Under the pieces are notes generated by a model. That model had not been told where the DNA came from and ran no database searches. It saw only the letters and a list, made by a program, of their open reading frames with translations. DNA of 64,000 nt from a virus (lineage: Duplodnaviria > Caudoviricetes), in the IMG/VR virus record IMGVR_UViG_3300038679_000357, positions 191,143 to 255,142 of that record; one strand, 5' to 3'. A program made the position numbers and the translations under genes. Every line of letters starts with the position of its first letter. Positions within the stretch are counted from its first letter, which is position 1. This document shows positions 1 through 64,000 of this stretch, in pieces.

Positions 1-2
1 TT

Positions 3-248
3 CGGTTGTCCGAACGAGATATTCAAGTTTCCACCAGCCTGACGAGTATGTCCTTGAAACGCTCCGTTCGCCGAAACAGACCCAACATAATTTTGATACA
101 CTTCTTCATTTCCGACTAAGGGCTTCAATGACATAGCAGCATTTTTTGCAACTTGCGGAACGTCAGACAATGGAATTCCGCGCCTCGCGGCGCGGAAATG
201 ACTTTCAAGAGATGTGGTTATAAGTGGAACGCTTTCATTGCTGATCAT
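3..248 (-). CDS. N-terminal part of a head-region protein that runs off the window edge (possibly the portal; not in the ORF track)
   Basis: I translated it by hand from ATG at 248-246, downstream of an AAGGGA SD-like site. The frame is open to position 3: MISNESVPLITTSLESHFRAARRGIPL...HTRQAGGNLNISFGQP. The portal identity is only a recollection of similar N-termini in large phages. Confidence 0.5.
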   Translation of the reverse strand, partial: MISNESVPLITTSLESHFRAARRGIPLSDVPQVAKNAAMSLKPLVGNEEVYQNYVGSVSANGAFQGHTRQAGGNLNISFGQP

Positions 249-273
249 TTTCAGTCCCTTTTGATCGTAAATG

Positions 274-933
274 TTAATCGCAGAGTCCGCATTCCGCCCC
301 GAAGCCAGCAAGTTCTTTTTCATTCATTTCTTCACCATCCTTCGGGGATGGCTTTCCGGTCTTGCACTTACTACACTCATTTTCCGGCTCACTTTCCTTA
401 ACGAGTTGATTTCCATCATCAACAACAAGTCCAGGAATGTCAACCGATGCATAGATAGAAGTCAAATCAGGATTTTTTACAGCGATCTCTTCGAGCATGA
501 CAATATCCTCGACCGATACACCAGTCGCCAGAGAGATGGAGGCAGTTTTTCTTGGTGAAAGAGTGTTACCAGCCATAACTACTGGAGAAACCATACAGAA
601 CGCCTTTCCAATAGCTTGTTCTTTAGTTGCCTCAGACTTAAAGTCTGTTGTACTTCCTGGATTGCGCTCCTCTTCCAAGCGACGCTCTGTAGAAAACTCT
701 TCTGGACGAGGGAGAGAAGTTCTCATTTTTTCATCTCGACGCATCGGGTGTCCACCGTCATTGCTTTCCGTGTCGAGCTTTCTTTCTTCTCCAAGTTTGG
801 CATTTCCATACCACTCCATGCGCTCATCAACAGAAACCTCAACGTCTTCATCCTTAACAACAGAAACCTCGCCATCACGATTCACTCTGTCGATGCCAAC
901 TTCATTATGATTTCTGACTGCAAAGATTTTCAT
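274..933 (-). CDS. Hypothetical phage protein with C-terminal Cys cluster (CSKC...CGLC)
   Basis: 219-aa ORF in the minus-strand operon, 2 nt from the upstream TAG; contains an RKTAS motif. Confidence 0.7.
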   Translation of the reverse strand: MKIFAVRNHNEVGIDRVNRDGEVSVVKDEDVEVSVDERMEWYGNAKLGEERKLDTESNDGGHPMRRDEKMRTSLPRPEEFSTERRLEEERNPGSTTDFKSEATKEQAIGKAFCMVSPVVMAGNTLSPRKTASISLATGVSVEDIVMLEEIAVKNPDLTSIYASVDIPGLVVDDGNQLVKESEPENECSKCKTGKPSPKDGEEMNEKELAGFGAECGLCD

Positions 934-935
934 AT

Positions 936-1190
936 CTATGTTCCTTTTTCTTTCTCAACGTACTGTTCAACGCCGATTGCATTTGCGATGATCCCAAGCA
1001 TCACCTCGCACACCTTCGACACGCTCTCATAACTGTCAGAAACTATCACTTCAGTGACGGCATCCTTAATGTCTTCAGTGATGTCATGTCCGCAAATACC
1101 GGCAGCAGTAACAATTTTCCACAAAAATGCTTCAGGATCTTTCTTTACCTCTTGATATAAATCATATCCATTAACAAAAAAATTACCCAC
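936..1190 (-). CDS. Hypothetical phage protein
   Basis: 84-aa ORF tightly coupled to both neighbours (1-2 nt gaps). Confidence 0.7.
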   Translation of the reverse strand: MGNFFVNGYDLYQEVKKDPEAFLWKIVTAAGICGHDITEDIKDAVTEVIVSDSYESVSKVCEVMLGIIANAIGVEQYVEKEKGT

Positions 1191-1191
1191 G

Positions 1192-2157
1192 TCATGACCC
1201 CATAGCTTTCTTCAAACTTTCATAAAACAAATCAGAAACCTTATTTGGAACGCTGGAAGTTTGCGCATCCCACGATCTTCCATCCTCTCTTGGTCGTCTT
1301 ATCGCATTCAATCTTGCTTCATTTTCCTTGCGAATGGCATTAGATGTATCAAGTCTTGACTCATTTTCTTTCTGACTTTCTCCAGGCATAATAGACAGTT
1401 GTCCAATAGGTGGTGTCCAATGACGATTCGTATCATCTCCACCGTATCCGCCAATACCAGTTTTTGGAAGAGAAGCAGTATCGACACCTGCGGTTGTTTC
1501 AGTCTCCCACGCCTCCTTATCAAACGAAATAGACTTTTTCCTTAACTCAGACTCAGAAGAAATGAGATCTTTTGTCGATGGAGTATTGTCATTTATTCCA
1601 GAAACATCCGGCGACACTACAGAAGCCTCTCCAACCCTTGGCTTCATATTAGGAGAAACATTATAATCATCGCCACCACGCACGGACCGGACCGAAGACA
1701 ACATTGACGGAGATTCAGAAAGAGTTTTATGACGAATTGCCGATGCACTATCCCACGACTTATTATTAACGAATGATTCTGGATCAGCAAATCCTTTTTT
1801 CACCACATCGACCATCTCTCTCGACTCAACTTTCTTTGGCGTGTCGATAGACACCTTTTCTACAGACTTGGCGATAGATGGATCGGTTGCTTGTATCTTT
1901 GCAGACGGCAGACCAACAATTTCAGCCATCTCCTTTATTTTCGAAACAGAATCTGCATCCATTCTGGCATCATAATAAAAATTACCACCAGACACAGCAG
2001 CCTTCTGAATCCCTTCCATAACTGACAGTTCATTGGAATCATCAATTTTTCCTGGAGCAGACGCACGCTGCGGGACATCTTTTCCAACCACAGACTGCAT
2101 CATCCACGATGGGATCTCATTATTTCCGTTTTTACTTATAATCATGATAATCTCCAA
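1192..2157 (-). CDS. Hypothetical phage protein, low-complexity Ser/Asp/Glu-rich (head/scaffold-like)
   Basis: 321-aa ORF with GGAG SD upstream; follows a terminator/promoter junction. Confidence 0.7.
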   Translation of the reverse strand: MEIIMIISKNGNNEIPSWMMQSVVGKDVPQRASAPGKIDDSNELSVMEGIQKAAVSGGNFYYDARMDADSVSKIKEMAEIVGLPSAKIQATDPSIAKSVEKVSIDTPKKVESREMVDVVKKGFADPESFVNNKSWDSASAIRHKTLSESPSMLSSVRSVRGGDDYNVSPNMKPRVGEASVVSPDVSGINDNTPSTKDLISSESELRKKSISFDKEAWETETTAGVDTASLPKTGIGGYGGDDTNRHWTPPIGQLSIMPGESQKENESRLDTSNAIRKENEARLNAIRRPREDGRSWDAQTSSVPNKVSDLFYESLKKAMGS

Positions 2158-2197
2158 TAATCCATCTATTCAAACGAAACGCACAATCATCCTATGC

Positions 2198-2209
2198 ATT
2201 GTACAACAA
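2198..2209 (-). promoter_or_regulatory. Extended -10-like motif TTGTTGTACAAT
   Basis: Intergenic and sense-oriented upstream of 2157. The same motif recurs at 22298-22309 (-), 58331-58342 (+) and 63524-63535 (+). Confidence 0.45.
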
Positions 2210-2240
2210 AAAGCCCGGCCCGCACTTGACGGACCGGGCT
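2208..2240 (-). terminator. Rho-independent terminator
   Basis: The minus strand reads GAGCCCGGTCCG-TCAAGTG-CGGGCCGGGC-TTTTTG: a GC hairpin plus U-tract just after the stop of 2260..2913. Confidence 0.8.
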
Positions 2241-2259
2241 CAAAAACACAACTCGACGA

Positions 2260-2913
2260 TTAAGCCTTAAAATCCTTAATCATCAGCTTGACGTACTCGG
2301 GATCATATCCAAGCATCTCGGTCCAATAAGCTTGAACCTGTTTCTTGGTGTCGCCAGACAAAGCGGCAACCCTTACGAAAGTACGCTTATCGCTGGCTAC
2401 GATAAGAGCATCCTCTTCGCTGTCGTCTTCATCTTCAACATCACCAACTGTCTCGGAAGAAAGACCTTCACCCTCTGTCTCGCTGTCTTCAGAAACGTCG
2501 GTCTCGTCGGAAACATCCTCAACCTCGATTTCAACTTCGTCGACTTCCTCAGTCGGAACGTCGCCACTGGCGAGATCGGCAACGTCTTTAACGTCATCTG
2601 CGACATCCTGCAACTTTTCCTGCACGGCAGCAACATCATCGACGACGTCGGCAACACGAGCGGCAAGATCACCACCCTCAGACGGAAGAGACTCATCTTC
2701 CACGGTTCCGGGAATATCGACTGTCGTTTCTTCAGACACGTCAACGGTAGATTCCGGAGAAGTGCCGACTTCAGTTTCCTCAACGTCAACCGTTACAGGA
2801 GCTGCAAAGCCCTTCAATTGCTCGTCGGTGATGGCATCGACTCCGACAAGCTCGTCCTGAGAACGCTTTTCGAACCAATCCATGCGCTTTCCACCGGCTG
2901 ATAGAATAATCAT
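2260..2913 (-). CDS. Highly acidic phage protein (scaffold/internal-head-like)
   Basis: D/E-rich ORF. A strong GGAGGT SD precedes ATG at 2913, so this start is preferred over the track start 2997. Contains an MDWFEK leader and an RVAA motif. Confidence 0.75.
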   Translation of the reverse strand: MIILSAGGKRMDWFEKRSQDELVGVDAITDEQLKGFAAPVTVDVEETEVGTSPESTVDVSEETTVDIPGTVEDESLPSEGGDLAARVADVVDDVAAVQEKLQDVADDVKDVADLASGDVPTEEVDEVEIEVEDVSDETDVSEDSETEGEGLSSETVGDVEDEDDSEEDALIVASDKRTFVRVAALSGDTKKQVQAYWTEMLGYDPEYVKLMIKDFKA

Positions 2914-3059
2914 GTTATTACCTCCATTTAGGATAGTCTTGTTTGTCAAAAACCGTACGTGTTCCGGCATAAAGCCAGCCCAACCACGATTGTACACCGT
3001 CTACGTTTCAATATATCTCATTAAAACTCCTCTTTTCTACAGTTAAAGAATCGGAAACA

Positions 3060-3950
3060 TCATGGTGGCGGCAATGTGTGAATTTCAATTGAGTGCGCCA
3101 CACAACCTCCTGGAATAACAGACATACTGTAGGTCAGATCATCCGGTCCACAATCAACTATAAACGGAGATGTAAACTCCACGCACGGAGAAACACCACA
3201 ATAGACTCCGAATACCCACCTGCTTCCAACCAGTCGAAGAATCCCATTTCCTCCTAAACTTCCATCGTCAAAATACATACATGGAGAAATTCGTTGCATG
3301 CGATGAGAACCAATTAAATCAATACAGTCAATACATCCACCGCAACCACCAACCCCAGTAACCCCATCGAAAACAACATAATATTCTTCACTAAGAGACG
3401 AATCGCAGTAACTACACTGCACCTCAGCCACGTGCGAGCTATGACTGTGAGATGAACTTTCTGGATTATATGACGAAGATGAGCTTGAATAACTGGCACT
3501 TGAGCTTGAGCCAACGATAGACGGATCTCCTCCGACATACTCAACGGACACCTCAAATGTCGCCAAAGAGGAATCAACGTAAGAAGCCTTCGGAGATGCC
3601 GCCATATGAATATATTTCGTCAAACTCGTAGATCTCATTGGTATGGTCAATACCGATCCAATTCCACAAAAATACTGAGTAAAAGAAACTGCAGGATTAA
3701 GAGCATCTAAAATAGCTACGGCAAAAAGACCATCATCACACAATCCGATGGATGATGGTACAGAATTATCTTTATCAACCGATAAAAAACTTAATTTAAC
3801 CGATGACACGGATCGAATTCCGGAAACAGCAATATCAAATGCAATGGCTTCTCCAATACGTCCAGATTGACATACGCCAAAGTCCAGCGAAGAAACAGCT
3901 CCTTCGCATAAACCTGTAGATAAATCATACTTTCTTACAGTTACTTCCAT
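3060..3950 (-). CDS. Virion structural protein with poly-Ser tract and Cys-rich C-terminus; N-terminal domain paralogous to 5579..6016
   Basis: Likely start is ATG 3950, overlapping the upstream TAA (TAATG). VTVRKYDLSTG...SLDFG aligns with IVREYNPTTG...ELEFG. Confidence 0.65.
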   Translation of the reverse strand: MEVTVRKYDLSTGLCEGAVSSLDFGVCQSGRIGEAIAFDIAVSGIRSVSSVKLSFLSVDKDNSVPSSIGLCDDGLFAVAILDALNPAVSFTQYFCGIGSVLTIPMRSTSLTKYIHMAASPKASYVDSSLATFEVSVEYVGGDPSIVGSSSSASYSSSSSSYNPESSSHSHSSHVAEVQCSYCDSSLSEEYYVVFDGVTGVGGCGGCIDCIDLIGSHRMQRISPCMYFDDGSLGGNGILRLVGSRWVFGVYCGVSPCVEFTSPFIVDCGPDDLTYSMSVIPGGCVAHSIEIHTLPPP

Positions 3951-5572
3951 TAAACACCACACGCACAGTTATAGTCAATAATAAACGCAGAGTTAGGCGC
4001 TCCAGATGCCGTAAATCTATATGTTGCGGAATAAATAAATGTATGGTCTACATAGCTATAGCTCCCCCAACTACCATACGCAACCCACGAAGATCCATCC
4101 CAACGCTGAATATCCCACGAGTTATTTATGGCTGTCGATATAAAAACTCTATCTCCATCGTTAAAATATACATCAACAGGCGGTGGAGTATTATTATTTG
4201 TGTCAATCCTAATAAGAATACATCCATTTGGGTCTGGATTGTTACAATATCCAGATGGATACCAATAGTAATGACACATATTTCCGTATGCACATGCAGG
4301 AGCGCCATAAGTTGAACAACATGTATATCCAGGAATATATGGATCAGTTGAACTTGAACTACTAGATGACGAACTTGAACTCGATGAAGAGCTATAGCTC
4401 GACGAACTAGAAAAAGATCCAGAAGAGCTTGATGACGGACTGTTTGATGAACTTGAACTCGGGAAAGATTCATCGACTCCAATCAAATGAAGCCACCTGC
4501 ATTTTCTCCACGGAATCCACTTTGATGAAATATAATCAAAATACGACACCGACAGTCCAGACTCGCCAAGAGAGTAGGCAACTGGACATTTCCAATGTCG
4601 ATGAACTATAACGCCAGATCTATATTCGCATGTCACGCCAGGATCAAACGGGCGAATATTCCCATTCATTGCAGACCATCTTCCGCCAGGCGTACAAACA
4701 GATACCGACTGGCGAAATATATTTTCCTCAATATCGTATGTCACAGACGAAACAGCGGCAGTGCCATCAGTTGAAATATCATACGAATTCCACCTAGACC
4801 ACCTATCCGGATCAGACACATAACGAAACGGCGTTTCTCCATCAAAAGAATAAGAACGAAAGTAGTTGTACGACTCAGACTCTCTTAGAATAAAGAGAAA
4901 GGGGGCGTTACACCAGAATGAATACGTATCTCCTCCAAATTCAACAGACTTAAAACTCTGTTTTGGGTAAGAAACCATCATCTTTGAAGCAAGAATGGTA
5001 ATGTCATTTCCAACCAATAACGCCCCATGAAGAATGTATCCTGACAGAGAAGTGACCATTTGGACTCTCGAACTCATGTCATATACTCTGATCACATTAC
5101 GAGAATCCTGAACAACGAGCATCACTCCACCATCCGGCATATAAACGGGAACAGACACACAGGCTTCTATATTTGGTAGAAGTGAATCATTCCCATAGAC
5201 TGGCTTCCACTCCCTCGGATCGACAACATCTGGCTTGAATCTTTTTCTAACAAGAATAGGAGCATCAAATTCAGAAACGGACGGATGATAAACTCTTGGG
5301 TCAAAGGATGGAACTGAAATAATAGGTTGTGACGCCCTATCTTCTGCTAAAAACGGAGTAGCTCCAGCAATATTTATGTTTTGCCTGACGGTGGATACTA
5401 AATCAACAGACGTTAAGGCGGCAAAGTTCTGATTAGTATACCATACCGCACCAGAGCCATCAATCATAGCGACATGAAGCTTTTTCCCAGAAAACATCCC
5501 CATTTCCACAATGCCAGAGCCGACAAAGTGAAACGACAAATCATAAGAACCACATTGTTCTATAACCGACAT
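3950..5572 (-). CDS. Virion structural protein (beta-rich) with ~40-aa Ser-rich tract and Cys/Tyr-rich C-terminal domain
   Basis: 540-aa ORF; SSSSSNSPSSSSSGSFSSSSSYSSSSSSSSSSSSSS tract at about 4345-4465. Confidence 0.7.
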   Translation of the reverse strand: MSVIEQCGSYDLSFHFVGSGIVEMGMFSGKKLHVAMIDGSGAVWYTNQNFAALTSVDLVSTVRQNINIAGATPFLAEDRASQPIISVPSFDPRVYHPSVSEFDAPILVRKRFKPDVVDPREWKPVYGNDSLLPNIEACVSVPVYMPDGGVMLVVQDSRNVIRVYDMSSRVQMVTSLSGYILHGALLVGNDITILASKMMVSYPKQSFKSVEFGGDTYSFWCNAPFLFILRESESYNYFRSYSFDGETPFRYVSDPDRWSRWNSYDISTDGTAAVSSVTYDIEENIFRQSVSVCTPGGRWSAMNGNIRPFDPGVTCEYRSGVIVHRHWKCPVAYSLGESGLSVSYFDYISSKWIPWRKCRWLHLIGVDESFPSSSSSNSPSSSSSGSFSSSSSYSSSSSSSSSSSSSSSTDPYIPGYTCCSTYGAPACAYGNMCHYYWYPSGYCNNPDPNGCILIRIDTNNNTPPPVDVYFNDGDRVFISTAINNSWDIQRWDGSSWVAYGSWGSYSYVDHTFIYSATYRFTASGAPNSAFIIDYNCACGV

Positions 5573-5578
5573 TCGACC

Positions 5579-6016
5579 TCAAGAAACGTCAAAAATCCAT
5601 TGATATGATACAGTTCCTGTTCCAACCTTATTGGAATTCATTCTGACATTTAAATAAACGTATTGAGACACTCGTGAAGATCTTCCACCAACGGTTACAG
5701 GGGTATTCACTCCTGCAAAAAACCTGGTCAACGTATTTCTAGGCACAAAATCGACATCGTGTTCGATACCAAAATTCCCATTGCCAGCCGATCCATCCGC
5801 CGTGATGTCAGTTGGAGAATCGTTAACTCCGATAAAATCAGAAGCTGTTATTTGAAGCCTCACATTGGAGATAGAATCAACTCCCTCAACTGTCAAATCA
5901 ACAACTCTCACCGGACTATATTTTCCAACTGGAATGTGCCCAAATTCCAATTCATTCACCACGCCGACAAATTTGCCGGTTGTTGGATTATACTCTCTAA
6001 CAATGGTGGTGGGCAT
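5579..6016 (-). CDS. Small beta-sandwich virion structural protein
   Basis: 145-aa ORF with GAGG SD; paralog of the N-terminus of 3060..3950. Confidence 0.7.
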   Translation of the reverse strand: MPTTIVREYNPTTGKFVGVVNELEFGHIPVGKYSPVRVVDLTVEGVDSISNVRLQITASDFIGVNDSPTDITADGSAGNGNFGIEHDVDFVPRNTLTRFFAGVNTPVTVGGRSSRVSQYVYLNVRMNSNKVGTGTVSYQWIFDVS

Positions 6017-6083
6017 GAAATACCTCTTGAAAAAGCTTGTTGTTTAACATATTTTACCGATTATTTTCATAAAACACCTACCA

Positions 6084-7385
6084 TCAAGGAAGCATTGGTG
6101 GAGCCCATGGACCATCGGCAACAACCCTCCAGAAAGAGTACAACGGAGATATTCCGCTGTAAACTGTCGGCATAACGTGAGTGGCAACAACATTAAAAAT
6201 ACGCGGCATCCCTCCCTCAGACGGAGAAACCATAGAGGAGCCGTCAAAGTACATGAATTCAGGTCTGGATAACTCATCATACGAAAAAGCATAATGAACC
6301 AGTGACGTAGAAAGAGGATCTGGAATAAGATCTCCTGGATCAGAAAAATAATCGACAAAATTAGGGCTGGTCCCGTAAATTACCTGTATGTGATAATCTG
6401 TACTCTGCCCAGAAGGAATTGACATTACAATAGACGGCGTATAAGACTGACCAACATCGTCAAAAGACGCCCTTGGAATAAATATCTTCGACGTCCATCC
6501 AGACGATCCTCCAATCCACTTAACCCGACTACACACGTAAAGAGGAGATGAAATCGGGATTGAATTTGTAAAGAGAATCATCTTTTTTCCGGAATAAGAA
6601 GAGCTAACGCCAGAAAAAGGAAATGGCAAAATGGAATAACCATCAAAAAACCTAAACCCGGACGGATTAACACCACTATCGGCGTGAATGATGTAATCTC
6701 CACCAGAAAGATAGTAAGACGGCAGAGGAGACAAACCGACATAGACTTCAGCATGAACATTAAGAGACCACGTTATTCCTTCGCAAATATCAAATACTTG
6801 CGGAAAAACAGCCGATGGATCAAACGTATTCATCGATGGAGATGCATACGAAACATGCCTAATACCAGTAAACGAGCCATTTGCGACAAAAGAATCGGAA
6901 AGATAATATACTGGACGCCAATACACATATAACGGGGAGACGGGGCACGAAAGGTTAAGAATAATGAGTGATACGCTTTTTCCTATCTGACTAGATCCAA
7001 GACCGATATTCGCCCCAGAAGAAGGGAAGCAATATACCGAGTCAGATTCCAAGAAGAAGCCTCCTGCGTCATTGGAAAAACGCTCTGCAACCAACCCGTC
7101 TGTATCCCATCCAGTATACGAAAAATCAGGAGACGTCGAAACAACAACATGAAAATGTACTCTATCATACAATGGATTGTATCCTGGAACGGTCATTCTG
7201 CAATGAATTCCGAATCCGGTAAAACTTGTCAGCGACAAATCAGCCGGTACGAGATCATCAACCGAATCTCTCTTTGATGGAAGTGGACCAAAACCAACCG
7301 TTCCGGCGTTCAAAACAGCGGCGTTAACGCCTCCATCAAACCAAGCGAGCTTGGCATCAACTGGATACATCATGTCCCGCTGCAT
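6084..7385 (-). CDS. Hypothetical structural protein (aromatic/Ser-rich beta protein)
   Basis: 433-aa ORF in the structural operon, coupled to the upstream stop. Confidence 0.65.
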   Translation of the reverse strand: MQRDMMYPVDAKLAWFDGGVNAAVLNAGTVGFGPLPSKRDSVDDLVPADLSLTSFTGFGIHCRMTVPGYNPLYDRVHFHVVVSTSPDFSYTGWDTDGLVAERFSNDAGGFFLESDSVYCFPSSGANIGLGSSQIGKSVSLIILNLSCPVSPLYVYWRPVYYLSDSFVANGSFTGIRHVSYASPSMNTFDPSAVFPQVFDICEGITWSLNVHAEVYVGLSPLPSYYLSGGDYIIHADSGVNPSGFRFFDGYSILPFPFSGVSSSYSGKKMILFTNSIPISSPLYVCSRVKWIGGSSGWTSKIFIPRASFDDVGQSYTPSIVMSIPSGQSTDYHIQVIYGTSPNFVDYFSDPGDLIPDPLSTSLVHYAFSYDELSRPEFMYFDGSSMVSPSEGGMPRIFNVVATHVMPTVYSGISPLYSFWRVVADGPWAPPMLP

Positions 7386-7386
7386 A

Positions 7387-7659
7387 TTACCACCTCCTCA
7401 TCGCCCCGTCTAACGGACATCTTGCTGAGGCAAATTTTGTCTTGATAAGCATCACACAGCCACATACATCGCACATCCCGTTAGAAAATCTTGGACACAA
7501 CTTACACATAGCTTGCCTTCTGGCAGACTCAGAATTACTAACAAACACCACTTTTTTCTTAAAATATGTCTTAAAAACCGATGGAATAAAACTCCATAGG
7601 CTTAAAACCCTCTTTGATATCTGTTTCCAAATACACTTCATGTGATAATTGTACATCAT
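7387..7659 (-). CDS. Small Cys-rich metal-binding protein (DUF6171-like)
   Basis: RRQAMCKLCPRF...GMCDVCGC...KTKFASARCPL pattern. Confidence 0.6.
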   Translation of the reverse strand: MMYNYHMKCIWKQISKRVLSLWSFIPSVFKTYFKKKVVFVSNSESARRQAMCKLCPRFSNGMCDVCGCVMLIKTKFASARCPLDGAMRRW

Positions 7660-8417
7660 TTTTCTACGTCAATGATTCCCTTCTCATAAACAGTAGAAAA
7701 TCTTCCTATGAAATACTCTCCTGGAAATGAAAAATCTACAGATTGAGCGTAAACAATGTCGCCAACTCCATCTTCTGTTGCGGGAACTTCTTCCGTATCA
7801 TCATGATAGGCAAGAACACTCCATTGCGCAGACAAATTATAGTCATACACGGTATTAACCAACGGAATGTCAACATCAGACAACTCAGGAAGATAGAGGT
7901 CAGAGGTTCTTCCAGCGTCCGTCCATACGGTTCTTCCAATTATCTCAAAATTTCTGGACGCAACGGGTATGGTATATCCAGGAGGAACAGCAGAAACCGT
8001 AGCAACTGTCGAAAAATCAAGAAACAGAACCCCCTTTCCAGAATTTACGTAAGACAAAATATTTGCCTTTGACAACGGAGAAATATTATTGTTTCCAGCC
8101 CCTTCGACAATTAAACAATCATACTCATTCAATATGGATGACATCGACAACTTCCCGGCGTCAATCCTTTCTATAGAAACAAAATCAGCCTGAAAAATAC
8201 CAGTATCAACTGAATCTACTCCATCGGCGATATCAACAACGGCGGCGGCAATTGATTCTCCATCTATCTTCCCTGACAACCATCCAAGAAGACGCCTACG
8301 AAACGTTGAGCTAACGGCTTCTCCATTAGTACATACTGCATTCAACCTTCCTGGAATAAAAGCAAATCTACCAGAACCATACGTTGCAACAGCAAGAGAT
8401 ATTGCTCTATAGCTCAC
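7656..8417 (-). CDS. Hypothetical protein (alpha/beta, possibly class I glutamine-amidotransferase-like fold)
   Basis: 253-aa ORF with 4-bp overlaps; YDCLIVEG...ILSYVNSGKGVLF resembles ThuA/GATase-like segments. Confidence 0.55.
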   Translation of the reverse strand: MSYRAISLAVATYGSGRFAFIPGRLNAVCTNGEAVSSTFRRRLLGWLSGKIDGESIAAAVVDIADGVDSVDTGIFQADFVSIERIDAGKLSMSSILNEYDCLIVEGAGNNNISPLSKANILSYVNSGKGVLFLDFSTVATVSAVPPGYTIPVASRNFEIIGRTVWTDAGRTSDLYLPELSDVDIPLVNTVYDYNLSAQWSVLAYHDDTEEVPATEDGVGDIVYAQSVDFSFPGEYFIGRFSTVYEKGIIDVEK

Positions 8418-9364
8418 AAATTCACCTCATTGTTCGTCGGAGCTTCAAACGACAATGCAAACTCATGAATCACCGGAGATAATAGCGAATCATGCGAAGA
8501 TAGTCTTGCTCCAACCTTAAACCTTTTACCAAAAGACGGGGGGATGGACACAATACGGTCAAGATCAATCGGAACGTAATCTTTCCAATCCCCAGACCCA
8601 CCAGGACCGACTCCAAATACAATATCTGTTTTTCTTGGAATAGACATAGAAGCTGTGAGTAACGCATGACCAGGGGTTCCAGACTCTATTCTTATCGCAT
8701 CGCTAAAGAAATACACCGAATGTGCCCCAACATAGGAAATTTCCATTTCAGCAACATATGGTCGATCCACACGTGAGGAGGTTGACATTTCAACCATAAA
8801 TTGCATGAATCTCCCCTTCAAATTAAATCGGTCAAGATCGATAATTAAGCGGTCTCCGTATAGATATGACTCTTCGCCACGATATCTATGCATCCAATCA
8901 GAAGATGCCAACGCCTCTTCGCTATCAGCAACCTTAACATAGATATCAACAAAGGAATTTCCAGGAGTTGTCTGCTTCCAAGAAAAGGTTTTCCAGTAGC
9001 CAAGCCCATCGCCAGCGTTAAGTACATTAGATATGTACCTGCCATATACTACTTCCTTAATGTTTGCTCCATACACATCTCCGGCTGGGAAGGAAACATA
9101 ACTTCCATCTTGATTAGCGGAAATAACTGCGTCAAAAAGGTCATACACCATCGAGAAAGAAGCAACGCCTGTTCGATCTCCATGACCATCATATACCGAA
9201 GAAAATATAGATGTTGGACCATATTTACCATACGATAAAGGAATGCTGGAAACAATATACGTATCGCCAGAGTCAGACAAGGCATAAACATTCCCTCTTC
9301 CAGAGTCATATACGACTGAGGAGAAACTTGAACCATCCTGCGTTGAAAGTATTTTTTTAAACAT
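8414..9364 (-). CDS. Virion structural protein (baseplate/tail-type beta sandwich)
   Basis: 316 aa; WKTFSWKQTTP...YVKVADSEEAL..SDW and RFMQFMVEM segments resemble large-phage structural proteins. Confidence 0.6.
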   Translation of the reverse strand: MFKKILSTQDGSSFSSVVYDSGRGNVYALSDSGDTYIVSSIPLSYGKYGPTSIFSSVYDGHGDRTGVASFSMVYDLFDAVISANQDGSYVSFPAGDVYGANIKEVVYGRYISNVLNAGDGLGYWKTFSWKQTTPGNSFVDIYVKVADSEEALASSDWMHRYRGEESYLYGDRLIIDLDRFNLKGRFMQFMVEMSTSSRVDRPYVAEMEISYVGAHSVYFFSDAIRIESGTPGHALLTASMSIPRKTDIVFGVGPGGSGDWKDYVPIDLDRIVSIPPSFGKRFKVGARLSSHDSLLSPVIHEFALSFEAPTNNEVNL

Positions 9365-9367
9365 AAG

Positions 9368-10264
9368 TTACCCAGGAACCAAATAAATTGATGTATCGTT
9401 TCCAATCTGATCCGGCATTCCATTAGACTTGAACTTGACAGTTGAAAGTGCGACCGATAGATCCGACGATCTTACATACGCCATTTCAATAGTAGGAGCG
9501 TTTCCGCCTCTAGGAACTGTTCCATAAGAAGCAACGCCAGAAGATAGAAGTGCCCCATCATGTAAAAAGTTTAAGCCGCCAGTAAATATGTGCTTCCCAA
9601 GAATATATCCAGACAGATTTGGAAGACCAGAAGGCGGAGTTGCGACGGGCATGCTTCTATTGACGTCATAAAACCAAGAAACAGACCAAGAAAAAGACGA
9701 ATATGACAAACCCCTATCTCCACCATCAACTGCTATAAAAGAGGAAGAAGCCCCAGGAAGAACAGTTCCAGTTGACAATGGAGTGCTGTCATCCATAAAC
9801 GGAGTCCAAACATACAATAAAGAAACAGACGGGTAGTAATCAACGCCGCCAACTACGACCTGTGACATTGATAGGAATGAATCAGACACATACACCGAAT
9901 GTGTCGTATCCATCGAACATATTTCCTGCCGCATGGCGATAAATTCACCAATCTTATATGAATGCGACCTAACAGTAGACGTCCATACCTTTAATTGAAT
10001 AGAGGCATTTTCCGTAACAGAAGAGGTAGGGACAAGTTCGTAAACAACTGACGCCCCCGATGAAGCTGGAATAGACTCTACGTGGAATGGATCAAAATCA
10101 AGAAGATATTTCCCATCATACCTCAAAGTAGAGAAAATTAACGAACCAGCATCAACTCCGATCAAGCAAGGTCCATACTCTTGCGATAAGCCAACACTTC
10201 TTTTTGGAGAGAGTTGAAAATATCTAATGCCGCTAACAGGATCAGGAATTTGTGTTATCGACAC
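9368..10264 (-). CDS. Hypothetical structural protein
   Basis: 298-aa ORF within the operon. Confidence 0.6.
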   Translation of the reverse strand: MSITQIPDPVSGIRYFQLSPKRSVGLSQEYGPCLIGVDAGSLIFSTLRYDGKYLLDFDPFHVESIPASSGASVVYELVPTSSVTENASIQLKVWTSTVRSHSYKIGEFIAMRQEICSMDTTHSVYVSDSFLSMSQVVVGGVDYYPSVSLLYVWTPFMDDSTPLSTGTVLPGASSSFIAVDGGDRGLSYSSFSWSVSWFYDVNRSMPVATPPSGLPNLSGYILGKHIFTGGLNFLHDGALLSSGVASYGTVPRGGNAPTIEMAYVRSSDLSVALSTVKFKSNGMPDQIGNDTSIYLVPG

Positions 10265-11063
10265 TTTTCACCTCCGCATCGTCGCCAACCTGATGAACAT
10301 ACAAATCAGGTCCGACTGCAATAAACAATTGATCAACAGAAGACGACATACTGCTTATCGTCCCTCCAGAAAATCTATATTCCACGGAAACCTTACTTCC
10401 ATTATAGGAATAAACAACTGGATTTTTTACCCCAGAAAAATACATTTTACCACCAACTGACGTCGAGGTTCCAACACCAATTTCGAAATGTGGATTTCCT
10501 GGAATTTCGCTCTTCGACGAAACAAAATTCTTTTTTCCAACGACAAATATCACACCATCATCTTTCATAAACGACCAGGCATTTTCAGAGCGAACTCTCA
10601 CCGTACCATCATCTCTTGAAAAAGCATAAATGCCGCCAGAATAATAGCAAAGAGAAGAGATATCTGTGAATGATTCGTAAATCTTCTTCCACTCATAACC
10701 ATTGAATGATAAAATCATACCGGACGGAGATGTGGAAGCGTACATCGTATCACCATCGTCAACAATGGACGAAATGGAATAGTCGCCAGTTTGCACGTAA
10801 ACGAATCTATTCCCAGTCGAAAAATTATGAATAAGTATAACTCCATTCGGAGAGGTGCCAATAAAGAGAGCGTTCCCAAAAACATGAAGAGACGAAACCA
10901 TTGGGCTGTATGTACGTAAAAATTCATCATAGGATATGCCGTCGATAGTCCGATATACAATCCCATTCTTAGACCCAACATAAGTCCAACCATCGTAAGA
11001 GCAAGAGCATGTTGCTCCACCAAACTGATCAATCGTAAATCTCGCCATCATAGATGTGTTCAT
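10242..11063 (-). CDS. Beta-propeller (WD40/PQQ-like) virion protein
   Basis: Repeated ~40-aa blades (YVGSKNGIVYR; LFIGTSPNGVI; MYASTSPSGMI). Confidence 0.65.
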   Translation of the reverse strand: MNTSMMARFTIDQFGGATCSCSYDGWTYVGSKNGIVYRTIDGISYDEFLRTYSPMVSSLHVFGNALFIGTSPNGVILIHNFSTGNRFVYVQTGDYSISSIVDDGDTMYASTSPSGMILSFNGYEWKKIYESFTDISSLCYYSGGIYAFSRDDGTVRVRSENAWSFMKDDGVIFVVGKKNFVSSKSEIPGNPHFEIGVGTSTSVGGKMYFSGVKNPVVYSYNGSKVSVEYRFSGGTISSMSSSVDQLFIAVGPDLYVHQVGDDAEVKSVDNTNS

Positions 11064-12844
11064 TCTGGTAGCCTCGTTCCTTTTACGACACCAAACGGCA
11101 AATCAGTCGGTCCAAGTATATCGTTTCCATTGCCTTCGGCTTCATTTCTTCCACCACCAGAAAGATCGACGGACAATCGATCGACGTTATACTGTCCGAC
11201 ATTCAGTCCAGAAACAACCTTCAATCCAGAATTAACAGTAGCCGATACGGACGCGCTTGCCGACAAACGACCATAGTTTGCCGCAGGAAGAGAAATAGAC
11301 CCTGAGTAGAATCCTGGAGGAATTCTACATTCCCTAATTACGACACCGAGATAAGAGACCTCATATATTTTCATCGTTATTGCGTCAGCTAAAACAACTG
11401 TATTTACAGCACTCGGGAATGATGCTGTATCACGATACCCCCTACGCACTCCAGCCGCAAAAATTGATGGGCAAACACTCCATTCACCCTTCGGTCGAAG
11501 ATACCAGTCAAACCACTTAACTAATCCATTTACATAAAAGACAAAAACTGAGCCTGAATTTGGCTCGACATCAACTCTCAAAACATCGTTTACCCCGGTA
11601 GAAATTGATTTAACTTGAGACAGACCCTCGTAAAGTCTCAGTCTATTCGACGCCTTATCATGAATATACAACCTACCATCAATAGACGCACCGCCAGAAT
11701 CTGGATCATTCACGATGATTTCTCCAGCAATAGATAGCAACCCCTCAGAGACAAGAGTCGCCGTGCCACTCCCAACATCAAAGATCCAAGCTCGACCATC
11801 AGATATTGGAATAATGCAAGAAACGTCAGAAAAACCACTCATTCTATTGAGTTCTACTAAAAAATGATCAAAAAGAACGACATCAGTTCCATCAGCGACC
11901 CACACATATGGACACCTTCTGATCGATTCCTCATATATTTTCGGATAGTCCATACCATCTATTTGAGTTACGGCGATGCATTTTGGAGATGAAGAAAGTG
12001 TTTTCGTTACGGCACCGCCATCAACCGAATACATTGACACCCACCCATATCCTGGAACCCCTCTGTCAGACACCCAATATATATCACCACTTGTATCGCA
12101 AGAAATCATTGAAAATCTTGAGTCACTCAACACCCCAGTATCACGTAATACAACCTGGTTCGACCACGGATCTGTCAGAACCAATGTATCAGATCTTCTT
12201 GACAGCGAAACATACCCGGTTCCAAAGCGTGTTTTAGAAAGCGAGGATACACCGCCCCTAAGATGCATCGGGACTGAGTCATACGTAAAAATATCTGCAA
12301 TTACGCATTCGTTCTGATAATCCATCCATTCATTATCAAAGGCGGTAAACTGACATCCATAAATACTATCCAATCCAGAAATAGGTGCATTCACTGACGC
12401 GGTACAAACTCCATTGATAAATATTGCGAAAGTAGCACCCTCACCGAGAAATTTTGTAGACCAATCCCAACAAAACTCACACAAAAACATCTCTCCAGCC
12501 TTGATAGAGGATATCGTATCGACGATAGTGTGTTTACCGTCCATTGTCCAGATAGACATTTCTATGCCGTTTCTAGTTAAAGCTGCATAAATGCCAGGTT
12601 GAATAAAATAATATCTGGAAGGATTAACGGCGAACAATAAATAATCAGAAAAATACGTTCCGGGAATACTTCTTGAATATACTCCAGATATGATGTTAGA
12701 CGGCAACGACATCCTTATGCCAACTGCACCAGTCTTCATTGAAAAAAGACGCGAGGAATCGTCGGAGTACATTCTGGTGTCCGACCTTACGTCCTTGACC
12801 AGAAACCTCCTTGTCAGCATCGATTCGGACACGGTTCCAATCAT
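11060..12844 (-). CDS. Virion protein: LamG/ConA-like N-terminal domain plus NHL/beta-propeller
   Basis: FAIFINGV...VIADIFTYD LamG-like segment followed by repeated WV/WI-x-D blades; 594 aa. Confidence 0.6.
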   Translation of the reverse strand: MIGTVSESMLTRRFLVKDVRSDTRMYSDDSSRLFSMKTGAVGIRMSLPSNIISGVYSRSIPGTYFSDYLLFAVNPSRYYFIQPGIYAALTRNGIEMSIWTMDGKHTIVDTISSIKAGEMFLCEFCWDWSTKFLGEGATFAIFINGVCTASVNAPISGLDSIYGCQFTAFDNEWMDYQNECVIADIFTYDSVPMHLRGGVSSLSKTRFGTGYVSLSRRSDTLVLTDPWSNQVVLRDTGVLSDSRFSMISCDTSGDIYWVSDRGVPGYGWVSMYSVDGGAVTKTLSSSPKCIAVTQIDGMDYPKIYEESIRRCPYVWVADGTDVVLFDHFLVELNRMSGFSDVSCIIPISDGRAWIFDVGSGTATLVSEGLLSIAGEIIVNDPDSGGASIDGRLYIHDKASNRLRLYEGLSQVKSISTGVNDVLRVDVEPNSGSVFVFYVNGLVKWFDWYLRPKGEWSVCPSIFAAGVRRGYRDTASFPSAVNTVVLADAITMKIYEVSYLGVVIRECRIPPGFYSGSISLPAANYGRLSASASVSATVNSGLKVVSGLNVGQYNVDRLSVDLSGGGRNEAEGNGNDILGPTDLPFGVVKGTRLPE

Positions 12845-12858
12845 TCAACATTCCTGGT

Positions 12859-13305
12859 CTAAGTTGCACTCGATGGAAAATTCACGTGATTTTTAACAAT
12901 ATCGTCAATCTCTTCAATAGTTGAAGATGATTCAATCATCTCTTTCAACCTATAAAACTCATTTCTGAACGCAGAAACAACATTAAAAAAAGATTGTTTC
13001 TCGGAGTCGCTATAAATGCCAAGAGCTGCATTAACAAGCTTGTAGTCAGGAACAATCTTATTTCGCATAACAAAAGACATCGCAGAAATCTCTTCGATCG
13101 CCTCATTTTTTTTAACAAGGACATCCAACACCCACGACTGCCCATTCCACACACAATAACGATTTGGTCTTTCTGAAACTTCAAAAAATGAAGAAGAGCG
13201 ATTGATGATATCCTTTATGTCCGACTTATACTGTTCACTATCCTCGTCATAACTACTGACATATGGAGTATATTTACCGTTGATTATAAAAAATTTCTTT
13301 ACCAT
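12859..13305 (-). CDS. Tail fibre assembly/chaperone-like protein
   Basis: ERPNRYCVWNGQSWVLD motif; lies directly downstream of the fibre gene. Confidence 0.6.
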   Translation of the reverse strand: MVKKFFIINGKYTPYVSSYDEDSEQYKSDIKDIINRSSSFFEVSERPNRYCVWNGQSWVLDVLVKKNEAIEEISAMSFVMRNKIVPDYKLVNAALGIYSDSEKQSFFNVVSAFRNEFYRLKEMIESSSTIEEIDDIVKNHVNFPSSAT

Positions 13306-13312
13306 GAAATCC

Positions 13313-14407
13313 TCACTTTGCTAACGTAGCACCTAAAATTTCAAACGATGCACTTGCAGCAGATGTAGTTGAAATTTCCAATGTCAATGAAGTCTGTCCG
13401 CTATAAATTGGGACATAAATTAAAGCCTGACCATACTGAGCCTCATTAGACCCACCAACACCAGCGCCGACTCTGTGAATTGCATAGCTTGTTCCAAAAA
13501 TAGTAGCGTACACATATGCATCTCTCATAATAAGATTTGAATCACATACCCCAGTACACCTTACATGAAATCCAGATATCTTACTGACATCAAAACCAAC
13601 TCCGCCGTTAAACTCACTAATATCATAGATATACGTTCCATCAGATGTTTGAGTTAAAGACAAAGTATCATGACTTATAATTTGATAACCAATTGACTGA
13701 GTTATTGCCCCAGAATATTTAGGATCAGTTTTCGTTACATATTCATTTCCAGTACCTGGAGGTCCATATGTTCCGGTAAGCGCTATTTTTTGGTTAGCAG
13801 TCGGGAAGCGAGAATCATTACCAGCCGCCAGTGTATTAGGTACCTGTCCAACATCTCCATTTGTGTTAAGAGCCTCGTACGTCACGTCACCAGAAACAAT
13901 AAACGCAGAAGAATGATAAAGATTCCCATGCGTAACAGGAGTTCTAGCATCAGAATTTCTTGGATCAGTATCTGTAACATACTTATTTAATGCGGACGGA
14001 GATCCATTTGTTCCATTTAAAGCTGCTTTTTCATCTGTCGTTGGAATCCTCGGATCTGAATCGGTAACATACTTATTCAACGCAGATGGAGATCCATTTG
14101 TTCCTGGTAATGCTGCTTTTTCATCTGCTGTTGGAAGTCTTGGATCGTTATCTAGTCCATCTTGAACAGCTTGTTCGACGGCAACCTTTTGTAAAATATC
14201 AGTGGAAGAAGCTACATTATAATCTTCATAACCAAAATATGGCAATACACTCCAATTTGTTACTCCATCGCCAATCTTTATCCGATCATGTCCGTCTGGT
14301 CTACGTTCTACGCCTATTTCACCGTCATAAAGAGCTTCATCGACATTAGTCCATTGCGTGCTTGACCCACGTCGATTCATAAATCTTGCAAATTCAGTTA
14401 TAGGCAT
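13313..14407 (-). CDS. Tail fibre protein with Mtd_N (major tropism determinant N-terminal)-type domain
   Basis: RRGSSTQW...LYDGEIGVE...RIKIGDGVTNWSVLPY N-terminus plus internal 30-aa repeats. Confidence 0.75.
   Translation of the reverse strand: MPITEFARFMNRRGSSTQWTNVDEALYDGEIGVERRPDGHDRIKIGDGVTNWSVLPYFGYEDYNVASSTDILQKVAVEQAVQDGLDNDPRLPTADEKAALPGTNGSPSALNKYVTDSDPRIPTTDEKAALNGTNGSPSALNKYVTDTDPRNSDARTPVTHGNLYHSSAFIVSGDVTYEALNTNGDVGQVPNTLAAGNDSRFPTANQKIALTGTYGPPGTGNEYVTKTDPKYSGAITQSIGYQIISHDTLSLTQTSDGTYIYDISEFNGGVGFDVSKISGFHVRCTGVCDSNLIMRDAYVYATIFGTSYAIHRVGAGVGGSNEAQYGQALIYVPIYSGQTSLTLEISTTSAASASFEILGATLAK
13962..14146. repeat. 90-bp (30-aa) in-frame tandem repeat in the tail fibre shaft
   Basis: GGATC anchors at 13962, 14052 and 14142. 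The unit encodes DPR(L/I)PT(A/T)DEKAAL(P/N)GTNGSPSALNKYVTD(S/T). A third, degenerate copy lies near 13720-13820. Confidence 0.9.
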
Positions 14408-14417
14408 TTTTCAGACC

Positions 14418-17400
14418 TCAATTGGAACTGCTACTGGAGCTGCTGCTCGAACTACTACTTGAACTGCTGCTCGAAGAAACAGAATCGAAAATTAAATCTA
14501 CTGGAACATACGTGTGTCGAGCGTCAACGTGCCAAAATGTTTCTTCAATAGGAAGACCCGTAATTCCTCCATCAAACACTTCAGGATATGGTCTTGTGCT
14601 AGAGGAAGAGGAGGAACTTGAAGACTCAGCCCGATTAAGAGCCAATACAATACTTCCAGCAGTATACGTAACCGAGAAAAAAGCCCCATCAACAGATCGA
14701 ACAATACTTTCACCAACGTAAGAGAATGTGTGCTGCCTTTCAGCCCCACAATCCCACACTGGATAGCCGCCACTCTCGCATATCACAAAATGATATCCGG
14801 AAATGACAACCTCTCCTGTCTCAGGGAACGAATAACGAACGGTAACGCAATAAGAATAATCACCAGAATCGGACGGCAATGGAGGCTTTGGAAGCTCTAC
14901 CTCACTACCAGAATACAAACTGCGACACATTCCAGACGAACTTGAAGAGGAAGTATCATTATCATATCCAGGGAAATGACTCATCACAAATCTTTTCGTA
15001 GTGTATGACGTCCATTCGTCATCATTGCCAACACGAACAGAAACATAATATCTTTGACCTGGCTGTAAATTATTGCCGCCACCATACAATATGGAAGATT
15101 TTGATGTATAGACAATCCCGCTATTCCACAACTCAGAGCCACCAGTAGTATGTCCAACAAGTACCTGAACTCTATCATATTGCATTTCTACATCTAAATC
15201 TGGAGATGCATCATGGCTAAGTAATACTGAAAGAGGATGGGCGATTGACAGTCGGGCTCCAGCAGATAATACTTCCGGTTCAATATATGAATCAGGAATA
15301 GCAGATGTACTTTCTCCAGACGAAGAAGAAGAACTTCCGGCAGAAGACGAACTACTTGAGGAGCTTGATGATTGCTTTTTAGTATATGGTTGATCTATTG
15401 AAATATTTCCATGTACATCGGCATAAACAATCGTGCCATCCTTTAAAGAAATGCCTATCGCCGAATCAGATGGCAGAACGCAGGCGGAGATAGGCTCAGA
15501 ATAAGTTTTAATTGACGAAGTAGTAATTTCTCCGCTATCAATATTGATATATTCAACAACGATCGTTTTGTCGATAACCCCAACTACAGTCCTAGATACA
15601 ACGAACAACGACGACGGGGTTAAAAACCTACTGAACAGCAACTGTTCCGATGGTCCATATTCCCTTACTAAAATATTTCTACCAGTATGAATGTTAGTAA
15701 CGTAAAGATTGTCCCTTCTCCTTGAGGCGCTAATCGAATCGAAAAGGACTCCGGACGACTCTATCGTTGGGATCGCATCATAAGAGACCATACATGATGA
15801 AATAATATCATATACAGCGTCAGAGTCAGCAACTCTGTACCCCTCCATGTTAACGATAACCTGAGTGGAATTATTTAAAACATCCAGCAAGGAAATGGAA
15901 TTTTCGCAAACAACAATCTTTTTCCCATCCGGTCCTTCAATGATGGATGATGGAGCGTCCGTCAACTGTATTCTATCATACCTTCTAATGTCCGATACTG
16001 GCATTCTGTAGACGATGCCACGCGAAGGAGAGAATGACCAAAGATTCTGTTCATCGAAAGAAGAAACAGAAATATCGTCTGCAACACGACAAGAAGCGAT
16101 CAGCGATCCATCAAAAATGTTGTGAAAATAAACATATCCCAGGCATGCGTATGATAATCTATCGCCATATACAGCAACTGATCCAACTCGACCGTTTGCC
16201 TTAATGGGATCGTAAACAATATACCCCTTATCTCCGCGAGCCATTCGTACAACTTCACCAAGTATACCTACGGCAAAAACGTCAGCAATGGAATCTCCAG
16301 AATAATTCCACATAAACACAGGTGATCGTCGTATTTCACCAATCCGAGGATCATCAGAAAGAGCACAGTCTACAGATAATCTCGTGCCCTCCATTCCCAC
16401 GCGGTTAAAATGATACGAATCAACAGATAAAATTTTATCTGGAGTGCTATCACCATCGCCAAAATAATAAAAATCAGGATCTTCTGACGCAACACACTCT
16501 GACTCGTACGGGAGAATTGTACCTGGAGATCCATCCGTAGCGGTAAACGTCCCGGTAAAACCACCAATCACCCCATCAAATTGAGGCAAAGACTGCTTAA
16601 ACATGCCGTCTTGTGCAGACCAATCGGCATCAACAACCATTACGTCGCCGCTAATGATTGAGGATTTTCTCGATAAAACAGAAGCACCCAAGTCAAGCGC
16701 AACCACATACTTGTTTTGCGAGATATCTTCACACGATACATATATGTTCCCGGCATCCATCTCAACACCAAGGGCGGAGAATCCAACCAATCTGGCTGTC
16801 CAACCAGAACTAGACAACGGAACATATGTCACTCCACCAGAAGCAGGAGAGGCATAAATAAAAGCATCAGAAGATGGGGAGTATTTCAGTGTGTATGGAC
16901 TATCAAACCCATCTCTACGAAAAATTGATGAAAGCGGGTTAACGGACGAAATACATGATATTTTATCCCAAGAAGCATCGCGATTGACTATAGATAAAGA
17001 AAGATCAAGAAGAAGAACTTCATTATCTGTAGCAATAAAAAGTTGATCCTCTCTCTCTTGCACCGCCATAAACATGACGTCTTGATAACTCTCATCTGCA
17101 GCATACCCCACGTCAAACGACACTGTATGCACCCCCGTGCGAGAAGAGAATACAGTATACCTGGCTACCTTATCCCCATCGTACGTGTATATCCTGGAAT
17201 TTTTTACTGAGTATGCAAACATGTACGCAGGATCAATTTCAATAGATGCGTAAATAAAGCCGTCAAGCTGATCAATGGCGTGAACATATCCATCGGTAAA
17301 GGCAAGAATCAACAATCTCTCTGGATCTTCAATAATATCTAAAACATCGTCCGTAAGATCGACGGAGAATATCTCCATATTTTCAGCAGAATATTTACGA

Positions 17401-18830
17401 ACAAACTGCCCTGATCTAACAATTAAATCGGATGAAAAAAGCAAGCAAATCGCACCTTCAATACTAACCGGAACGCTAGAAACCTTCATTGTTCGAATCA
17501 TCGCAGTGCCAATATCGTTTCTCATCGCGTAAACGATACTTGAACTCGTTCCTGGGACAATCACCCGAAAAGAAAAGCCAGAATGATCGGCGATAACAAA
17601 TCCAGAAGATGAACCATTTACTCTAACCAAACCTCCAGGATTACCCTCTGGCGTAAAGCCAGCGACGATATCATTCTGTAAAACTGCAAGACAATCTCCG
17701 TGCATTCCACCAATTGCCAGTGACACCGGAGAAATATCTACAAACAATCTTTCCTGTTCCATCCATAGGGATCTACCAGTGAAACTGATCCCGTTTTTTG
17801 ATGATCGACCAGAGTCTCCAATAGCCAGCCCCAACTTAGAATAGCCACCGCAAACATCATCCCACCCCATCTGTGAATCACTATACCGATAACCCTCAAA
17901 TTCACCGCTGGGAGAAAACAAAAAAACAGCCGGAGAAAGAGCATCAGAATGAAATGCCTTAACAGCCATTCTTCCATCACTAGAAGATGCGACAGCATAT
18001 GGGAATCTCATAGCCTGATAAGAAACTACATTATGCCCAGAGTCCGTTAGATCGTTGCGAGGAACCGACACAATGCGGTGGTTCCCGCAATCACAGATAA
18101 ACAGCCTATCTCTGGATAAACAAACGGCACGCGGATGAAGCAGTGATGTACCTCCGACTGATTCAAGCCTACTTCCAGTACCGTCAGTCATTGAAATTCT
18201 AACCAGACTTCCACCATACGCCGCTTTATCGCCATATATTCTAACAGAATCAACAATGTATACGGTAGACGTAAGACGATCGGCAACGGCATGAATTGGA
18301 CGAACTACCTTGACAGAAGAGACAAACGGAGTGAAATCTCCCGTGGCGACATCAAATAACCTCAAAAAACATGGTTGCGCCCCACCTACTGAAAACATTC
18401 CAGCAAGAACTCCTTCACCGTCTCTTACCGGAAGGTAAAAAACAGTCCCATTAAGGTTTGGTACAGTAGAAGGTCCATATTGTACCTTTTTACCATCGGC
18501 GACGCAAAACCGATCGGCGACATCTTCATATCCGTGTGTATCTGTAATATCCAACGGAATCTCAGAAAATGGTGAAAAATATCCCAATTTTTGAACAACA
18601 TCGCCATAATCCGGGTAATCTCCACTCACCGACCATCCAACTAAATCAGCATCAACTGACTGATAATCAAACGCTACAGAAGTAGAAGGGATAGCTCCAC
18701 GTGTATCCACGTACACAACATAATCAATCGTTCCGGAAGAAAGAGAACAACCCGGAATCGGTCCAACTGGTCTCCTCCTTGCCGGAGGATAGTGCGTACC
18801 AGAAGATGGCTCATAAACGCCCATATTCAC
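14418..18830 (-). CDS. Large multi-beta-propeller (NHL/YVTN-like) virion protein with four poly-Ser tracts, one C-terminal
   Basis: 1470 aa; LHPRAVCL...LFICDCGNHRIV NHL repeat, an FN3-like segment (QRYYVSVRV) and an 18-Ser C-terminal tail. Confidence 0.75.
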   Translation of the reverse strand: MNMGVYEPSSGTHYPPARRRPVGPIPGCSLSSGTIDYVVYVDTRGAIPSTSVAFDYQSVDADLVGWSVSGDYPDYGDVVQKLGYFSPFSEIPLDITDTHGYEDVADRFCVADGKKVQYGPSTVPNLNGTVFYLPVRDGEGVLAGMFSVGGAQPCFLRLFDVATGDFTPFVSSVKVVRPIHAVADRLTSTVYIVDSVRIYGDKAAYGGSLVRISMTDGTGSRLESVGGTSLLHPRAVCLSRDRLFICDCGNHRIVSVPRNDLTDSGHNVVSYQAMRFPYAVASSSDGRMAVKAFHSDALSPAVFLFSPSGEFEGYRYSDSQMGWDDVCGGYSKLGLAIGDSGRSSKNGISFTGRSLWMEQERLFVDISPVSLAIGGMHGDCLAVLQNDIVAGFTPEGNPGGLVRVNGSSSGFVIADHSGFSFRVIVPGTSSSIVYAMRNDIGTAMIRTMKVSSVPVSIEGAICLLFSSDLIVRSGQFVRKYSAENMEIFSVDLTDDVLDIIEDPERLLILAFTDGYVHAIDQLDGFIYASIEIDPAYMFAYSVKNSRIYTYDGDKVARYTVFSSRTGVHTVSFDVGYAADESYQDVMFMAVQEREDQLFIATDNEVLLLDLSLSIVNRDASWDKISCISSVNPLSSIFRRDGFDSPYTLKYSPSSDAFIYASPASGGVTYVPLSSSGWTARLVGFSALGVEMDAGNIYVSCEDISQNKYVVALDLGASVLSRKSSIISGDVMVVDADWSAQDGMFKQSLPQFDGVIGGFTGTFTATDGSPGTILPYESECVASEDPDFYYFGDGDSTPDKILSVDSYHFNRVGMEGTRLSVDCALSDDPRIGEIRRSPVFMWNYSGDSIADVFAVGILGEVVRMARGDKGYIVYDPIKANGRVGSVAVYGDRLSYACLGYVYFHNIFDGSLIASCRVADDISVSSFDEQNLWSFSPSRGIVYRMPVSDIRRYDRIQLTDAPSSIIEGPDGKKIVVCENSISLLDVLNNSTQVIVNMEGYRVADSDAVYDIISSCMVSYDAIPTIESSGVLFDSISASRRRDNLYVTNIHTGRNILVREYGPSEQLLFSRFLTPSSLFVVSRTVVGVIDKTIVVEYINIDSGEITTSSIKTYSEPISACVLPSDSAIGISLKDGTIVYADVHGNISIDQPYTKKQSSSSSSSSSSAGSSSSSSGESTSAIPDSYIEPEVLSAGARLSIAHPLSVLLSHDASPDLDVEMQYDRVQVLVGHTTGGSELWNSGIVYTSKSSILYGGGNNLQPGQRYYVSVRVGNDDEWTSYTTKRFVMSHFPGYDNDTSSSSSSGMCRSLYSGSEVELPKPPLPSDSGDYSYCVTVRYSFPETGEVVISGYHFVICESGGYPVWDCGAERQHTFSYVGESIVRSVDGAFFSVTYTAGSIVLALNRAESSSSSSSSSTRPYPEVFDGGITGLPIEETFWHVDARHTYVPVDLIFDSVSSSSSSSSSSSSSSSSSSN

Positions 18831-18834
18831 CTGT

Positions 18835-19473
18835 TTAACAAATAGTTCTGCGGATCAACAACGTGGTTATGTTGGGTAATGCTTCATTCCATCGTTTGCG
18901 GATCAAATCTTCTACGTTCGACCAAGCAACAACAACTGCATCTGGTTTTGTCCTATTTATCCAATCCACAACCCCATCCCTGTATAAGTGGTACAAATGC
19001 TCGCCAGGTTTAAAATGACGCCACCCCATCAACTCGAAGAAACTAGCCACATCTGGTGTCTCCGGAAATGACAACAGACAATATTCCCACTTCATTAAAA
19101 ATAAGTCGTTGATATTTTCAAAGTGTTCAAGAACATCACTCAAAACAACCAGACCCCACGTCCTTGAATAGAGATCGTCCCTACTAATTACATTTTCTCC
19201 AACAACATCATATTCGCAGACCTCCTTGAATTTCCCGCGACAACAGTTGGCAAATATCCCATTCCCGCTTCCTACATCAACCATCGACATTTCTTTAATT
19301 TTCTCGTAAGGAATGTAAGCACACATAAACCCCATCCTAAGATAGGACATCTCTACATTAGTGCTCTGTTTTGCTTTATAAGAATCATCATAGACGATTC
19401 TATGTTGATCAACCTGCTTGATAAAACCATTTTCGTAGGCATACCCAGTAGGAAGATCTAACTCCGCTCTCAT
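18835..19473 (-). CDS. Class I SAM-dependent methyltransferase (glycan-modifying type)
   Basis: Motif I MVDVGSGNG and LVVLSDVLEHF motif. Confidence 0.8.
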   Translation of the reverse strand: MRAELDLPTGYAYENGFIKQVDQHRIVYDDSYKAKQSTNVEMSYLRMGFMCAYIPYEKIKEMSMVDVGSGNGIFANCCRGKFKEVCEYDVVGENVISRDDLYSRTWGLVVLSDVLEHFENINDLFLMKWEYCLLSFPETPDVASFFELMGWRHFKPGEHLYHLYRDGVVDWINRTKPDAVVVAWSNVEDLIRKRWNEALPNITTLLIRRTIC

Positions 19474-19475
19474 TT

Positions 19476-20588
19476 TTACCTAAACTTTTTTATCTCATTT
19501 TCCAGTGCCTTACGCCGCTTCTGCATGTATTCAATCTCCTTCACTGGAATGATATTATTTAACTCACTCAAAGATATACAGCAATCAAATTGCAGATATA
19601 AGAAGAAGGACTGAACAAGATCAAAAACCGACTCCCTTCTCTTCCTACTATTCTGGTCATATTTCCCATCCATTTGAGTAAGAAGTTTCGGTATATTGTC
19701 GTCTTTTAAATGTCGTTCTCCCTTTTCACTAGCCCAATCCCTTCCATGAAACGCCCTAACATGCTCATGGGTTTCAGAGAAAAACATGCACTTCGGTCTG
19801 TATCCACTATCTGTAATAATAGTTCCTTCGGGAAGAGACATTAACCTGGGAAGAAGTGATGTTCTATAAATAGAATAATGAACGTTCGTCCAAAGATGAG
19901 ACGCAAGAACCAACATATTTTCCTTGACGCCATTCTTCAACAAAACAAGGTTCATTGTTTCGAGATCGCCGGTAAACGGCCAGGTGTTATCCATTCCAAT
20001 TTTCAGACGATGATCAAACACATCAAGAAAAACATCACCATACTTCCTCGCATCAATAAACATCGGAGTGTTACAGACAAACTTACCGTCAACTGTATCG
20101 TTTTTGAAAAATGGAGTTCTTTTGTCTCCATCAACATAACATGGGCATGAACCCTTTGTTTGGTCGGTTTTGTAATACCGAACAACATTATCATTCACCG
20201 CGACAACAACCGAAGTATTAGCTGCGATCTCAAACAGTTCTCGAACACCGGAAACGAGAAAAATATCAGTGTCAATAAAGCAAATTGACTTGTATTGTGT
20301 TCCTACTTCAGCCATGATTTTGTAACGGTAATACTTTACCGTCATAACCTTACCGAGCTTGGAATCCTTTGGTAGCGTTACTATCGGTATGAAGCGCACC
20401 TTAGTTTCCATTCCGCAACATTTGTTTTCTATAAACGACCTATATTTCTCCGTAACACTTTCATCATGTATAACAACAACGTCAGCATATTTACCGCACC
20501 CAAACAGTTCAATACTATTTAATAGCGCGTTAAATAAATAGGTGTAATTATCGGTAAGACTTAGAAAAAACGCATGGTCTTTCACCAA
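19476..20588 (-). CDS. Glycosyltransferase, GT-A fold (GT8-like)
   Basis: N-terminal LSLTDNY..LFNALLNSI, KYYRY, DxD in CFIDTDIF, and GDLETMN motif. Confidence 0.7.
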   Translation of the reverse strand: MVKDHAFFLSLTDNYTYLFNALLNSIELFGCGKYADVVVIHDESVTEKYRSFIENKCCGMETKVRFIPIVTLPKDSKLGKVMTVKYYRYKIMAEVGTQYKSICFIDTDIFLVSGVRELFEIAANTSVVVAVNDNVVRYYKTDQTKGSCPCYVDGDKRTPFFKNDTVDGKFVCNTPMFIDARKYGDVFLDVFDHRLKIGMDNTWPFTGDLETMNLVLLKNGVKENMLVLASHLWTNVHYSIYRTSLLPRLMSLPEGTIITDSGYRPKCMFFSETHEHVRAFHGRDWASEKGERHLKDDNIPKLLTQMDGKYDQNSRKRRESVFDLVQSFFLYLQFDCCISLSELNNIIPVKEIEYMQKRRKALENEIKKFR

Positions 20589-20591
20589 AAA

Positions 20592-22280
20592 CTACTCCTT
20601 GTTATGTGTATGAGTCTTCGGACGACCAGGCTCATAGAACCGGTAATACATTTCGATCCTCCTAATAACCTCATCGGCAGTGATCATATCCATGCAAAAC
20701 GGTAACTCCACACCTTCTACTGAGTTGACAACGTATTCGCACATATTCTTACGATCCTTCTCATCATTATCACCAATAGGCTTAATTCTGCTCTTCCAAC
20801 ATCCTCCATTGTCACAGCAAGGAAGAGATCCGCACGTATGGATAAATTGATGTGAGGTATAAGCCTGCCAATGAGAAGGCTCTCGCCCGCCAGCGATAAC
20901 AACACATGGTCTATCTCGCCTACCATTACATGTACCCTGCTTAACTGGAACAGCGGCAGCTAATGTCATAGGATAACTACATGGGGTCAAAACACCAGAA
21001 GACGCCCACACCAATCGGATCAATTGACGGTCATCAGTTTTACCGACAAGATTTATTGTACCATTCAACTCTGGATGATTATGGGATTTATGTCCCATTT
21101 GAACGAACACAACTCTTCCAGCAAAATGATCAATAACTTTCTGATACCGTTCAACTGGCCACATTTTTGCAGTAAAATCATTTTTAAAACCAGCATTAAG
21201 AATCCAATAATGTACATCAGCGGCATAGCCAAACTGAGAAAACCAAGTATTTCTCTCTGTCCATCCCCATCCATCTTCGTTCGAGCCGATAACAATATGA
21301 CCTCGACATAACCTATTTCTTATCCTGACGCCAAGAAGGGTTTCAAAATGATCTGTGAACCCCTCAGAAAAGTGATATGGTCCCTGATTACTTTGATTAA
21401 TCAATGGATATTCAGCACTATACACCTCAACACCAGGTTCTTTTTCATCTAGCTTCGTGATATATGGATTCGATTCCCATATACCCATAGAATTGGTGCG
21501 AACGTCTGTAATAAACTTTCCGGGATGATTCAAATGAAGATCGCGAATTGCCGCAGTCATCATAACGATATCACCAGGCGCTTGAAAATTCTTAAAAATA
21601 ACCTTCCTTTTATCGGAGCCAGACGAAGATACGATAGAGGTAGATTCCACCACTTTTTTAGGAGTATCTACAGATGGGACGGCTTTCTCCCTCTGTTTTC
21701 TAAACTTTTCAAGAGCTGCCTTTCTTCTTTCCTCAATAGACGGCGGATGAGGAACTAAATCTGACGAACGTGTCTCAATAACTTTTTTTTCTTCAGGCTC
21801 TACTACCTTATTTTCAATCAAAGCCGGTTCAGTTGACTTATCTACAGTTGGAAGTTTATCCTTTTTAGGCGGAATATCAGGTATGTCAATTTCACGCTGT
21901 TCATAAACCTGCTGTTCTACGACGTTGGTAAACAAATTTATCCACGACTTTAGCGCCCCATGAGAAATCCACTCTCTTCCACCTATATACTTAGACACAA
22001 CTGACTTACGATCATCTGGAAGAGACTTAAACTCAGATACAAACAAGCTTAAAATAGAGGGGTATTTTGAATTAATATAACACGACGGACACCCTCCTGA
22101 TGGAACATTTTTTTCAGCCGTCGAGCACAACTCTTTTGTCTCAGTAAAATTTTCAGACACTATTTGGTCTGTGTCAATCTTTTTTATTATATCCAACGCT
22201 ACAGACGCTGGAGTAAGAATAGATTGAGGTTGCTTGCGGTTAACTAGCGTACTGATCTTTTTAAGCATATGAATCACCAT
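20592..22280 (-). CDS. GT9-family (ADP-heptose heptosyltransferase-like) glycosyltransferase with ~220-aa N-terminal extension and Cys-rich finger
   Basis: FQAPGDIVMMTAAIRDL, NLVGKTDDRQLIRLV, C-terminal C...CC...GCW...C...CMDMITADEV. Confidence 0.8.
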   Translation of the reverse strand: MVIHMLKKISTLVNRKQPQSILTPASVALDIIKKIDTDQIVSENFTETKELCSTAEKNVPSGGCPSCYINSKYPSILSLFVSEFKSLPDDRKSVVSKYIGGREWISHGALKSWINLFTNVVEQQVYEQREIDIPDIPPKKDKLPTVDKSTEPALIENKVVEPEEKKVIETRSSDLVPHPPSIEERRKAALEKFRKQREKAVPSVDTPKKVVESTSIVSSSGSDKRKVIFKNFQAPGDIVMMTAAIRDLHLNHPGKFITDVRTNSMGIWESNPYITKLDEKEPGVEVYSAEYPLINQSNQGPYHFSEGFTDHFETLLGVRIRNRLCRGHIVIGSNEDGWGWTERNTWFSQFGYAADVHYWILNAGFKNDFTAKMWPVERYQKVIDHFAGRVVFVQMGHKSHNHPELNGTINLVGKTDDRQLIRLVWASSGVLTPCSYPMTLAAAVPVKQGTCNGRRDRPCVVIAGGREPSHWQAYTSHQFIHTCGSLPCCDNGGCWKSRIKPIGDNDEKDRKNMCEYVVNSVEGVELPFCMDMITADEVIRRIEMYYRFYEPGRPKTHTHNKE

Positions 22281-22297
22281 TTTTTAGCAATGACAAC

Positions 22298-22309
22298 ATT
22301 ATACAACAC
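22298..22309 (-). promoter_or_regulatory. Extended -10-like motif GTGTTGTATAAT upstream of the glycosyltransferase block
   Basis: Perfect TATAAT preceded by TGTTG, about 18 nt upstream of the 22280 start. Confidence 0.55.
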
Positions 22310-22323
22310 CACAACAAAATTAA

Positions 22324-22782
22324 TCAAGGAGATGTAGAGGAGCTAGAGCTACTTGAAGAGCTAGAGCTACTTGAAGAGCTACTGAATGTCAACCAACACC
22401 TAATGTACTCTACGTTCAAATATTTTGACGAAGAGCTACTTTGGCTAGAAGATGATATGCTCGAACTGCTTTCACTGGAAGACGACATACTTGAGCTTGA
22501 TTTTGAAGACGAACTGGATCTTCCGTCAATTACAGCGCCAACTTGAACTTCTGAAATACGATTTTCAACATATTTACGGGCTCCAGAAAAATGAAGTTCA
22601 TCTTTAGCTCCATCAAGATCATTCCATGGTCCGTCTCCATTAAATCTAATATGATGAGTAATAAGCGAAGTGGGGTCGATTCCGATAGGATATCGGTCAG
22701 TCGGCAATGAAGATACCACCCCAGTTGCCGACACATCGATCAGCGGGGTAAAAACAAAAACATTCCATGGACCGACTATCAT
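22324..22782 (-). CDS. Small Ser-rich virion-type protein with two poly-Ser tracts
   Basis: 152 aa, about one third Ser, C-terminal S16; translation checked against the DNA. Confidence 0.6.
   Translation of the reverse strand: MIVGPWNVFVFTPLIDVSATGVVSSLPTDRYPIGIDPTSLITHHIRFNGDGPWNDLDGAKDELHFSGARKYVENRISEVQVGAVIDGRSSSSSKSSSSMSSSSESSSSISSSSQSSSSSKYLNVEYIRCWLTFSSSSSSSSSSSSSSSSTSP
22340..22375. repeat. 18-bp tandem duplication encoding Ser6
   Basis: GAGCTAGAGCTACTTGAA x2 (22340-22357, 22358-22375). Confidence 0.85.
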
Positions 22783-22822
22783 TGGAAGGGCACCCTGTTA
22801 AATTAACGAGGAATGAAACCAA

Positions 22823-23818
22823 TTAACTTTCATCACTCTTCCGCTTTCTAGGCGACTCTCTCTTCGTATTCTCAGATAAATATTCAAGAATTGCCTCACC
22901 TTCGGTCTTCCCTTCGTCACGCTTTTTTGCAATTTCATCCCAATATTCAGACATCATATATTGCGAAGTTGAATATTCGGATTTTTTAATGAGCGACTCC
23001 CTTGAGGAAGAAGCTGTAGGCATCTTGTCTAAACTTGGTTGATTATTCCCTGGAGGTTGTGGGGTTGGAGGAACAATCAATCGTCCAGCTCTTGGTCCAT
23101 AAACTTCATAGAGATCATATCCAAGAATACCATTAACGTTAAAGGAGCGAAAATCTCCAAAAGCATGAGAACATTGTCCAACAATCAATGTTCTTCCGTT
23201 TTTTCCCGGCTTTAATTCATACGGAGAAAGAGGAAGCATATAATATGAAGAAACATTACCGTTTGGAAGTTCATAATCAAAGGCAATTGCCAAATTGTAC
23301 TTGTTGGCTATCGGAACAAGATCTATTACCGCCATATTGAGCATAAGATCAGGCATCGGATTTGACATTTGTTTCGGCGGAGATTGTTTGGGTGCAGGTT
23401 CAAACTTATCCTTAGATTCGTCTATTGGCAAAATGTCAGGAACATCATCCAGATACCCCTCATTCAGCACCTCATCATCTGACAATTGCGCCATTATCAA
23501 TCTCGAACCTGGTATGATCCCGTTTCTCGCAAAAAAACCAGAATTTGCTTCAACCGCATACAACACCGGTTCAGAACTGACAACTGATTTTACCGAATAG
23601 GGATGCAGAGGAAGAATCTCAGAAATTACCTTGTCTTCCCGAACGTAGGCAATGTCGAGTGGAATCCTTGTGTCTTTCATCCAAAACGAAAGCTTTCGAG
23701 GGGACGAGAAAGTGAAAACCATCCCGGAATTCATCCCAAGACAGTCACGATGCATCAACCCAAGTGACCTGGAATAGTCATTGGCGGCGGATTCAGCGTA
23801 TAATCTTACCCTTGCCAT
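22823..23818 (-). CDS. DUF192 (UPF0127) domain fused to a WYL-like domain
   Basis: GLMHR..L....GMVF.F......FWMKDTRIPLDIAY...AVEANSG (DUF192); then IAFDY...PYEL......LIVGQC.....FRSFNVNGI (WYL-like). Confidence 0.7.
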   Translation of the reverse strand: MARVRLYAESAANDYSRSLGLMHRDCLGMNSGMVFTFSSPRKLSFWMKDTRIPLDIAYVREDKVISEILPLHPYSVKSVVSSEPVLYAVEANSGFFARNGIIPGSRLIMAQLSDDEVLNEGYLDDVPDILPIDESKDKFEPAPKQSPPKQMSNPMPDLMLNMAVIDLVPIANKYNLAIAFDYELPNGNVSSYYMLPLSPYELKPGKNGRTLIVGQCSHAFGDFRSFNVNGILGYDLYEVYGPRAGRLIVPPTPQPPGNNQPSLDKMPTASSSRESLIKKSEYSTSQYMMSEYWDEIAKKRDEGKTEGEAILEYLSENTKRESPRKRKSDES

Positions 23819-24288
23819 TACGTCTTTTTCTTCCCCAAGGCAAAACGCATTTTGCCTATTTTTTCACTATCAGCCAAAATCTGTCCATATGGCTTGTGTA
23901 CGCGCTTGGACTCAAAGGCGTTTTCTTCATTCAAAACGATCGTTTTTATTACTTGTTTTGCACGCTGAGTAAACTTAACTTTTCTAGTATCTTCACCAAC
24001 AACTAATCCAAGCGTCTTCAGTCTCAATACATCACTATTCGACACGGTATCCGGAAGATCCAGCGTATCGCCCATCGACTCTCCGCTCTCTCTCCATACG
24101 CGAAACAAAAGAGAAGCCTCACTATCGCTTAACTTTATATTCTTTTTGGCGGCATCACTTTTTATAATGCCACCGAGAATAGATACATCAATTCCAGAAT
24201 GAATGTCTTCTGGGGAAGAGGGAGTCTCAGCTTGTTGACGTGCAGGATAACCAATTGGAATGATCGGTGATGGCATATTATTCCTCAA
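23818..24288 (-). CDS. Hypothetical protein (possible winged-helix segment)
   Basis: 156-aa coupled ORF; VLRLKTLGLV...VKFTQRAK. Confidence 0.6.
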   Translation of the reverse strand: MRNNMPSPIIPIGYPARQQAETPSSPEDIHSGIDVSILGGIIKSDAAKKNIKLSDSEASLLFRVWRESGESMGDTLDLPDTVSNSDVLRLKTLGLVVGEDTRKVKFTQRAKQVIKTIVLNEENAFESKRVHKPYGQILADSEKIGKMRFALGKKKT

Positions 24289-26641
24289 ACAATTCGGGAT
24301 TCTCGTCTTTCGCCTTTCTCCAGATATCTTTCAAGCCGGAAAGGTTATACTCCTCCAACATCGACTCTCCATTATCATACCTGGATATTTTCACGTACTC
24401 ATAAGCCAACCGCAACTGAGTAATATTTCCTGTGAAAACACTACCAGAATGTTCTAACATAGCCTCCATAAGCTCTGGAACGATCGTATATCCTCGAAGA
24501 GCCATAATAATAGCTCTAGTAATGATCAATGGATTTCTTGGGATGATTTCTCCAGGTTGGAATATAGTTTTCACAACCTTTGACTTGGCATCCTCAATCC
24601 CCATGCCAGTGATATCGTATATCTTCCCCTTAACAAAATCATAAAGTAGACTATTAGCCGTAAAATCACGAGCATATATGTCGTAGTTTAATGACGTGAC
24701 CTGCACTCCATTTTTTCTCATAAGGTCACGAACATCAACGGGAACAAAATTTCCGCGAAAATCCATTTTCATCCCGTCATAAGAAAAGCTCATCGTCATT
24801 GTTCTTAATAGAACACTCATATCAGTGGCATTTAACTCTTCGGCAAGAAGTCCACCCATTTTTAAACATTCTGTTGGATTTCCAGAGGTAAAATCGATAT
24901 CGTTAACTTCCCTATAATCACCACTGCCAATCATTGTCCTTGGCAATCCACCAACCGCATACACAGAGTTTATCCCGTGCTCGCGACAAACCGTCTTGGC
25001 AACCGTTAAAATATATGAGATCTGGTCAGAAATGCGTGCTGAAGTTCCCATAATCTCATCCACGGAATCTGAATCACCTATAATGATTGCCTTTTCCATA
25101 TTGATAATTGCTTTTTCATCTACATGAGGTGAAACAAGCCATATAGCATCATGATCTCCATGCTCAAACTTGTAAACCCTCATATCGGAACAAGCTCGCT
25201 CTATGGCGTCAGACATATACGAAAAGCAATACATTCTCACTGCCGGGCGCTTTCCAGACTTTACCTGAAACTTGTAGAAGCCTATTTTTCTCATGGACTC
25301 AAGGATGATGTTTTTTGTTTTATCATCAGCCTCTATTGCTGCAGCCTTCCTCCATGGACCGGTAACAATATCCTCACGATATAGAGAACTCCATGTCATT
25401 GGATTGTTATTACAGTAATCAATCATTGTAAAGTTCACGTCATACTGATATGACATACGACCAAAACGATCGGTTTGATAACTGACATTTTCCGGACGAT
25501 ATCGTTTATGCCAATAAGGATCTTCACCTTCTTTGTAGTCAATCCTATCTACAATATCTCGACCATCCATTACGCGAGGAATTGCCTCGTCAATTGCGTA
25601 AAACGGTCCACCAATATTTGGTCCACCAAGGTTAGAGTTGATTCCAGCAGTTTTTCGTACTGGTCGTATGATCGGACGAGGTCTGGCATTTTCCAATAAC
25701 TCCTGTAAGGTCATCCTCTTAACCTCGTCGTCGGTGTAATCGGCAGACAATCCATCAGCCACAGAAAAATCAGGCGGAAGAGGCTTATGATGGTTTTTTT
25801 GTAATATCGTCTCCATACTGTCATTAGGCTTCTTATCAACAGGGAAAAACATGTTGTCAAAATCACTAAAAGATTGCAGCATTGCCTCTGGAAGAACAGC
25901 GTCCAAAAATGGAACGATTTGAGCCTTCTTTATCGGCATCTTAGACGAAGCATTATATATTTCACTACCCATTTCAAATGGAATGCGACCTTGTGACTTT
26001 CTTGTGGAGTTCAGTTCGCCTATTTTTTCATTTGTCCACTTTTTTTGTGCCTGAATTGGAGCAGACTCGTCTTTTGCTCCAAGAGCGTGAACCGACTCAT
26101 GAACAATCGTAGATCCCAAATGAAGAGCCACGAGAAGGTCAAAATCAGATTGATCCAGTGGTTTATATTCACTTCCAGATATCTGCTTGGATAAATCCTG
26201 AAAATTCTTTTTCGCAATATCGAGAATCTTAGCAGCATTTATTCCGATAACAAGACCACCTTTCAAGTCAAGATTACCATACATCTTATCCATTTCGTCA
26301 CGAACCTGATCTGGGTTTTTATCATCAGACCAAGCATACAGGCTACCATTTTCATAGCGAACACTGTACCCCATCTTTTTAAGTTCAGCCTCAACAATTT
26401 TGACTTTAACGGATCGATCTATGTTTGGATCAAAAACTCCAAAAGCACCAGACTCAGAAGAATTATATATATAAGCAATATTGGTTAAATTTCCGCCAAA
26501 CGACGAACTTCTCACCATATCGAGAGCTGTCCCAGCCTGTGATAAAACAGAGGCAATTTCGCCAATATCAACTTTTGATGGCGAACCTATGTTTCCTTCG
26601 ATAGAAGGTACGATCCTATCTATTTCACCGGGCTGATACAT
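24278..26641 (-). CDS. Multidomain protein: HExxH (zincin-like) region plus C-terminal class II nucleotidyltransferase (CCA-adding/poly(A) polymerase family)
   Basis: HESVH at 26087-26101; VYAVGGLPRT...NDIDF, MDFR, ARDFTANSLLYD, KIYDITG.GIED, and RNPLIITRAI in the motif D position. Confidence 0.8.
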   Translation of the reverse strand: MYQPGEIDRIVPSIEGNIGSPSKVDIGEIASVLSQAGTALDMVRSSSFGGNLTNIAYIYNSSESGAFGVFDPNIDRSVKVKIVEAELKKMGYSVRYENGSLYAWSDDKNPDQVRDEMDKMYGNLDLKGGLVIGINAAKILDIAKKNFQDLSKQISGSEYKPLDQSDFDLLVALHLGSTIVHESVHALGAKDESAPIQAQKKWTNEKIGELNSTRKSQGRIPFEMGSEIYNASSKMPIKKAQIVPFLDAVLPEAMLQSFSDFDNMFFPVDKKPNDSMETILQKNHHKPLPPDFSVADGLSADYTDDEVKRMTLQELLENARPRPIIRPVRKTAGINSNLGGPNIGGPFYAIDEAIPRVMDGRDIVDRIDYKEGEDPYWHKRYRPENVSYQTDRFGRMSYQYDVNFTMIDYCNNNPMTWSSLYREDIVTGPWRKAAAIEADDKTKNIILESMRKIGFYKFQVKSGKRPAVRMYCFSYMSDAIERACSDMRVYKFEHGDHDAIWLVSPHVDEKAIINMEKAIIIGDSDSVDEIMGTSARISDQISYILTVAKTVCREHGINSVYAVGGLPRTMIGSGDYREVNDIDFTSGNPTECLKMGGLLAEELNATDMSVLLRTMTMSFSYDGMKMDFRGNFVPVDVRDLMRKNGVQVTSLNYDIYARDFTANSLLYDFVKGKIYDITGMGIEDAKSKVVKTIFQPGEIIPRNPLIITRAIIMALRGYTIVPELMEAMLEHSGSVFTGNITQLRLAYEYVKISRYDNGESMLEEYNLSGLKDIWRKAKDENPELFEE

Positions 26642-27230
26642 CTTTTACTCTTGTTGGAGTTTTAGTTGGTGTCGCAGAAGGAGATTCTTTTTCCTCATCT
26701 TTTTCTTTCTTTTTTACACCAAGAGAAAAATCATTATTGACGAGATTTGCTCCAGTAGGAACGTCAATATCAACGTATTCAATATCAGCAGCACTCCTGC
26801 CTTCATCACTAGTTTCTTGCGGAGGTTCGTTTAGCACCAAATCTTCATCATCTTCTTCAACCGTATATACATCTTTATGCGATTCAAGCCAATCACTTAA
26901 TACCTTGGTCTCCTTTACGTCAAGAGCAGAGATTGTTTCCCATCCAGACCCCAAAGATTTACCTACATTTTTATCAACCATTTCCGTAAAAAATGAAAAA
27001 TCTCCAAGCTCAGATATATGTTTTCCGTCTGGACTTTGATGATCAATTATCATTTTCTTTTCTTCTTTATCTACCAAAAACTTAGTAAGATATTCTACCG
27101 ATATGACAACGGTATTTCCACCAGAATCATCGCCGCCAGAATTATCGTCACTAGACTGGGAAATCTTGACTGGTCTTTTAACAGAAATTAGTTTCCACCT
27201 ATCATTTTCCAAAACTTCATACAGTCTCAT
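26625..27230 (-). CDS. Hypothetical acidic protein
   Basis: 201-aa ORF with overlapping start/stop. Confidence 0.65.
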   Translation of the reverse strand: MRLYEVLENDRWKLISVKRPVKISQSSDDNSGGDDSGGNTVVISVEYLTKFLVDKEEKKMIIDHQSPDGKHISELGDFSFFTEMVDKNVGKSLGSGWETISALDVKETKVLSDWLESHKDVYTVEEDDEDLVLNEPPQETSDEGRSAADIEYVDIDVPTGANLVNNDFSLGVKKKEKDEEKESPSATPTKTPTRVKDVSAR

Positions 27231-28248
27231 GTTTCATCTCCGTCATTAATTGATTCACATATTCAGAAGGAATAGCGGCATTTAACCCATAATTTCCAGT
27301 TGGCTGAACAATCATAGCTGCCACGCCAATAACAACGCCATCCAACACATCAATTATCGGACCGCCAGAACTACCAGGATATACCGCTAAATCGACAAAG
27401 AAATACGACCCCACACTGTCAGTGCCAACACTTCTTCCGATAGATGAGATCATCCCTCTTGAAACATTATTGTCATAGCCATACGGACTTCCTACGCATA
27501 AAATATCAGCACCAGTTTTCATCGCGGAAATCCCCTTCATACCAAGATAGGTGTGTTTTACTGTCTCACACGACATCAACGCCAGATCACGATCGTAATC
27601 TACTTCAATTGGTATAACACGATGACGTCGACCAGATTCAACAAGATAACATGAGACTGACTTAGGATCTTCCTGCCTGCGACTTATTACATGAGCACAT
27701 GTGACAAACAATGTTTCGTCTATAGCAAAACATGATCCGATTTCCATCTTACCATATTTCGACGATTCGCATTCCATTTTGAAGCAAGCCGACATAACGT
27801 CGGCAATCACCGGAATAATATCTTGTTTTTCTCCAGAAGAAGCCTGCCGATCAGGTTTCCTACCACGCCTAGTCATCATAATGTATCTTTTTTTAGACCA
27901 GTCTTTCATTACCTTTTCGTAATCTGAGTCGGGGTAAACATGTTCTTTGTGTTCTACATCAAGAACAATTATCTCAGTTGAATAATTAATGTCTCGATCA
28001 CCACTCTCGATTTCAGTTTCATTTCTGAAAAAACCACCGACAGCGTGAGACACTCCATCCGGCTCTACTCCAATGAATTTATGGTCTCCCCCCATATTGG
28101 AGTCAAAGGTGGTCCGTTCCTTATCCCCAGGTCCACCGCCATACCAAGGAGATTGTTTTGACTTGTCGGTGACAGGAGACAACCCACCATCGAACGGCAT
28201 TGTTGTTCGATGAGCTGCTATTTTATCGGTTATCTTCCTGATTTTCAT
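27217..28248 (-). CDS. Trypsin-like (S1/HtrA-type) serine protease with N-terminal extension, no PDZ
   Basis: Intact triad TCAHV / DRDLAL / YPGSSGGP. Confidence 0.85.
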   Translation of the reverse strand: MKIRKITDKIAAHRTTMPFDGGLSPVTDKSKQSPWYGGGPGDKERTTFDSNMGGDHKFIGVEPDGVSHAVGGFFRNETEIESGDRDINYSTEIIVLDVEHKEHVYPDSDYEKVMKDWSKKRYIMMTRRGRKPDRQASSGEKQDIIPVIADVMSACFKMECESSKYGKMEIGSCFAIDETLFVTCAHVISRRQEDPKSVSCYLVESGRRHRVIPIEVDYDRDLALMSCETVKHTYLGMKGISAMKTGADILCVGSPYGYDNNVSRGMISSIGRSVGTDSVGSYFFVDLAVYPGSSGGPIIDVLDGVVIGVAAMIVQPTGNYGLNAAIPSEYVNQLMTEMKHETV

Positions 28249-28254
28249 TTTTCC

Positions 28255-28632
28255 TCATTCAATATCAACAAATACTGCTGGGTCAAAACTAGGTCCATCG
28301 TTATTTTTTAGAACTCTCACACCATCAAGAATCTCGTACTCATCTTCATTATTTGGCGTATAGACTTCATATTCATTAACGGTAGCCAATTTCTTTCCGG
28401 GAACGACTTCTTGCTTAGGACTTAAATCAACGTCAAGAACGCTATCGCAAGGAGTTTTATCTACCTTTTTCTGTTCCAGACATCCTGTATCAACCTTCAA
28501 AACCCCCCCTGCGATAGCTGCTCCGATTTCGGTGGTCTCCAAAGATGGAACGTAAATCGTACCATTTTTTTGAACAACCGATCCGTTCTGTAAGCAAATT
28601 TTATAATTACTTACGTTCCTCAACAGGGGCAT
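28255..28632 (-). CDS. Hypothetical head-region protein
   Basis: 125-aa ORF in the operon. Confidence 0.6.
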   Translation of the reverse strand: MPLLRNVSNYKICLQNGSVVQKNGTIYVPSLETTEIGAAIAGGVLKVDTGCLEQKKVDKTPCDSVLDVDLSPKQEVVPGKKLATVNEYEVYTPNNEDEYEILDGVRVLKNNDGPSFDPAVFVDIE

Positions 28633-28640
28633 ATCAACTC

Positions 28641-29036
28641 CTACTTTTTACCATTCGCTGGCTTATATTTTCCAGGTTCTTTTCGATCTGCATCAAGAGG
28701 ATGAACTTTCGGAGCTTCTCCACTAGCCGCCGTGCGATGAGCCTTTCCAAAAACAGGCTTTTCATCGTCAAGACGCTTTTCAACGAGAGCATCCCTCGTG
28801 CCTTCACGAAGTTTTTCAAGCTGCTTTTCAGTAGTAACGTTAGCACCACCAGTGCGGTCAGACTCAAGTCCTTTTTCGGTGATACTTTGTTTTCCTGATG
28901 ATGGAGCATTCTCCCTCAACATGTTTTCAAGAGACTTCACTTTTTCCTCGCGCTTTTTAGCTGCTTCAACATGTCTTGCATTGTACATTTTATGTTCTCC
29001 TACGTTATCGAACATTATACATCGGATCTCGCCCAT
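28641..29036 (-). CDS. Hypothetical charged protein with short (T/V)EKxL repeats (scaffold-like)
   Basis: ITEKGL / TTEKQL / LVEKRL and an HRTAAS motif; directly downstream of terL. Confidence 0.6.
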   Translation of the reverse strand: MGEIRCIMFDNVGEHKMYNARHVEAAKKREEKVKSLENMLRENAPSSGKQSITEKGLESDRTGGANVTTEKQLEKLREGTRDALVEKRLDDEKPVFGKAHRTAASGEAPKVHPLDADRKEPGKYKPANGKK

Positions 29037-29052
29037 ATATTCTGATTAACCA

Positions 29053-30834
29053 TTACATAGTCCTACCAACATTTGCCAAAACAGAAGATGGAAGAGAATT
29101 AACGATTCCATAACCGGACGCCATCCAAGTTGCTCCTGCGATACAGTCGGCTAAATCATCCGTCGGAAAATCAGATTTCACATCCTTATCTATCGACACC
29201 CCTCTTGTTGTCGACTTAACCTTTAAGTTAAGTAATTCTCCGTATATGTAATCATCGTGGTACATCCAAAACTCATCGGCATTCATTAGATCTTCAAGAT
29301 TTTTGTAAAAAGAGGCTTTTCCGCCTCTCGAAAACGAAAGTCTTGTTGCAATGATTCCCTTCCCCTTTAAAAACGCTATACTATGAACAGAATTCCATAA
29401 ATCGTAAGAAATTCTCATGGTCTTGAATTTTCGACAGATATCGTAAACTTCCGCATCAATTGCTTGAAAATCAAGCAACTGACCTCCTGGTTTCCACATC
29501 CGATGTGTAGCCAAATAACACCGATGCCTCTTTTCTCCACGACGATTGACATACTTCGTCTTACCTACAACTGCTAATGCATAGTTATCCCTGGTTGAGG
29601 CTGGATCGACATGGATATAATATTCAACATGCGGTTCTGCTCCTGTGCGCATGAACATAAACGTTTTTATGGCGTTAGAAACGGTATCTTTAGCAAAATA
29701 ATTTCTCTTTGATCCGCTCTTTCTCCACATCGACCCATATTCTGTATCGAACGACTCCTGGTCTCTTTTTCTTTCTTTTGTTAGAAACTCACAATCATAT
29801 GGAAGATCCTCGTTTATATCCCATGTAGCCAACCTAAAAGACAAGGTCTTGCGAAATTCATCATCCACACTGTTGCCATTTTCCCATATCTCATAAAAAA
29901 TACCACTAGGATAATTTACTGAAGAAATTTCAACTAGTCTACCGTCACCCTTAATCGTGAATTTTGCGATAGACGGAATGAGTGCGTTGTAAAAAGTTCT
30001 TCCAGAAACGACTGGGTTTTCATCGTAAAATGCCAACTCGTCAAACAAAATAGCAGCAGCAGAATAACCACGTAAGGTATCTGGATTGCTATGTCCGCAA
30101 ACCAATACAATTGATCCTTTTACAGAAATATTGGTGGTCGGATCAGATTTGTTCCGAATATCCGCATCAGTAAGAAGACGGATTTCAGTAGATAAGGCAT
30201 CGCCATCGATTCTACCGCGAAAAAACTTACATTTTCTCAATCGATTTTTGACCTGTGAGAATAAACGTTGTGACTGAGGTCCAGAATTAGCTACATTGAT
30301 AATGGCGATTTCTTCGTCATCAGGAATACCATAAAACTTATACGGATCACCAATCTTTATGAGCTTATATGCCTCATACGCAACAATAATCGAAGTCATA
30401 ATGGTTTTTGATGCGCGACGACCAAGCGCCAGGTGTAATTCATTGAATGTAAAATTCGAAGGTTCTCCTGGATTTTTACCATCCCTCATTTTTCTAAGTC
30501 GATGAATTACGTTATCAAGTTGTTTGTCGTGTAACCATTTTTCCTCTTCCGGCGACAATGTTACGTTTTCATTTCCCCTTGTCCCCATATAGAAGCACTT
30601 TAAAATAACTCGCTGCCCAAGAAAAAGGGGGAAATTATGTTGAGGAAGATCAAGAAAATCTGGATGGTTACAGAAGGTTATTATGTCAACTATATAATCA
30701 AACTGATCAACAGAAGTTTGCTCAACAGATAGTCCGGCATCAGCCCGGACCTTGTTCATCAATACTTCTAGTGGAGCAGAAACTTGTCCATCCTGATGTC
30801 TGTCAGAATGCGTGTTTTTCTTTCTTGGGGGCAT
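29053..30834 (-). CDS. terL: Terminase large subunit
   Basis: LALGRRASKT Walker A variant, ILFDELAF Walker B, VEISS coupling motif, RNase H-like YYIHVDPAS..DNYALAV and TDDLADCIAG. Confidence 0.9.
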   Translation of the reverse strand: MPPRKKNTHSDRHQDGQVSAPLEVLMNKVRADAGLSVEQTSVDQFDYIVDIITFCNHPDFLDLPQHNFPLFLGQRVILKCFYMGTRGNENVTLSPEEEKWLHDKQLDNVIHRLRKMRDGKNPGEPSNFTFNELHLALGRRASKTIMTSIIVAYEAYKLIKIGDPYKFYGIPDDEEIAIINVANSGPQSQRLFSQVKNRLRKCKFFRGRIDGDALSTEIRLLTDADIRNKSDPTTNISVKGSIVLVCGHSNPDTLRGYSAAAILFDELAFYDENPVVSGRTFYNALIPSIAKFTIKGDGRLVEISSVNYPSGIFYEIWENGNSVDDEFRKTLSFRLATWDINEDLPYDCEFLTKERKRDQESFDTEYGSMWRKSGSKRNYFAKDTVSNAIKTFMFMRTGAEPHVEYYIHVDPASTRDNYALAVVGKTKYVNRRGEKRHRCYLATHRMWKPGGQLLDFQAIDAEVYDICRKFKTMRISYDLWNSVHSIAFLKGKGIIATRLSFSRGGKASFYKNLEDLMNADEFWMYHDDYIYGELLNLKVKSTTRGVSIDKDVKSDFPTDDLADCIAGATWMASGYGIVNSLPSSVLANVGRTM

Positions 30835-30835
30835 T

Positions 30836-32191
30836 TTATTCCATGAAGATTTCTACATCATCATCGGTCATCCATACATCTGTAATGAGACCGTTGTCCA
30901 TCTCTATCCTTACCGGAAATTCAACATACGTGTTATAAAATTCCATCCTATCTTGGTCAATTTTACCAGCCATCCCTTCATATTCTGACCCTGGTTTAAT
31001 GACCTTAACCAAGGACGCCCCCTTTAATCTCTCAACATTGTCTTTAATTACATCATTTATTTCTTGCTGATATGAGGCAATTTTCGTAACTGGATCTGTA
31101 ATTTTCACAGTATAACTTGATGATTTTGTTTCTTTTCCGCCAACAGCAGAAAATGTCACCACCTTTCTCGTCTTTCCATCGCCAGAAATGGCGTCAAAGC
31201 TATCTGGTCCCTTAGACATCATCTTAGATGACAATAAGATAATATCATCGACGTCAAGGGGTTGCATATGACCAACCGCCAACAATGACGGAATCATCAC
31301 ATCCATATAGTGAGAATAGCTAAACGGAGACGTTTCACGACACTTTGTAATACCACGGAAAAGCGCGTTTTCTCCAACGTGAACAACAACTCTTTTATCG
31401 TCGGAAATAACATGAACATCATATCCCGTCATCGACGGAATCATGCCGAGTATTTTAGGATCGGTCATCCCTATTGCACCACAAGCCCGGTCTACATAAA
31501 AAGAGGCAAGCTCAGGAAGAAAATCAATATTTTTTGTGTTTGACGTCTTAATAAAACCAATCCACCCAGCCGCCTTTGGCGTTTCAAATTGCATCGGTTC
31601 AGATTTTTCGGTAGTATTTTCAGACTGCATCCAGCGTTTATAATTGCTCGAAATGTATTGAAGGATATCCTGCATTTGCGATTTTAGTTCCTTCAACTTT
31701 ACAAGATTATCATTATTTTTGTCGTCACCTACATCTTTTTCAACTTCCTTGATCATCATATCCATTTCTCCGCCATCCTTGGCATAAGTATCAACATATG
31801 ATTTCAAGGCTGGGACCGTACGATCTCTATTGTTGAATGACTCATTTTCTTCGTCGGAAGCAATTTCTTTTAGTTTTCCACTGCAATAATCTATAATCGA
31901 CTTGTACTTTGATACAATGTTAGCATGGATCATGTTCATGTTATCCATGGCATCGTAAGCAATCCTATTGCGAAAAAGAAAATCAACTGCTGATACAGCG
32001 GCAAGTTCACGGCTAGAATACACACCTCCATCAGATAACCCATACCGCCTAGAGTCAAACGCAACTTTTCCAGAAGCGTTTCTTATTCTAAACCAATACT
32101 GGTTATCTCGACAAGAGATATCAACTAGGTCGTAATACTGCATAAATCCTTCACCTTTTTGAACGAATCGGCTCCAAATAGACTTATACAA
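30836..32191 (-). CDS. Hypothetical protein (real start probably MQYYD); possible internal head protein
   Basis: 451-aa ORF immediately upstream of terL; contains IKTS and KIAS motifs. Confidence 0.65.
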   Translation of the reverse strand: MYKSIWSRFVQKGEGFMQYYDLVDISCRDNQYWFRIRNASGKVAFDSRRYGLSDGGVYSSRELAAVSAVDFLFRNRIAYDAMDNMNMIHANIVSKYKSIIDYCSGKLKEIASDEENESFNNRDRTVPALKSYVDTYAKDGGEMDMMIKEVEKDVGDDKNNDNLVKLKELKSQMQDILQYISSNYKRWMQSENTTEKSEPMQFETPKAAGWIGFIKTSNTKNIDFLPELASFYVDRACGAIGMTDPKILGMIPSMTGYDVHVISDDKRVVVHVGENALFRGITKCRETSPFSYSHYMDVMIPSLLAVGHMQPLDVDDIILLSSKMMSKGPDSFDAISGDGKTRKVVTFSAVGGKETKSSSYTVKITDPVTKIASYQQEINDVIKDNVERLKGASLVKVIKPGSEYEGMAGKIDQDRMEFYNTYVEFPVRIEMDNGLITDVWMTDDDVEIFME

Positions 32192-32916
32192 CGTTTGCCG
32201 TATACACTCCTATCACTTGATAGCGCAGAACAAGACTGATTATGAATACAGATTGTAGGAACTCTTAATAATCCAGACAGATTTGTTAACAAACTATCTG
32301 AACCAATCACCACCTTAGCCGTGAGCATCATCTCCATATATTCAGATAGCATCATTCCTCTAGCATCTATAGATATCCAATCCGGACAAGGATCATCAAG
32401 TGTTCCCATACAGACTGACGAAGATCCTGGTACTGGATCTATCAATGGAAGAATCCTTCTCTCGTTGTTTCTGCTTCCAAAATGATAATAAATCATATCT
32501 CCGCCAATCCAGTTTACAGAGGGGGCTGGAAACTCCACATTATTCGAAGAAGTATCGCCCCATAATCCACCACAATAAGCTAAAAACGCTGCCACATGAC
32601 ACCCAGTAGGAATCCATCGAGGGCAACAATTGTAATACCGATCATAGCCAGGATATAACACTTCCAAAATGGAGGTCGAATATCTGGACATATCTATACC
32701 AGCTACTGCCTCATCCATTGGTGGATTCCACATCTCAGTGCTGATACATTCTCCTATTGGCATTCCGATCTTAGACAACACCGGATAGACTGAAGAAAAA
32801 CGTGAGTTTACCAATATATCTGGAGCCTGACCATTAAGTTTAGTCGCCAACGATGCCGCGAACATCGCCGACACGACATCACCCATCCTACCATAAATTG
32901 CCATAAGAGATTTCAA
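32125..32916 (-). CDS. Second GT9-like glycosyltransferase
   Basis: GRMGDVV N-terminal motif; VIGSDSLLTNLSGLLRVPTICIH (GxDSG-H-like). Confidence 0.7.
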   Translation of the reverse strand: MKSLMAIYGRMGDVVSAMFAASLATKLNGQAPDILVNSRFSSVYPVLSKIGMPIGECISTEMWNPPMDEAVAGIDMSRYSTSILEVLYPGYDRYYNCCPRWIPTGCHVAAFLAYCGGLWGDTSSNNVEFPAPSVNWIGGDMIYYHFGSRNNERRILPLIDPVPGSSSVCMGTLDDPCPDWISIDARGMMLSEYMEMMLTAKVVIGSDSLLTNLSGLLRVPTICIHNQSCSALSSDRSVYGKRCISLFGADSFKKVKDLCSITT

Positions 32917-33398
32917 ACAATCCTCGAAAATTTTCCAGTTTGTTTGCGGAAAAGAACAATTCCTCGCTCTTCAAATTCATTCTGACGAAAGGTTGAAATA
33001 ACCCCCTCTTTCATCATTGCCCTAAATAATGGGAAACGATAGCTTCCAGGTCCATTAATACATAACAAACCGTCATCCTTCAGCAATCCTTCAAGGCACA
33101 TATAAAGAATGGTGGAAAAACTATTTTCATTAAGATCAACAACAACCACATCAGATTTTTCAGTAGTTGGAAAAGACATAGGATCACAACCACACGATTC
33201 AACCCCCAATGGCGGCGAACCCGTATTACCACAATACCTATATTTTACCTTTTTTAGTGTAGAAATAATTGACAGAGCAAAAGCCCAGGCATCATCATTT
33301 CCAAAATATACAAAGGACAACCCATCCTGTTTGCCAAATGTGCTTCCAATCAGCTTTCCAGGATCTAGCTTAGAATTATCAACACGGACTGAAACCAT
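32913..33398 (-). CDS. Divergent Rossmann/methyltransferase-like protein
   Basis: DVVVVD...LLKDDGLLCI resembles MTase motifs IV-VI; lies within the GT block. Confidence 0.4.
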   Translation of the reverse strand: MVSVRVDNSKLDPGKLIGSTFGKQDGLSFVYFGNDDAWAFALSIISTLKKVKYRYCGNTGSPPLGVESCGCDPMSFPTTEKSDVVVVDLNENSFSTILYMCLEGLLKDDGLLCINGPGSYRFPLFRAMMKEGVISTFRQNEFEERGIVLFRKQTGKFSRIV

Positions 33399-34089
33399 GT
33401 TTTTCCCTAAAATATTTAGTGTTAGGTCCTCTTCCAGCCTTCATTTCCGGAGTTCCAGTAGGCGGATGTCTCATATGCCGCGTTACCGACTTACCACTCA
33501 ACACTGATTTATAGCCCTTATTCAAACACATATAAGCAAAATCTGCATCTTCTAACCCCCAAGCCCCATTATACCCCTCATCAAATCCACCGACAGCTTC
33601 CCACGCCTGTATCGGGAATGATATATTTCCTCCATACGCAGACATCCAGTGAACATGTCCTACATCTTTTCCAGAAAGCCATGGACGACGATGATCTTTA
33701 GAGATGAGATTAATCCCCATTTCATCATAATTATCAGTTAACCCAACCGATAACGATTTGTTACTTTGAGAATACGACAAATCGTGTCCAATAAAATAAC
33801 CATTTTCTGGCATACAATCAGCATCAAGCAGCACAATAGCATCGGTATTATCAGACACAGCTTTAATTCCGTTATTTCTGACAGTACATAATCGATAGCC
33901 ATCATGTTTACCTGTAGTTACTATCTTGGCAAACAACCCTGACTTTTCAGCCCACTCCAATGTTCCATCTGTTGAACAATCATCACTAAGTATTCGCTCA
34001 ATACTATTATCAATTCGAATAATAGCATCGACTGTCCGCTGTAAATATGACAGCTTATTAAAACTACAGATGACAATGCTATAATTCAT
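33379..34089 (-). CDS. GT2 glycosyltransferase with GT7-type C-terminal motif
   Basis: YSIVICSFN, ILSDDCSTDGT, VLLDAD, GGFDEGYNGAWGLEDADFAY. Confidence 0.9.
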   Translation of the reverse strand: MNYSIVICSFNKLSYLQRTVDAIIRIDNSIERILSDDCSTDGTLEWAEKSGLFAKIVTTGKHDGYRLCTVRNNGIKAVSDNTDAIVLLDADCMPENGYFIGHDLSYSQSNKSLSVGLTDNYDEMGINLISKDHRRPWLSGKDVGHVHWMSAYGGNISFPIQAWEAVGGFDEGYNGAWGLEDADFAYMCLNKGYKSVLSGKSVTRHMRHPPTGTPEMKAGRGPNTKYFREKHGFSPC

Positions 34090-34886
34090 TTTGCTTCTTC
34101 CGGCAGCTCATATTTTACCTTCCCATATAGTCTTGAAATCAGTAATGGATACGAGGAAGGATCGGATGGAACATCATATCCACTTTCATACTTCGACAAA
34201 GCGATTCTTTCCTTTGCCTCACGCGCCTGTGCCTGGTATTCTACATGTCTGGAATAAAGCTTCCCGTGTTCAACCTTTTTGATATCACAATTTTCAGGGA
34301 ACACCCAACCAAGATGATATAGCTTACACGGAATTTTATCTGGACGACACACCGGTTCTATCGATCCCTGAAAATTCCAGGCATCTCCAAGAAATTTGAT
34401 ATCGTGTCGATTTCGAACCATTCTAATTGCCTGATCATAGGCAATCTTTTTCGGTAGCGGCTCCCAAGAGTGGATAAAATGACAAAATTCAAATGATACT
34501 GAATTGAAATTACCGGCAGTACCATTTGCTACCGACTTAATGAATTCAACATTCCCCTCATGAATAACCTCGTCAGCCTGTAAATAATATACCCACTCAT
34601 ATGCACACCGTCTAAAATTCTTTTCAGAGATCCAGGCGATAACTTCTCCGTATTGCGACGGCTTTTCGTTCCAGTTATCACGGAACACCCTAAATTCAGG
34701 TCCGTTTGAGGTTCCGTACTTCGATATGAATTTAGCTATGCATTCAGCCGTTCCATCGTCGGAGCCACCTTCACTAATTACTATCTCATTGGCAAACGGG
34801 AGACAGGATTGCAACGATTCCCAAAACGGATATCCCTGTCTAATTCCATTTTTGATGATAAAACATACTGAAATACCACTTTTCAC
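34086..34886 (-). CDS. GT2 glycosyltransferase
   Basis: ISVCFIIKN, EIVISEGGSDDGT, YLQADEV, LYHLGW. Confidence 0.85.
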   Translation of the reverse strand: MKSGISVCFIIKNGIRQGYPFWESLQSCLPFANEIVISEGGSDDGTAECIAKFISKYGTSNGPEFRVFRDNWNEKPSQYGEVIAWISEKNFRRCAYEWVYYLQADEVIHEGNVEFIKSVANGTAGNFNSVSFEFCHFIHSWEPLPKKIAYDQAIRMVRNRHDIKFLGDAWNFQGSIEPVCRPDKIPCKLYHLGWVFPENCDIKKVEHGKLYSRHVEYQAQAREAKERIALSKYESGYDVPSDPSSYPLLISRLYGKVKYELPEEAK

Positions 34887-35509
34887 TGCACACCTATAAG
34901 ATATGGGTTGTTATATGTAATCCTTCCCGACAATCTCTTAACAGATTTTGGAATATGAGAAGTAAGCTTTGATAGCGGATCTTTTCCGTTAAAGTCGCCA
35001 AAATTAAACTGCCAAATTGGCTTTGGTTGCAATCCCGCAGGGGCTAATTTCAATTTTTTACGACAACTTGACATAACCAGCCCCTCATTATTGATCGAAA
35101 TTAATGGTACTCCAATGAATAATCTCATATCCTCGCAGTCTGAATACAAACACCCATTTTCACCAATTTTTACACCCACAACCCGCAACATAGCGCCATC
35201 AAATTCTTGATGGTTCTTAACTAAATCCCAAAGATAATGATAAGAATCCTCATGAATTACTTCATTCCCATATAGAATGAAGTTCCATCCATTTCTAGGT
35301 AGATTAAAACACACTTCATGAATGGAATCATAATGGTAAATTTGAATACCACCCTTCAATCGTTGATATTCACCACAGACTGTCTGAACATTTTCATTAA
35401 CGCCAAGGTCGCAAACTACAACTTTATCACAAAATGACCTACATGAATCAATAGATTCCCACATGAAATCTTTTCCGCACAAAATAAAAGCTGTTAGCTC
35501 TAAACCCAA
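34883..35509 (-). CDS. Degenerate GT2-like protein
   Basis: Paralog-like to its neighbour (SCRSFCDKVVVCD, ILYGNEVIHE), but the DxD motif is altered. Confidence 0.55.
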   Translation of the reverse strand: MGLELTAFILCGKDFMWESIDSCRSFCDKVVVCDLGVNENVQTVCGEYQRLKGGIQIYHYDSIHEVCFNLPRNGWNFILYGNEVIHEDSYHYLWDLVKNHQEFDGAMLRVVGVKIGENGCLYSDCEDMRLFIGVPLISINNEGLVMSSCRKKLKLAPAGLQPKPIWQFNFGDFNGKDPLSKLTSHIPKSVKRLSGRITYNNPYLIGVQ

Positions 35510-36675
35510 TCCCTCATCTCCATAATCAATGAATTATTTCCGACAATGGAAACGTCAGTAATCCTTTTTATCATACCATTAACATCGGTATATTCATGGT
35601 TTTCCAGGTCAAATTCCATTTGTTTTAACAGATCGACACTTTTACCATCCCGATATAAAAGTTTCATTGCTTTTACAACGCGAGACATCCGGCGACGCCA
35701 TATATCAGATCTCGAAATTTTCTTGTTGGTTAATGATACCAACATTTCAAGAGGCGCTTCAAGAATGATCTTTTCACTATGCGTAGTAAACACTACCTGA
35801 GAGTCGGGGAAACATTTTTCAATGCTCCTTATAAGAGACATGTGCCGGTCTATCTCGACGTGCATTTCAACATTATCAATTAGAATGATTGACGGGATGA
35901 ATTCATGGTTTAGCAATGTGGTAAAATTTTTAATGATTTTCTTCTCGCCATCAGAGCACTGCCTATCAGTGATGACCTCTCCAGGCTTTTCAATGCGCAA
36001 CCCAAGAACGTATTGATCAATAAGAGCCAGGGAGCGAGAATCCGTGTCCTTATCTACTACAGCTTCGTCTTTTGATACTGGAAACCCAGAGACAGCCGTA
36101 AACAGCTCCTTGAATACAGCCCATCTTGATTTAATCAACTGGAATTTATTCAAATCACGATCGTATGTGGTAACATAACACTGAGCGTGAATGTCTTTTT
36201 CAATATCATCCGGATGCCATTTACATGGTGTTACGATCGTCCCATTATGCCACATATACTGGTTAGGATTATTTCCTATCGATACGTCGTATGTGCGTCC
36301 ATCTTCCACGGCAAATTTAGCATCAATACGAAATCTTTCATTTGACGTTTCTCCGAAGCTCCCGCCCTGAACGTTATCATCTTCCACAAGAGCATTACCT
36401 AAACTTCCAGAAACATCAAGAATTTTGACGTTACGAATGTACCTCCGCATGGAGGTTGCTAACCGCTCATGATCAAACCCGCTATACCTTCTGAAAAGCA
36501 GTCCAATAGCATCCAATAGTGTTGATTTACCAACACCATTACGACCAAACAACCCGGTCATACGCTGAACCGACCCCTTACCACTGGTAAAATCGACAGT
36601 ATAATCCTCATACGACTTGAAATTAACCAACCGTATTGAAACGAGTCTTATCCTTTTAGGCATGAAAATCCTCAA
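35500..36675 (-). CDS. ABC/SMC-like (AAA_15/AAA_21-type) ATPase
   Basis: IRLVNFKSY, GRNGVGKST Walker A, CSDGEKK signature, IILIDNVEMH Walker B/D-loop, VFTTHS H-loop. Confidence 0.85.
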   Translation of the reverse strand: MRIFMPKRIRLVSIRLVNFKSYEDYTVDFTSGKGSVQRMTGLFGRNGVGKSTLLDAIGLLFRRYSGFDHERLATSMRRYIRNVKILDVSGSLGNALVEDDNVQGGSFGETSNERFRIDAKFAVEDGRTYDVSIGNNPNQYMWHNGTIVTPCKWHPDDIEKDIHAQCYVTTYDRDLNKFQLIKSRWAVFKELFTAVSGFPVSKDEAVVDKDTDSRSLALIDQYVLGLRIEKPGEVITDRQCSDGEKKIIKNFTTLLNHEFIPSIILIDNVEMHVEIDRHMSLIRSIEKCFPDSQVVFTTHSEKIILEAPLEMLVSLTNKKISRSDIWRRRMSRVVKAMKLLYRDGKSVDLLKQMEFDLENHEYTDVNGMIKRITDVSIVGNNSLIMEMRDWV

Positions 36676-36681
36676 TATTTT

Positions 36682-37092
36682 TCACGAAAGAAGAACAGAA
36701 TTTATTATCACATTATACAACAGACTCGTTCGCATCTTAAATGTCATGCATTTGTTATTGCACCCGAACCCGAAGGTTATGTGATTATTGGAAACGATCT
36801 TCTCATACTCCGTATCGATCATCTCTCGGAAAACCATAAAAAAAGCTGTAATTTTTTTGTTCACGATGATATTCCCAACCACTTCTCTATCACTCCACTT
36901 AAAATCAGAGATTATTTCCTGTCCAGCTTCTGTTAGCGCTTTCGCCAACTCTTCATCTCCATATGCCGTATGTTTAATGGTAAAAGAGATATTCCCCTCC
37001 TGGTCAGGAGGAGATATCTTAATATCCAAATTATCAGGGTTCATCACCGCAAGGACTTGGATTAATCTCGAAGGAATATCTTTCCTGTCCAT
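36682..37092 (-). CDS. Hypothetical protein
   Basis: 136-aa ORF with an upstream TTGGCG-16-TACAAT promoter-like sequence. Confidence 0.6.
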   Translation of the reverse strand: MDRKDIPSRLIQVLAVMNPDNLDIKISPPDQEGNISFTIKHTAYGDEELAKALTEAGQEIISDFKWSDREVVGNIIVNKKITAFFMVFREMIDTEYEKIVSNNHITFGFGCNNKCMTFKMRTSLLYNVIINSVLLS

Positions 37093-37158
37093 AATCTCTC
37101 TTTTTTTATCAGATCAACAAACTTTCTGTAATTGTACCACTAAAAATTATCTCGCCAA

Positions 37159-38421
37159 TCAATGTTGGTGACACGCCATTCCGCACATAATACGAGTTCC
37201 CATTTCCTCTCTCATAAAACACAACTTACATGGATCTGAAATGTTTTCTGTTATCAAATTTCTTTCCCATAAACGATCAATCACACTTATTGCTCTAATA
37301 TCTCCGGCTCGGTAGAGTGATTTCACCCAATTCCACATACCATCATCAGACTTCAATATCGCCAACGCCCGGCAAAAAAGTGAATAATCATTGTTTTCTT
37401 TTTCCTCCATCATAGAAAAAACTGGACAAAACGGATTTTCCGATGTAGCCAAAGCGATGTGTTTCATCACCCCTACACGCAACATTTTTTCAAGTCTTTT
37501 AGTTTGAGCTTCATATTCAGCAGAATAATTCCTGGACGGGCTCCTTGGAATGTCTATATTCTCATGTTGAATGAACTGAAGGTTTATACTCATCCTGGAT
37601 AGACAACGACAACTAATTTCATTGATGGTTTTTATAGACTTTATTTGGTCTAACATTAACTCTTGAGCGATATTTCTATATGTATCCGGCAATCTATTCC
37701 GATACATTTCAAGTGAGGCACTATCGATTTCACTAGGAAGATACAATGGATTTACCAGTCCATGAATCAGTCCAAATGTTGTTTCGTTTATCTTCTTAAT
37801 ACATCCTGTGTCAATAAGATAATTAACACACTTTTTCATTGTCGTCTGAGTAATTCCCATTGCCTTTCTGAACTTCAAAAACGAAGGAATCTCAACTATT
37901 GGCTCTCGATAATTACTCATCGAGTGCATCCATAAAAGTAAAAGCCAAGCAGTATGATCTTTTAACAACAGCGATGCGGCATACGTCACCTGGGGAGAAT
38001 CCTTAAACTGAATTTCTCGCCTGACCGCTTGAGATAGTCTCAATATTGAATTGGAGTCAAAAATTAATAAAGTCCTTAATGAACCATATATAGTCGATCT
38101 TTTTTCTTCCGCATAAATTTTATACTCGGACAAGGAATTACGGATATCAAATTGTTGCCACCGATGTAGAGTCGTCATCGTTTCAATGGTGTCACACCCC
38201 CGATCTACCACCCATACCTTCCGCTTTATTGTTTCCTCAACTTTCACTCCAGAAAGGCAAAAATAAAGAAATCTGGAGTGCATTGGCGGCAAACCAGCCA
38301 TATTAAGCACGAGCGAAGTATATTGGTTAGACCTCATCATGCCAATCTGTGAACCTACAGTTGAATCAATCACACTCATTTTTATCTCTCTTTTGTGCCA
38401 CGAAACATACGATCGAAACAA
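37159..38421 (-). CDS. HTH-containing DNA-binding protein, candidate replication initiator (likely start ATG 38379)
   Basis: FRKAMGITQTTMKKCVNYLIDTGCIKK is a winged-HTH-like segment; the gene lies next to iteron-like repeats. Confidence 0.5.
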   Translation of the reverse strand: MFRSYVSWHKREIKMSVIDSTVGSQIGMMRSNQYTSLVLNMAGLPPMHSRFLYFCLSGVKVEETIKRKVWVVDRGCDTIETMTTLHRWQQFDIRNSLSEYKIYAEEKRSTIYGSLRTLLIFDSNSILRLSQAVRREIQFKDSPQVTYAASLLLKDHTAWLLLLWMHSMSNYREPIVEIPSFLKFRKAMGITQTTMKKCVNYLIDTGCIKKINETTFGLIHGLVNPLYLPSEIDSASLEMYRNRLPDTYRNIAQELMLDQIKSIKTINEISCRCLSRMSINLQFIQHENIDIPRSPSRNYSAEYEAQTKRLEKMLRVGVMKHIALATSENPFCPVFSMMEEKENNDYSLFCRALAILKSDDGMWNWVKSLYRAGDIRAISVIDRLWERNLITENISDPCKLCFMREEMGTRIMCGMACHQH

Positions 38422-38498
38422 CGGAAAACAAGCTAAAAAATGACTTTTTCAACGAAAAAACAGTAGAAAAATGCTGAGAAGTTACACTGATAGGTGTC

Positions 38499-38561
38499 AG
38501 AGACAACACTGCCTACCTGAGAGACAACACTGCCTATCTGAGAGACAACACTGCCTACCTG
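38499..38561. repeat. Three tandem 21-bp direct repeats (iteron-like)
   Basis: AGAGACAACACTGCCTA(C/T)CTG at 38499-38519, 38520-38540 and 38541-38561, with no spacers; followed by an AT-rich tract. Confidence 0.95.
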
Positions 38562-38675
38562 AGAGTTAGCATAAAATTAAAAGTATTAAGTATACTTCAT
38601 TCGTATCTAAAGATACTCATTACGTATCCTTAAACTTTTAGAAAATAGAATTATAAGAGTTTAGTTTTAGTATAT

Positions 38676-38709
38676 TGGTCGCCGCCCCGAGTCCGGGATC
38701 GGACGACCA
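38676..38709. other. GC-rich imperfect hairpin in AT-rich intergenic DNA
   Basis: TGGTCG-CCG-CCCCG-AGTC-CGGG-AT-CGG-A-CGACCA; no U-tract on either strand. Confidence 0.6.
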
Positions 38710-38740
38710 GATTGAAAAAAATTTTAGAATAAGATTTCAC

Positions 38741-38770
38741 TTGAAAACAGATCAACCAACGTGATATTAA
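38741..38770 (+). promoter_or_regulatory. Sigma70-like promoter for the RdgC-like gene
   Basis: TTGAAA (38741-46), 18 nt, then TATTAA with an upstream TG; followed by an AGGAG SD. Confidence 0.5.
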
Positions 38771-38782
38771 GGAGCATTCGTA

Positions 38783-39889
38783 TTGTCCATAAGTAGAGAA
38801 ACCAAAGAGAGGTTGAAAATGTCATTCGATAAAGGTGCAGTGAATTTTTCAGTTCTTCGCACAACATCCAAAATCGATATTGGTTTTGCCAGTGATCTCG
38901 TTCAGGATGCCTACAAGGATGTTCCCATTACATCAGAGGATACAGTTATTGACCTCAGTAGTGGTATTTCTCTTCAACCTCCAAACGGACGTCCTGTAAC
39001 TCAAGATGATTTCCTTCGTGATTCAATCCCGTATCTTGCCGTACGTAAGCGGGAATTGAAGGTTGATTCATCAGTGATGAAAGAAATTATCTCCAGAATG
39101 ATCGAAGAAAAAAAACAATCTGGCATTCCAATCTCCAGAAAAGTCATCAAAGAAATAAAAACTGCCGTTAAACAACAACTATCCGTCAATGCTCCAGTGA
39201 AAACCACTGGAGTTCGAGCTGTTTTTTCTCCTACTGGCTTCTGCTTCGTAGAAGCTTCAACGGTCAAAAAAGCCTTATCCTTCGCTGAAGACCTTTCTTC
39301 GATGGTTCCCATGAGTAAGCTCGGCAGTCTCAATCTCGTTGATTTTAACTATATTGCTGCCGCTCTACAGTACGATGTTGGATCATATATTCCAATGAAG
39401 TTTTCTCCCCATGAAGTTATTTCAGGATTGGGTGAAGATTTTCTTACCTTTATCCTCGTAGCAGCCAATGGTGGATATATCCTTCCAGAAGACGTACAAC
39501 TGTCAACTCCTGGATTAATTGAAATGACTGATTGCTCCACCTCAAACGCTGGGTCTAAGATAGCCCTTCTTAAAGAAGGGATTCCTTGTGCTGGAAGAGA
39601 GATGTCATCCTGTATTGGATCTGGGAAAAAAGTTTCAGCCCTTGATATTGCCGTCCAATTCAAGGATGCCGCTTTCACCGCCACCGTTGACCTTAACTTT
39701 GGAGTTAAAAAATTTACCGCCGTAAAAGGTGATGAAGAGGAAAAAGAAGAGACTTTTATGGATCGGGTTGTATCGATGGATACGTTCGTCATGGGAATGA
39801 CCTCTCTCTTTTCATTCTTCCTCGAAAGAATAAAGAAAGAGAGTGTGGCTGTTCAATCTGCCGTTTCTGCCTGGGCGGAACATATCTAA
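38783..39889 (+). CDS. RdgC-like recombination-associated DNA-binding protein
   Basis: LAVRKRELKVDSSVMKEIIS...ISRKVIKEIKTAVKQQL...FVEASTVKKA and GEDFLTF resemble RdgC N-terminal conserved segments. Confidence 0.55.
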   Translation: MSISRETKERLKMSFDKGAVNFSVLRTTSKIDIGFASDLVQDAYKDVPITSEDTVIDLSSGISLQPPNGRPVTQDDFLRDSIPYLAVRKRELKVDSSVMKEIISRMIEEKKQSGIPISRKVIKEIKTAVKQQLSVNAPVKTTGVRAVFSPTGFCFVEASTVKKALSFAEDLSSMVPMSKLGSLNLVDFNYIAAALQYDVGSYIPMKFSPHEVISGLGEDFLTFILVAANGGYILPEDVQLSTPGLIEMTDCSTSNAGSKIALLKEGIPCAGREMSSCIGSGKKVSALDIAVQFKDAAFTATVDLNFGVKKFTAVKGDEEEKEETFMDRVVSMDTFVMGMTSLFSFFLERIKKESVAVQSAVSAWAEHI

Positions 39890-39890
39890 T

Positions 39891-40208
39891 TCAGTTGATC
39901 AGATCCTTTAGGGTAATGATGTTACCCTTCAGTTTCTGAACCTCTGAAATTATTGAGTCTACAAGTGTTTGATCACCGGCTTTCACCCGCTTCAGGGTGA
40001 AAGCCATATTATCAATACTGTTCATAGCTTCAATAAATGGGGTTGGCTCGTCTTGATTAACAAGATTATTACCGAGATCTTCGACAGGAGTCTGTTTCTG
40101 TGGCTCTACGGCTGCAATCGGTTGAGGAGCCATAACTGTACCTGTCTGAGCTGTTTTGATCGCCCTGGCGATGTTCTTGGATAAAATTTCGTCAAAAGAG
40201 CTTTTCAT
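39891..40208 (-). CDS. Hypothetical protein
   Basis: 105 aa with a 4-bp overlap with the upstream gene; AIKTAQ motif. Confidence 0.65.
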   Translation of the reverse strand: MKSSFDEILSKNIARAIKTAQTGTVMAPQPIAAVEPQKQTPVEDLGNNLVNQDEPTPFIEAMNSIDNMAFTLKRVKAGDQTLVDSIISEVQKLKGNIITLKDLIN

Positions 40209-40942
40209 GGTGTCTTTCCTTGTTGTGCTTTCAAATTAGCTTCCAATAACTTAGTCATTTTGTCAATGCTTGTGTCAAGTTTGACATTCATGTTCTCTAT
40301 TTTCTTTTCTACGTCATCAATCCTCTTTTGATTATACTTGAAATCAGCCAAAAATACGATAATGGCTGTAAGAAGAGTGAAAATTCCTAGAATGAGCCCC
40401 TTACTCATTTCCGGGATAAACTTAAACCATGGGGAGGTAATATCTTTGATCTGGTTCTTTTCACTTATGGCTTTATCGGATGTAGTTTTTTCATTCGATG
40501 TTTTTGTTTTAGAATTGTTTCGCTCTGCCAATTTTTCAAAGAAATTGTTGTTCATATGATGAAGAACATCCAGAGGAACAACTTGAGATAGGAAATAGAG
40601 AAAATTACCATCTCCATCTTTCAAGAGATGAACAGTGACTGATCCCCACACAAGGCGTCCAGATTTCGTAATATATCGCTTGCACATGGAATAGTAAGGG
40701 ACCTCAAACTCACCGTCCTTTAATTGTTTGTGCATCTCCAGGTCTGACATGAGGTCTTCTGGGTGTGTAAGATCCTGCCAGCGCTTACGAAGTAATTCAT
40801 CTTCGGTGTACTCCCAAAAACGTTGCGCCATGGAATTCACATAAATAAAGCGACCGTTTTCGTTCATCAACGCAATTACAATTGGAGATTCACTCCACAC
40901 CGCGTTGATAAAATTTTCGTTGGAAAGTACATCCTGATTCAT
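40205..40942 (-). CDS. PAS-domain protein with a single C-terminal TM helix and coiled coil
   Basis: PAS/PAC signatures (NGRFIYVN, YTEDELL...WQDLTHPED, KRYITKSGRLVW); hydrophobic GLILGIFTLLTAIIVFLA; heptad C-terminus. Confidence 0.85.
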   Translation of the reverse strand: MNQDVLSNENFINAVWSESPIVIALMNENGRFIYVNSMAQRFWEYTEDELLRKRWQDLTHPEDLMSDLEMHKQLKDGEFEVPYYSMCKRYITKSGRLVWGSVTVHLLKDGDGNFLYFLSQVVPLDVLHHMNNNFFEKLAERNNSKTKTSNEKTTSDKAISEKNQIKDITSPWFKFIPEMSKGLILGIFTLLTAIIVFLADFKYNQKRIDDVEKKIENMNVKLDTSIDKMTKLLEANLKAQQGKTP

Positions 40943-40982
40943 GATATTCCCCTACGTGTTCCTTTATAGTAAGATTCACGTG

Positions 40983-41019
40983 AAAATAGCTTCCCTCCTC
41001 CCATCGTGTCAACTTTTGT
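40983..41019 (-). promoter_or_regulatory. Promoter with perfect -35 (ACAAAAGTTGACA) upstream of the PAS gene
   Basis: The minus strand reads TTGACA-18 nt-TATTTT. The same 13-mer occurs at 50003-50015. Confidence 0.5.
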
Positions 41020-41060
41020 ATTAATTTCTGCGTGATGTCTGCCTTTGCGGTATTCACTCA

Positions 41061-41083
41061 GAAAACTCATAACATGATATGAG
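41061..41083 (-). terminator. Weak AU-rich terminator after the tail fibre assembly gene
   Basis: CTCATA-TCATGT-TATGAG followed by TTTTCT on the minus strand. Confidence 0.4.
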
Positions 41084-41088
41084 AAACG

Positions 41089-41637
41089 TTAAAGTCTTGG
41101 GTCGGTCCAGTTTGCCAACTGCTCACAGGTCATTTGCTCAAGGGCTGTCTTTAATACCCAGCCTGTCTGTATTGTATTCTCCATCCATTGGAAGCTATAA
41201 AGTATAAAGTTTATCAAATCTTGTTCTGTGTTCAAGGTGTAATAATTCTCTCCAACACCCTTAAAAACATATGGAAAAGTTACGTATTGTCTTAAATCGT
41301 ATACACCTTTGTATGTGCTCTGGTGTTCCAAATCCATTTTAAATCTGACATTGTCGGAATATGGGTATATAAAACCATTGGCTATCAATTCATCAGTGGT
41401 ATTATCTATCTGATCTCTTATGCCTTGTATTACTCTTGGTCGACAATAAACATATGCCCAGGCATTATATTCTAGTTGAAACTCTGCTTTACGGGCATCC
41501 AACTGTTCTAATGTCATTATTGTGTAACCAGGAAGCGATATAACAGAATCAGCTACTTCATTTACGATAGTTGGATATTCTTCTGGAGCACCTTCAGGAT
41601 TACTGATATCGCCATAAAATTGTACTGCATACTTCAT
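41089..41637 (-). CDS. Tail fibre-associated protein (DUF4376-like C-terminal domain)
   Basis: IRDQIDNTTDELIANGFIY...RFKMDLEHQ; lies downstream of the long fibre gene. Confidence 0.6.
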   Translation of the reverse strand: MKYAVQFYGDISNPEGAPEEYPTIVNEVADSVISLPGYTIMTLEQLDARKAEFQLEYNAWAYVYCRPRVIQGIRDQIDNTTDELIANGFIYPYSDNVRFKMDLEHQSTYKGVYDLRQYVTFPYVFKGVGENYYTLNTEQDLINFILYSFQWMENTIQTGWVLKTALEQMTCEQLANWTDPRL

Positions 41638-41644
41638 ATTACAC

Positions 41645-44600
41645 CTATGTGGTCTGCGTTAATCTTGCAACAGAACCCACTCTCACACTGACAGCCGTTC
41701 CTGTTTCTGACGCAAATCTAACGGCAAGCGTCCCAGAATTATTTCCATTGTCGAGGATACATACCAATCTTCCTCTTAAATTAGTATTGGCAGTTGCACT
41801 CGCTGTGGCAGTTCCTGTATCATAGGCATTTTGATTTCCTACAACTTGTGCCGTGGCGGTTGTCATTATTTGAGTAAAAATTTGTACAGAAGTTGGGGTG
41901 GCTGGTCCATTAACTCCAAATGCGATACCGGTACCTGCAGCAGTGGACTGGTAAATAATTTCACACTCAAGTAGATAACTTGTATTTGCTGCCACAGAAA
42001 AGGTCAATCCTGTGATGTCTGCAAATGACGTACTGGTACTGGTAACTGTTCCTGTAACTCTTGCTACGGTGGTTGGAACATGTTTTAAATCGTAAAATTC
42101 GAGAGCTGTAGCTCCAGAATTAACTCTAACTACATTTAACCCATTGCCAGTATACGAAGTTGGAACGTCATCAAGCTGTGTAAAGTGCCTTGTAGCTAAA
42201 TCAGCCAATGAACTTCCTGTTTTGTCCACCTTGTTCCATGCGATAGCCGTGGCATTCCATGATCCTGTAGTGATAGTTCCCAGAGTGGTAATATTCGTAG
42301 AGCCTGCAAAAGCTCCGACATAAGTGACTACAGCCTTCTGTGTGGAAAGCCTTGAATCCGAATTGGCGGTCATTAAACCATCTGCGTCAAATAAACTGAT
42401 GCTTGCCCCCGTTGTAAACGACAACGCGCCAGAAGCTCCTATGGAAAATAGTTTTGTCAAATTTTCATCATCAATCCTCAGTATATCGCCTGTCTGGGAA
42501 GTGATCCTAATTATATCGAGACCAATTGATGCTGTCTGTTGACAAGGTATTAACACACTTGCCCGAGAAGAAGTACCAATAGCTGTTGGTGCGGCTTCAA
42601 CACTTGTTTGTTGATTTGCCTTGAGTATTAATCCCCACCATGCTTGTATTGCCGACTGACCACCGACAACAGGCTGTAGAGACATATCAGGACCAGTTCC
42701 CATTATATAGGAAGTTGACCTAAAACTATTCTGTAAATAAACTTGTGAAGAACAAACCCAATTTCCACCTACACTTGGCATTCTTGCAATAGCCAGATTC
42801 CCTGATGTTAAGTCAGATGCGCTTCTTGTTTGTAAATCAGCAAGACTTGAACCCGTTTTACTTATATTTGACCAACCTATATTGGTTAAAAGACTAGCGT
42901 TCAACGCCGGAAGATAACCGGAGGAATTTGTTTGTACAAGTTGAGACGTCCCGTTAAATGTATTACCTTGTGCGGTAACATTTGTATCAAGATAGGTTGT
43001 ACCGATCCTGCTACCTGTCCAAGTTCCAGATGTTATCGTTCCAACAGTTGCTATATTTGAACTGCCAGTCCAGGCGGCAAGTTCTGTATCTGTAACCCTG
43101 TCATTCAGCGCATTCTGTAAATCAGTCTGATTAGATAGCGTCCCCGTTATAGAACCCCACGTGACCGAAACTGCTGGAAGTCTTGACCATCCTGTTGATG
43201 TTTTTATAACCCAATCTCCAACCTCCCAAGTAGTTATTCCTCCGAGGTTAGTAGATCCAGCGGTTGTAACTACCCAGAAATATCCAGCAACAGTAGCACC
43301 CGTTATGTCTGGAGTATTTGTACTGGCATTCCAAGTAGTTTGATATTGTAAACCACCAGAAGTAGCTTCGTCTACGTATTTTTTGTTCGGTATATCATTA
43401 TCACTCGTAACGAGATCTTCGTAGTTGGCGATGCCAGTGGAAAGAGTTCCGTCCAATTCCATTTGGAAAATTAAATCATTGTCACCAGAAACATCTTTGT
43501 AAAATTTGATGGCACGATTATATTTATGGCTGATTATTGCATCTATGCCAGTCGTATTGAAATCAATACCACCATACTTAAATAGCGTTTCATAGCTTGT
43601 ATTGTCCCCACCTTGCCTCATTGATATACTAACTGTATCGTCATCATCAACATTCAGTCTGATATTTCTACCAGAAACTGTGGCATTTTCAACGTTAAGG
43701 GTGGTACCAACTCCATCTGGAGCTTTAATAAATACTCTTCCTCCACCGCTTATATAAAAAACAGGTGAATGATCAAGATGCCCGGCGTATACGGCAAATC
43801 TCTTTCCGCCATGAGGCATGATTGCGGAAAAAACTGGCGCGGTGGTCATTACGGTGGAACTTCTAATTCTTATCCAATACAAATCATATTCATCTGGTTG
43901 TCCAGGTATTTGATACGTATTCCAGTCTGTGAGAGAACTACCATTCCATATAATTTGACCAGATTTAGTTAAATTAAATGTAGAATCACTCAATCCATTT
44001 GCACCGGTAATGGCGGTCCATCCATCCCCTGTTTTGTAATATTCAAATACGAGCGTGGCGTTTACGGCAAATACTGTAGAAATAACTAAACAAGAACTAA
44101 AGTCATGTGTTGCGCCAAGGTATATAGCACCCTTATTAGTATCACCATCACCTATTGGCAATCCTGTAAAAGTATTAGCAAACGTTGTACAAGCGTTATA
44201 AGTTACATCTTCAACTTCTGGAGTTGCGGCAGTATAATCAGTTGTTGTTAATACCTCCTTAAACATCATACCGTGAATTGAGTATGATGCATCTGGGTTA
44301 ATTGAAAAAGCCGTAAAGTTCCAGGCATCATCAGTATTATGTCCAGTAACCGCTCCAAATACTACGGTCACTCCATTTTCAAGTTCTATTGGATCAGTAT
44401 CACAATCTATACTACTTGACCATGAAGTCCAGGTGACGCCCGCGTCATATGATCTCCTGAATTTGAATTGATCTACGGTATCTGCCGTGACTATCCTAAC
44501 TTCAAAGGAAGTATTGTATGACATGCTTGATGAATATTCTCCACCAGCATCCATATCATTTAACGAGCCACTAACTCCACCGGTATATGCTACATGATCA

Positions 44601-46525
44601 TTAACCCAATTCGTTGGTTGTAACCAACCATATCTTCCAGCCGCTGTTACAACCTGCAAATCATATTGGCACTCATGACCCCACAGATAAAAATATTCGC
44701 CCCCCTCATTCCTGTACATGTAATGGTCGAATCTTTGAACCCCGTCAAGAGCATATGAAACACCAGAATCTCCATCTGGAACAGAATCAACCTGAAGCAT
44801 ATTGAAAATATTGTCTAAGTCATCCGGAACGGTATTTGTTCCATATAGGTGTAGGAGGTTGGTTGGAACTGGTTGTGTTACTCCAACTCGCCTGTTAGTC
44901 TTATCTATGAACAATATGGAATTTGGGACTGTTTCATCATCAATTACATTGAGATCACCTGTAAGTTCCCAACTTCCTGATACCGGCATCCTCGCAATAT
45001 CGAAATTTCCTGTTTCTATCAACGCAGTATCATGCAGGTCAGTATACTCTTGCGATGTAAGATGAAAATATTCCCCCTCAATGCCACCCTCGATAGAACC
45101 TAAATCATTGTGATTGGTGGCTGGTTGAGTGATAAATGTTTGTATAAAAGCGCTATCAATTTGTGTTGCTGTATCAGAACTTTTTTTAACAATTATTCTA
45201 CCAACTAAAATCGCCATTATTGAAAGAATTGTAGGCGGCGTTGGCGGTTGACTATTTTTAGCTTGAGTTATGTCGTAATCTCCGCTACCAAGAATAACTG
45301 CAATATGCTTTGGCGTTTCAATAAACCTATAAACCCAGTTAACTACATATTTATTGCTTCCCACCGTCTGCAGGTCTGTTCCGTCATCATATTGAAGATT
45401 GTTATAGGCAGTTAAGGCAGATTGAACCCATTCTCCAGAAAAATGATAATAGAGCCAGGAAACATCGACGTCACTTTGAACGGCGTCGAGCGTGTAGTTT
45501 TTGCATCCATAATATACCACACCATAACTTAAATCTATGTGTCTTGTAGGACTTTCAGATAGGGTTAGCCCTGAAGTTCTAACAAACCGTTGTGTTTGAA
45601 TAAGTCTGTCATTAATTCTTGTTGAAGTGGCGGTGGCAAAATTGGCTTGTAATATATGAAGAATTGTTCCCTCTCTCCAGATTCCAGCAACAAACACTCT
45701 ATCGCTGTTATTTAGCGTGGCTGGGTTTGTGGTTGTCGTATATTCTGGAGAACCGCTATTATAATTTACATAGACGTAGTTTATGGAGTTATTGACTAAT
45801 GAAACGTTTGTTCTAGCAGGAATGGTATATTTACTTAAAAAACCAGTCCATCCTGATGCAGAATACAGATAGCAATCGCCAGAGTCTATATTAACGGTGC
45901 CATCTCCGTTATTCGTTACTAGATCTGACCTCAACATACCTACAGTGTGTTGATGATCATCAAGCCTGTCAAAGGCTTTTTGAATAGTATCATCAGAAGT
46001 CAGAAGCAATGATGAAAAATTAGTTGTTGTTACTCCTATGTCAGAGCCAATAAGAGAAATATTAGCATTCAACTGCTTTCCATTTACCGTCCTGGATAAT
46101 GGAACGAAAGCGCCAGCACCATAAGATGCAACATAGGATTTGATTGCTTTCTGGGTCGGTATCCTACTGTTACTATCTGCTGCAAGCAGCACATCAGTAT
46201 CGAATAAATTGATGCTCGCACCAGCACCAAGGGTAAGACCTGCCGCACCAACAGAAGCTATAACTGTATCATCTTCAGTAACCCACTCTTGCCAATTTGC
46301 CGACTGATCTACCGCCCCCTTAATAGTGAGTGGAACGATTAACGCTCCTAAACTATTGATTAATGTTGGAGAACTAAAAATATGAATATCCAAACCAGCA
46401 TCATAGGTATAGGCGATACCGGTAGTGTTTCTGTTAAAAACAATATCGGCATCAGAAAATTCGGCGTTAACAAGCAGACCACCGATTATAGCGGCGTCCT
46501 TTCTGATGATATGCTTGTTTGCCAT
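41645..46525 (-). CDS. Long tail fibre / receptor-binding protein with internal module duplications
   Basis: 1626-aa Thr/Gly/Ser-rich protein; RTVNGKQLNANISL, WNASTNTP and GTITSGTW motifs; duplicated GASI.LFD...DSR..TQKA..YV and KTGSSLADL.TR modules. Confidence 0.85.
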   Translation of the reverse strand: MANKHIIRKDAAIIGGLLVNAEFSDADIVFNRNTTGIAYTYDAGLDIHIFSSPTLINSLGALIVPLTIKGAVDQSANWQEWVTEDDTVIASVGAAGLTLGAGASINLFDTDVLLAADSNSRIPTQKAIKSYVASYGAGAFVPLSRTVNGKQLNANISLIGSDIGVTTTNFSSLLLTSDDTIQKAFDRLDDHQHTVGMLRSDLVTNNGDGTVNIDSGDCYLYSASGWTGFLSKYTIPARTNVSLVNNSINYVYVNYNSGSPEYTTTTNPATLNNSDRVFVAGIWREGTILHILQANFATATSTRINDRLIQTQRFVRTSGLTLSESPTRHIDLSYGVVYYGCKNYTLDAVQSDVDVSWLYYHFSGEWVQSALTAYNNLQYDDGTDLQTVGSNKYVVNWVYRFIETPKHIAVILGSGDYDITQAKNSQPPTPPTILSIMAILVGRIIVKKSSDTATQIDSAFIQTFITQPATNHNDLGSIEGGIEGEYFHLTSQEYTDLHDTALIETGNFDIARMPVSGSWELTGDLNVIDDETVPNSILFIDKTNRRVGVTQPVPTNLLHLYGTNTVPDDLDNIFNMLQVDSVPDGDSGVSYALDGVQRFDHYMYRNEGGEYFYLWGHECQYDLQVVTAAGRYGWLQPTNWVNDHVAYTGGVSGSLNDMDAGGEYSSSMSYNTSFEVRIVTADTVDQFKFRRSYDAGVTWTSWSSSIDCDTDPIELENGVTVVFGAVTGHNTDDAWNFTAFSINPDASYSIHGMMFKEVLTTTDYTAATPEVEDVTYNACTTFANTFTGLPIGDGDTNKGAIYLGATHDFSSCLVISTVFAVNATLVFEYYKTGDGWTAITGANGLSDSTFNLTKSGQIIWNGSSLTDWNTYQIPGQPDEYDLYWIRIRSSTVMTTAPVFSAIMPHGGKRFAVYAGHLDHSPVFYISGGGRVFIKAPDGVGTTLNVENATVSGRNIRLNVDDDDTVSISMRQGGDNTSYETLFKYGGIDFNTTGIDAIISHKYNRAIKFYKDVSGDNDLIFQMELDGTLSTGIANYEDLVTSDNDIPNKKYVDEATSGGLQYQTTWNASTNTPDITGATVAGYFWVVTTAGSTNLGGITTWEVGDWVIKTSTGWSRLPAVSVTWGSITGTLSNQTDLQNALNDRVTDTELAAWTGSSNIATVGTITSGTWTGSRIGTTYLDTNVTAQGNTFNGTSQLVQTNSSGYLPALNASLLTNIGWSNISKTGSSLADLQTRSASDLTSGNLAIARMPSVGGNWVCSSQVYLQNSFRSTSYIMGTGPDMSLQPVVGGQSAIQAWWGLILKANQQTSVEAAPTAIGTSSRASVLIPCQQTASIGLDIIRITSQTGDILRIDDENLTKLFSIGASGALSFTTGASISLFDADGLMTANSDSRLSTQKAVVTYVGAFAGSTNITTLGTITTGSWNATAIAWNKVDKTGSSLADLATRHFTQLDDVPTSYTGNGLNVVRVNSGATALEFYDLKHVPTTVARVTGTVTSTSTSFADITGLTFSVAANTSYLLECEIIYQSTAAGTGIAFGVNGPATPTSVQIFTQIMTTATAQVVGNQNAYDTGTATASATANTNLRGRLVCILDNGNNSGTLAVRFASETGTAVSVRVGSVARLTQTT

Positions 46526-46533
46526 AGATTACC

Positions 46534-47046
46534 TCAATCAATAAGATCCAATAATATGAGCTGGTCTTTCTGGTCAAACCCGTTCGGGAAAGAGGCTCTA
46601 TTTACTCTTACAAGATTCTTTAAAACACTTGGATCAACATCTTTTTGCATAAATTCGTTAAACTTGGCTATCGTGGCGTTCTTCTTGTCGATCACGTCCT
46701 TAAATTCGGCGTCGAGTTTATCACCCTCCTCCTTAATTTTGTCGGCGTTTTGTTCGACGCTATACTGTGTCATATTTCCAATATCAACCTTTTTTAGAAC
46801 TCCATTTTCGTCCTTATCACAATATTTCTCAAGTATCTGACGTCTTCTTTCTTTATGTAACTCTAACTTTTTTTCCTCATCTTCATCAATGAGCTTCATG
46901 GATTCCATAATTTTATATTCCTCAACGAGAAACTTGGCGTTTTTAGCTAAGAAATAGGTATAATCAGTTGATTGATCTTGAGTTACTTTTTTCTTGAATA
47001 GTTCTACGATCTTTTCGGCGATCGCCTTCAATTCATAATTTTTCAT
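46534..47046 (-). CDS. Tail-associated helical protein (DUF1617-like)
   Basis: YFLAKNAKFL..EY...QILEKYCDKDENG; lies next to the fibre gene. Confidence 0.55.
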   Translation of the reverse strand: MKNYELKAIAEKIVELFKKKVTQDQSTDYTYFLAKNAKFLVEEYKIMESMKLIDEDEEKKLELHKERRRQILEKYCDKDENGVLKKVDIGNMTQYSVEQNADKIKEEGDKLDAEFKDVIDKKNATIAKFNEFMQKDVDPSVLKNLVRVNRASFPNGFDQKDQLILLDLID

Positions 47047-47061
47047 TTTATCTCTCCTACA

Positions 47062-48084
47062 TTAATTTATTATGTGTTTGACAATTTGTACGGTCCATCC
47101 GTCGCCACCCGTTGGCGTTACAGTACCTAGTATTTCAACGTTCGTTCCATTTATTCCAACTGACATGTTTATTTTATCGGTTTGCCCAAGATCATTAACT
47201 GAAGTATCATCCCAGGAAACTTCATCAGATGAATTCCAGCATGCGTTCAAAGTACCGACTCTGAGATTGTCTAGTCTCATGGCAGTATAATAAACAATCA
47301 TGGCATAACAGGAATTTTTTGCGAACGTATCGATTATTGCCGTTTCTCCAGCGTTTATTGTTGCAGCTAAGGCAGAAGAAAAATTCTTTCTAAGAAGTCT
47401 AACTTCCCATCCGTTTCCACCCGTACTTAAAACTGTAGCTGTTATTTCAACAATAGTTCCGACTATTAAAACATTAAATCTTAGTTTGCCTGTTTGTCCA
47501 AGATCGTTATTTGACACTTCATCAAATGAAACTTCGTCATTAGTATTCCAACACGCTCTTACTGTTCCAGATCTGATATTTGTCCCATTTTTTATTGTAT
47601 AATCCCACACGCAGGCATAGCTAGAAATTTTTGAAAAAGAGTCGCATATTACTGTGGTGTCTTGGTTAATTCCGGTAGTAACAATTGCGCCTTGTTCTGA
47701 ACTTGATCGAGACGATATCCCGATGTGATAAAAATGAAAAAGAGTTTCTGTTATGGCGACGCCAAGAGGAACCTTTAATCCAGATTGAGGTTCTATATCA
47801 GTTATTTTTCCGCCATCTGTCTGAGATAGATAATAAACGTGTCCTGGAACAAGCCCACTGTATCCATCCACCATTCCAGCTAAGATAATTTTAGCGAGAT
47901 CTTCTTGAACATCTATGGCTATTCCGAAAACATCTGAATGTGATATTTCATCAGCCTTAGCGGGTATATAGATGTCGCCACTAAGGCGTACAAAATCATT
48001 AATAGAAACACCAGAAACTGGACATGATTCCAGCGATAATTGGTTCTCTTCTATTTGTTCAGCTCTGGTGATCGTTCTCGGCAT
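47062..48084 (-). CDS. Virion structural protein with an N-terminal decoration-type domain and a tandem ~100-aa duplicated domain
   Basis: GLVPGHVYYLSQ..GG.I...P; two copies of R.GT..ACWN..DEVS.D....NDLGQT...GG.GW.V. Confidence 0.7.
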   Translation of the reverse strand: MPRTITRAEQIEENQLSLESCPVSGVSINDFVRLSGDIYIPAKADEISHSDVFGIAIDVQEDLAKIILAGMVDGYSGLVPGHVYYLSQTDGGKITDIEPQSGLKVPLGVAITETLFHFYHIGISSRSSSEQGAIVTTGINQDTTVICDSFSKISSYACVWDYTIKNGTNIRSGTVRACWNTNDEVSFDEVSNNDLGQTGKLRFNVLIVGTIVEITATVLSTGGNGWEVRLLRKNFSSALAATINAGETAIIDTFAKNSCYAMIVYYTAMRLDNLRVGTLNACWNSSDEVSWDDTSVNDLGQTDKINMSVGINGTNVEILGTVTPTGGDGWTVQIVKHIIN

Positions 48085-48148
48085 TTGCAGCTATTCCTAG
48101 TGGATTGAGCAAACAGACGGCTGCGTCCATTATTTCCGACAGCCTGTT

Positions 48149-48547
48149 CTATTTCGAGGATATATTCCGCTTTTTACGCGCCGCTACCTCTTGAGAACGA
48201 GCTTCTGGATCGGGACGCTTACCAATATTTTCGCTGTTTTTCTTAATTTTTACCTCGTCGAATTTCGACTTGACGTGGCGAACCACATTTTCAAGCGATT
48301 TAGATACACCTTTTTGATGTATGAAGTTTTCTTTATACTTGGCTGCGTGCCGGTCTAACATTCCAAGAACCAAATTTTTCGCAGATTCATCAAGTCCACA
48401 TAGTTTAATTTCATCTCGTAAAGAAGAAATAGCGGCGGAGCAACCCGAATGGTGTTGCTCCGCCTTCAAACTACTTTCCAACATGTTGTCGATATCGACC
48501 CCTAACCCATGTATTGTGGATAGGATAACATCGGTCTTATCGGTCAT
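48149..48547 (-). CDS. Hypothetical helical protein
   Basis: 132-aa ORF with a GGAG SD. Confidence 0.6.
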   Translation of the reverse strand: MTDKTDVILSTIHGLGVDIDNMLESSLKAEQHHSGCSAAISSLRDEIKLCGLDESAKNLVLGMLDRHAAKYKENFIHQKGVSKSLENVVRHVKSKFDEVKIKKNSENIGKRPDPEARSQEVAARKKRNISSK

Positions 48548-48562
48548 GCTGTTTCTTCTCCG

Positions 48563-49900
48563 TTACTTTCTCTTGATGATTTGAACAACATCACCGGCTT
48601 TGATCTTGTACTCAAAGGCGATAGTCGCACTTGACAGCCAGTAGACGTCATTGTTAGCGGCGGCATCGACGCCACTCAACTGAAGAACACCGTTTACGAA
48701 CACTTCATAGTTATTCACCCAATCAGCGGCAACTGTACCGAAATCCAGTCCATCTGGATTGGTGAAGGTAGAAATGTTGATTGCGGTATTGGCTGCAATT
48801 TCAGTCGCGACCACTCTTGTTGCCTTGTAACTGGCACTAGCCGCTTTCCACCCAAGAACACCGCTACCGTCAGTATAAATAACTTGACCGGCAGTTCCAT
48901 CAGTTGCTGGCAGAGTCCAAATCTGATTTGCACTCAACGCTGGCGCAACAAAGCCAACATAATTTGAATTATCGGTGTCATAAAGACGAAGATCACTACC
49001 GCCAGCGATACCGAAATCAACGCCAGATTTGAGAAGTGTGTTGGCGCGATCGGTCGTCAAATAGACCGTGGAACCGTCAACAATCTCAGCGTTGGCGTTT
49101 GAATTCAGATTGATGGTGTAATCCTTGCCAGAAGCAAGTGAGAACGATCCATCAGTATCGTGATCATACACATCTTGGAGATCAATACTTGCAAGAGCAG
49201 AGGAATCAATAAACGTAATGCTTTGATCGTAAGCTCCTTCCGGCAAGCTGTAGAAATCAGTCCTGATCTTGTAAGCATATTCGATAACCTTGTTCTCGAT
49301 ATCCGCAATGGCTACTGCCGTAATTGCTTCAGTGTCAGGGTTAAAGTATATGAACGAGATTTGACCTTGATCGTCACTAGCGGTATCACCGAACGGATTG
49401 CCGTCCGTGGCATCAGCACCAACTTGCAGCAATCCATAGATTGTATATCCACCCGAAGTAAGAATAGGCTGATTGGTAGCAGCATCTCTGATTTCCATTA
49501 CGTTACCGTTATTGGCGGCAACTGTCGTGGAATGAGATCCGATCGTTCCGACTAGTTGTGCAGTAATGGCACCAAGAGCCGTAGAACCAATGGCAATGTT
49601 ATGACCTGGCTTTGTTGCCCCAGTAAGTGCAACAAAATTTTGGCTATCAGGAACGGTTACATCGTCTGTTTTTTGCATCCAATAAAGCAACCGCTTGTCA
49701 TGGATGGCGGTAAGGTTAAAGTTATCAGTTACAGCGTCGAACCAGTCAGTTTTCCCAAGGAAAGTCTTCAACTGAGTACGAACGTAATTGAGATCTTCTT
49801 CAAGGTTGGTCGCGGTTTCGGCAGCGGACATCGTCAGCGTGTCGTCGTAAACGGTGCTGTTGATGATCTGTGTATCTTGCTGGATGAATGTCCTTGGCAT
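48563..49900 (-). CDS. Virion structural protein (fibre/collar-like)
   Basis: 445 aa; WTLPATDGTAGQVIYTDGSGVLGW fibre motif and EVFVNGVLQ C-terminal domain. Confidence 0.75.
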   Translation of the reverse strand: MPRTFIQQDTQIINSTVYDDTLTMSAAETATNLEEDLNYVRTQLKTFLGKTDWFDAVTDNFNLTAIHDKRLLYWMQKTDDVTVPDSQNFVALTGATKPGHNIAIGSTALGAITAQLVGTIGSHSTTVAANNGNVMEIRDAATNQPILTSGGYTIYGLLQVGADATDGNPFGDTASDDQGQISFIYFNPDTEAITAVAIADIENKVIEYAYKIRTDFYSLPEGAYDQSITFIDSSALASIDLQDVYDHDTDGSFSLASGKDYTINLNSNANAEIVDGSTVYLTTDRANTLLKSGVDFGIAGGSDLRLYDTDNSNYVGFVAPALSANQIWTLPATDGTAGQVIYTDGSGVLGWKAASASYKATRVVATEIAANTAINISTFTNPDGLDFGTVAADWVNNYEVFVNGVLQLSGVDAAANNDVYWLSSATIAFEYKIKAGDVVQIIKRK

Positions 49901-50131
49901 ATTCCCCTCCTGTATATTTATTCATTTCACTGACGGATTGATTTTCGTCTGATGTTTTTATTCCATCTCCTACTCCTGAAATCCTCCCCGCATGAAAAAA
50001 AATGTCAACTTTTGTCGCACGTCGAACTTAATTATGGATCTGGAGCAGATTTCCCTGGTCCTATCCGTATTTTCTTGTTTCCATTCGACTTCATTTTTTC
50101 GAGGAAAGATCCTTTCGACTCCGAAGAATAA

Positions 50132-50713
50132 TCAGGGCGGCGTGGTATTCTTGATGTAAGTGAGCGTGATCACTTCTCCCGAACGGGGAGCCGGAACGTC
50201 TGCGTGTAGTGTTACGCTCCTTTTGTTCGCAGACTCGATAAAATCTGCCGGAGGTAATGTTTGCCCGTTCAGGATGACGGCGATCTTCGCTGTCACGTAC
50301 CTCTGCCCAGCCGGTAGTGTCCACGTCTTGTTGACTCCGTCCGTAGGCTCCACTGGATAGACGTTGATTTCCGCAGAACCGCTTCCGGTTATTATGGAGA
50401 GTAAGTAGGCAACGGTTTCATCTAGCTCAGCATGAGTAACTTCTTCCCCTTTATGAGAATAATTGTACTCCAAGACCTTCAGTAGTCCACGATTGATTGC
50501 AGAGTCGATGTTTTTTAAGTAGCGCCAATGATCAGCAACTTCGACAATCTGTCCGGGCTTCAGAGTTAGGCGGAATACCTCCTCTTCTCCCTGTAACGAT
50601 TCCTGGCTGCTGATATCAAGTCTTCCTGATGTATGTTGGGCCAGCAACCTCATGCCCGGCACTCCTGTCGATATAAACGTTCGCTCCGATCTTGTCTTCG
50701 TCTTTGAACTCAA
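50132..50713 (-). CDS. Virion structural protein (likely start ATG 50653)
   Basis: PTDGVNKTWTLP...AVILNGQTL...VITLTY domain, typical of phage structural repeats; AGGAG SD before 50653. Confidence 0.6.
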   Translation of the reverse strand: MSSKTKTRSERTFISTGVPGMRLLAQHTSGRLDISSQESLQGEEEVFRLTLKPGQIVEVADHWRYLKNIDSAINRGLLKVLEYNYSHKGEEVTHAELDETVAYLLSIITGSGSAEINVYPVEPTDGVNKTWTLPAGQRYVTAKIAVILNGQTLPPADFIESANKRSVTLHADVPAPRSGEVITLTYIKNTTPP

Positions 50714-51314
50714 GATCTCCCTTGATGGAATCAGAGCATGATTTGAATTCCGGTCCGATATCGTTTACGCCTATTTTTCCGTCATAGTAGCGTTCTCGGA
50801 CTTTTTTTGCCTTTTTTACCATTTCATCGTAAGCTTCGGAGGCATCCTTTGCATTGTCTGGTAGGAAATAAACGTTACGCTTCATCATGAACCTACCGAG
50901 ATATCCTTCCCGGACGTAAGCACAGACAAGAAGTAATGATTTACCGTTTTTTGATATGGAGTCTTTCGACACATCAATAAATATATGTGAATCATCCACT
51001 CTCTTTGATGCTATTTTAATCGTCTCGTCTTTTGACCCTCGTCCGTCTTCTTCTGCTGCTGTTTTTTGAAGTTGAGACGCTGCAGCCAGGCGCTTTAGAA
51101 GTTCGCCGATATCAATATTTGCCACGACCCCCATCCCGGCGAGTGCCTCCGCAACTACTTTAAGAACATCTGATTGCCCAGACGAAGCTGTTTTGACTAG
51201 GCTGAGGTCAATAGAACCTATAACGTCCAATATGTGAGCCCCTTTTGCTATGTCGGTAATTTTATGCTTTTGTGATTCACCAAAAGCCCACCCATTGCTA
51301 TTTCCTATGATCAT
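50616..51314 (-). CDS. Hypothetical protein with three K-x-A motifs (candidate internal head protein)
   Basis: LVKTAS, LQKTAA and IKIAS. Confidence 0.65.
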   Translation of the reverse strand: MIIGNSNGWAFGESQKHKITDIAKGAHILDVIGSIDLSLVKTASSGQSDVLKVVAEALAGMGVVANIDIGELLKRLAAASQLQKTAAEEDGRGSKDETIKIASKRVDDSHIFIDVSKDSISKNGKSLLLVCAYVREGYLGRFMMKRNVYFLPDNAKDASEAYDEMVKKAKKVRERYYDGKIGVNDIGPEFKSCSDSIKGDLEFKDEDKIGANVYIDRSAGHEVAGPTYIRKT

Positions 51315-52153
51315 GGTTCAATCATCCTATCGAAGCGTTCAAGTTCGTCTGAATGCATCTTTCCACCTTTCTGACTTCGCTTCTTCTCTCGATAGATGTT
51401 TCCAACTCGCTTTTCAATATTTTGCAAAAGTCGGTAATTATCTTCTACCCATGATACAACGTCATTAAATTCACCACGCTTTCGTTCACGTCCAGTGGCG
51501 TCCGGCGCTACCCATTCTCCGTCTCTTTTTTCAATGACAAAAATCATATCTTTCCTAACAGACGGACCCCAAAAAATTATTTGGTTTTCTTCATCACCAG
51601 AATGGTAAGCGTTTACTCCGCCAGCCCAAAAAACAACAGCATGTTTTCCATATTTTGATTTACTGGCGGCAAAATCAGCGTCTCTCGTTCCAGTTTCAAA
51701 CGCAAAATTAAATCCAGGCTCTCTTTTTCTTGCCTGTTCCGATTTCCACGTTGTTAAACCAAGACCAATGGTGTCTGGATGACCGTACATAAACCCATCA
51801 CTTGCAATTGAGTCTGGATCGTTTGTAAAATGAACCAGCCACCCCGGCTTTTCTATTTTTGCGCCACTGAAGTATTCAGTGGCTGGGCGATCAGCACCAT
51901 ACATTTCATGACTATGCTTAGAAATATATTCTTTGAATTCTTCTAATGTTTTTTGATCGGCATTATCTAACCATGCTTGTTTGTCGAAATCGTCATCATG
52001 TTCGATTCCTTCGGAATCAAGAAAATTTTCCACCTGATCGTAGTATACGTGTGGATCAAATCCAGTATTCAGATATTTATTAAGAAACCCAATATCGGCA
52101 TTGTATGCGTATTTTTCCAGCCAGTCCATTTTTGCAATCCTTGATTTTTCCAT
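51311..52153 (-). CDS. Putative ADP-ribosyltransferase-fold protein with MDWLEK leader
   Basis: LVHFT...I...GF, GFNFAF, KYG, GDEENQ resemble the ART H/aromatic/E pattern. Confidence 0.45.
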   Translation of the reverse strand: MEKSRIAKMDWLEKYAYNADIGFLNKYLNTGFDPHVYYDQVENFLDSEGIEHDDDFDKQAWLDNADQKTLEEFKEYISKHSHEMYGADRPATEYFSGAKIEKPGWLVHFTNDPDSIASDGFMYGHPDTIGLGLTTWKSEQARKREPGFNFAFETGTRDADFAASKSKYGKHAVVFWAGGVNAYHSGDEENQIIFWGPSVRKDMIFVIEKRDGEWVAPDATGRERKRGEFNDVVSWVEDNYRLLQNIEKRVGNIYREKKRSQKGGKMHSDELERFDRMIEP

Positions 52154-52164
52154 AGCTATTCACA

Positions 52165-52199
52165 AAAATAGCCCGCCCACCCTCTTGAGGGTGGGCGGG
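52165..52199 (-). terminator. Rho-independent terminator
   Basis: 13-bp inverted repeat CCCGCCCACCCTC-TT-GAGGGTGGGCGGG followed by TATTTTTG on the minus strand. Confidence 0.85.
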
Positions 52200-52218
52200 A
52201 TTGCAAAAAATGGAGTGA

Positions 52219-52503
52219 TCAAATTCCGTTGAATTCGATGAAACCACTGGAGTTCAAGTATTTAATCAATTCTGGAGTTGCTCTCGCTACAACTGCCGAA
52301 GTGATGATCAGCATATTTCCCTCAGCCTGTATTGTTGCTGGTCTGAATCCAGGCGATTCAAGAGTTATGTGCTCAAGATCACTGCGAGACATTTTAGAGA
52401 CGAGTGAACACATGTCAGAGACCGTCGAAGCGGGAGATCCACTTCGTAAGCAGACCTCCCACTCCATCTTAACGCTTAATCCTGCTGCGGAGTAGTATTT
52501 CAT
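52219..52503 (-). CDS. Hypothetical protein
   Basis: 94 aa with an ATGA overlap with the vWA gene. Confidence 0.55.
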   Translation of the reverse strand: MKYYSAAGLSVKMEWEVCLRSGSPASTVSDMCSLVSKMSRSDLEHITLESPGFRPATIQAEGNMLIITSAVVARATPELIKYLNSSGFIEFNGI

Positions 52504-54923
52504 TCTTCAGTCGAGATTGATTCTTTGCTCGCAGCGATTTTCTCGACACCTTTCTGTGTTGAGAAATATTTGGACTTTTTGAAGAGAGAAACGATGGCGT
52601 CGCCAACTTTGAAAAAGGTTCCTTCTTCAATTTCTAACTTCTTCAAAGCAATCTCCGGATACTTTTGTTTCAACTCGTCAGCGGAAGCAAACATTTCAAC
52701 GGGGACGTCATCTGGCATCAGCCCAGTAGAGCTGACGTAGAAAACGAATGGAGACACGCTATCGCGCCACATTGTATTTTCTGCATCTGCGGCAAGAGCC
52801 TTAACCGCAACCAACTTAGCCGGATTTCTTGATGAAATGGCTTCAGAAAGTCCGTTGATCCCGTATTTTTGTTCCATTTCCTTGATGACTTTGATCGGCG
52901 ATAACCCAACAAGCTCGTCAAAGAGAATCTTTTGGAACTCATCAGCCTTGGTCGTCTTACTCCTGGCGGACAAGACTTTGTTTGTGTACTTAGTTCCAGA
53001 CAACCAGGTGTCAACAACGTTGTCTTTATCTGTTTCAGGAACATAGCACCGCTCAATAAATTCCTTTGTTGACCTGAATTTATCGGTGCTCTGAATGGTG
53101 GTGTTGCCAATTTCAACCGAGAAGATTGTCCTTGAGTCAATTTCACCGTCAGAAATAGCCTGCTTTAAGTCCGTATACGGGTTTGTAGACGGCATATTGA
53201 TATACAGGGCTGGAGACAAGCAATGCGCTTTCAATGCCGCGATTTGTGTCTCGTCATAGTCGGATGATTTTCCTTGACTCATGTAGTCGATGAATTTCGA
53301 CAGCATGGACAGCTTTGCTAATTCCTCGAAGGGTGGCAAAGATGAAATCTTTTCGGAAAAACCACATACCGGCATACCATCAAGAACAATGGTATAATCG
53401 ATTTCCGAAGAAAAGTCACAATCTGAGCCAAAAACACCAATACTTTTCAGCTCTTCAAAAACCGCCTTCGAAGCGATTCGTACAACCAATTTTTTCAAGT
53501 TTACTTCACCGTCTCCAACAACGGTATATTGCTTGAAATCGGTCAGATCCAATCGGATTCCAGCGACGGTCGGAATTTCCTTACGAGTTTTGCGATCAAC
53601 CAATTTCACCTTTTGCGGGATCTTCATATTGACTGTCGCGTTGCTGCGGTTGATGTCAAAAGAGCCAATAGGAACATATTCCGACTTGGAGACGTATTCA
53701 GTATCCACGGTCGGTGGAACAAGGCTACCATCTTCCGCTCTGGTTCCAGCAAGGCGCTTGACACCACGCCTGGAATAGTTGGAAATCGTCTGAGGAAGAT
53801 TGAGGGATATGTGCTTGGTGTTTCTCCCAATAATGCGGATAACATCAAGTACAGAGGCACCACAATCGATTTTAGGGTTCTCTGTGACCTTGTAAACTTT
53901 GTCGGTGAACAAGAAGTTATCGATATCTTCGCACATGTCGGCAATCTGCCTGGAAGACAGTGCCTTATAGTGCTTGGTATAGATTTCACTCAACCCAGTG
54001 GAAAGCATGGCATATTTGGCTTCATTGAGCTTGCCAATCGAAAGAAGATAGCGGCATAACGCCCCCATAACAAAGGCACGCTCGCTTGGATCACCGTTAT
54101 TTGCTCCAGCGTCAACATATTTGATGCGAATGGCAACCGCATCACCTTCACCAGCACCTTTGACGGTCAAATTTCCGTCAGCTCCAACAATTTTGCGGTT
54201 GTTTTTATTGACGTAAAGAATATGATCAGCTCCATTGGATGGCAACTCAATCGGAGTGGAAATACCAGAGGCAAGAGTGCTGCCGGATTGCTTCATTGCG
54301 TCATAAACGTCCTTTGTTTTGGTTGCCTTGACGCACATACCAGAAACGGATGAGGATATTTTCGACAAGAATTGGAAGTCCGAATATTCGGAGTAGGCGA
54401 TAGTGTTGATGAACACGTTCCGCTTTGAAAGGCGTTCGCAAATCGATTCCATCGACTTGAATTCACGACTTGGGCTTGGATCGTTGGCGTATCCATCGCT
54501 GTGCAGTGTAATCGCAGTGACCTCGTCGTCGCGGATCAATCCTTCGGCAACACAAACGGACTGAGAAATACAGGTAAGACAAGTTGCCCTGATCTTTCGA
54601 ATTTGTTCAAGTTGCTTTGAGCCTGTTTTAACAACTGTGGAGACTGGAAGCCGTTCAAAATGAACGGTAACGTCTCCGTCGGATGAGTAGGAAACCAGGG
54701 AGACCAACATGTCAGGTGTTTCGTACTCGGTAACGGTGAGAACCTTAATGACGGTCTCTTTCAAATCTTCAATACTGCCGTGCATGGACCCGGAGCGATC
54801 GGCGATGATGATATGATGGGCTACAGATGGTTTTCCGCCCTGAGATTGCTTTTCAACGCGAGAAATTTCATAAGAGATGTGTTTTTTCGGAGCCCCCGAA
54901 AAGTCATAAATGGTGGCGTTCAT
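52500..54923 (-). CDS. von Willebrand factor A domain protein with large uncharacterised C-terminal region
   Basis: MIDAS DRSGS, ATCLT, TLHSDGYAND. Confidence 0.85.
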   Translation of the reverse strand: MNATIYDFSGAPKKHISYEISRVEKQSQGGKPSVAHHIIIADRSGSMHGSIEDLKETVIKVLTVTEYETPDMLVSLVSYSSDGDVTVHFERLPVSTVVKTGSKQLEQIRKIRATCLTCISQSVCVAEGLIRDDEVTAITLHSDGYANDPSPSREFKSMESICERLSKRNVFINTIAYSEYSDFQFLSKISSSVSGMCVKATKTKDVYDAMKQSGSTLASGISTPIELPSNGADHILYVNKNNRKIVGADGNLTVKGAGEGDAVAIRIKYVDAGANNGDPSERAFVMGALCRYLLSIGKLNEAKYAMLSTGLSEIYTKHYKALSSRQIADMCEDIDNFLFTDKVYKVTENPKIDCGASVLDVIRIIGRNTKHISLNLPQTISNYSRRGVKRLAGTRAEDGSLVPPTVDTEYVSKSEYVPIGSFDINRSNATVNMKIPQKVKLVDRKTRKEIPTVAGIRLDLTDFKQYTVVGDGEVNLKKLVVRIASKAVFEELKSIGVFGSDCDFSSEIDYTIVLDGMPVCGFSEKISSLPPFEELAKLSMLSKFIDYMSQGKSSDYDETQIAALKAHCLSPALYINMPSTNPYTDLKQAISDGEIDSRTIFSVEIGNTTIQSTDKFRSTKEFIERCYVPETDKDNVVDTWLSGTKYTNKVLSARSKTTKADEFQKILFDELVGLSPIKVIKEMEQKYGINGLSEAISSRNPAKLVAVKALAADAENTMWRDSVSPFVFYVSSTGLMPDDVPVEMFASADELKQKYPEIALKKLEIEEGTFFKVGDAIVSLFKKSKYFSTQKGVEKIAASKESISTEE

Positions 54924-55019
54924 TTTGAGGAATTCCCATTTTTAGTTCAAGTGAGACGGAAGTCGTCCACTCAATGTATCTATGGGAACTTGACTTTCAA
55001 CAACAATATGATAATTTTT

Positions 55020-55355
55020 CTATTCGATATCGCCTACCGGAATGTCTTTTTTGAACTTGTTTTCTGCTTCTTCGAGGTAGTCATAGTATTTTTCGTGTTC
55101 AGTAAGATGATCGAGAGAAATTTCTTCACGGATAGCTGGGTCATCGGAATGTTCTTTCTCGACTTCCATCCCTTTTTCTAGTTGCTCTTCAATTTGATCT
55201 GAAGAAACCTCATGTTTTTCAGCTATATCGTTCACATCCATTCCGTCGGCTTCTCCGCCGCGCAACTCGATCCAGTTATTTTCTTTACCGATCTGCTCCC
55301 ATTCTTTGCGAGTTATGGAGAGTGATGACGAATCCTTTGCGATAATAATTTTCAT
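55020..55355 (-). CDS. DUF5661-like protein with a conserved N-terminal leader
   Basis: GMEVEKEH.....EEISLDHLTEHEKYYDYL; leader MKIIIA...SITRKEWEQIGKENNW. Confidence 0.7.
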   Translation of the reverse strand: MKIIIAKDSSSLSITRKEWEQIGKENNWIELRGGEADGMDVNDIAEKHEVSSDQIEEQLEKGMEVEKEHSDDPAIREEISLDHLTEHEKYYDYLEEAENKFKKDIPVGDIE

Positions 55356-55449
55356 TTTTCACCCCTTTTTACTAATTATATGCCTTCTTCGTGTAGAAAA
55401 ATCCTTTTTTCGATGTATAATCAAGCAAACAAAAACCATAGAGAGAAAA

Positions 55450-57603
55450 ATGCATTCATTTAACGGTTTTTTATCATTTGAAAAGTCACCCCTTCCATAT
55501 GATGAAGGCGATAATGATCGTAATATTCCTATTATGGAGAGGATTCCAAAAAGAAAAGACAAATTAATGGAAATGGCGGCGTATCTAAAGACAAAATTTT
55601 TTGGCATTGATCAGCAAATAGATGAAGTCGTATCGATGATGTTTTCATGGTACACTGTCCCCGAAATAATGTTTAGACCAACTATTATTAATTTGTGGGG
55701 AGTGACAGGAGTTGGTAAAACTGATCTCGTTAGGAATATAGTTGATTTTCTTAATATGAATAATCATTATGCTGAGTTAAAGATGTCTAATCATAATGGA
55801 GATAGTGATTCTAGTTTTGAAAATAGACCATTCACGACGAAGCCGGGCGGATTGGAGCGAATGTTGAGAACTATTGATGATTATTGCGGAAGAGGAATTT
55901 TAATGCTGGATGAATTTCAAAGATTCCGCACTAAAACTGGCATGGGAGAAGAAGTAGATCATGGTTCGTATAGCGATATTTGGACATTGATGTCAGATGG
56001 TCGGTTTGCATCAAATCCTTCTGATGATTTCATAGAAGATTTATTTGATCGTCTTGAGAACCGCGATGAAGACGATCAAAATATCTTTACGTATAGTCAG
56101 AAAGACATGACTATAAAAAGATGGCGAGATAAATTTACTGAAACATGTCCATGGATCGACATTGATCGTTATTGTAGAGAGAAGAAATACGTGAATTCCA
56201 TGTATGCTGAATTCATTGTAGATGTTCTCCACGGCGAGAGTGGAGTCGATATACCTCATGATATTCATGATGTTAATGAAATAAATGATTTTTTAATTCA
56301 AGTGAGGTCAACGAAGGTATTTGAAAGAAAAAATGATTATTCAAAATTACTTATATTTGTTAGTGGAAACTTAGATGAGGCATTTCGATTTGCCACCTGT
56401 GTTGAGTCTTGTAATTATGACGCAGATAGCATTTACCGAATGTCTAAAAACGTAAACATTTTAGATATAAAAAAGGCGCTGTCAGAGCGTTTCTCTCCTG
56501 AACATATTTCAAGACTTGGAAACAATCACGTCATTTATCCGACATTGCATTCAGAAGCATTTCGCAAAATCATTTCAACGGAACTGAATAGAGTTTCAAA
56601 AATGATTTTTGAAAAATGCGGAATGATGTTTTTTTTCGATTACACTGTGGAAAATATGTTATATGAAAACGGTGTTTATCCAGTGCAGGGCGCGAGACCG
56701 GTGTTGACGACAATTGGATCATTTATCTCTATTGTCGTCCCAGACCTGGTTATTTCATTCGTGGAATTGGTTGGAGCACTGCCAGATAAAGACCTTATGG
56801 GCAGCCATGAAATATTGGTGTCGTATGAAAAAAATGTTATTACAGCCACATTAAATGGAATTAACAAAACATTCTCGTATGCCCCTCAATTATACGCATT
56901 AAAGAACGGCAAGAATGATTCTGACATTTTGTCCGTTATGTCCGTGCATGAAGCGGCACATTGCGTTTTGAGCGTTGTCGCCCAGGGGCAGTATCCTGAG
57001 TATATTTCAGTAACTCCAGATGGAAAGTCAGCCATTACGGTATGCGGTGGCAGCAGAGCATTTTTGAAGGCTAAAATAGCGCAGTGTGCTGTATCATTTG
57101 CAGGAGTAGCGGCTGAAAAAGCTGTTTTTGGTAAAAATTATGTAACCTCTGGCTCGGCGTCCGATATACATGATGCAACTTCAGTAGTGTGCGATGTCGT
57201 TAGAAGGTTTGGAATTATAGCTGGATTTCAAACGGCAGTAAAATCTGAATACAGCGATGATGCCGATGAGTTTGATACAGAGATATCAAAAACAAATGAA
57301 AAAGTGCAATCCATAATTAACATTATCTCAAGTTGGGTCGATTCAATAGTGCGAAACAATCTTACCCCTATAGTTATACTTGCTGCAGAAATAAAAAAAT
57401 CTGGCGGCATCGTACACCAAAAAAGAATAATTGAAGTTATTGGGGAATATGTCTCAGTTTACGTTAGAGAAAATAAATACAATACGTCATTCATGCTTGA
57501 TGAAGCTATTAAGTGCGTAAAGGGCGGCGAAGGGGATTTTATGAAGAAAGTCAATGAAATGAAAGATCCACTGGATGAGCTGGTGGGACAAATAATCGGT
57601 TAA
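55450..57603 (+). CDS. Clp/AAA_2-type ATPase fused to an M41 (FtsH-like) metallopeptidase domain, no TM segments
   Basis: WGVTGVGKT, LMLDEFQR, FSPEHISRLG, GARPV; then HEAAH, AGVAAEKAVFG, SGSASDI. Start 55450 is chosen because 55306 overlaps an opposite-strand gene and TGTATAAT lies at 55414-55421. Confidence 0.85.
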   Translation: MHSFNGFLSFEKSPLPYDEGDNDRNIPIMERIPKRKDKLMEMAAYLKTKFFGIDQQIDEVVSMMFSWYTVPEIMFRPTIINLWGVTGVGKTDLVRNIVDFLNMNNHYAELKMSNHNGDSDSSFENRPFTTKPGGLERMLRTIDDYCGRGILMLDEFQRFRTKTGMGEEVDHGSYSDIWTLMSDGRFASNPSDDFIEDLFDRLENRDEDDQNIFTYSQKDMTIKRWRDKFTETCPWIDIDRYCREKKYVNSMYAEFIVDVLHGESGVDIPHDIHDVNEINDFLIQVRSTKVFERKNDYSKLLIFVSGNLDEAFRFATCVESCNYDADSIYRMSKNVNILDIKKALSERFSPEHISRLGNNHVIYPTLHSEAFRKIISTELNRVSKMIFEKCGMMFFFDYTVENMLYENGVYPVQGARPVLTTIGSFISIVVPDLVISFVELVGALPDKDLMGSHEILVSYEKNVITATLNGINKTFSYAPQLYALKNGKNDSDILSVMSVHEAAHCVLSVVAQGQYPEYISVTPDGKSAITVCGGSRAFLKAKIAQCAVSFAGVAAEKAVFGKNYVTSGSASDIHDATSVVCDVVRRFGIIAGFQTAVKSEYSDDADEFDTEISKTNEKVQSIINIISSWVDSIVRNNLTPIVILAAEIKKSGGIVHQKRIIEVIGEYVSVYVRENKYNTSFMLDEAIKCVKGGEGDFMKKVNEMKDPLDELVGQIIG

Positions 57604-57605
57604 AA

Positions 57606-58313
57606 TTGAGAGATAAAATGGGCTGGAACGAGAAATTCATAAAGATGGCGGGTGTAATTGATCAAGTCGACGCAGCCGCTGGGCGTCCAATCACGAGGGA
57701 TTATTTACTAAACCTCATGAAAAATGACAAGAAAGGGTATGAGGAATTTATTCAATACGTAAAGAAAGTCGTCATGGAAAAAATAAGACATGGCGATGAG
57801 ACAATTGACAAAGCTATTCTTTCCAAAATGATCAAAGAGGTGGTTGCCAGGTTCTTAAATAGAACTGATGCAGATGTGGCGGCAGCCAAAATGGAAAAAG
57901 AACGAAAGATGGCTGAATTGGCTGAAAAAGCCAAGGCTAAGGAAAGAGAGAATCCATCCGCCCATCTCGACGATCATCAGGAGTATGTTCAATATGGGGA
58001 TAATGACATTAAAAAAATTCGAGATAAGTTTCCACAATTGCCAAAAGGTATTCCGATTGCTACTCCGCTGATTAAAAACCCAACAAGAGGATATCGAGGA
58101 CCGTCTACTCGGGAAAATGATCCGACAATCGTCCTTAAACGAAAGGCAAACAATGAAATATGCCTAAATCATCCAGCAAATGGCAAGCTATGTATGTGCG
58201 ACAATCGCATAGCCAGAGTATGTCAATGTATCGCTGACTCACGTGGAGGGGAGTGCGCTGTCGTTAGATATGTTGATAACGGCGAAATTGACATGGCCAT
58301 TCTTGATTGGTGA
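57606..58313 (+). CDS. Hypothetical protein with MGWNEK leader and Cys-rich C-terminus
   Basis: MGWNEKFIKMAG; C-x-C and C-Q-C clusters. Confidence 0.65.
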   Translation: MRDKMGWNEKFIKMAGVIDQVDAAAGRPITRDYLLNLMKNDKKGYEEFIQYVKKVVMEKIRHGDETIDKAILSKMIKEVVARFLNRTDADVAAAKMEKERKMAELAEKAKAKERENPSAHLDDHQEYVQYGDNDIKKIRDKFPQLPKGIPIATPLIKNPTRGYRGPSTRENDPTIVLKRKANNEICLNHPANGKLCMCDNRIARVCQCIADSRGGECAVVRYVDNGEIDMAILDW

Positions 58314-58335
58314 AGGGATTTTCCCCTCATTTGTT
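58311..58335 (+). terminator. Weak terminator-like hairpin overlapping the promoter-like motif
   Basis: TGAAGGGA-TTT-TCCCCTCA followed by TTTGTTGT. Confidence 0.35.
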
Positions 58336-58343
58336 GTAAAATA

Positions 58344-58733
58344 ATGTTCTTGCACTATGCCCTGGAGGACATTATTATGGTGAACGAATCCTTGCCTGTT
58401 GCCATCGTTAAGCGAGAAGATGATCCGCTACTCAAAAGATTTGATGAAATTGAGCGCTATGTTGGAACGAATTCAGAGTCAGAAAGAATTGCGGAAGCAG
58501 CTAGGGAATGGTATAAAATACGCAAAAGAGAGATCTCTGAGACCTTAATGAAGGCGGTAGCTAATACCGTTAAGGGAAGAAGGCGATTCAAGGTGAGAAC
58601 GAGATCTATTACATTTGGTAGTGGAAAGCTCGCTCAAGAGGTGTTGGATCTGGTAATTGCCGATTTAGCGGCTACGGGATATGAATGCGATCTAAAATCC
58701 AATTATCTGTATTTTCATCCCATCAGGCATTAA
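58344..58733 (+). CDS. Hypothetical protein
   Basis: 129-aa ORF; the true start may be 58377/58380 after GGAGG. Confidence 0.6.
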   Translation: MFLHYALEDIIMVNESLPVAIVKREDDPLLKRFDEIERYVGTNSESERIAEAAREWYKIRKREISETLMKAVANTVKGRRRFKVRTRSITFGSGKLAQEVLDLVIADLAATGYECDLKSNYLYFHPIRH

Positions 58734-59121
58734 CTCCAAAACTGTCCATATTCCATAGGATGATGAAGGCAAGGCGAGATTGTCCATAAGACCACAGCAG
58801 GTGATCGTCTATATCCAATCCAAGCCAGTCGGACCAGTATAATCCCATTGTGCTTCGACATATCGATTGCCCAGACGGACCTTTTGATTCGTTATCGGTC
58901 CAACATAATTTCGGTAAAAATGAGTGATCGTCCGGTGTTTCTGTTTTTAATGTGCCAGATGGACCACCACTTGGACCAATAGCCACCGTACATGATAACA
59001 TTTCGGTCAATAACGACTCAATTCCACTCATGGAAGAATACTTCCATTCCGGTACGCATAAAGAGGAAATTTCCGCTACGTCCTCAATGTCGCAAGAATG
59101 AAGCAACTCCCATACTTTCAT
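58723..59121 (-). CDS. Hypothetical protein
   Basis: 132-aa ORF with no competing longer frame. Confidence 0.55.
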   Translation of the reverse strand: MKVWELLHSCDIEDVAEISSLCVPEWKYSSMSGIESLLTEMLSCTVAIGPSGGPSGTLKTETPDDHSFLPKLCWTDNESKGPSGQSICRSTMGLYWSDWLGLDIDDHLLWSYGQSRLAFIILWNMDSFGVNA

Positions 59122-59956
59122 GATCGCCCTCCACCATTACAAAAATAGCCGCCACCACAATAAATATTTCTTAGTTTTATTGAAAAAAGCCTGTTGGCGC
59201 ATATCTTCCCACATGATATTGAGAGGAAAAAAAGAGAGATTTTTAGGATCTGAAAAAGAGCTATGCGCGTGGTTTAATCAAATCGCGGTTAGCGGTGGTT
59301 GGACTGTTTATCCAGAAACTGCTGGCTGGGATATGCTTCTTGTTCGTGATTTCTGCGGAAAAAAGATTTTTGCTGGTGTACAAGCAAAGTTACATTACAA
59401 CATTCATGTTATCGAACAGGTTCTGCAAAATTCTTCGCAAGTACATCATAAGGTTGTTTTAGTTCCTGATGCCAATAGTTCAATAGTAACAGTGGCGTTG
59501 GGAATGGTGATTATTAGGTGGAAGCGAGATGCTGAATCGGTTTTTTTGACCAATTATGAAAAATTTCACGAGATAGGATGTCCTGAGTTCTACTTCCCTG
59601 TCGATAATGATAAAATTCCGTGGACTCCGGATGTTTGCCCAGACTGGTTGCCGTCTGGAGATTCTTCCCCAAGAAGAATAGGCGTCTGGATGCAAAACGC
59701 TATCAAATTATTGGCTCATGCCAAGTTGAACGGCGGGAAGTTAAGAACTGACGATTTTTTCAGATATAAAATGAGAGCTGGACTATGGACTAGAAATGGT
59801 TGGGTTGAAAAGATCAAAAAAGAAGATGGGCGACACTGGTTATATTCAGTTCCTGAGAAAGGAAATGCCCGCAATCCTCGACCAGATATGATCCATCCTG
59901 AGTACCTAGAAAAAATGATCGAAAAAATGCGAGCAGAAAGTGAAAAATCTAATTGA
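59120..59956 (+). CDS. PD-(D/E)xK nuclease-like protein
   Basis: E...YPETAGWDMLLV.....AGVQAKL pattern; the true start is probably downstream (MILRG). Confidence 0.45.
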   Translation: MIALHHYKNSRHHNKYFLVLLKKACWRISSHMILRGKKERFLGSEKELCAWFNQIAVSGGWTVYPETAGWDMLLVRDFCGKKIFAGVQAKLHYNIHVIEQVLQNSSQVHHKVVLVPDANSSIVTVALGMVIIRWKRDAESVFLTNYEKFHEIGCPEFYFPVDNDKIPWTPDVCPDWLPSGDSSPRRIGVWMQNAIKLLAHAKLNGGKLRTDDFFRYKMRAGLWTRNGWVEKIKKEDGRHWLYSVPEKGNARNPRPDMIHPEYLEKMIEKMRAESEKSN

Positions 59957-60110
59957 GTGCCTTCTCCATCGTTTTGCATGTGTTTTGTTCGGCCATCATT
60001 ATGTAGAAGAGTTTGATTCTTCGGCATGGAGCCGAAGAACAGGCGTCGTGAAATGTGAATTTTGTGGCAAGATCGGTAACTTAAAAACATACAACAGGAG
60101 AGCGTTATGA
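59940..60110 (+). CDS. Small Zn-ribbon protein (DUF1660-like), missed by the ORF track
   Basis: GTG start; MKNLIECLLHRFACVLFGHHY...VKCEFCGKIG...AL*; overlaps the upstream stop and has an ATGA overlap with 60107. Confidence 0.65.
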   Translation: MKNLIECLLHRFACVLFGHHYVEEFDSSAWSRRTGVVKCEFCGKIGNLKTYNRRAL

Positions 60111-60352
60111 ATGACGTGTCCATTAATTCGGAACAAGGAATTATCGCCAAAGAGATTATGCGCGTTCAGGAAGATGAAAAAAAGTTTTCCCTCGCTATGA
60201 CCTCGACTTTGAATGAGGAAAAACAAAATTATTGGAAGAAGCGCGTTCATGATGCCAGGCGGAAAATTGATCGCTTGCAGATGAAGCTGAAAGATGCTGT
60301 TTCTACGACACCGCATACATGCTCGTCTGACTGCTCTCTCCATAGCCATTAA
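60107..60352 (+). CDS. Small coiled-coil protein
   Basis: 81 aa with an AGGAG SD. Confidence 0.6.
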   Translation: MNDVSINSEQGIIAKEIMRVQEDEKKFSLAMTSTLNEEKQNYWKKRVHDARRKIDRLQMKLKDAVSTTPHTCSSDCSLHSH

Positions 60353-60388
60353 AACTGGCATCAGACGGCTCATTTCGGAGTTAATTTT

Positions 60389-60925
60389 ATGCGCAGCGAT
60401 AAGATTGAAAAAAAATCGTACGCCAGTCATGAACCAGTTTTAAAAATGGTGGTTAACTCCATTCGGAATGGCTCTGTTGTCGAGTTCGGGTGCGGGCTGT
60501 CAAGCACCCCTATGCTAAGAGAGCTGTGCCAGAAAATGAGCCGTCGTTTATTCTCATATGAGAGTAATGCATCGTGGCTGGATATCGCTCAAAAAATGTG
60601 TCCACCGAGCGAACTTCACAATTATGTTATAGTGCAGTCATGGACTAACTTTTCCCCAGGCGTTGAAACTTGCCCGATAGGCGTGGCGTTTGTTGATCAC
60701 GGAAGCGCTCATAGGCGTGGGCATAGCGTCAACATTTTGTTGGATATCGCAGAAGTGGTTATTTGTCACGATACAGAGCGCCCTTGTCATGATCGTCCTG
60801 GCGGATATGATCATGATATCATATCGGCTAAGTACAAACGAGATTACACTCACGTGAAGCCGTGGACTACGGTTTGTTCTAATGTCCATGACGTTAGAGC
60901 GTGGGGAGAGCCGGAGTGGTGTTAG
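60389..60925 (+). CDS. Class I SAM-methyltransferase-like protein (glycan-associated type)
   Basis: VVEFGCGLSST motif I, VAFVDHG, VICHDTE. Confidence 0.7.
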   Translation: MRSDKIEKKSYASHEPVLKMVVNSIRNGSVVEFGCGLSSTPMLRELCQKMSRRLFSYESNASWLDIAQKMCPPSELHNYVIVQSWTNFSPGVETCPIGVAFVDHGSAHRRGHSVNILLDIAEVVICHDTERPCHDRPGGYDHDIISAKYKRDYTHVKPWTTVCSNVHDVRAWGEPEWC

Positions 60926-61386
60926 CGATAGCTTCCGATTTCAACTTTGCTTGCTGAAAGAATTTGGGCTAAGGCAATGCATAGGCGATACGCATCTTCG
61001 GCAGTTTCTTTTGCATTACTTTCTGACGAGACGCCAGAGCATAATGTATTCAATCTCGTCCAAGCTCTCTGAAATTTTACAGATTCTTGCATTGGGCGCG
61101 ATGAGTCATCAGCCGAAAGCATTGGACGAAGAAGCTTTTTAACTTCTGATTTGGCTCTTGATAAAAGCCTTAGATCGTTATCGGTTACTCCATGTTGTCC
61201 AATATTTTCAGTTATTTTATCAAATAAAAAGGCGGCAGCATATATCCTATCGCTGATTGACCCCTGTTCAATAAGCGCTTCCCCCTCGGCGGTGGATGTC
61301 CACCCCATTGATACGCCTACTGAGTACCATTCCTTGAAAGATACTTCCAGGGTGGATTTTCCAGATGCTATTTTAATAATCATCAT
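60922..61386 (-). CDS. Hypothetical protein with the same N-terminal leader as 55020..55355
   Basis: MIIKIASGKSTLEVSFKEWYSVGVSMGW. Confidence 0.65.
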   Translation of the reverse strand: MMIIKIASGKSTLEVSFKEWYSVGVSMGWTSTAEGEALIEQGSISDRIYAAAFLFDKITENIGQHGVTDNDLRLLSRAKSEVKKLLRPMLSADDSSRPMQESVKFQRAWTRLNTLCSGVSSESNAKETAEDAYRLCIALAQILSASKVEIGSYR

Positions 61387-61452
61387 CTTCTCCAGTTCGT
61401 ATATGATATCGTTCGGGAAGAGATAGTGTGATTCCTTTGGAAGGATATACCG

Positions 61453-61917
61453 TTGAAAATATGGAATTCCACACGCATGGACTGGTTAACTAAACATTTT
61501 AATTTTTCCTTGCGAAGAATCGCTTCTGATCCGGCGTCGATTTTGTCAGGGTTGCGCGATCATTTAGCTTCTGCCGCAATGACTGTTTATGAATCATGGG
61601 AGCAAGATGAAGATGGTATTGATCCAATGCTTGGCGGCGGCGGAATTTGTGATGAGATTGCCAAGGAAATTGGTAACATTTTAGCTAGAAATGGATTTGA
61701 CATTGGAGATGGCGGGCAGGACGATCATGCATGGGTTGTTGCAGTCATGGATGGGCGTGCATTTTCTGTCGATATTCCATGTCGATTGTACGAAACTGGA
61801 GCTTGGTACTCTTGGACAAAAAAGAAAAATGTACAATTGACTGGTAAGGATGTCGAAATTCACGAAATCCCATACGAAGATGTTGCCGAGATCTTCAATT
61901 CAGACAACTACAACTGA
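61453..61917 (+). CDS. Cys-His-Asp (papain/transglutaminase-like) domain protein with MDWLTK leader
   Basis: GGICDEIA...DHAWVV...SVDIP. Confidence 0.5.
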   Translation: MKIWNSTRMDWLTKHFNFSLRRIASDPASILSGLRDHLASAAMTVYESWEQDEDGIDPMLGGGGICDEIAKEIGNILARNGFDIGDGGQDDHAWVVAVMDGRAFSVDIPCRLYETGAWYSWTKKKNVQLTGKDVEIHEIPYEDVAEIFNSDNYN

Positions 61918-61937
61918 TATCGATAGGAGAGTGTATT

Positions 61938-62195
61938 ATGTTCATGCATGGACCAGCGTTCAATAAAATCTTTGCCTATAAAGAATTTCACGAAGCAATT
62001 GATGTCCCCGAAAGACCGAGTAATGTTCTGGAGGCTCCCGAAGGACTGGTGTTTGTTGCTGTTACTCGATATGAAGCTAGAGAAGAAGCTATTAGAGTTT
62101 CGTCTGATGAAATTCTTTCCGGCGTACCAGAAGAAAACACCGTGTGGTTAATGATGCCCGTTGATAAGGCAGAAAAGTTAGTTCACCCAGTTTAA
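61938..62195 (+). CDS. Hypothetical protein
   Basis: 85 aa with an AGGAG SD. Confidence 0.6.
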   Translation: MFMHGPAFNKIFAYKEFHEAIDVPERPSNVLEAPEGLVFVAVTRYEAREEAIRVSSDEILSGVPEENTVWLMMPVDKAEKLVHPV

Positions 62196-62203
62196 TTTTA
62201 TGA

Positions 62204-63031
62204 GTGGAGACAGGCGCAATGAATAGTTGGTTGATCAGATTTTCTTCTGAAGTGAGTGAAGAATTATCTGATCTTCGCAATAGATGGAAAAATGATGGTA
62301 TCGATTCCTATATCTCCGTTCGCGGGAATGATCTTGTTTTGTCGCAGATAGTCGTACCAAAAGAGCAAAGAGGACAAGGTGTTGGCTCCAGAAAAATGAA
62401 AGAACTGACCGATTTTGCCGATAAGTATAGAATGCGCATTCTTCTTACTCCAACAAAAGATTATGGCGCTTCGTCGGTACAAAGATTACAAGATTTTTAT
62501 AGCGGTTTTGGGTTTGTTTCAAATAAAGGAAAAAACAAAGACCACACCACTCAAGAGGCAATGATCCGTAATCCAGTTTTAGTTGCGCGTGAAAGATCAG
62601 TTTCTGCAGCAACGGATATACTCTCCAAATTGGTTCAAACTATGAAATCTAGGGCATTCGCCGCCGTTCTTGAAGAATGTCCGATGTGTTGCGGTCCGAC
62701 AGATGGTGGTTGCCTGGTTGTTGCGAAAGCCTTGCAAATGGCTTTAGATGGAGGGACGATTGTAAGAATTGTCTCAACACACGATGATGAGAGTGAATTA
62801 ACAGAACATTACGGACTTGAGATTGGCTCAGGAAAAATTATTGATGGTGATGGCGTTTTCCCAGACGCGCATTCCTGGCTTAACGCCTTTTCCGTTGAAA
62901 CACGCATCCTTCCGACAAAGTTACGAATTGAACGCGGCGTGTCTGACTCTCCAGAAGACGACACATATGATGATCCTACGACCGTGAAAAATCTAACGAA
63001 GATTCTTCAACGTGGAATGGGATATCGTTAG
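62204..63031 (+). CDS. GNAT acetyltransferase fused to a Cys-His-Asp domain
   Basis: IVVPKEQRGQGVGS (acetyl-CoA motif A), LQDFYSGFGF; then GGCLVVA...EHYGL...IIDGDG. Confidence 0.75.
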   Translation: METGAMNSWLIRFSSEVSEELSDLRNRWKNDGIDSYISVRGNDLVLSQIVVPKEQRGQGVGSRKMKELTDFADKYRMRILLTPTKDYGASSVQRLQDFYSGFGFVSNKGKNKDHTTQEAMIRNPVLVARERSVSAATDILSKLVQTMKSRAFAAVLEECPMCCGPTDGGCLVVAKALQMALDGGTIVRIVSTHDDESELTEHYGLEIGSGKIIDGDGVFPDAHSWLNAFSVETRILPTKLRIERGVSDSPEDDTYDDPTTVKNLTKILQRGMGYR

Positions 63032-63045
63032 TTTTCACACTTCAC

Positions 63046-63073
63046 TTGACAACTCCTTGAAAGTGGATATATT
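63046..63073 (+). promoter_or_regulatory. Sigma70-like promoter
   Basis: TTGACA-16 nt-TATATT upstream of 63098; preceded by TTCAC, as at 38736. Confidence 0.55.
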
Positions 63074-63097
63074 TAGTCTATAACCAAGGAGCAAGGT

Positions 63098-63328
63098 ATG
63101 AGCCGACAAGAGCATCAGATTTCTAGGAAAATAGTTACATTTCGAGGTGATTTCTGCGATCCATCGTGCCCAAATCTCTTAACTTACCGTTTCGGCACGG
63201 AATACTGCTGTCGAATCTTCTCGAAGGAAATTCCACCCCATCATCACATGAACGGTGGTCTTTCTCTGAGTGATGAGCTGTTGATCGTTCGAGACCCGGA
63301 ATGCGTGAAATCCACAATGGAGGAGTGA
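63098..63328 (+). CDS. Small Cys-rich protein
   Basis: C-x3-C, CC and C-terminal C; GGAG SD. Confidence 0.6.
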   Translation: MSRQEHQISRKIVTFRGDFCDPSCPNLLTYRFGTEYCCRIFSKEIPPHHHMNGGLSLSDELLIVRDPECVKSTMEE

Positions 63329-63373
63329 GGATAGTGTTTTAAGAATTTCATATGCAAACAATGCATACGGAGA

Positions 63374-63431
63374 AATTCATTTGCTTTTAGAGCAAGGAAA
63401 CCCCGACATCTTTAGTGTCGGTGGATGAATT
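63374..63431. mobile_element. Probable left-end hairpin of an IS200/IS605-family (tnpB) element
   Basis: Nested inverted repeats: AATTCAT...ATGAATT, TTGCT/AGCAA, and CCGACA-TCTTTAG-TGTCGG (63403-63421), upstream of tnpB. Confidence 0.6.
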
Positions 63432-63544
63432 GCGACTTGCATTCTCTTGCTCACTCTCCTATGTTTGTTATTTACTATAATTCACGAAAAATATATTTCA
63501 AATCTCAGAAGGATTTCACAACTTTGTTGTAGAATATATGAAGT

Positions 63545-64000
63545 ATGATACTTGCATATAAAATTAAATTAGCACCTTCAGAAGAACAAAACAAAGTTCT
63601 TCTGACTACGGTTGAACAGTATAAATATGCTATCAATGAACCTCTCGTTTTTGGTTTCGCTAATAAAGTTGTTTCTGGAGTAGAACTCCATAAAGCCACC
63701 TACTACCCAGTTCAAGAAAAAGTCAAACTTCCATCTCAGTTGATTTGCTCCGCTAGGTGCAAGGCAACTGAGATCCTTAAATCTATCAAAACAAAAACCA
63801 AAGGTTCTTTTAACACCAAGCAACCGAAATGCCATAAATTTCCTACAATCAGATATGACAGGAACTCTTGTGGTATCACCAAAGAGTTCGTGAAGCTTAC
63901 TACAGAACAGAGAAGAATCAAAATTCCAGTAGTTCAATCCGAATACACTAATAGAATTGACTTTAAACACATTCAAAGATCTTGTGAACTTCAGTACAAA
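63545..64000 (+). CDS. tnpB: TnpB RNA-guided endonuclease, N-terminal part (runs off the window; missing from the ORF track)
   Basis: Hand translation: MILAYKIKLAPSEEQNKVLLTTVEQYKYAIN...ELHKATYY...KLPSQLICSARCKATEILKS...IRYDRNS, a typical IS605/IS1341 TnpB N-terminus. Confidence 0.8.
   Translation, partial: MILAYKIKLAPSEEQNKVLLTTVEQYKYAINEPLVFGFANKVVSGVELHKATYYPVQEKVKLPSQLICSARCKATEILKSIKTKTKGSFNTKQPKCHKFPTIRYDRNSCGITKEFVKLTTEQRRIKIPVVQSEYTNRIDFKHIQRSCELQYK

Follow-up and report, generated by a model that had tools for sequence, protein, structure and literature searches.

A gene in a giant uncultured phage raises the question of what a sensor domain can do when it is joined to a membrane helix and to no enzyme. 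The gene encodes a 245-aa protein and lies in the stretch of 64,000 nt analysed here as a whole (the window), whose positions are used for the coordinates in Table 1. The first-pass annotation had proposed that this PAS protein, with its holin-like transmembrane (TM) segment, is a signal-gated holin or antiholin that times lysis to host state, or a decoy that jams host two-component sensors.

Table 1. Features of the PAS gene and its neighbours, in window positions
Feature	Position	Strand	Evidence and remarks
105-aa ORF downstream of the PAS gene	39891..40208	minus	start overlaps PAS stop by ATGA
245-aa PAS ORF (P0001)	40205..40942	minus	ATG start; stop codon 40205-40207
Heptad-repeat helix, C-terminal	40208..40342	minus	residues 201-245; shuffle test and model
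Single TM helix	40343..40402	minus	residues ~181-200; hydropathy, invariant columns
Polar linker	40412..40507	minus	residues ~146-177; predicted disordered; pLDDT, alignment gaps, composition
Helix after PAS core, J-alpha position	40508..40570	minus	residues 125-145; DSSP on AlphaFold2 model; low confidence
PAS domain, PAS_3/PAS_9 type	40574..40918	minus	residues 9-123; Pfam, AlphaFold2, Foldseek, invariant columns
Sigma-70-like site (TTGACA, 18-nt spacer, TATTTT)	40983..41012	minus	putative; promoter-like only
182-aa ORF	41089..41637	minus	DUF4376-like, Pfam score sub-threshold
1626-aa tail-fibre-like protein	41645..46525	minus	tblastn to annotated tail fibre and minor tail proteins

Architecture of the PAS protein

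The layout described in the first-pass annotation, i.e., from the N to the C terminus a PAS domain, a polar linker, one TM helix and a coiled-coil tail with heptad repeats, was confirmed, the tail being 45 aa long. The PAS domain, the only one in this genome, is complete as had been claimed. Over residues 17-118 the Pfam models PAS_9, PAS_3 and PAS scored 38.9, 36.2 and 31.2 bits against gathering cut-offs of 27, 25.6 and 22.6, respectively. AlphaFold2 predicted the PAS fold with a pLDDT of ~90 across the domain, as a five-stranded antiparallel sheet (strands 22-26, 31-35, 83-91, 97-108 and 114-123) with flanking helices, and Foldseek matched it to solved PAS domains at E values of 1e-8 to 1e-6, with TM-scores by target of 0.76-0.85. 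Among the top matches are short LOV proteins whose alignments extend over 134-152 columns, i.e., past the bare PAS core, and would cover the helix predicted after it. Short PAS/LOV proteins without output (PDB 5luv, 7a6p and 3sw1), which are among the best matches, likewise consist of a PAS core and a C-terminal helix with no enzyme; unlike them, the phage-encoded protein is membrane-anchored and does not carry the flavin-binding NCRFL-type motif.

Two readings of the PAS domain itself were dropped. A LOV-type flavin photosensor was abandoned because the adduct-forming NCRFL-type cysteine motif of the E-alpha helix is absent; the sole cysteine of the protein, C87, is located in the fourth predicted strand (residues 83-91). 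All members of the huge-phage family described below share H71, C87 and H105, but a haem- or metal-binding role was abandoned because H71 and C87 are not kept in the wider clade, and we propose no cofactor.

The remainder of the protein connects this domain to the membrane. Residues ~146-175 of the linker are enriched in K, N, S and T, its pLDDT is below 50 and its length differs between homologues in the family alignment. The sole hydrophobic peak (Kyte-Doolittle 2.5, residues 183-201) recurs in all nine family members, and F197 and D200 within the TM helix are invariant among them. In the best a/d register, 55-85% of the positions are I/L/V/M in all nine tails, against 21-30% overall, and 0-91 of 2000 shuffles per tail reached the observed share; one indel of the family alignment is exactly seven columns long, and the AlphaFold2 model has an unbroken helix over residues 178-241. 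We infer that the protein is a bitopic inner-membrane protein with an N-in/C-out topology, the heptad tail being periplasmic.

The first reading that the protein has no kinase or cyclase output was borne out by a Pfam search, in which no output domain appeared even at E<=1. HisKA, HATPase_c, GGDEF and EAL gave zero matches at this level, so that neither a HisKA/DHp domain with a phospho-acceptor His nor the HATPase_c domain of a sensor histidine kinase was found, and the protein stops 45 aa past the TM helix. The whole protein matched no lysis family of Pfam or PHROG, holins included, and no exclusion or assembly family. C-terminal pieces of the family gave weak and probably compositional PHROG matches to phrog_1009, a family of unknown function (best E 8e-5), to an Rz-like spanin family (4.6e-4) and, in three of nine cases, to the holin family phrog_1296 (best E 2e-3). 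When the C-terminal TM and coiled-coil pieces alone were searched against 5.8 billion proteins, no match was obtained at E<=0.01, and an ESM Atlas search with the tail returned unnamed small phage proteins only, with scores below 0.9.

Homologues in huge phages and the wider clade

Eight full-length homologues with 38-67% identity keep this architecture, and the alignment of the resulting nine proteins has 38 invariant positions and ends at equivalent points in all of them. Six of the eight could be placed on genomic DNA, two on contigs of 470-500 kb and four on fragments of 9-41 kb. Neither megablast of the region nor tblastn of the protein detected a cultured-phage homologue in 50,697 phage records. 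Foldseek returned short PAS proteins of the Cellulophaga phages phi19:1 and phi18:3, which are candidate members of the wider clade. A profile search of 1.84 billion representatives was dominated by multi-PAS kinases and recovered two family representatives only, so that the family was not extended.

Beyond this family, we compared the PAS domain with those of other phage and bacterial proteins. A split in a 61-row IQ-TREE tree, with support of 98/94, placed the nine family members and four viral PAS proteins whose C-tails are hydrophobic on one side and 48 rows on the other, namely 45 multi-PAS domains of bacteria and three viral proteins of PAS-only or PAS-EAL type; the relatives L016 and L017 were sister to the family with support of 95/80, the clade tree alignment having 116 columns only. 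A quick tree of 119 rows set 40 short PAS proteins apart from 79 long or bacterial ones with an SH-aLRT of 90; the 40 consist of the nine family members, 20 of the 21 PAS-TM proteins and another 11 short proteins. The clade shares the motifs W-x-D-[IL]-T-H-P-[ED]-D and K-R-Y-I-T-K. BLAST identity of the PAS domain is about the same to bacterial kinase PAS domains (~42%) as to L016 (41%). The 245-aa protein has the traits of the short group, namely a length below ~250 aa, the lack of an output domain and a hydrophobic helix after the PAS core. As judged from these sequences, it is a member of a phage-specific clade of short, output-less, C-terminally membrane-anchored PAS proteins. Our search of the literature on PAS domains in jumbo phages, holins, antiholins and lysis cassettes found nothing relevant to such proteins.

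The huge-phage members differ from the small-phage ones in their C-terminal parts: their coiled coil has 45-53 aa and their linker is longer than in the PAS-TM proteins of phage lysis cassettes, while the small-phage relatives have few residues past the TM helix.

Gene neighbourhoods and the rival readings

In the direction of transcription, the PAS gene follows the 1626-aa tail-fibre-like gene, with the 182-aa ORF in between. Its position after a tail fibre module, as first annotated, was verified by matches of the 1626-aa protein to annotated tail fibre proteins (45.7% identity over ~310 aa, E 1e-61); the 182-aa ORF is not kept in the relative L001. The 105-aa ORF on the other side has no TM helix, cysteine or lipobox. 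It is kept in five of six relatives (34% identity, E 1e-16) and is absent from L007, the one case where the coupled partner, usually an ORF of 79-109 aa in this family, is missing. Complex prediction for the two proteins gave a score of 0.00, which is uninformative either way. A spanin pair was dropped as an explanation of the coupled genes: an i-spanin has an N-terminal TMD and a long periplasmic coiled coil, whereas here the TM helix is C-terminal and the tail is only 45 aa; the Rz-like PHROG matches are weak, and no lipoprotein partner was found in any frame.

A promoter of its own had also been claimed for the PAS gene. The TTGACA hexamer does exist (41012-41007 on the minus strand, 70 nt 5' of the ATG), but the site has 10 of 12 matches with a poor -10 hexamer, TATTTT, and the promoter is unproven because the site is kept in the nearest relative, L007, only. 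A TATA[AG]A[AG] box lies 26 nt upstream of the gene, with similar boxes in some orthologous upstream regions; it was dropped as a general T4-like late promoter because it precedes four of 259 genes in the genome, i.e., at chance level. In another relative, L003, a terminator-like hairpin precedes the PAS gene.

The neighbours of the clade relatives point partly to lysis. In about one-third of the clade lineages, the PAS gene lies in or beside a lysis cassette, and each such cassette has a separate small holin-like gene whose product has about two hydrophobic stretches. In L016, the PAS-TM gene overlaps an amidase endolysin gene by ATGA (phrog_822, E 5.5e-66), which is followed by genes for a protein of 73 aa having two hydrophobic stretches, for an i-spanin and for an o-spanin with a lipobox. 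In L033, the PAS-TM gene comes after the tail fibre gene and before genes for a TM protein of 88 aa, a protein of 159 aa with two to three hydrophobic stretches and a GH24 endolysin (phrog_7, E 2.7e-36), in this order, and the genes overlap from PAS-TM onward. Five contigs of L038 have the order tail fibre, PAS-tail, a small hydrophobic protein of 58 aa, a lipoprotein and a CHAP-type endolysin (phrog_9589, E 4.8e-13); the 58-aa protein, which falls below the hydropathy threshold used, is holin-like in our reading. An endolysin gene adjoins the PAS gene in L060 (E 4.8e-8) and lies 1.7 kb downstream of it in L017, Rz-like spanins are encoded 0.6-0.9 kb downstream in L069 and L073, and some clade PAS genes are found 0.4-1.7 kb upstream of GH24-, CHAP- or M15-type endolysins. 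Because the endolysin types vary by lineage, the association with lysis is not one inherited cassette.

In the remaining lineages, the PAS gene adjoins genes for thymidylate synthase, a DNA-binding protein, a cytidylyltransferase or terminase. In the immediate family, neither endolysin nor holin families were found within 10 kb of the gene in the six relatives that could be placed, where the contig reaches that far. The check suggested in the first-pass annotation, whether homologues lie beside endolysins, thus had a divided outcome, positive for several members of the wider clade but for none of these six, and the suggested link to lysis timing likewise draws on lysis neighbours in the wider clade and not on an adjacent lysis gene in the huge-phage family. 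Moreover, tail genes followed by a lysis cassette are a common phage gene order, so that closeness to lysis genes cannot be separated from closeness to tail genes.

The gene may belong to the tail or receptor module and have no role in lysis, its product being a membrane protein such as a superinfection-exclusion protein or DNA-entry blocker, a membrane platform on which tails or fibres are assembled, or a PAS decoy pairing with sensor kinases of the host. All six placed relatives lie downstream of large, variable fibre/adhesin-like genes (and convergent with an RdgC-like gene), and L082 and L089, whose PAS-TM-coiled-coil layout is the closest to that of our protein, have the PAS gene directly before baseplate wedge genes. 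The spot is variable and moron-like, in view of the non-conserved upstream neighbour and the hairpin in L003, and the PAS domain shares ~40% identity with the PAS units found in multi-PAS kinases of bacteria. We nevertheless consider this explanation rather unlikely, since it is not obvious what exclusion or assembly would need a cytoplasmic sensor domain for, the PAS genes of clade relatives show translational coupling to genes for endolysins or holin-like proteins, and the searches for exclusion and assembly families were negative.

Another reading is that the protein is the holin itself, of class-III-like type (N-in, C-out, one TMD) and with its triggering gated by the cytoplasmic PAS domain. 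The only recognisable endolysin is encoded at G000:C1:48677-49591, 182 kb from the PAS gene, and has a G/A/S-rich, signal-anchor-like N-terminal segment; the endolysin families PF01464, PF01510 and PF00182 gave no match in the genome, the control for PF00182 being uninformative. No recognised holin was found in the 255-kb record, and none beside the endolysin, so that the lysis genes appear to be dispersed. Those of T4 are dispersed too, with the holin gene t directly behind the tail-fibre genes and at a great distance from the endolysin gene e. The strong single TMD with a charged C-terminal tail, the vacancy for a holin, the T4-like placement, the three weak phrog_1296 matches, and the consideration that membrane depolarisation alone would suffice to release a signal-anchored endolysin all speak for a holin. 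We regard it as improbable, however: every cassette relative has its separate holin-like gene, small-phage relatives hardly extend past the TM helix, the holin matches are near noise, the endolysin is distant, and other small TM proteins are encoded elsewhere in the genome. A small membrane protein beside an endolysin is seen only in distant clade relatives and not at this locus.

The protein is hardly the functionless remainder of a histidine kinase taken up from a host, although its PAS domain belongs to the PAS_3 type that is common in bacteria, because the full architecture with its invariant positions and equivalent ends is conserved across nine full-length proteins, synteny is kept across genomes only 40-67% identical in the PAS protein, and no HisKA or HATPase remnant lies downstream.

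Proposed function and known lysis systems

Lysis timing determines burst size and phage fitness, and the known timers are holin concentration clocks, tuned either by antiholins or, as in T4 and N4, by signals of superinfection; to our knowledge, the lysis systems of huge phages are almost unknown. Relatives in smaller phages are often found among lysis genes, and the PAS protein may therefore help to time lysis; a separate holin-like gene in every cassette relative makes it an accessory. Our tentative preference, drawn from the gene context of the relatives, is that the 245-aa protein is a late, membrane-tethered sensor that modulates lysis timing and is not the holin. The PAS domain would face the cytoplasm and be linked flexibly, through one TM helix, to the 45-aa coiled-coil stub in the periplasm. 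An intracellular cue would set the state of the protein via dimerisation or conformation of the PAS domain, and the TM helix, here together with the periplasmic coiled coil, would contact the membrane lysis machinery. Expressed late, the protein would take part in or regulate the step in which holes form or the endolysin is released, in the manner of an antiholin or co-holin. Late expression, the kind of signal sensed and any contact made with a holin or endolysin are presumed here.

A broader and rather doubtful extension is that many tailed phages, up to huge phages of 340-500 kb, carry a dedicated inner-membrane PAS sensor that couples the moment of lysis to the chemical or redox state of the host, and that in huge phages the coiled coil and the partner would let this switch sense or pass on a signal from the periplasm as well, as happens in T4 lysis inhibition. 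If the PAS domain is wired to the lysis machinery, phages would use a small-molecule, redox or energy cue inside the host to time bursting. This would be a ligand-gated lysis clock, a regulator class absent from the lysis literature searched, and a compact natural ligand-controlled lysis switch. The PAS protein and the signal-anchored lysozyme offer concrete entry points to huge-phage lysis. Even with no role in lysis, the protein would stand as a conserved, output-less, membrane-tethered PAS protein that several very large phages encode near their tail-fibre genes.

Among known systems, that of T4 holin T (class III) with the antiholins RI and RIII of lysis inhibition likewise has a bitopic N-in/C-out layout with one TMD and a soluble domain with timing information, as we propose for the PAS protein; the T4 holin gene, too, is a late gene in a comparable position. 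There is no sequence similarity to T, PF11031 was not detected in the 245-aa protein, and the domain sizes are reversed, the cytoplasmic part being large and the periplasmic part small here, with a PAS fold as the soluble domain.

The Mu gp25 releasin (DUF2730) has a cytoplasmic domain on one TMD and is needed for SAR endolysin release, but is not a holin (PMC9239132). It shares with our case the setting of a signal-anchored endolysin, judging from the signal-anchor-like segment of the only recognisable one. The differences are that its TMD is N-terminal (N-out, C-in), opposite to that of the 245-aa protein, that it has no PAS domain, that releasin is encoded no more than five genes from the endolysin while the PAS gene is 182 kb away, and that the small-phage PAS relatives accompany soluble endolysins; Pfam gave no DUF2730 match that would place the 245-aa protein among the releasins. 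LysF1b of F1-cluster mycobacteriophages is a single-TMD holin-like protein with a sizeable cytoplasmic part, which sets the timing of lysis jointly with a holin-like protein of two TMDs (PMC13056207). It differs in topology (N-out, C-in), in its Gram-positive or mycolata host and in having no PAS domain and no homology to the 245-aa protein. Mu gp25 and LysF1b are precedents for single-TMD lysis proteins with a large cytoplasmic domain, and the pairing of LysF1b with a holin-like protein is of the same kind as that seen for the PAS relatives in L016, L033 and L038.

Anatomy and surroundings of the PAS protein

The PAS gene, a 245-aa ORF, lies at the coordinates of the first-pass annotation, which had left its minus strand unstated. 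Three Pfam PAS models exceeded their curated cut-offs at residues 17–118 (PAS_9, 38.9 bits; PAS_3, 36.2; PAS, 31.2), and an AlphaFold2 model built on nine homologues gave a PAS fold at residues 9–123 (pLDDT about 90), a low-confidence helix (125–145), a disordered stretch (146–175) and a single unbroken helix (178–241). By hydropathy, one strong TM segment, the sole one in the protein, was located at about 181–200 and is kept in all homologues. Heptad periodicity characterises the 45-aa tail beyond it in each of the nine proteins: I, L, V or M accounts for 55–85% of the a/d positions versus 21–30% overall, a level reached by 0–91 of 2000 shuffles, and one indel in the family alignment is exactly seven columns long. 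No output domain (kinase, cyclase, EAL or other) was detectable with Pfam, and the anatomy originally described, namely PAS, linker, TM helix and heptad tail with no output, is correct. Among solved structures, Foldseek matched the PAS core to ordinary PAS domains: those of a kinase (3olo), short LOV proteins, NifL, DosP and ARNT. The LOV cysteine motif is absent from the protein; H71 and C87 are invariant within the huge-phage family, yet not retained across the wider clade. No signal peptide is present in the first 180 residues, and the PAS domain belongs to the cytoplasmic type; we therefore infer an N-in/C-out topology, for which the flanking charges are not decisive.

Upstream in the direction of transcription is the gene of a 1626-aa protein with matches in other phages to proteins annotated as tail fibre or minor tail components, which bears out the position after a tail fibre module noted at first pass. 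Between the two genes is a 182-aa ORF with a sub-threshold match to DUF4376. The stop codon of the PAS gene overlaps (ATGA) the start of a 105-aa ORF, which has no TM helix, cysteine or lipobox and converges with an RdgC-like gene of the opposite strand. Most ORFs around the PAS gene have no Pfam or PHROG match. As to the promoter of its own that had been ascribed to the gene, a TTGACA hexamer is present 70 nt upstream, with a poor -10; because it recurs in the nearest relative only, we regard the site as promoter-like and no more. On the contig of another relative (L003), a terminator-like hairpin with a T-run lies between the upstream gene and the PAS gene, suggesting that the latter is transcribed separately there. 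In the window, a 43-aa ORF that includes the TTGACA site takes up most of the 146 bp separating the DUF4376-like gene from the PAS gene; having neither TM helix nor family match, it is probably not a gene. The 30 nt 5' of the start codon contain a motif shared by orthologues (TATA[AG]A[AG], a few bases, ACGT, a few bases, GGGG); the TATA[AG]A[AG] box precedes 4 of the 259 genes of this genome, i.e., chance level, so that it is no general upstream motif.

Coordinates of features, and neighbours of the PAS gene at clade loci with no recognised lysis gene
Feature	Location	Strand	Remarks
PAS gene	window 40205-40942	minus	
43-aa ORF	window 40939-41070	minus	
Orthologue-shared upstream motif	window 40943-40975	minus	Equivalent regions in L001 and L007 (contigs of family relatives)
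Lysis cassette with PAS-TM gene	L016:4990-7563		52-kb contig; IMG/VR 3300006916_000006
Cys-rich ORF/metallophosphoesterase neighbourhood	L017:4971-5429; L030:5536-6798		
PAS genes upstream of baseplate genes	L082:959-3232; L089:767-3024		
Endolysin, 304-aa lysozyme-like ORF	G000:C1:48677-49591 of the whole record (= L002:1381-2295), outside the window	minus	PF00959, 22.5 bits; phrog_7, E 4.5e-7
Thymidylate synthase	L018		No recognised lysis gene
DNA-binding protein	L062		No recognised lysis gene
Cytidylyltransferase	L095		No recognised lysis gene
Phosphoesterase and terminase	L030		No recognised lysis gene
Protease	L049		No recognised lysis gene

Huge-phage family and wider clade

Among 5.8 billion proteins searched, eight homologues were identified (207–243 aa, 38–67% identity), all with the PAS-linker-TM-heptad layout. 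The family has 38 invariant positions, two of which, F197 and D200, lie where the TM helix ends. Two homologues are on huge-phage contigs of 500 kb and 470 kb. All six relatives placed on contigs have the same gene order: large variable fibre/adhesin-like genes (with PA14, RHS, Laminin_G_3 or DUF2793 matches where the contig reaches upstream); the PAS gene, usually with a 79–109-aa ORF in a 4-nt overlap; an RdgC-like gene in convergent orientation, followed by a gap of about 500 bp; and, on contigs that reach further, an SMC/AAA ATPase and glycosyltransferases. Conservation shows the small coupled ORF to be a real gene (34% identity with the copy in the 500-kb phage, E 1e-16); the closest relative, L007, lacks it.

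Searched against IMG/VR and JGI metagenome contigs, the family alignments retrieved numerous short PAS proteins of viral origin (124–234 aa), with the common motifs W-x-D-[IL]-THP-[ED]-D and KRYITK and a terminal hydrophobic helix a few tens of residues beyond the PAS core. In a maximum-likelihood tree of 61 rows, which like the second tree used 116 columns only, the nine family members and four viral short PAS-TM proteins were split (98/94) from 45 bacterial multi-PAS domains and three viral PAS-only/PAS-EAL proteins, the proteins of loci L016 and L017 being sister to the family (95/80). A quick tree of 119 rows set 40 short proteins (20 of the 21 PAS-TM proteins, the nine family members and 11 others) apart from 79 long or bacterial ones (SH-aLRT 90). 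In BLAST identity to the PAS domain of the window's protein, the best bacterial PAS units (about 42%) are no lower than L016 (41%). Short PAS-fold proteins were found also in cultured Cellulophaga phages (phi19:1, R9ZZL0, 240 aa; phi18:3, S0A2B2, 172 aa; Foldseek/BFVD E 4e-4 and 1e-3, respectively), and these could be tractable models of output-less phage PAS proteins.

Lysis genes near and far from the PAS gene

The lysis cassette of locus L016 is unusually rich. Genes for a four-TM protein and for a coiled-coil protein whose TM helix is C-terminal precede the PAS-TM gene, which overlaps (ATGA) that of an amidase endolysin (phrog_822, E 5.5e-66); next are encoded a holin-like protein of 73 aa, in which two stretches are hydrophobic, an Rz-like i-spanin and an overlapping o-spanin (lipobox LISGC). 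At L033, a tail fibre gene precedes overlapping genes for PAS-TM, an 88-aa TM protein, a 159-aa protein (phrog_6637) with two or three hydrophobic stretches and a GH24 endolysin (phrog_7, E 2.7e-36). At L038 (five contigs), a tail fibre gene is followed by genes for a PAS protein whose hydrophobic tail is weak, a small hydrophobic protein of 58 aa, a lipoprotein and a CHAP-type endolysin; at L017 a tail protein and PAS-TM are followed 1.7 kb on by an M15 endolysin, and then by a two-TM protein and a lipoprotein. An endolysin adjoins the PAS gene at L060, and Rz-like spanins lie 0.6–0.9 kb downstream at L069 and L073. Of about 20 lineages, roughly one in three thus has lysis neighbours, and the endolysins involved are of at least five different types; for a phage gene taken at random, the figure is roughly estimated as closer to one in ten. 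Since lysis genes often follow tail genes and the PAS gene usually stands after tail genes, the lysis and tail associations are confounded. The layout of the window's protein recurs at L082 and L089, where the short PAS proteins have a weak TM helix and then a coiled-coil tail of about 45 aa; their genes stand immediately before those of T4-type baseplate wedge proteins (gp25-like phrog_261; gp6-like phrog_219, E 5e-157). A second recurrent neighbourhood (L017, L030) consists of PAS-TM, a small Cys-rich zinc-ribbon-like ORF and a metallophosphoesterase (phrog_221), with a secreted 152-aa HExxH protein between the last two at L017.

The proposed check for homologues beside endolysins has therefore a divided outcome: they occur at several clade loci (adjacent at L016 and L060), but no endolysin or holin family was found near the PAS gene in the six placed relatives, within up to 10 kb on each side and less on short contigs.

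The window is the final 64 kb of a 255,142-bp record and ends with it; IMG/VR labels the record 'provirus' and CheckV estimates it as 97% complete. The same PAS protein is recorded also on a 340,706-bp contig; the 85 kb trimmed away may come from the host, or may be further phage sequence wrongly assigned to it. The record contains no other PAS domain, and its sole recognisable endolysin lies 182 kb upstream of the PAS gene. This lysozyme-like protein has a G/A/S-rich hydrophobic segment (residues 47–65), an ~80-aa linker and then the catalytic domain; when the segment is read as a SAR-like signal anchor, the enzyme looks, judging from sequence, like a SAR-type endolysin. The genes next to it are RecJ-like and radical-SAM-like, and neither a holin nor a spanin could be recognised there.

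Possible functions and known systems

The best explanation, which we hold tentatively on the basis of gene context in distant relatives, is a membrane-tethered PAS sensor modulating lysis timing, in which a cytoplasmic PAS domain on a one-helix tether would influence when lysis occurs. Every clade member sitting in a lysis cassette is accompanied by a separate small holin-like gene, and the PAS protein therefore looks like an accessory and not the hole former; we rate the lysis-timing sensor first because of this pattern, the layout of Mu gp25 and LysF1b and the parallel with T4 gene t. A membrane role outside lysis, linked to the tail module, or action as a signalling decoy is somewhat unlikely. 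The signal-gated holin or antiholin proposed at first pass survives in part: the lysis neighbours in about a third of the lineages favour a link to lysis, but the holin-like genes of those same cassettes make it improbable that the PAS protein itself is the holin. A dead fragment is hardly credible, since the conserved architecture and gene order of the family rule out a decaying kinase piece. The remaining probability goes to something not thought of.

The T4 holin gene t stands directly after tail-fibre genes and far from the endolysin; its product has a single TMD in N-in/C-out orientation, and its soluble parts take timing signals from RI and RIII. In the literature searched, we found no paper describing PAS proteins in phage lysis cassettes or jumbo phages. 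The huge-phage branch is particular in its longer linker, an added, presumably periplasmic, coiled coil of 45–53 aa and a usually coupled small partner ORF, and is also set apart by the distance of the PAS gene from the endolysin. In its layout, a cytoplasmic domain on a one-helix tether, the PAS protein resembles two experimentally studied lysis proteins: the releasin of Mu, gp25, by which a SAR endolysin is released (PMC9239132), and LysF1b of mycobacteriophages, which acts jointly with a two-TMD holin (PMC13056207).
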